From: Phaeosaccion multiseriatum
Taxonomy: Eukaryota; Protista; Ochrophyta, other classes
DNA: 64,000 bases
NCBI GenBank assembly: GCA_965112735.1
Contig: OZ218960.1
Coordinates: 2,418,001-2,482,000 of the forward strand
Direction of reading: 5' to 3'
Positions 1 through 64,000 of this stretch are shown piece after piece. The first letter of the stretch is position 1, and every line of letters begins with the position of its first letter. The translations under genes were made by a program, and so were the position numbers. The notes under the pieces were generated by a model. The model saw only the letters and a program-made list of their open reading frames with translations. It ran no database searches and was not told the DNA's origin.

Positions 1-147
1 ATCGTCACAGGCACCTTCAACCCCCTCCTGGACGGGCTCAATACCTGGCGATTCTTGGAGAACGTCATCTTTAAGCTCACGGGTGTGGAGCCCAACACAT
101 GGAAGAATTGCCCGTCCACCAAGGAGGAGTCCCTGGCGCTCTTCTAA
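1..147 (+). CDS. 3' end of a TMEM189/FAD4 (Kua/CarF-type) lipid desaturase, probably FAD4-like
   Basis: Frame 1 reads IVTGTFNPLLDGLNTWRFLENVIFKLTGVEPNTWKNCPSTKEESLALF* (TAA 145-147). This fits the family C-terminal pattern C-I-x-(S/T)-G-x-x-N-x-x-L-D...W-R-x-L-E...T-G-V-x-P-x-x-W. The gene starts left of the window. Confidence 0.75.
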   Translation: MVTGTFNPLLDGLNTWRFLENVIFKLTGVEPNTWKNCPSTKEESLALF

Positions 148-786
148 GGCCCTCAGTTCTGCCTCAGTTCTGACGCCCTGCTGAGGTGACAGGCAGGACA
201 TGTAGCTACTATAGAGAGAGAGGTGCAACGGCTCCAAGGGTTAATTGGTCCCTCTCGAGAGAGAGATAAGACAGAGAGAGACAGAGAGAGACAGAGAGAG
301 CGAGAGAGAGACACACGAGAGAGAGGGGGGGGGTTCAGCACCTTCTGCTCTCTTGGGGGTTTATGGGCTCAGCGCTCATGGCACGGCTCAGAGAAGGAGT
401 TTCTCTGCGCCATGCCGGACGGAACGGAAGACATGAAAGACGGACTATACTGAAACACGTACAGAAGGAAAGAGTGGCAGCACCAGCACTGTCCTTACCT
501 TAATCACTGACACTCGCTACCTTTTTTTGAGCCGACATACTTACTATGATATAAAGTGATGCCGATAAGTATATTATAAGTAGTATAAGGTTTTATAAAT
601 AAAATTTTGACTTGTTAATTCATGTGACGACCCTATATCATCGCAGGCGTGGCTGGATGGCCCTGCGCCCGTCTCCCCCCCCCCCCCCCCGGCACCTCCC
701 CTCCCCCAAACCTCCTCCGTTCACCGTAAAGAATTATTGCTCCTTCTCCTCCTCCTCCTCCTCCTCCTCCTCTCCCTCCCCATGCC

Positions 787-1198
787 CTATGTAAAGAAGT
801 ACTGTTCCTCCTCCTCCTCCTCTCCCTCCCCATGCCCTCCCCCGTAAGAGCCTGGTGGTGGTGGTGGTGGTGGAGGAGGAGGCGGTGGCTGACGCTGCCG
901 AGGCGCGGGCCGTCGCCTGTCGAAGGCCGGTGCCTCCTCCCCCCTCCTCCCGCCCCCTCCTCCTCTCCCTCCTTCACCGCCAGCTCCGTCGTCCTCATCC
1001 TCGCCTCCGTCGGAGGATCCGTCGAAGTCATCCTCGTCGTCCTCGTCGCCTCTTCCCTCCCTCTGCACTCTCCTTACGGTGCGCATAATATTGTCAAAAG
1101 CCACCCCCAGCACACGGGCAACCTTGTCCTTGATGTGGTACCTGGTGTTTACAAAGTTGTTTGGGAGTGAGTGAGACGAGGGGAGAAGAGGGGGACGT

Positions 1199-1239
<41 letters not shown>

Positions 1240-4200
1240 CACACACACACACACACTCACACACGAACGATACTATGCGATTCACTACCCCCCCTCCCCA
1301 TCTCCGCATCCCTTCCTGCCTTCCTTCCTTCCTTCCTTCCCCGCTCCCAAACCCAATCCATCCCTGCTGCCAGACGTCCGCCAAATATGCCGACAAGCAG
1401 ACCGACAAGCAGGCCGACAACCCGACAACCCGAGAGCCCGATGAGATGAGATGAGATGAGATGAGATGACTGATTGATGATGACTCACTTGCTGTCCCAG
1501 AACATGGCCTTATTCATGCATAGCGAGCACACCGCCATAAACTTGGCCCATGCATGCACCTTCAGGGGGAGAGAGAGAGGAGTCAGTCAATCAGTCAGTA
1601 CTTGGTGTCAGTCAGCCAAGTCAATCAGTCAGTCAGTCAGTCCGTCACTCAGTCAAGTCAGTCAGTCAGTCAGTCAGTCAGTCAGTCAGTCAGTCAGTCA
1701 GTCAGTCAGTACTTGGTGTCAGTCAGTCAAGTCAATCAGTCAGTCAGTCAGTCAGTCAGTCAGTCAGTCCGTTAGTCAAGTCAGTCAGTCAAGTCAGTCA
1801 GTCAGTTAGTCAGTCAGTCAGTCAGTCCGTCAGTCAAGTCAAGTCAGTCAGTCCGTCAGTCAGTCAGTCAGTCAAGTCAGTCAGTCAGTTAGTCAGTCAG
1901 TCAGTCAGTCCGTCAGTCAGTCCGTCCGTCAGTCAGTCAGTCCGTCAGTCAGTCCGTCAGTCAGTCAGTCAAGTCAGTCGGTCAGTCAGCCTGGCTGGCA
2001 CTAGAGAAGGGTGAGTGAGTGAGTAAGCCAGTCAGTCAGTTCCGTTCAGTCAGTCAGGAAAGGAAAGAAAGTCAGTCAGAGAGTCAGCCTAGCCGGCATG
2101 TTCAGTCACGCGACGCACGGGATGGTCAAGTATTCAGTGCGAGATCGTGAGCCCCACCCCCCCCCTCCACCCACTGCCAGTCCTCTCTCCCTCGCCCCCT
2201 CTCTCTCTTCCCTCCTACCGATGCACACCCACGCACCTCTGTGTCCACATCCTGCACAAGCTTGAAAAAGGCCCAAGTGCGCTGCCCCGCCAGCCTCGCC
2301 AAGTCCCCTCGGGCATTCCTCAGAGTGGCAAAGTAGGCGAGCGCCACGCTCAGGCCCACGGACAGGAAGGCGGTGGGGAAGAACACGAAGGGAAGCTGAG
2401 AGGCGAAGTAGCCCATGAAACTGCCAATGAAGGCCAGGGCTGTGGTTGGGGGGTGGGGTTGGGATCGGTGGGGAAGGGAGGGAGGGAAGAAGGGAAGAAG
2501 GGGAGGGAGAGAGGGAAGGAGGAAAGGAGGGAGGGGAGGAGGGAAGGAGGGAAGGAGGGAGGTAGGGAGGGAGGGAGCCGTCCATCGCGGGGCATCAGCA
2601 TCATCATAGAGGCGGAGAGGGAGAGAGGGAGAGAGAGAGAGCCAGTGTCGACGTCAGCGCCAGCTGCAAGGGGCGAGCTCCAAGAAAAGCCCCCGAAAGG
2701 AGACAAAAAACAAGCAGGGGGACAAGAGCAGGCGAAGCAAGCAGAGAACAAGCAGATATAGAGGTACACAGGCGCAAAGGGGTCAACGTGCGACGGCATC
2801 GCTGCGCTCACCGAGCATGCACACGCTCATCGTGAACGGCACGTCATCCTCGTAGACTGCCTTGTACTTCCACGGGTTGTCCGCAGGAGGGAACGGCTGG
2901 CGCTCCTTCGCCTGTGCATCAGGGGCGGGGAGTGGCACGCACACACGCACACACGCGCACACACGCACACACACGCACACACATGCACATACGGTCAGCG
3001 GTCGGCCCATCGGTCGGTCGGTCAGGAAAACAGACAAAGTAGGGAAGGTGTCGAGCAAAGTCGGGGGGGGGGCAGGTTAAGGCACTGAGAGTGGGGTCAG
3101 TATCGAGGTCGGAAATCGAGGTCCGTATCGAGGTCGGAAATCGAGGTCAGTATCGAGGTCGGAAATCGAGGTCAGCATCGAGGTCGGAATAGAGGTCAGT
3201 ATCGAGGTCAGAATCGAGGTCAGTATCGAGGTCGGAATAGAGGTCAGTATCGAGGTCGGAATAGAGGTAGGCCAACAAGGTCGGTCGACCCCGACGCAGA
3301 GGCAGAGGCGGTTGTGGCGGGTACATACACGGCGGCGGAAGGGTGGCGCGGCACTACTGTCGACCAAAAGTCCAGCAGTGTAGGCAGTAAAGCAGTCAGT
3401 GTTGGCAGTGTAATCAGCAAGCGGGCTGACTGATTGGACTCAAACTCACCCCCGCCGCCGCCATAACGTAGGGCACAAGAGGGTAGGCTTTCATGAGCTC
3501 CTTGCTCCGCTTGAGGGAGAGCAGACAGGCCAGCCCTAGAGCCCTAAACAGGTTACCGAATGCCCCCCTGGTGAAGCTCAGTACCAGCCCCACTACCAAG
3601 CCGAGCAGCGAGGGGAAGGTCGCCCGCTGTACTGTGGACTGCGGGAGGGGGGGAGAGGAGGAGGAGGAGGAGGAGGGGGGAGGAGGAGGAGGAGGAGGAG
3701 GAGGAGGAGGGGGGGGGAGGAGGAGGAGAAGGAGGGGGGAGGAGGAGGAGGAGGAGAAGGAGGGGGGAGGAGGAGGAGAAGGAGGAGGAGGAGGAGGAGG
3801 AGGAGGAGGAGGGGGTGGGGGGAGGAGGAGGAGGAGGAGGAGGGAGGAGGAGGAGGAGGAGGGGGAGGAGGAGGAGGAGGCGGAGGAGGAGGAGGAGGAG
3901 GAGGAGGAGGAGGAGGAGGAGGAGGAGGAGGAGGAGGAGGAGGAGGAGGAGGAGGAGGAGGAAGAAGAGTGGTGGTGGTGGTGAGGAGAGGGGGTGTCAG
4001 CAGGCTCGCCATTCCTATTCCAATACAACTACAAATGGAGAGGTCATTTGAGGTGGTGGCGGTGGACGCGAGGGGGCACCGGTGATATGAAGGCAGACGT
4101 GTTAAGGTGAGTAAACACACCGTGGTAGGGATAGAAAGCAGGGAGAAGATATGGACGAGGCCACTGCGCGACACCGGGACAGACTGTCCGGTCCACAACC

Positions 4201-5197
4201 GGCCAAGAGAAAAGAATAGAGGTCAGTCAAAGGGGTGGGGTCACTGTGTCACTATCGCACAAGTCCGCACCTTCCCCACTGCCATCCCAAGGCCAGCGCC
4301 CACCAGAGAGGAGCTCAGCACCACCGCCGCCTTGCCCGAGGTGCTGTGCGAGGGAGGTGAGGGGAGAGAGAGCGCAGAAGTAACAGCAACAGCAGAAGAA
4401 GAAGCAACGCGGGGGTGAGGCGTATCCGCGCGCTGGAGATAGGAGGGAACAACTGCCAGACAGCAGCAACCATCCGCCTAGGGCGGGTCAGATCGCCCAG
4501 ACGCAGAGCCAAGGCTTCAAGCGAAGCGAACCATTTTTAAATGGCACACGCTTGCCGAGTCTTCCAAGCAAGGAGCCGCAATTCCCTTCCCGCCTGCTTG
4601 GCACGCTCACCTGGACATATACTCCGCTACCATACTACCCTCCGCCTCCTCTTCGCCCTCTGCGCCACCTGCACCAGCCCCCTCTTGATCGCCCCTCCGT
4701 CCCCCTCCCATCGGTCTCCCACTCTTCCCCTTCCGTCTTCTCCCGGTTGCACCGCGCGGTCCATCGCTCCTTTCCTCGAAACCCTCCTCCTCCTCCTCCT
4801 CCTCCTCCTCCTCCTCGGTTGACATCCACCCCGCCCCCCCTGAACCCGCACTCCGCCCTGCTCGGCTCCTGCTAAAGGGCGGGCCAGCTGGAGCTTCCTC
4901 CCCAAACTGTCGCTCTTGCGGCCGCCGGCGCTTGGCCGACCCCGGCGCGGCGTGTCCACCTACAGTAGGCCCAGTGGTATCGGCCCAGGGAGACTCGGCA
5001 GAGACGAGGAAGGTTCCGCGCTGCGCTTGCAAGAAGGGAGAGGCCATCAACACTTGGAGACACGCCAGCACATGGAGCCGTCTCCTTCGCCCACAGCTGC
5101 GCTTGCTGCTGCCTTCGGTTAAGGGACGGACGCATTGCTGTCGGCGCTTAGTGTTATCCCAGCTGCGGCCAGTACTGCCGGTGATGGAGCTCACCAT
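787..5197 (-). CDS. Uncharacterised multi-pass membrane protein, about 525 aa, 7 exons
   Basis: GT-AG exons join in frame: 5197-4611, 4343-4271, 3638-3450, 2911-2812, 2439-2237, 1559-1489, 1141-787. It has Gly-rich hydrophobic helices and two similar segments (LSFTRGAFGNLFRALG / YFATLRNARGDLARLAG). The start codon is uncertain. Confidence 0.75.
1582..2056 (+). repeat. (GTCA)n complex intronic satellite with AGTACTTGGTG interruptions
   Basis: Visible tandem array; the same interrupted motif occurs inverted at about 43290-44064. Confidence 0.9.
3099..3268 (+). repeat. 12/13-bp minisatellite (AGTATCGAGGTC / GGAAATCGAGGTC), about 14 units
   Basis: Visible tandem units inside an intron of the 787-5197 gene. 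Confidence 0.9.
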
Positions 5198-5309
5198 CCT
5201 CACAAGAAGGGACCAACGTGTAAGGGGACGGGAGGAGAGGGAACACTTTTAACAATCAACCTCGTTTGAAAAAAAAAAATCGATTTCTCACTCCGGCACG
5301 ATTGGCACG
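5198..5309. promoter_or_regulatory. Putative bidirectional promoter
   Basis: About 112 bp between divergent predicted start codons, containing a poly-A tract near 5270. Confidence 0.45.
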
Positions 5310-5863
5310 ATGATTGTGCCTATTTTGTGGCCATGTCTCCTCTTCCTGCTGTCCTTGACTCTTGGACAAAGCTTCCATGTCGTGCAAACTCCGTCTATGG
5401 ACCTCAGGGTGAGAGGGAGTCAGGGCCGCAAACGCAATGCCAGCCCCCCTTCTCGGATCTTTGCTTCGTCTCACACGCGAAACAGGTTGCCATAGCTATT
5501 CTAGCCTCTAACCCCCTCTTTCCTTGCTTGCTATTGCGCGAAACAGGTGTCTACAGGTATTGTGAAGCGCGTCGCTGTGGTTACAGGTAAGAATGCTGCT
5601 GATCACAATCTCCCACACATTCCCTCCTCAGTTTTTCCTCTTTGCCACTGGGCACAGGCGGGTCCAGAGGAATTGGGAAAGGGATTGCGGTCACATTAGC
5701 AGAGAGAGGAGCCATTGTCTACGTCACCGGCAGGAGCGCGCTTGGGACAACCACGGAGGAGGGCGTGGGCGGGTAAGCCAACCTTGAGACCCGGAGGGGG
5801 GCTCTAAGTGAGCGTGTCTTGACGCCGAGTCCTCTCTCTCTATCTTCTCTTTCTCTCTCTTTA

Positions 5864-5944
<81 letters not shown>

Positions 5945-6352
5945 ACTCTCTCTCTTCTCTCTCTCTCTCTCTTATTCCGTCAGCTCGCTGGAGGAAACAG
6001 TGGCAGCCATCGAGGCAGCGGGAGGGAGGGGCATTGCAGTTCAATGTGACCATAGTAATGATTCGGAGGTGAGGCGGTGATGAGTGGACTACTGGCACAC
6101 TCACGTGGGCTCGTTCCTGTCCGATCTGCCTCACAAGAGTGTCCCTGCATACCCACACGCTCTTCTTGTATGCCCCAGGTGGAGGACCTGTTCAAGAAGG
6201 TGGAACAGGAGCAGGGCAGGTTGGACATTCTCGTCAATAACGCCTTTGACCTTGGCAAGGTAAGAGAGGAAGGAGAAGGGTGTGAGGGTTGGGAGGAGTG
6301 AGGGTGGTGAGAGAGAGAGTGTGTGTGAGAGAGAGAATCCACAAGCACGTCT

Positions 6353-6397
<45 letters not shown>

Positions 6398-9300
6398 CGT
6401 CTTCTCAGCTAGTCTGACCAGTACGCAAACGCCCACCAAAAGTGATATAAAAACAGCATAACACTGTGGTGTGCTGCACTGCTGGGACCCCCCCTCAGTT
6501 TCGTTCGAGCTCACACGAATGCTCCGCCCCTCCTCGTGACCCACTGCGCTATCCCCTCAGGGCAACCAACTCAAGGTCAGACACGGCTCTCGCTGTCCGA
6601 ACGGAAGAGGGGAGAGAAAATGGAAGAAAAGGGAGGATCGAAGCCCTCCTCTACGAAGCCTCTCCTGTAACTGTAATATGGGTCTGGTCTGGTTCCATCT
6701 GTGATTGGATACGGTAGAAGCCTCTTCTCCTCTGTGTCTTCCAAGCCTCACTTCCCCCCCTTTTGTGTCGTGCCTGCCTGCCTGCCTGGCTTTGTCCGGT
6801 CTCTCTTTTCTCTCTTCCTTGCAGGGAAGCTTTTGGGACCAGGGAGCAGAAGCGTGGGGTAAGTCAGTCGCTCAACCTGAAACAGTGTGTTTCCTCTCTG
6901 ACTCACTTGTACTAAGATTACATAAGATTACCCTCACCCTTACTCTCCTCCCTCGCAGATGCTATGCACACAGTGGGCCTTCGCTCCCACTACATGGTGC
7001 GTGTGGGTGCGTGCGTCCACGGACACTGCTGCCACCGCTTGTCTGAGCTCTGTCCTTGGAGAGGCATTCCTCTTCCTTTGCTCTGTCCACTGGGCTCCGC
7101 CAACCGTGATGCGTGAGTCTGACCGCCAGTGCGACTGACTGACTGACCGTGTGACCTTCTCCCTCTCCCCCTTTGGTGCGGGCACCTTGATGCCCTGCCC
7201 TGCCCTGCCCTGCCCTCCCCTGCCCTGTATCACCAACTCCCCCCCCCATGCAACAGGCGTCGTGCCTAGCCGTGCCCCTCATGATGAAGAGTACCGGCAA
7301 GGGGCAGCGGCCGGGCCTCATCGCTAACGTGAGCAGCTTCGGAGCCATCTTCTACATGTGAGTGGGGGAGCGGAAACCGAGGCGGCAGAGCACGAAGGGC
7401 TTCTTCTTCGTGTTGTATGAGGGAGTGGAAACCCGGGTGGCTGACCACAGCTCCTTTGGCACGACAGAGGGCTGTCGCACCGGCAGCCTTCCTTTCCTTC
7501 TTTTCATTGCTTTCCTTCTTTTCATTGCTTTCCTTCCTCTTCCTTCCTTTCCTTCTTTTCCTTCCTTCCTTCCTTTCCTTCTTTTCCTTCCTTCCTTCCT
7601 TCCTTCCTTCCTTCCTTCCTTCCTTCTTTCCTTCCTTCCTTCCTTCCTTCCTTCCTTCCTTCCTTCCTTCCTTCCTTCTTTTCCTTCTTTTCCTTCCTTC
7701 CTTCCTTCCTTCCTTCCTTCCTTCCTGCCTTCCTTCCTTCCTTTCCTTCTTTTCCTTCCCTCCTTCCTTCTTTTCCTTCGTTCCTTCCTTTCCTTCGTTT
7801 CCTTCGTTCCTTCCTTTCCTTCTTTTCCTTCCTTCCGTCCTTTCCTTCCTTTCCTTTCCTTTCCTTCTTTTCCTTCCTTCCGTCTTTTCCTTCCGTTTCC
7901 TTCCTTCCTTCCTTCCTTCCTCCCTTCCTTCCTTCCTTCCTTTCCTTCCTTCCTTCCTTCCTTCCTTCCTTCCTTCCTTCTTTTCCTTCCTTCCTTCCTT
8001 CCTTCCTTTCCTTCCGTCTTTTCCTTCCGTCTTTTCCTTCCGTTTCTTTCCTTCCTTCCTTCCTTCCTTCCTTCCTTCCTTCCTTCCTTTTTTCTCCCCC
8101 CCCCCCATATTTCTCGTTCCATATCTTAACCTCTGTCTCCCCCTTCCCATCTCTCATCCTCGCCCTCTCCCTCCCTCCCTCCCTCCCTCCCTCCCTCCCT
8201 CCCTACCCCCCCTGTCCGCAGCTTCAACGTGGCGTACGGTGTGGGTAAGGCTGCGGTTGACCGACTCTCGAGCGACATGTCCGTTGAGCTCGAGGAACAC
8301 AACATCGCTTCCGTTTCTCTCTGGCCAGGAGTGGTCATGACAGAGAAGATGAAGGCCATCGCTTTGAGGTGAGGGAGGGAGGGAGGGAGTGGGTGGGTGG
8401 GTGAGGGAGGCAGTGGGTGAGTGAGTTAGTGAGTGTGTGGCTGGGTGAGGGAGGGAGGGAGTGAGTGAGTGAGTGAGTGTTTGAGAGTGTGGGTGGATGA
8501 GTAAGTGAGTGAGTGAGTGAGTGAGTGAGTGGGCAAGTGAGTCAGTGCGCATTACTGCCACCTGCTGCTACTGTATCACCAACACCTGCATGTGTGCGCC
8601 TGTACCCTCCCCTCCCCTCCAGTGGCAAGTGGGAGGAGGTCGTGGGTGCCTCTCCACAGTCCATGTGCGAGAGCCCTTCCCTCACGGGCAAGGCGGTGGC
8701 CTCTCTGGCAGGGGACCCCGCCCTCATGGAGAGGACGGGGAGCGTGGCCATCGTTGCTGAGGTGAGCGTTTGGCTGGGGTGTCCCCCCTTGGGGCTGTCT
8801 CCATGGAGGCTGTACCTACCACTTGGGGCTTCTCTCCATCGAGACTTGTCCCCCCTGGGGCTGTCCCCCCCTGGGGCTGTCCCCCCTGGGGGCTGTCCCA
8901 TCCCCATCCCCGCGTACTTGAAGAAGTGATGGTCTAATGCTCTACTCGGCCCCGCGTGGGCCTGTGGGTTTATGGCCATCCCATCTGCTGTCATTTGCCG
9001 CCATCTGCTGCGCAAGGCTCTCAAAGACACACACCTGTTGTTTCAACCCCCCCCCCCCCTCCTCGTACAACCAAACACCTCACACCACGCACCTCCCTCA
9101 CTGTCCTTCTATCTGTCTTTCTATCCATCCATCTATCTATCCATCCATCCATCCATCCATCCATCCATCCATCCATCCATCCATCCATCCATCTATCCCA
9201 CTCCCCTGGTTCCCCTCGTCCCCCCCCCCCCAGCTGGCTAAGGAGTACGGCTTCACCGACCTGGACAACAAGCCAGCACCGCCCTCCATCCGGTCACTGC

Positions 9301-9437
9301 GCTACCTGCTGGGGGCCTATCTCGTGCCCAGGGTGTTACCGAAGAGTCTCGCTGCTCGCTTCGATACAAACTTGATTCCAGACGTGCTCATTCCGTTGGA
9401 TTGGATGAAGGGGCAGCGGCCGCCCGTGGGGGAGTGA
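5310..9437 (+). CDS. DHRS1: Short-chain dehydrogenase/reductase, DHRS1-like, 12 exons, with an N-terminal signal peptide
   Basis: Exons 5310-5408, 5547-5586, 5658-5772, 5984-6068, 6179-6259, 6561-6575, 6825-6858, 6959-6996, 7257-7357, 8222-8368, 8623-8761, 9234-9437 join in frame. Motifs: [10 protein letters not shown] (TGxxxGIG), [30 protein letters not shown], catalytic [19 protein letters not shown]. Confidence 0.9.
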
Positions 9438-10199
9438 GGTACAGTAGGTATGAGGTGATGGACGCACCACACACATACGTAAGAAGGGAGAAGGAGAGAG
9501 GGATAGAAGGAAGGGTATGAGGGGTGAGAGGTAGGCACATGGCTCATAGAGAGAGAGAGGGAGAGGGACTGAAGCCGCCGGTGGGGTGATGTAAGACCGC
9601 ATCACACACATAGAGGGAGGGAGAGAGACAGGGGCAAGCAAGAGAGAGACAGACAGACAGACAGACAGAGAGAGAGAAGAGAGGGGCATCAATCATCACA
9701 CTCACTGAGGCTGCAAACCCGAAATGTCGATTTCGCTACTGTACCGTGTACGATACAAGGCCTATAAGATACGCTGTGATTAATTTTTTTTAAAATTTAT
9801 ACTTTGATTTACAAATTTGATACTATAATCAATAATAAAAGTAAGAAAAAACTAAATAAATGGAAAAGCAGAGAAGTATGAGCAGTGCGCCCCAGCTTTG
9901 CGTCTCACCGACACGCAGTGTCACATTGTTCGTCCTTTCTTCTCTCTTGCGGGTTGCCCCTATCTGGAAACACTCCAGACAGGCAGCCCTTCTACCCTTA
10001 GGTGACTCATACTTAGTCAATAATTAGACCCCCCCCCCCCTATTTGTTGGTGGTGAGCACGTTCAGCTGCCCACCCCTCCGCCAAGTTCCTTCAACAGTC
10101 CACCCACAAGGGGACTGAAATGAAGGCATGGAGTGTGTATCTATCTCGCTCGTCCAATGTACCTCACCTCATCTCTTCATCTATGGTGGATACCCGTGC

Positions 10200-12020
10200 C
10201 TACTGCTTCCGCTGCTCTCTGCGCCCCCCCACATACCCTGTCTCCTCACCCACTAGGTTGTCCTCGGTCTCCACGCTAATGCCGAATGCCCACACCAACG
10301 CCGAGACAAATGCAGAGGGTGGCTTGCCCTCCTCAACGCTTAATGGGCCCTCTCCTTCGCCCCCCTCCTCGCCCCTCTGCACGACCGAGGACGAATCTTC
10401 CTGCCCTTCGCTCTTGCTCCCCCTACTCCCTCTGGAACGATCACGAACACGATGAGAACGGGGCCGGGTTTTGGACTTCTTCGCCCTGCTGGTGCCACCG
10501 CTTTCCCTGCCCCCTTCCTTCTCCCATTGGTCCAGCGAGACGACTCTACTACTTCCCGCCCTGCTGGGCAGCGCGGAGTCCGCGGCGCAGCAAAGGCCAG
10601 CGGACATGGGGGGGAGGTCGCGAGGGTGGCCCTGAGGTGCCGGCATGGGCCTGCTTACTCCATGGAAAGCTTCGTTGGGCGCGGCCGAGTCGGCGTAGCA
10701 GCAATCTGTCCCACCGGGAAGAAGAGACTTGGCGCCGTGGCGGGACCCGTTCTGCGGCCTTCTCGTAGTAGACGTCGCTGGTCTGCTGTTGGGCATTGCA
10801 GAGTCCACGGCGCAGCAGAACTCAATCCCGAACGCCCCTCCTAATCCTGCCATGCTTTCGCTGGGCTCCGAATTCCCGAAGGTGTAGCGGCTCTCTCTGC
10901 GCGGCCGCGCTGGCCTCCTCTCCCCTCTGCTCGATACGAGCACCCTATCCAATAATGACAACGGAGAGGCTTCGCCTTTGTCTTTCCCCGTTCCCCTCCC
11001 TGTTCTTCCAAAAAGCTCAGTAGCTACGGGAGAAAGTTTGGTTTGAAAGGGGCCGATGCGTACGCCAAAGCCAAGAAGCAGCAGCCAGGCCAGCTGTAGC
11101 AATAGAGGAAGTAGAGTACAGTCTCAACAGCGACAGCCCTGTTGAAAGCGGGGAATCCCTTCCCTTTGGTGTCTTTGTGCCTCTGGGGCGAATGGCGATG
11201 GTTGGGAAAGAGGTTGATTTGAAATTTGAAATTCAGTCTTCCCCCTTCCAAAACCTTCCACTTCCCCTGGGTGTGCGCTCTTGTGCCCCTCGGAGCGGCG
11301 GTGTGAGGTGTGAGGGAGGAGGGAGGGGTGGAGGGAGTGAGTGAGGGAGGGAGTAAGCGAGTGCATGGGCGGGTGAGTGCATTACAGAGCGAACACGAGT
11401 GAGTGAGTGAGTGAATGCGTTAGCGGCTAGCAAGAATGCGTGCGTGAGTGAGTGCGTGCGTAAGTGAGTGAGGTACGTACTCACGAGTCCCCAATCTACC
11501 GAGGCAGCTGCTAGACGAAGCTAGTGCCCTGAAGCAGCATGCCTCCCCAGATCTCTCTCCTCGATAGCACCCACTGGCTGTAGCCAAACTAGTTACGGGG
11601 CGGGAGGATTCTTCGCGACGCGCCGTGTGGCTGGTAAGCTCATCAACGAGCTTGTATACCTTCTAGACCATGTGTCCATGGCTGAAGGAGTGATTGAGTG
11701 AGTGAGTGAGGAAGTTAGGGAAGTGGGTGGGTGAGTGAGGGAGGGAGTGGGTGAGTACGTGAGTGCGTGGGTGGGTGCGTGGGTGAGTCGGTGAGGACGT
11801 GAGTGAGTGAGTGAGCGAGTACGTGTAGCTAGGTGGGTGAATCGGTGAGGACGTGAGAGAGGAGTGAGAGAGGAGTGGCTGAGTAAGTGGCTGAGTGAGG
11901 GGAGGGAGGGGGTCCGATAGCAGATAGCATGCCGGCCGGTGATAGCAGATAGCGGATAGCACGTCAGGGGTGAAACATTTCTTCCTTTGAGCTTCTACGT
12001 TTTCTGGGCACGCCGAGGCT
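10200..12020 (-). pseudogene. Possible degenerate spliced gene remnant, unidentified
   Basis: Exon-like non-repetitive blocks (about 10200-11290, 11484-11680, 11974-12018) alternate with intron-like (GTGA)n tracts. I could not build a stop-free model, and the top end is disrupted by MITE fragments. Confidence 0.25.
11914..11973. mobile_element. MITE family C, right-end fragment
   Basis: GATAGC-rich segment ending TCAGGGGTGA; reverse-complement-similar to 12167-12237. Confidence 0.55.
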
Positions 12021-12166
12021 GAATGAATGAGTGAGTGAGTGAGTGAGTGAGTGAGTGAGGAAGTTAGGGAAGTGAGTGAGGGAGTGGGTGAGTACGTGAG
12101 TGCGTGGGTGGTGGGCATGTGATTGAGTGGGTGAGGACGTGAGTGAGGAGCTTCGAAGGAGCTGAG

Positions 12167-12286
12167 TCAACCCCTCCTGATGCGCTATCCGCTACCCGCT
12201 ATCGCCGGCGCCAGCCGGCGCGCTATCTGCTATCGGGCCCCGGGGGGGCCGATAGTCAACGATAGTGTGCTATCGAGAATGTGGGC
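12167..12286. mobile_element. MITE family C, left-end fragment
   Basis: Starts TCAACCCCTCCTGA, carries GCTATC repeats and shares GCTATCGAGAATGTGGGC with the 12361-12452 copy. Confidence 0.55.
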
Positions 12287-12360
12287 ATTTTCCCTTTAAG
12301 TGCCATCTATGGTTGTCTAAAAGTAACGCCTCACCGCCCCGGGGAACTTAAGCCCCCGAG

Positions 12361-12452
12361 TCAACCCCTGATACACTCACTATCGATCCGCTATTCGCCG
12401 GCGGCTGATAGCGCGCTATCGAGAATGTGGGCGATAGTGTATCAGGGGTTGA
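12361..12452. mobile_element. MITE family C, complete 92-bp copy
   Basis: 17-bp TIRs TCAACCCCTGATACACT...AGTGTATCAGGGGTTGA. Flanks CCCGAG / CCCGTG suggest a 6-bp TSD with one mismatch. Confidence 0.7.
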
Positions 12453-12826
12453 CCCGTGTTGTGTGTCAAGTCCCACATCGAGCAGAGAGGGCACACCTGT
12501 GGAGCACCAGCTGGCTGTGTGAAGCCGGTGCACGGCATTTGCTGCAACGAGCTGTTTGGGTTAGAGTCGATTAGAGGGGCTTTTTAGATGCTATGAGCAC
12601 CGTCAGTACCGATCGTGAGCACATGCAAGCCTACAGGGGGTGGGTGGTGGGTGGGTAAAGTGGGGCAGTGGGGCGATTGGAGGGTCGGCTCCAGACTGGC
12701 CTAGAAGCCTATGCTCTAGGCCCTAGGCCGAGCGGCCTAAGCCCGCTCTAGGCCTAGGCCGGCGGCCGTCGGCCGCTCTAGGCCGGCCATTTTTTCTCCC
12801 TAGGCCGGCGGTTCTAGGCCTAGGCC

Positions 12827-12976
12827 TCGACCTATCTGATCAGTAATTACGGCCGGCGCAGCCGGCCTGATTACTGATTCTGACCGGCGCCAGCCGGCCT
12901 GAGTACTGATTATGCGCCAGCCGGGGGCTGATTACTGATTACGGCCGGCGCACACCGTAATCTTGTCCAGGGTCGA
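12827..12976 (+). mobile_element. MITE family B copy 1 (left TIR partly deleted)
   Basis: Begins TCGACC and ends ATCTTGTCCAGGGTCGA; its CTGATTA/GCCGGC-repeat body is near-identical to 14553-14682. Confidence 0.8.
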
Positions 12977-14240
12977 AGAGAGGGAGGGAGGGAGGGAGGG
13001 AGGGGGAGGGAGGGAGGGGGAGGGAGGGAGGGAGGGAGGGAGGGAGGGAGGGAGGGAGGGAGGGAGGGAGGGAGGGAGGGAGGGAGGGAGGGAGGGAGGG
13101 AGGGAGGGAGGGAGGGAGGGAGGGAGGGAGGGAGGGAGGGAGGGAGGGAGGGAGGGAGGGAGGGAGGGAGGGAGGGAGGGAGGGAGGGAGGGAGGGAGGG
13201 AGGGAGGGAGGGAGGGAGGGAGGGAGGGAGGGAGGGAGGGAGGGAGGGAGGGAGGGAGGGAGGGAGGGAGGGAGGGAGGGAGGGAGGGAGGGAGGGAGGG
13301 AGGGAGGGAGGGAGGGAGGGAGGGAGGGAGGGAGGGAGGGAGGGAGGGAGGGAGGGAGGGAGGGAGGGAGGGAGGGAGGGAGGGAGGGAGGGAGGGAGGG
13401 AGGGAGGGAGGGAGGGAGGGAGGGAGGGAGGGAGGGAGGGAGGGAGGGAGGGAGGGAGGGAGGGAGGGAGGGAGGGAGGGAGGGAGGGAGGGAGGGAGGG
13501 AGGGAGGGAGGGAGGGAGGGAGGGAGGGAGGGAGGGAGGGAGGGAGGGAGGGAGGGAGGGAGGGAGGGAGGGAGGGAGGGAGGGAGGGAGGGAGGGAGGG
13601 AGGGAGGGAGGGAGGGAGGGAGGGAGGGAGGGAGGGAGGGAGGGAGGGAGGGAGGGAGGGAGGGAGGGAGGGAGGGAGGGAGGGAGGGAGGGAGGGAGGG
13701 AGGGAGGGAGGGAGGGAGGGAGGGAGGGAGGGAGGGAGGGAGGGAGGGAGGGAGGGAGGGAGGGAGGGAGGGAGGTAGGGAGGGAGGTAGGTAGGTAGGT
13801 AGGGAGGGAGGGAGGGAGGGAGGGAGGGAGGGAGGGAGGGAGGGAGGGAGGGAGGGAGGGAGGGAGGGAGGGAGGAGGAGGGAGGGAGGGAGGGAGGGAG
13901 GGAGGGAGGGAGGGAGGGAGGGAGGGAGGGAGGGAGGGAGGGAGGGAGGGAGGGAGGGAGGGAGGGAGGGAGGGAGGGAGGGAGGGAGGGAGGGAGGGAG
14001 GGAGGGAGGGAGGGAGGGAGGGAGGGAGGGAAGGAGGGAGGGAGGGAGGGAGGGAGGGAGAGAGGGAGGGAGGGAGGGAAGAAGGGAGGGAGGGAGGGAG
14101 GGAGGGAGGGAGGGAGGGAGGGAGGGAGGGAGGGAGGGAGGGAGGGAGGGAGGGAGGGAGGGAGGGAGGGAGGGAGGGAGGGAGGGAGGGAGGGAGGGAG
14201 GGAGGGAGGGTTAGGGTTAGGGTTAGGGTTAGGGTTAGGG

Positions 14241-14281
<41 letters not shown>

Positions 14282-14552
14282 GGTTAGGGTTAGGGTTAGG
14301 GTTAGGGTTAGGTTAGGGTTATGAGGGAGGGAAGGAGGGAGGGAGGGAAGGAGGGAGGGAAGGAGGGAGGGAGGGAGGGAGGGAGGGAGGGAGGGAGGGA
14401 GGGAGGGAGGGAGGGAGGGAGGGAGGGAGGGAGGGAGGGAGGGAGGGAGGGAGGGAGGGAGGGAGGGAGGGAGGGAGGGAGGGAGGGAGGGAGGGAGGGA
14501 GGGAGGGAGAGAGGGAGGAGGGAGGGAGGGAGGGAGGGAGGGAGGGAGGGAG
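12977..14552 (+). repeat. (GGGA)n tract, about 1.6 kb, between the two family-B MITEs
   Basis: Near-pure GGGA tetramer array. Confidence 0.95.
14211..14321 (+). repeat. Interstitial telomere-type repeat (TTAGGG), about 18 units
   Basis: Tandem TTAGGG with one TTTAGGG and one TTAGG unit, embedded in the GGGA tract. Confidence 0.92.
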
Positions 14553-14682
14553 TCGACCCTGGACAAGATCATCTGATTCTGATTACAGCCGGTGACCAGC
14601 CGGCCTGATTACTGATTTTGCGCCGGCCGGGGGCTGATTACTGGTTACGGCCGGCGCACACCGTAATCTTGTCCAGGGTCGA
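14553..14682 (+). mobile_element. MITE family B copy 2, complete 130 bp
   Basis: Perfect 17-bp TIRs TCGACCCTGGACAAGAT...ATCTTGTCCAGGGTCGA. Confidence 0.88.
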
Positions 14683-15141
14683 TAGGCCTAGGCCGGGGGG
14701 GCTGCGCCAAAAATAGGCCTAGGCCGGGGACCTGCGGCCCCCTCTAGGCCTAGGCCGGGGGCCTGCGGCCCCCCTAGGCCGGCCGAATTTCGTCTCTAGG
14801 CCTAGGCTTCTAGGCCAGTCTGGAGCCGATGGAGGGGGCGGGTTTGGTGGTCAAAATGAGCTCATATCGCTTAAGTAGGGTCCGATTACGAGAGGGCACA
14901 CGCTGGTGGGTGCCAGTAGGGCGTAAAACAGTCGAAAACAGCGGAAAAAGCACTCTCGAGGGCCTCTTTTGAGCGAAAAAACAATCGCAAATATTAATTG
15001 AATTACGTTCACGCCTTAATGCAAAAGTTACGGTATAGGGAAAAGTGGAACGAAAAAAATGAGTTTAAGTTTGAGCGGTTCCTCCCAAGCGGGAGGGAAA
15101 TCCGGAAGAGGGGGGGGCGTACAACAAAGAGTGCGATAGAT

Positions 15142-27712
<12,571 letters not shown>

Positions 27713-28218
27713 ACTTGGCGTTTAGGACAACACACACAGCACACAAGACTTTTGGCTTGTTTGCTTTCCGTACACATAAGCTTTGCTTTGCTTTACTTGG
27801 CACCGCTTAGCACAGCATCCAGGCCTCTACCTTCTTGGCTTTGATGGCCATGGATGGCAGTGGATGGGGAGGAGCAAGGGGAGGGCTCGGGAGGATCAAT
27901 GGAGCTTTTCATTTTTTCGTGGGAGAAAACAAGAGTGATGATATAAGATCGAAGAGTCGACGCATGCACATGAGGCAAACCACATATCCCATCCCCCCAA
28001 AAGGGTCCTCCACCTCTTGCAGAGACGAACCCCTCGTCAGTCAGTCAGTCAGTCAATCAATCAATCAATCAATGTGTCTCAATCCGCCCTCCCTCCATCT
28101 CCTGTACTTACTGTAACTGCTAACTGCTTTATGTACATCCATACACAGCACACACACACACACACATAAGTAACCTTAGAATCAGCACACAACAACAGCA
28201 ACAACAACAAGAACAAAG

Positions 28219-32541
<4,323 letters not shown>

Positions 32542-32693
32542 TCTTTCTCACCTCGCTTTACATGACTCTTTCCCGATTGCTTCCCCACACGAGAATCCCC
32601 ACACGATGATAATCGAGGCAAACTGAAACTGTAACTGTCATTCCTCCTTCCATCTTTCCACTTCTGGGCCTTCTGGTCTGGCTGGATCAAAAC

Positions 32694-41337
<8,644 letters not shown>

Positions 41338-41666
41338 CTGACTGACTGACTGACTGACATCGCTGAGTGACTGACATCGCTGGGTGACTGACAGCCTCAC
41401 CTAACTTACATAAGAAAAAATAAGAGAGAGGAACGATTGTGAAACGTCGACTCTCCGAAACACACAATTTAAAAAATTTCAGAATGACTTACGATCATGT
41501 GGGGATTCCCGAGGAAGTACAGTAATGGTAGAGCATGAGCCAAACAAGCTAGCACAAGGTTCTCCCTCCCCCCCTGCCCTCCCCCCTCCATGCCTAGCTA
41601 TACCTACCTACTAGCTACCCTAACTATATATATATATATAGCTACCTAGCTACTTGTCTGCACTAG

Positions 41667-58369
<16,703 letters not shown>

Positions 58370-58516
58370 CACTCTTTGTCGTGCGTGCTACAAATTTTGT
58401 AAAAACAGAAAACTTGAAACTGTAGATATAAACACTGCGTGTGTTATTCGGCTCACAAATGGCTCTGCCTCTTTGTCTTACTCCGCATTTATCCCAAGAC
58501 CCATTTCGACGAAACA

Positions 58517-59614
58517 ATGGAGACGAGGCTGCAGCGGAGGAGAACGGCATTGGGGCACGGGGAGGTGCCACATGACTCTGCACAGGGAAGGAGGCTGAGA
58601 CGGCTGAGACGGTCTCCGGCAACAACAGCATGTGGGGGTGCCAGTGCTACGCCCTCAGTGAATGGGCTGCTCTTTGAAGCTTGCCACGAGGCCCTGGAAA
58701 ACCTCGAGCTGCTTCGTGCCATCTTGGCCCACTTGGGAAAGGGGCACCTCTGCTTCGTGGCTGGTGTGAGCAAGGAGTGGAAGGCCAGCTACACCGCTTT
58801 GTATCCAGCAGTGGAGACAGCGTTTTCGTCTGTGGTCAGCTCAGTGGAGTGCGTGAACTGGGCGACAGGTCGGCAGGGCCTCGAGCTAACTGGGGGGCTC
58901 TTCAGGGCCGCTGCCGAGCACGGTGATGTCGAGGTATGCAGGGCCCTCCATGGCAAGGACTGTCCCTGGGATAAGCAGGCGTGTGAGGCAACAGCGTTCA
59001 ACAAAGCACATGGCCTGAGAGTACTGAAGTGGTTGCGCTCAGAGGACCTTCCCGACAAGGTGCAGTACCCGGGGGCGGAGGACGGCACCTATATGTGTTG
59101 CCAAGCTGCACTTGGAGGGCACTTAGATATGCTCAAGTGGTTGCTGTCGGACGACGGTGGGGCAGACTTTCGTGCCGTCTCTTGGCACTGTGCATGCCTG
59201 GGTGGGCATGTTCCTGTCGTGGAATGGCTTCTCGAGCATCATCCCTCGAGAGCCTTACTGGCAAAGAATGAAGACGGCAGATTGCGCAATGGGGCTTGTG
59301 ATGCAGCTCGCTGGGGCCGCCTCGAGGTACTGCAGTTGCTCCACGCCAATGCTCGCCACCTCTGTGATTGGAATGTGAGTGTCTGTATGAATGCAGTCAT
59401 GGAAGGTGAGAGCCTTGCTGTGCTGAAATGGCTCAGATCGGAAGAAGTGCAGTGTGCGTGGGACGAAAGATCGTGCCCACAGGTCATCAGGGACAGAGGA
59501 GTGTATGAAGAGTATTGGGGGGAGGGTGTGGTATGGGACATCGACGCCAAAACCTTTGAGGATATCAAGCAGTGGGTGCACGCCAATGGGCACCCCTGCG
59601 ACTGCCAGGACTGA
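58517..59614 (+). CDS. Intronless ankyrin-repeat protein with an F-box-like N-terminal segment, about 365 aa
   Basis: Uninterrupted ORF. LLRAILAHLGKGHLCFVAGVSKEWK is followed by repeats such as AAAEHGDVEV..CPWD, AALGGHLDMLKWL, ACLGGHVPVVEWL, AARWGRLEVLQLL and WVHANG. Confidence 0.88.
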   Translation: METRLQRRRTALGHGEVPHDSAQGRRLRRLRRSPATTACGGASATPSVNGLLFEACHEALENLELLRAILAHLGKGHLCFVAGVSKEWKASYTALYPAVETAFSSVVSSVECVNWATGRQGLELTGGLFRAAAEHGDVEVCRALHGKDCPWDKQACEATAFNKAHGLRVLKWLRSEDLPDKVQYPGAEDGTYMCCQAALGGHLDMLKWLLSDDGGADFRAVSWHCACLGGHVPVVEWLLEHHPSRALLAKNEDGRLRNGACDAARWGRLEVLQLLHANARHLCDWNVSVCMNAVMEGESLAVLKWLRSEEVQCAWDERSCPQVIRDRGVYEEYWGEGVVWDIDAKTFEDIKQWVHANGHPCDCQD

Positions 59615-59970
59615 GGAGAGGCAGTGATGCGTCAAGTCGGGCCAAGGGCAAGTATGAAGGGTAGGGAGGGCACCTTCCACACACACACCCTCTGGGACGA
59701 GTCCCACAAGCGCATCGGAGACTTGAGCGGGAGGACGAAGGGGACAGGCTACAGGGGAGAGGGGTGGAGAAGGGATGGGGAAGTGTCTCTGACTTGAGAG
59801 AGGAGAGAGGAGAGAGGAGAGAGTGGAGGCATGATGAGAGCTTGAGGCATGGCATGGCTTCAGCCCAGGGGCAGGGCAGAGCCCCCCGGGAGCAGCGGTG
59901 TCAGCGATGTCGATCATTGGCCACTAGGAGGGTACATTGTGTTTTAGTGAATGTCGTCTCATATCAGGGA

Positions 59971-60210
59971 GTGGGTGAGTGAGTGAGTTAGTTTGTGAGA
60001 GTGGGTGAGTGAGTGAGTTAGTTTGTGAGAGTGGGTGAGTGAGCGAGTTAGTTTGTGAGAGTGGGTGAGTGAGTGAGTTAGTTTGTGAGAGTGGGTGAGT
60101 GAGTGAGTTAGTTTGTGAGAGTGGGTGAGTGAGTGAGTTAGTTTGTGAGAGTGGGTGAGTGAGTGAGTTAGTTTGTGAGAGTGGGTGAGTGAGTGAGTTA
60201 GTTTATGAGA
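59971..60210 (+). repeat. 30-bp minisatellite x8 (GTGGGTGAGTGAGTGAGTTAGTTTGTGAGA)
   Basis: Eight head-to-tail copies, two with single substitutions, no spacers. Confidence 0.95.
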
Positions 60211-60703
60211 GTGGCTGCTGTCTTCCGGGCGAAGTCTTGATTTTCTGCTTCTGACCTAGTTTGACCTAACCTTCTCCGCCTGCCTCACCTCTTAGCTCGG
60301 GACGGAAGATCATGGCAGGGAGGGGGGGGGATTCGTGCACACACTCTAGTAGAACTCCCCAGTGGCAGCCCACCTTCTTGGGCGGCCGGCCTGTCCCTCT
60401 TAACGCCCTTTGCGCGGAGGGGCAGGTTGGTCCTGGCGCGAGTTCTCCCTTGTTCGGCGGCGGTCGCTTCGGCGGCCTCCGCCGTTCGGGGTCTACTCTT
60501 GGTTCTCCAATCGTGCACGCGACCCCCCCCCTCCTCTCACACACACACCCACACACACACACTTTCAGTTTCAGTTTCTATGGTGATTCCTCTTAAGTCA
60601 ATACATACTACACCCTTCCTCCTTCTCGGAGCCGGTCCTGCACTCCCCCTCCCCGCCCTCGAGGGGGAGTAACCGGTCCCTCGAGGGCCCCGGAGACACA
60701 GCG

Positions 60704-60743
<40 letters not shown>

Positions 60744-61336
60744 CACATTCACACTTTCAGTTTCTTAGGTGATTCCTATTCATAGAAAATTTCCTTCTCA
60801 CTTTCTTCAGTTCTTTCTTTATAACCTTACCTTATCTCCTCTTTTCTCCTTTCGTGGGCCCCAGAGACATAGATACACATGCACACACACACACTCACAC
60901 ACACACAATCACACCTTCGTTTTCTTCCTTTTCCCCTCCTCTCTCTCCCTCGGTAAATATATTGACTTCATAGGACTCACCTTGGGCATGGGTCTACCTA
61001 GGGAGCGTCATGTGTGTGTGTGCGTCGGGTGCCGTGAAAGTCGGTGAGCTAACCCACGGAATATGGAGTATATTTGGCTGCTGAGCTGCGTTCGGTTTCT
61101 TTGTTGTAGGGAGGGGCAGCAGAGGGCAGGCCTTTCTTCCCCCCCACACCATACCATACTAGTATCATTTAAAATTAATTAAAATTAAAACTTTAAAACA
61201 GATAAAAGAGATATTCTATTGTACACGCCCCTCCCCCCCGCCTCTTCACTACCACAGCACTATGACACGCTCACCAAAACTTCACTCCAAACCCGCTTTG
61301 CCCTTTTGCGCGTCTGTGCATGTGTACGTATGTGTG

Positions 61337-61390
<54 letters not shown>

Positions 61391-62677
61391 TGTGTTTGTG
61401 TGTGTGCAGGGAGGGGATGAATGAACAAAAACCACTCAATAAGAAACTAAAAATAACTGAAAACAAACAATCCAGCAAAACCGTGTGTGTGTGTGTGTGT
61501 GTGCACCATACATACCATCTGTAAGCTTATGAGACCCTCTTGAGCCGCCGCAGAACTGCCCCCCCCTCTCCCCTCTCCCCTCTCCCCTCTCCCCCCCCCC
61601 CCCCCCGAAGTGAGGTTGCTGCTGTACCAATCTGTATCGGTGGCGCCCTCCCCTCCCCTCCCCTCCGCTCCGCTCCCCTCCCCTCCCCTCCCCTCCCCTC
61701 CCCTCCCCTCCTCTCCCCTCCCCTCCCCTCCCCTCCCCTCCCCTCCCCTCCTCTCCTCTCCTAATCTCGGGTGAACCTTCTCCCCCTCCTCCGGCAAACG
61801 CTTCGAAGCTAATACAACGATACCCAGAACCTACCCCTCCCTCCCTCCCTCCCTCCCTCCCTCCCTCCCTCCTTCCCCGCTCCTTCTCTCCTGCAGTGCT
61901 GTTCCTTCTGCTACGGCTGTTGCCGCTGCTGCTGCTGCTGCTGCCGCCGCCGCTCCACCGATCCCCATCCCATACATACGGGAAGCAGCACTCCGCCCCC
62001 TTCTCCCCTCCCCGCACCGCAACAACCGCAACAATCCTCAATCCTCAACAGCAGCACCACTGCTCACGCCGTAGAGCCCCCTCCACCCTCCACGCGTCCG
62101 TATGTCCATATGCCTCCATGTGTCCATGCATGCATGCTTATGTATGCTTTTATGCCCGTGCGTCAAACAAAGCCGCCCAAGAGTCACGCGGAGGCCTCTT
62201 AGCGCAGCCTTCCCCTTCCCCTTGTCATCTCGTCTCTCAATGTCCCGCCATGCCCGGCATATAAAACCACCTCTGCGGCTGCTCCCTTCCCCTCCCGTCT
62301 CTCTCCCTTGGTACCACAACTGCGTTGATAGATCATAGGCTACTATATCGTTTCGATATTGAACAACTGCAAAGCATGCCCAATCCTTTCCTTCCGTTTC
62401 GATGCCAAAGGCTCCCCCCCGCGGAGGAGCCGAACCGAGCCACACAGCGCAGGCGGTGGAAGATTAAAGCGCCTTCAGTTTACACACTTAACCTTACCGC
62501 ACCTCACCTCACTTCACTTCCTCTCATCCCCGTACTCGCCGCTGCCCCTCCGCCCAAAAAGCCACACATGATTAATGACTGCCGAACCCTCCGCTGCCGA
62601 TGCCTCAGGTCGTCTCCGCTGCCGATGCACTGTAACTGTCGTCTCCGTCGTCACTGTCTCTGCTCTCGTGCTCCTGC

Positions 62678-63492
62678 TCATGCTCCTCCTCCCACTGCCG
62701 CCGCCCCTCCAACGGCCGCCACCCCTGCCCCGTCTCCTCCTCCTCCTCCTCCTCCTCCTCCTCCTCCTCCTCCACCTGTCGCCAGAGTAGCAGCAGCCCC
62801 ATCTTTTACCGCCCCCTCTACTTTAAAGTCGGTTTCCGCCTCAGCATCCTGCTTGGCCTGCTGCTGCTGCTGCTTCTCCAAGAAGGAATCGAACCCGTTC
62901 ATAAAGGCATCCATGTAGCCAGAGGCGTCCTTCTCGAGCTGTTGTTGGAAGATGGCAGAGCCGGACTTTGACAGTCTCTCCACGCCGATGGGGAACCAGT
63001 TCGGCACCTCGAGCTGTGGCACGAAGAGGGGAAGGGGAAGGGTAAGGGCCGGAGAGCGGGGTAGGTAGGTCGGCCGGGGTTGGGGGTAGGCGGGGAGGTA
63101 GGTAGGTGGTGTGAGCAGGGCGTGAAGGAGGCTTTGAAGAGGGGGTAAAAGACAAACGGTCAAGAGGAGATGAGAGAGGGTCGGCTGGGTGACGGAGGGG
63201 AATGTTATTGACTGAGAGGAATCAACCTAAGAATTACGTTTGTGTGTGTGTGTGTGTGCGTGTGTGTGTGTGTGTGAGGGAGGGGGGGGGGGGACAGAGG
63301 GGGTCCACAGAGATGCCTCTGCCAGCCCGCTCTTCTCCATCTCCACTTCCCCAGACACACTCCATCTACAGCGAACAAGCCAAGCTCGGCACAGCAATTG
63401 GTGATACACGGCACAGCACAGCAATTGGTGATACACTGACCTCGATAGCCAGGGACGCGAAATTGATGATGGAAAGTGAATTATCGCACAGC
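62678..63492 (-). CDS. Last two exons of a probable DUF1997-like (START/SRPBCC-type) protein; the gene continues to the right
   Basis: Exons 63492-63441 and 63013-62678 give LCDNSLSIINFASLAIE|LEVPNWFPIGVERLSKSGSAIFQQQLEKD..., resembling the DUF1997 C-terminal strand-Pro-helix. Confidence 0.5.
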
Positions 63493-64000
63493 CTATGTGA
63501 GGCGGCAGGAGAGGCGGGCAGGGGAGGAGGGGGTGGGGAGGGGTGAGGTTGACGAGGGGGTGAAAGAGGGGGTGAAAGAGGGGGTGAAGCCAACTTGGCG
63601 CGCCTGCTTGGATCCACAAGACAAACACTCCGTCTTGGGCAGCAAAGCGAAGTACAGCACAGGAACGGCGCAAAGCAGGCCGCATAGCATACACTCCGTC
63701 CGTCTGAAACCGTCTGAAACCGTCTGAACAACACCAGGCGAAGAGAAGGTGGGACAGGACACCCCTGCACGCACCGCTAAAGTGGGACAGCCCCGCCTAC
63801 ACCGCCCAATGCGCATGGCTTCCAGCCTTGCCCTACACCCCTTTATACCCTACACCTACACCTACTCCCCTTTATACCCTACAACGCATGACACTGCATG
63901 TCCACTCTCCGCACCACGCAGGTGGAGTCTTCTCTCTCCGCTACACCCCCAACCATATACAATTCCATTTCATGTCCCCTCCCCTCCCCTCCCCTCCCCC

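What the first reader, a model, noticed from the sequence alone, without database searches (positions are those of the whole stretch)
11914..14836. Three MITE families sharing a TCRRCYCYNGA terminus and 6-7 bp TSDs: a possibly unclassified DNA-transposon group
Seen: three different short TIR elements within 3 kb start TCGGCTCCAGA (A), TCGACCCTGGA (B) and TCAACCCCTGA (C), giving the consensus TCRRCYCYNGA. Each has its own reiterated subterminal word (A CTAGGCC, B CTGATTA, C GATAGC) separated by GCCGGC palindromes. TSDs are 7 bp perfect (A), 6 bp (B composite) and 6 bp with one mismatch (C). Knowledge: common superfamilies have other signatures (hAT YA.. with mostly 8 bp, P CA.. with 7-8 bp, IS3EU TA.. 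with 6 bp, Dada 6-7 bp without TIRs). Inference: these are non-autonomous derivatives of related transposases with a conserved cut site and diverged binding motifs. I cannot assign them to a known superfamily.
Basis: partly seen in the sequence, partly recalled or inferred. Interest (0 to 1): 0.78.

Follow-up and report, generated by a model that had tools for sequence, protein, structure and literature searches.

The report
Nest of related miniature DNA transposons
A 3-kb stretch upstream of a gene holds several small non-coding jumping-gene relics that share the same 11-base ends and body plan. They are real and related, but this window alone cannot show that they form a new transposon group.

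Summary
Three short inverted-repeat element types (A, B, C) lie at 11909-14836, and all begin with TC..C.C..GA. The nine ends in the window align to the consensus TCGACCCCnGA. Each type is built from about 30-bp units: a doubled private 6-7-mer followed by a short GC-rich palindrome. B and the long form of C also share an exact 15-bp spacer.

- Only A has a clean target-site duplication (7/7, TGGAGGG).
- C has 5/6 matches, which chance gives about 3% of the time.
- The B "6-bp TSD" is part of a 12-bp repeat of A's own motif, so its length cannot be read.
- The three C pieces sit at the same position in three tandem 340-bp units, so they probably record one insertion that was later triplicated.

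No other copy exists in the remaining 61 kb or in any collection I could scan.

This scan has already reported the same TCG-ended elements on other DNA of this genome. Other agents also report an 8.4-kb P-like transposon with TCG ends and a 7-bp duplication. That is the likely mobiliser, but I did not test it.

Verdict: real, related MITEs, probably of a divergent P-related lineage.

The parts
12678..12684 (.). Left copy of the 7-bp target-site duplication TGGAGGG of element A
   Evidence: chance 3e-4
12685..12826 (+). Element A, left arm. It holds the 27-nt terminal inverted repeat (12685-12711, starts TCGGCTCCAGA) and a direct array of about 30-bp units made of single or doubled CTAGGCC plus GC-rich palindromes.
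   Evidence: (period 30)
12821..12826 (.). TAGGCC left of the B composite. It is part of a 12-nt TAGGCCTAGGCC flank repeat and is A's own motif, so the TSD length is ambiguous.
12827..12976 (+). Element B1 (150 bp). The 5' end is reduced to TCGACC (about 12 nt of the inverted repeat deleted) and the 3' end is intact. It carries four direct units of doubled CTGATTA plus GCCGGC palindromes.
12977..14552 (.). (GGGA)n microsatellite of about 1.6 kb between B1 and B2, with an embedded (TTAGGG)19 block at 14207-14321
14553..14682 (+). Element B2 (130 bp). It is complete, with 17-nt perfect terminal inverted repeats starting TCGACCCTGGA and three direct units. It is 95% identical to B1 over 87 nt.
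14683..14829 (+). Element A, right arm. It holds a direct array of 31-bp units and the 27-nt terminal inverted repeat at 14803-14829.
14830..14836 (.). Right copy of the 7-bp target-site duplication TGGAGGG of element A
12361..12452 (+). Element C (92 bp). It is complete, with 17-18-nt perfect terminal inverted repeats starting TCAACCCCTGA. It is flanked by CCCGAG (12355-12360) and CCCGTG (12453-12458).
12167..12286 (+). Element Y, the long form of C. It has the 5' end TCAACCCCTCCTGA, GCTATC arrays and a palindromic centre, but lacks the last 20 nt or so, including the 3' inverted repeat. It shares the 15-mer CCGGCGCCAGCCGGC with B1.
11909..11975 (+). Element X, the 3' half of a long C-type element ending CAGGGGTGA. 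Its 5' half is missing and a (GAGT)n-like tract lies in its place.
11649..12452 (+). Three tandem units of about 340 bp (starting near 11649, 11990 and 12300). Each carries a C-type element at the same relative place.
   Evidence: (95 nt at 84%)

Best explanation
The stretch is a nest of non-autonomous cut-and-paste DNA transposons (MITEs) from one lineage.

Shown here:
- The three families share the outermost 11 bp (consensus TCGACCCCnGA).
- They share one body plan: a short terminal inverted repeat, then units of about 30 bp. Each unit is a doubled family-specific 6-7-mer followed by a short GC-rich palindrome.
- Element A inserted with a 7-bp staggered target cut.
- A B-type unit lies at the centre of A.
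- A C-type element was later copied with its flank by local tandem duplication.

Inferred, not shown:
- A DDE transposase supplied in trans uses the shared outer 11 bp as its cleavage and active-site contact.
- A sequence-specific DNA-binding domain of each family's own transposase variant reads the private inner repeat and doubled words.
- Integration uses a 6-7-bp stagger.

The most likely enzyme source is the 8.4-kb transposon with TCG termini, a 7-bp TSD and a P-element-like transposase that other agents report elsewhere in this genome. That would place these MITEs in a divergent branch of, or beside, the P superfamily. I did not test this link.
For: Inverted repeats, motif arrays and coordinates come. 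A has a perfect 7-bp TSD and is the only such pair in 64 kb, with a null of 3e-4. The nine ends align to TCGACCCCnGA with invariant T1, C5, C7, G10 and A11. Random triples reach that similarity 4e-4 of the time, while the next 13 nt show only chance-level identity of 4-5 of 13. B1 and Y share an exact 15-mer spacer. As single strands, C and B2 fold far better than shuffles (z = -6.3 and -8.3), and B1 also does (z = -5.3), as expected for inverted-repeat elements. Leads only (AI notes, untested here): s1-354563 and s1-352635 report the P-like element with TCG ends, a 7-bp TSD and hundreds of miniature copies. s1-360361 reports TCGACCCCTGA termini with a 6-bp TSD. s1-345961 reports TCGRC ends with swapped doubled motifs. 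Published P-superfamily elements make 7-bp (Galileo, 1360), 8-bp (P) or 8-9-bp (BuT5) TSDs and do have MITEs (PMC4168063, PMC3698922).
Against: I could examine no copy outside this 3 kb. There were none in the other 61 kb and none in the metagenome, viral or prokaryote collections. Multi-copy status, boundaries and TSD length therefore rest on one clean case in this window. A 6-bp TSD lies below the published 7-9-bp range for the P superfamily. From my own knowledge, P-family ends usually begin CA, not TCG. The arrays in A and B are direct, so they could be internal minisatellites in a genome that expands repeats everywhere, and not binding sites. The transposase link is second-hand.
Confidence: 0.6

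Rival explanations
1. The elements belong to a Dada-related lineage that bears inverted repeats and does not target RNA genes. A Dada-type DDE transposase moves them and makes the 6-7-bp duplications typical of that superfamily.
For: The published TSD range of Dada is exactly 6-7 bp (PMC3706591, PMC8869645). A Dada family is annotated in the brown alga Ectocarpus (PMC12477816). One first-stage note called the local transposase 'Dada/P-like'.
Against: Described Dada elements have no terminal inverted repeats and insert into tRNA, snRNA or 5S genes. The elements here have 17-27-nt inverted repeats. No tRNA lies in the window and no small-RNA family matches 11500-12990. Follow-up agents report the local transposase as P-like.
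Confidence: 0.15
2. Only A is a true transposon insertion. The B and C structures are local palindromic minisatellite products of replication slippage and tandem duplication in a hyper-repetitive genome, and the shared terminus is partly coincidence.
For: B gives no usable TSD and C gives only 5/6 (null 0.034). The C pieces are tandem duplicates. The window has more than 240 tandem-repeat rows. No second locus of any family could be found.
Against: B1 and B2 both end exactly at TCGA, with perfect 17-nt inverted ends and discrete boundaries against unrelated flanks. The three termini are more alike than chance allows (4e-4). B and Y share a 15-mer. Other agents report the same termini elsewhere in the genome.
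Confidence: 0.1
3. The elements are MITEs of another established superfamily (hAT, Mutator, IS3EU or Polinton-type integrase) with an atypical TSD.
For: Subterminal repeated words are common in hAT, Mutator and CACTA elements. From my own knowledge, IS3EU and Polinton make 6-bp TSDs.
Against: A's TSD is exactly 7 bp. That is not the 8 bp of hAT, the 9-11 bp of Mutator or the 3 bp of CACTA, and the termini are not YARNG, CACTA or AG (from my own knowledge). No such transposase was seen in the window, and 10 ORFs had no Pfam hit.
Confidence: 0.1
4. A, B and C are three unrelated MITE families whose similar ends are convergent or coincidental.
For: Only 6 of the 11 terminal columns are invariant, and the inner parts of the inverted repeats are unrelated.
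Against: The chance level is 4e-4 to 8e-4. The families share an architecture of about 30-bp units, and B and C share a 15-mer.
Confidence: 0.05

Closest known systems
P superfamily and its MITE BuT5 (Drosophila repleta group); Galileo and 1360
   Same: These are cut-and-paste elements with inverted repeats. Galileo and 1360 make 7-bp TSDs, as A does. TSD length varies within a family (BuT5, 8 or 9 bp). Galileo ends are internally repetitive. A non-coding MITE shares only its ends with the autonomous element (PMC3698922, PMC4168063).
   Different: The TSD here may go down to 6 bp. The termini are TCG..., not CA... (my own knowledge). The arrays are doubled 6-7-mers with GC palindromes. No transposase homology was tested here.
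Dada superfamily
   Same: The TSD range is 6-7 bp. The transposase belongs to the same broad hAT/P/MuDR/Kolobok-related group (PMC3706591).
   Different: Dada has no terminal inverted repeats and inserts into small RNA genes. These elements have clear inverted repeats and lie in ordinary non-coding DNA, with no tRNA in the window.
hAT-type MITEs with subterminal repeats (Ac/Ds-like)
   Same: Both have short inverted repeats plus reiterated short words near the ends that serve as transposase binding sites (my own knowledge).
   Different: hAT makes 8-bp TSDs and has YARNG termini. Here the TSD is 7 bp (perhaps 6) and the termini are TCG.

Membership tests
MITE (non-autonomous inverted-repeat DNA transposon) | Short, non-coding, with terminal inverted repeats | tested here: met
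   A is 289 bp without its insert, B is 130-150 bp and C is 92 bp. Inverted repeats are 17-27 nt and perfect. The only long ORF in the region (12932-14572, minus strand) runs almost entirely through the microsatellite, so there is no real coding sequence.
MITE (non-autonomous inverted-repeat DNA transposon) | Flanked by a target-site duplication of fixed length | tested here: inconclusive
   A has 7/7 (null 3e-4). C has 5/6 (null 0.034). B is uninformative because the flank is A's own repeat.
MITE (non-autonomous inverted-repeat DNA transposon) | Many dispersed copies in the genome | not testable with these tools
Other agents' notes claim high copy number.
P superfamily | TSD of 7-8 bp (up to 9) | tested here: inconclusive
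   A has 7 bp, which fits. C suggests 6 bp, which is outside the range. B is unreadable (range from PMC3698922).
P superfamily | Autonomous partner encodes a P/THAP9-type DDE transposase and shares the MITE's ends | not testable with these tools
   There is no transposase in the window. This rests only on other agents' notes.
Dada superfamily | TSD of 6-7 bp | tested here: met
   A has 7 bp and C probably has 6 bp.
Dada superfamily | No terminal inverted repeats; insertion into tRNA, snRNA or 5S genes | tested here: not met
   Perfect 17-27-nt inverted repeats are present. There are no tRNA genes and no small-RNA family matches at 11500-12990.
hAT superfamily | 8-bp TSD | tested here: not met
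   The direct repeat flanking A is exactly 7 nt and cannot be extended.

The most novel reading that the evidence does not exclude
The TCG-ended elements, with 6-7-bp TSDs, form a previously undescribed deep lineage of DNA transposons related to P and Dada. In this lineage the outer 11 bp are fixed for catalysis. The inner recognition word is swapped from family to family on a conserved scaffold of about 30-bp units with GC-palindrome spacers. That would be a natural example of modular retargeting of transposase-end recognition.
Probability: 0.3. Interest if true: 0.7.

Novelty: new variant of a known kind. Interest (0 to 1): 0.42.

Why it matters
If confirmed genome-wide, several MITE families would keep one 11-bp cleavage end while exchanging their doubled recognition words on a common scaffold. 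That would give a clear view of how transposase-end specificity diversifies within one lineage. It would also extend the TSD and terminus range known for P/Dada-related transposons into stramenopile-type algae, where most DNA transposon families are still listed as unknown (PMC12477816). On the evidence of this window alone, it is an ordinary though well-preserved MITE nest near a gene.

Tried and rejected
1. Other copies in the window. Exact and 3-mismatch searches with the inverted repeats, and a word-7 blastn of all seven pieces, found nothing outside 11909-14829.
2. Public collections. The B 22-mer and A 24-mer gave 0 hits in metagenome contigs. The B 22-mer and a two-ended TCGACCCCTGA pattern gave 0 hits in prokaryote genomes. 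In viral contigs the B 17-mer gave 10 hits, about what I estimate for a 17-mer in a collection that size. The A 24-mer and two two-ended patterns gave 0 hits there.
4. Organism identity. An ankyrin ORF had no close relative (best 31% identity), and the exact-protein look-up was empty. The Atlas neighbours were mixed eukaryote clusters, with Chlorophyta the commonest phylum in several. The organism is not identified here. One other agent calls it an alga related to brown seaweeds.
5. Transposase in the window. None was found. Long ORFs are microsatellite read-throughs and 10 complex ORFs had no Pfam hit.
6. RNA families. C has only a sub-threshold MIR6201 match (26 bits against a gathering score of 69), which I reject as hairpin likeness.
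7. Homology between A's two outer flanks. Not above shuffles, and a shared 12-mer is not a repeated motif.
8. Literature. I found no paper describing TCG-ended elements with 6-7-bp TSDs or a P-like transposase with an NHL propeller.
9. Findings index. The look-up by sequence was blank.
Full report
**Context.** The window is eukaryotic, about 58% G+C and extremely rich in microsatellites, with more than 240 tandem-repeat rows. Long ORFs are mostly repeat read-throughs. There are no tRNA genes. I could not identify the organism. An ankyrin ORF has no close relative in the protein collection, and the exact-protein look-up was empty. The flagged 3 kb lies between an upstream tract of GT-rich repeats and an ORF that runs from about 14998 to 15297.

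**Checking the observation.** All the claimed features are present.
- Element A spans 12685-14829. Its terminal inverted repeats are 27/27 identical and start TCGGCTCCAGA.
- A is flanked by TGGAGGG on both sides. Among all inverted-repeat pairs in the 64 kb, it is the only one with a perfect flanking repeat of 5 nt or more. The chance of a 7/7 flank match at that spacing in this sequence is 3e-4.
- Element B occurs twice inside A. B2 (14553-14682, 130 bp) has perfect 17-nt ends starting TCGACCCTGGA.
- B1 (12827-12976, 150 bp) has the same 3' end, but its 5' inverted repeat has lost about 12 nt and keeps only the terminal TCGACC. The two copies are 95% identical over 87 nt.
- Element C (12361-12452, 92 bp) has 17-18-nt perfect ends starting TCAACCCCTGA.
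- The private words are confined to their elements. All 15 plus-strand CTAGGCC lie in A and all 7 CTGATTA lie in B1 or B2. GATAGC/GCTATC cluster at 11914-12420, and 17 of the window's 27 GCCGGC sites are in this stretch.

**Are the ends related?** The three 11-mers agree at 7-8 of 11 positions pairwise. Random triples of 11-mers from this window, microsatellites included, do as well 4e-4 of the time. The next 13 nt show only chance-level identity. An alignment of all nine ends in the window gives the consensus TCGACCCCnGA, with T1, C5, C7, G10 and A11 invariant.

The families also share a body plan. Tandem Repeats Finder reports periods of 29-31 bp in A and B. Each unit is a doubled 6-7-mer followed by a short GC-rich palindrome with a small loop, for example GGCCGGC-GCA-GCCGGCC in B and GGGGGCC-TGC-GGCCCCC in A. 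B1 and the long C-type element Y share the exact 15-mer CCGGCGCCAGCCGGC in that spacer position. So the relatedness goes beyond the terminus. The words in A and B are all in one orientation. They therefore form direct internal arrays, not mirror-image subterminal sites. Only the long C form is symmetric.

1. The B composite. The repeat flanking B1..B2 is 12 nt, TAGGCCTAGGCC, which is A's own doubled motif. Between 2 and 7% of positions inside A already have equal 6-mers on both sides. A 6-bp TSD is compatible with this but is not demonstrated. Neither B1 nor B2 has a TSD of its own. Their inner ends abut a 1.6-kb (GGGA)n tract that contains (TTAGGG)19.
2. The C duplication. CCCGAG/CCCGTG is a 5/6 match, with a chance level of 0.034.
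3. The C pieces. These are X (11909-11975, a 3' half), Y (12167-12286, lacking the last 20 nt or so) and C. They lie at the same relative place in three tandem units of about 340 bp that start near 11649, 11990 and 12300. The units share a 95-nt block at 84% identity and similar sequence on both sides of the element. The 20 nt left of Y and left of C also look homologous. The simplest reading is one ancestral insertion followed by local triplication and decay, not three transpositions.

The window therefore records about three independent insertion events, and only one of them gives a clean TSD.

**Search for other copies.** None of the seven pieces has a relative in the other 61 kb. Exact scans for the A and B ends and for two-ended TCGACCCCTGA patterns found nothing in metagenome, prokaryote-genome or viral collections.

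**What the scan already holds.** These are AI notes, used as leads and not as evidence. The scan found this kind of element before, on other DNA of the same genome:
- a nest of MITEs with TCGACCCCTGA termini and 6-bp TSDs (s1-360361);
- TCGRC-ended MITEs, each type with its own doubled 6-7-mer (s1-345961);
- similar first-stage notes (s1-360317, s1-352671, s1-331576).

The consensus I derived independently is the same string as the terminus named in s1-360361. Follow-up agents also describe an 8.4-kb transposon with TCG termini and a 7-bp TSD. They report a P-element-like transposase carrying an NHL propeller and a PHD finger, with hundreds of miniature copies (s1-354563, s1-352635). This changed my reading of the likely superfamily from unknown to probably P-related. 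I could not reach those sequences to compare ends.

**Comparison with known groups.**
- **P superfamily.** Published elements make TSDs of 7 bp (Galileo, 1360), 8 bp (P) or 8-9 bp (repleta-group P and its MITE BuT5). Galileo has internally repetitive ends (PMC4168063, PMC3698922). A fits this range, but a true 6-bp TSD would lie below it.
- **Dada.** It makes exactly 6-7-bp TSDs but lacks terminal inverted repeats and targets small RNA genes (PMC3706591). Neither feature holds here.
- **hAT.** Its 8-bp TSD does not match A.
- **Literature.** I found no paper describing TCG-ended elements with 6-7-bp TSDs. In Ectocarpus, 51 DNA transposon families are still listed as unknown.

**Mechanism.** Shown: the inverted repeats, one 7-bp staggered insertion, nesting of B in A, and local duplication of the C-bearing unit. 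Inferred: mobilisation in trans by a DDE transposase. In this model the shared outer 11 bp are the catalytic contact, and the private inner repeat and doubled words are the binding sites of family-specific transposase variants. The direct arrays could instead be minisatellite growth in a repeat-prone genome.

**Verdict.** These are real, related MITEs. The claim of a new group is neither established nor refuted by this window. The best available lead points to a divergent P-related lineage, so I rate it a new variant of a known kind, of moderate interest.

Noticed in passing
window 12977-14552: A 1.6-kb (GGGA)n array with an embedded (TTAGGG)19 block (14207-14321) lies exactly between the 3' end of B1 and the 5' end of B2. 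This may be a repaired break or a telomerase-healing trace between two abutting elements. Another finding (s1-331483) covers it.
   Followed up: partly
window 11649-12452: A tandem triplication of a unit of about 340 bp. Each unit starts with a similar short sequence followed by a (GAGT)n-like tract. The unit boundary coincides with the 3' end of the C-type element, which hints that the transposon end took part in the duplication.
   Followed up: partly
window 20092, 23820-23883, 33669, 35875-36046, 39244, 48482, 56762-56933: The 19-mer GCAGTTGGTGATACAGCAG has 17 matches within 2 mismatches, against 0 expected. Some form 15-bp tandem arrays. Its nature is unknown.
   Followed up: partly
window 18224, 19416-19470, 27852, 30505, 36498, 39680-40045, 40863, 48676, 51975: The 17-mer GGATGGCAGTGGATGGG has 17 matches within 2 mismatches, against 0.03 expected. 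Some form 10-bp arrays. Its nature is unknown.
   Followed up: partly
window 12354-12459: Element C gives a sub-threshold Rfam match to the plant microRNA precursor family MIR6201 (26 bits against a gathering score of 69). This is most likely plain hairpin likeness.
   Followed up: no
window 12827-12842: B1 keeps the terminal 6 nt TCGACC but has lost the next 12 nt or so of its inverted repeat. This end has been damaged internally while its very tip survives.
   Followed up: no
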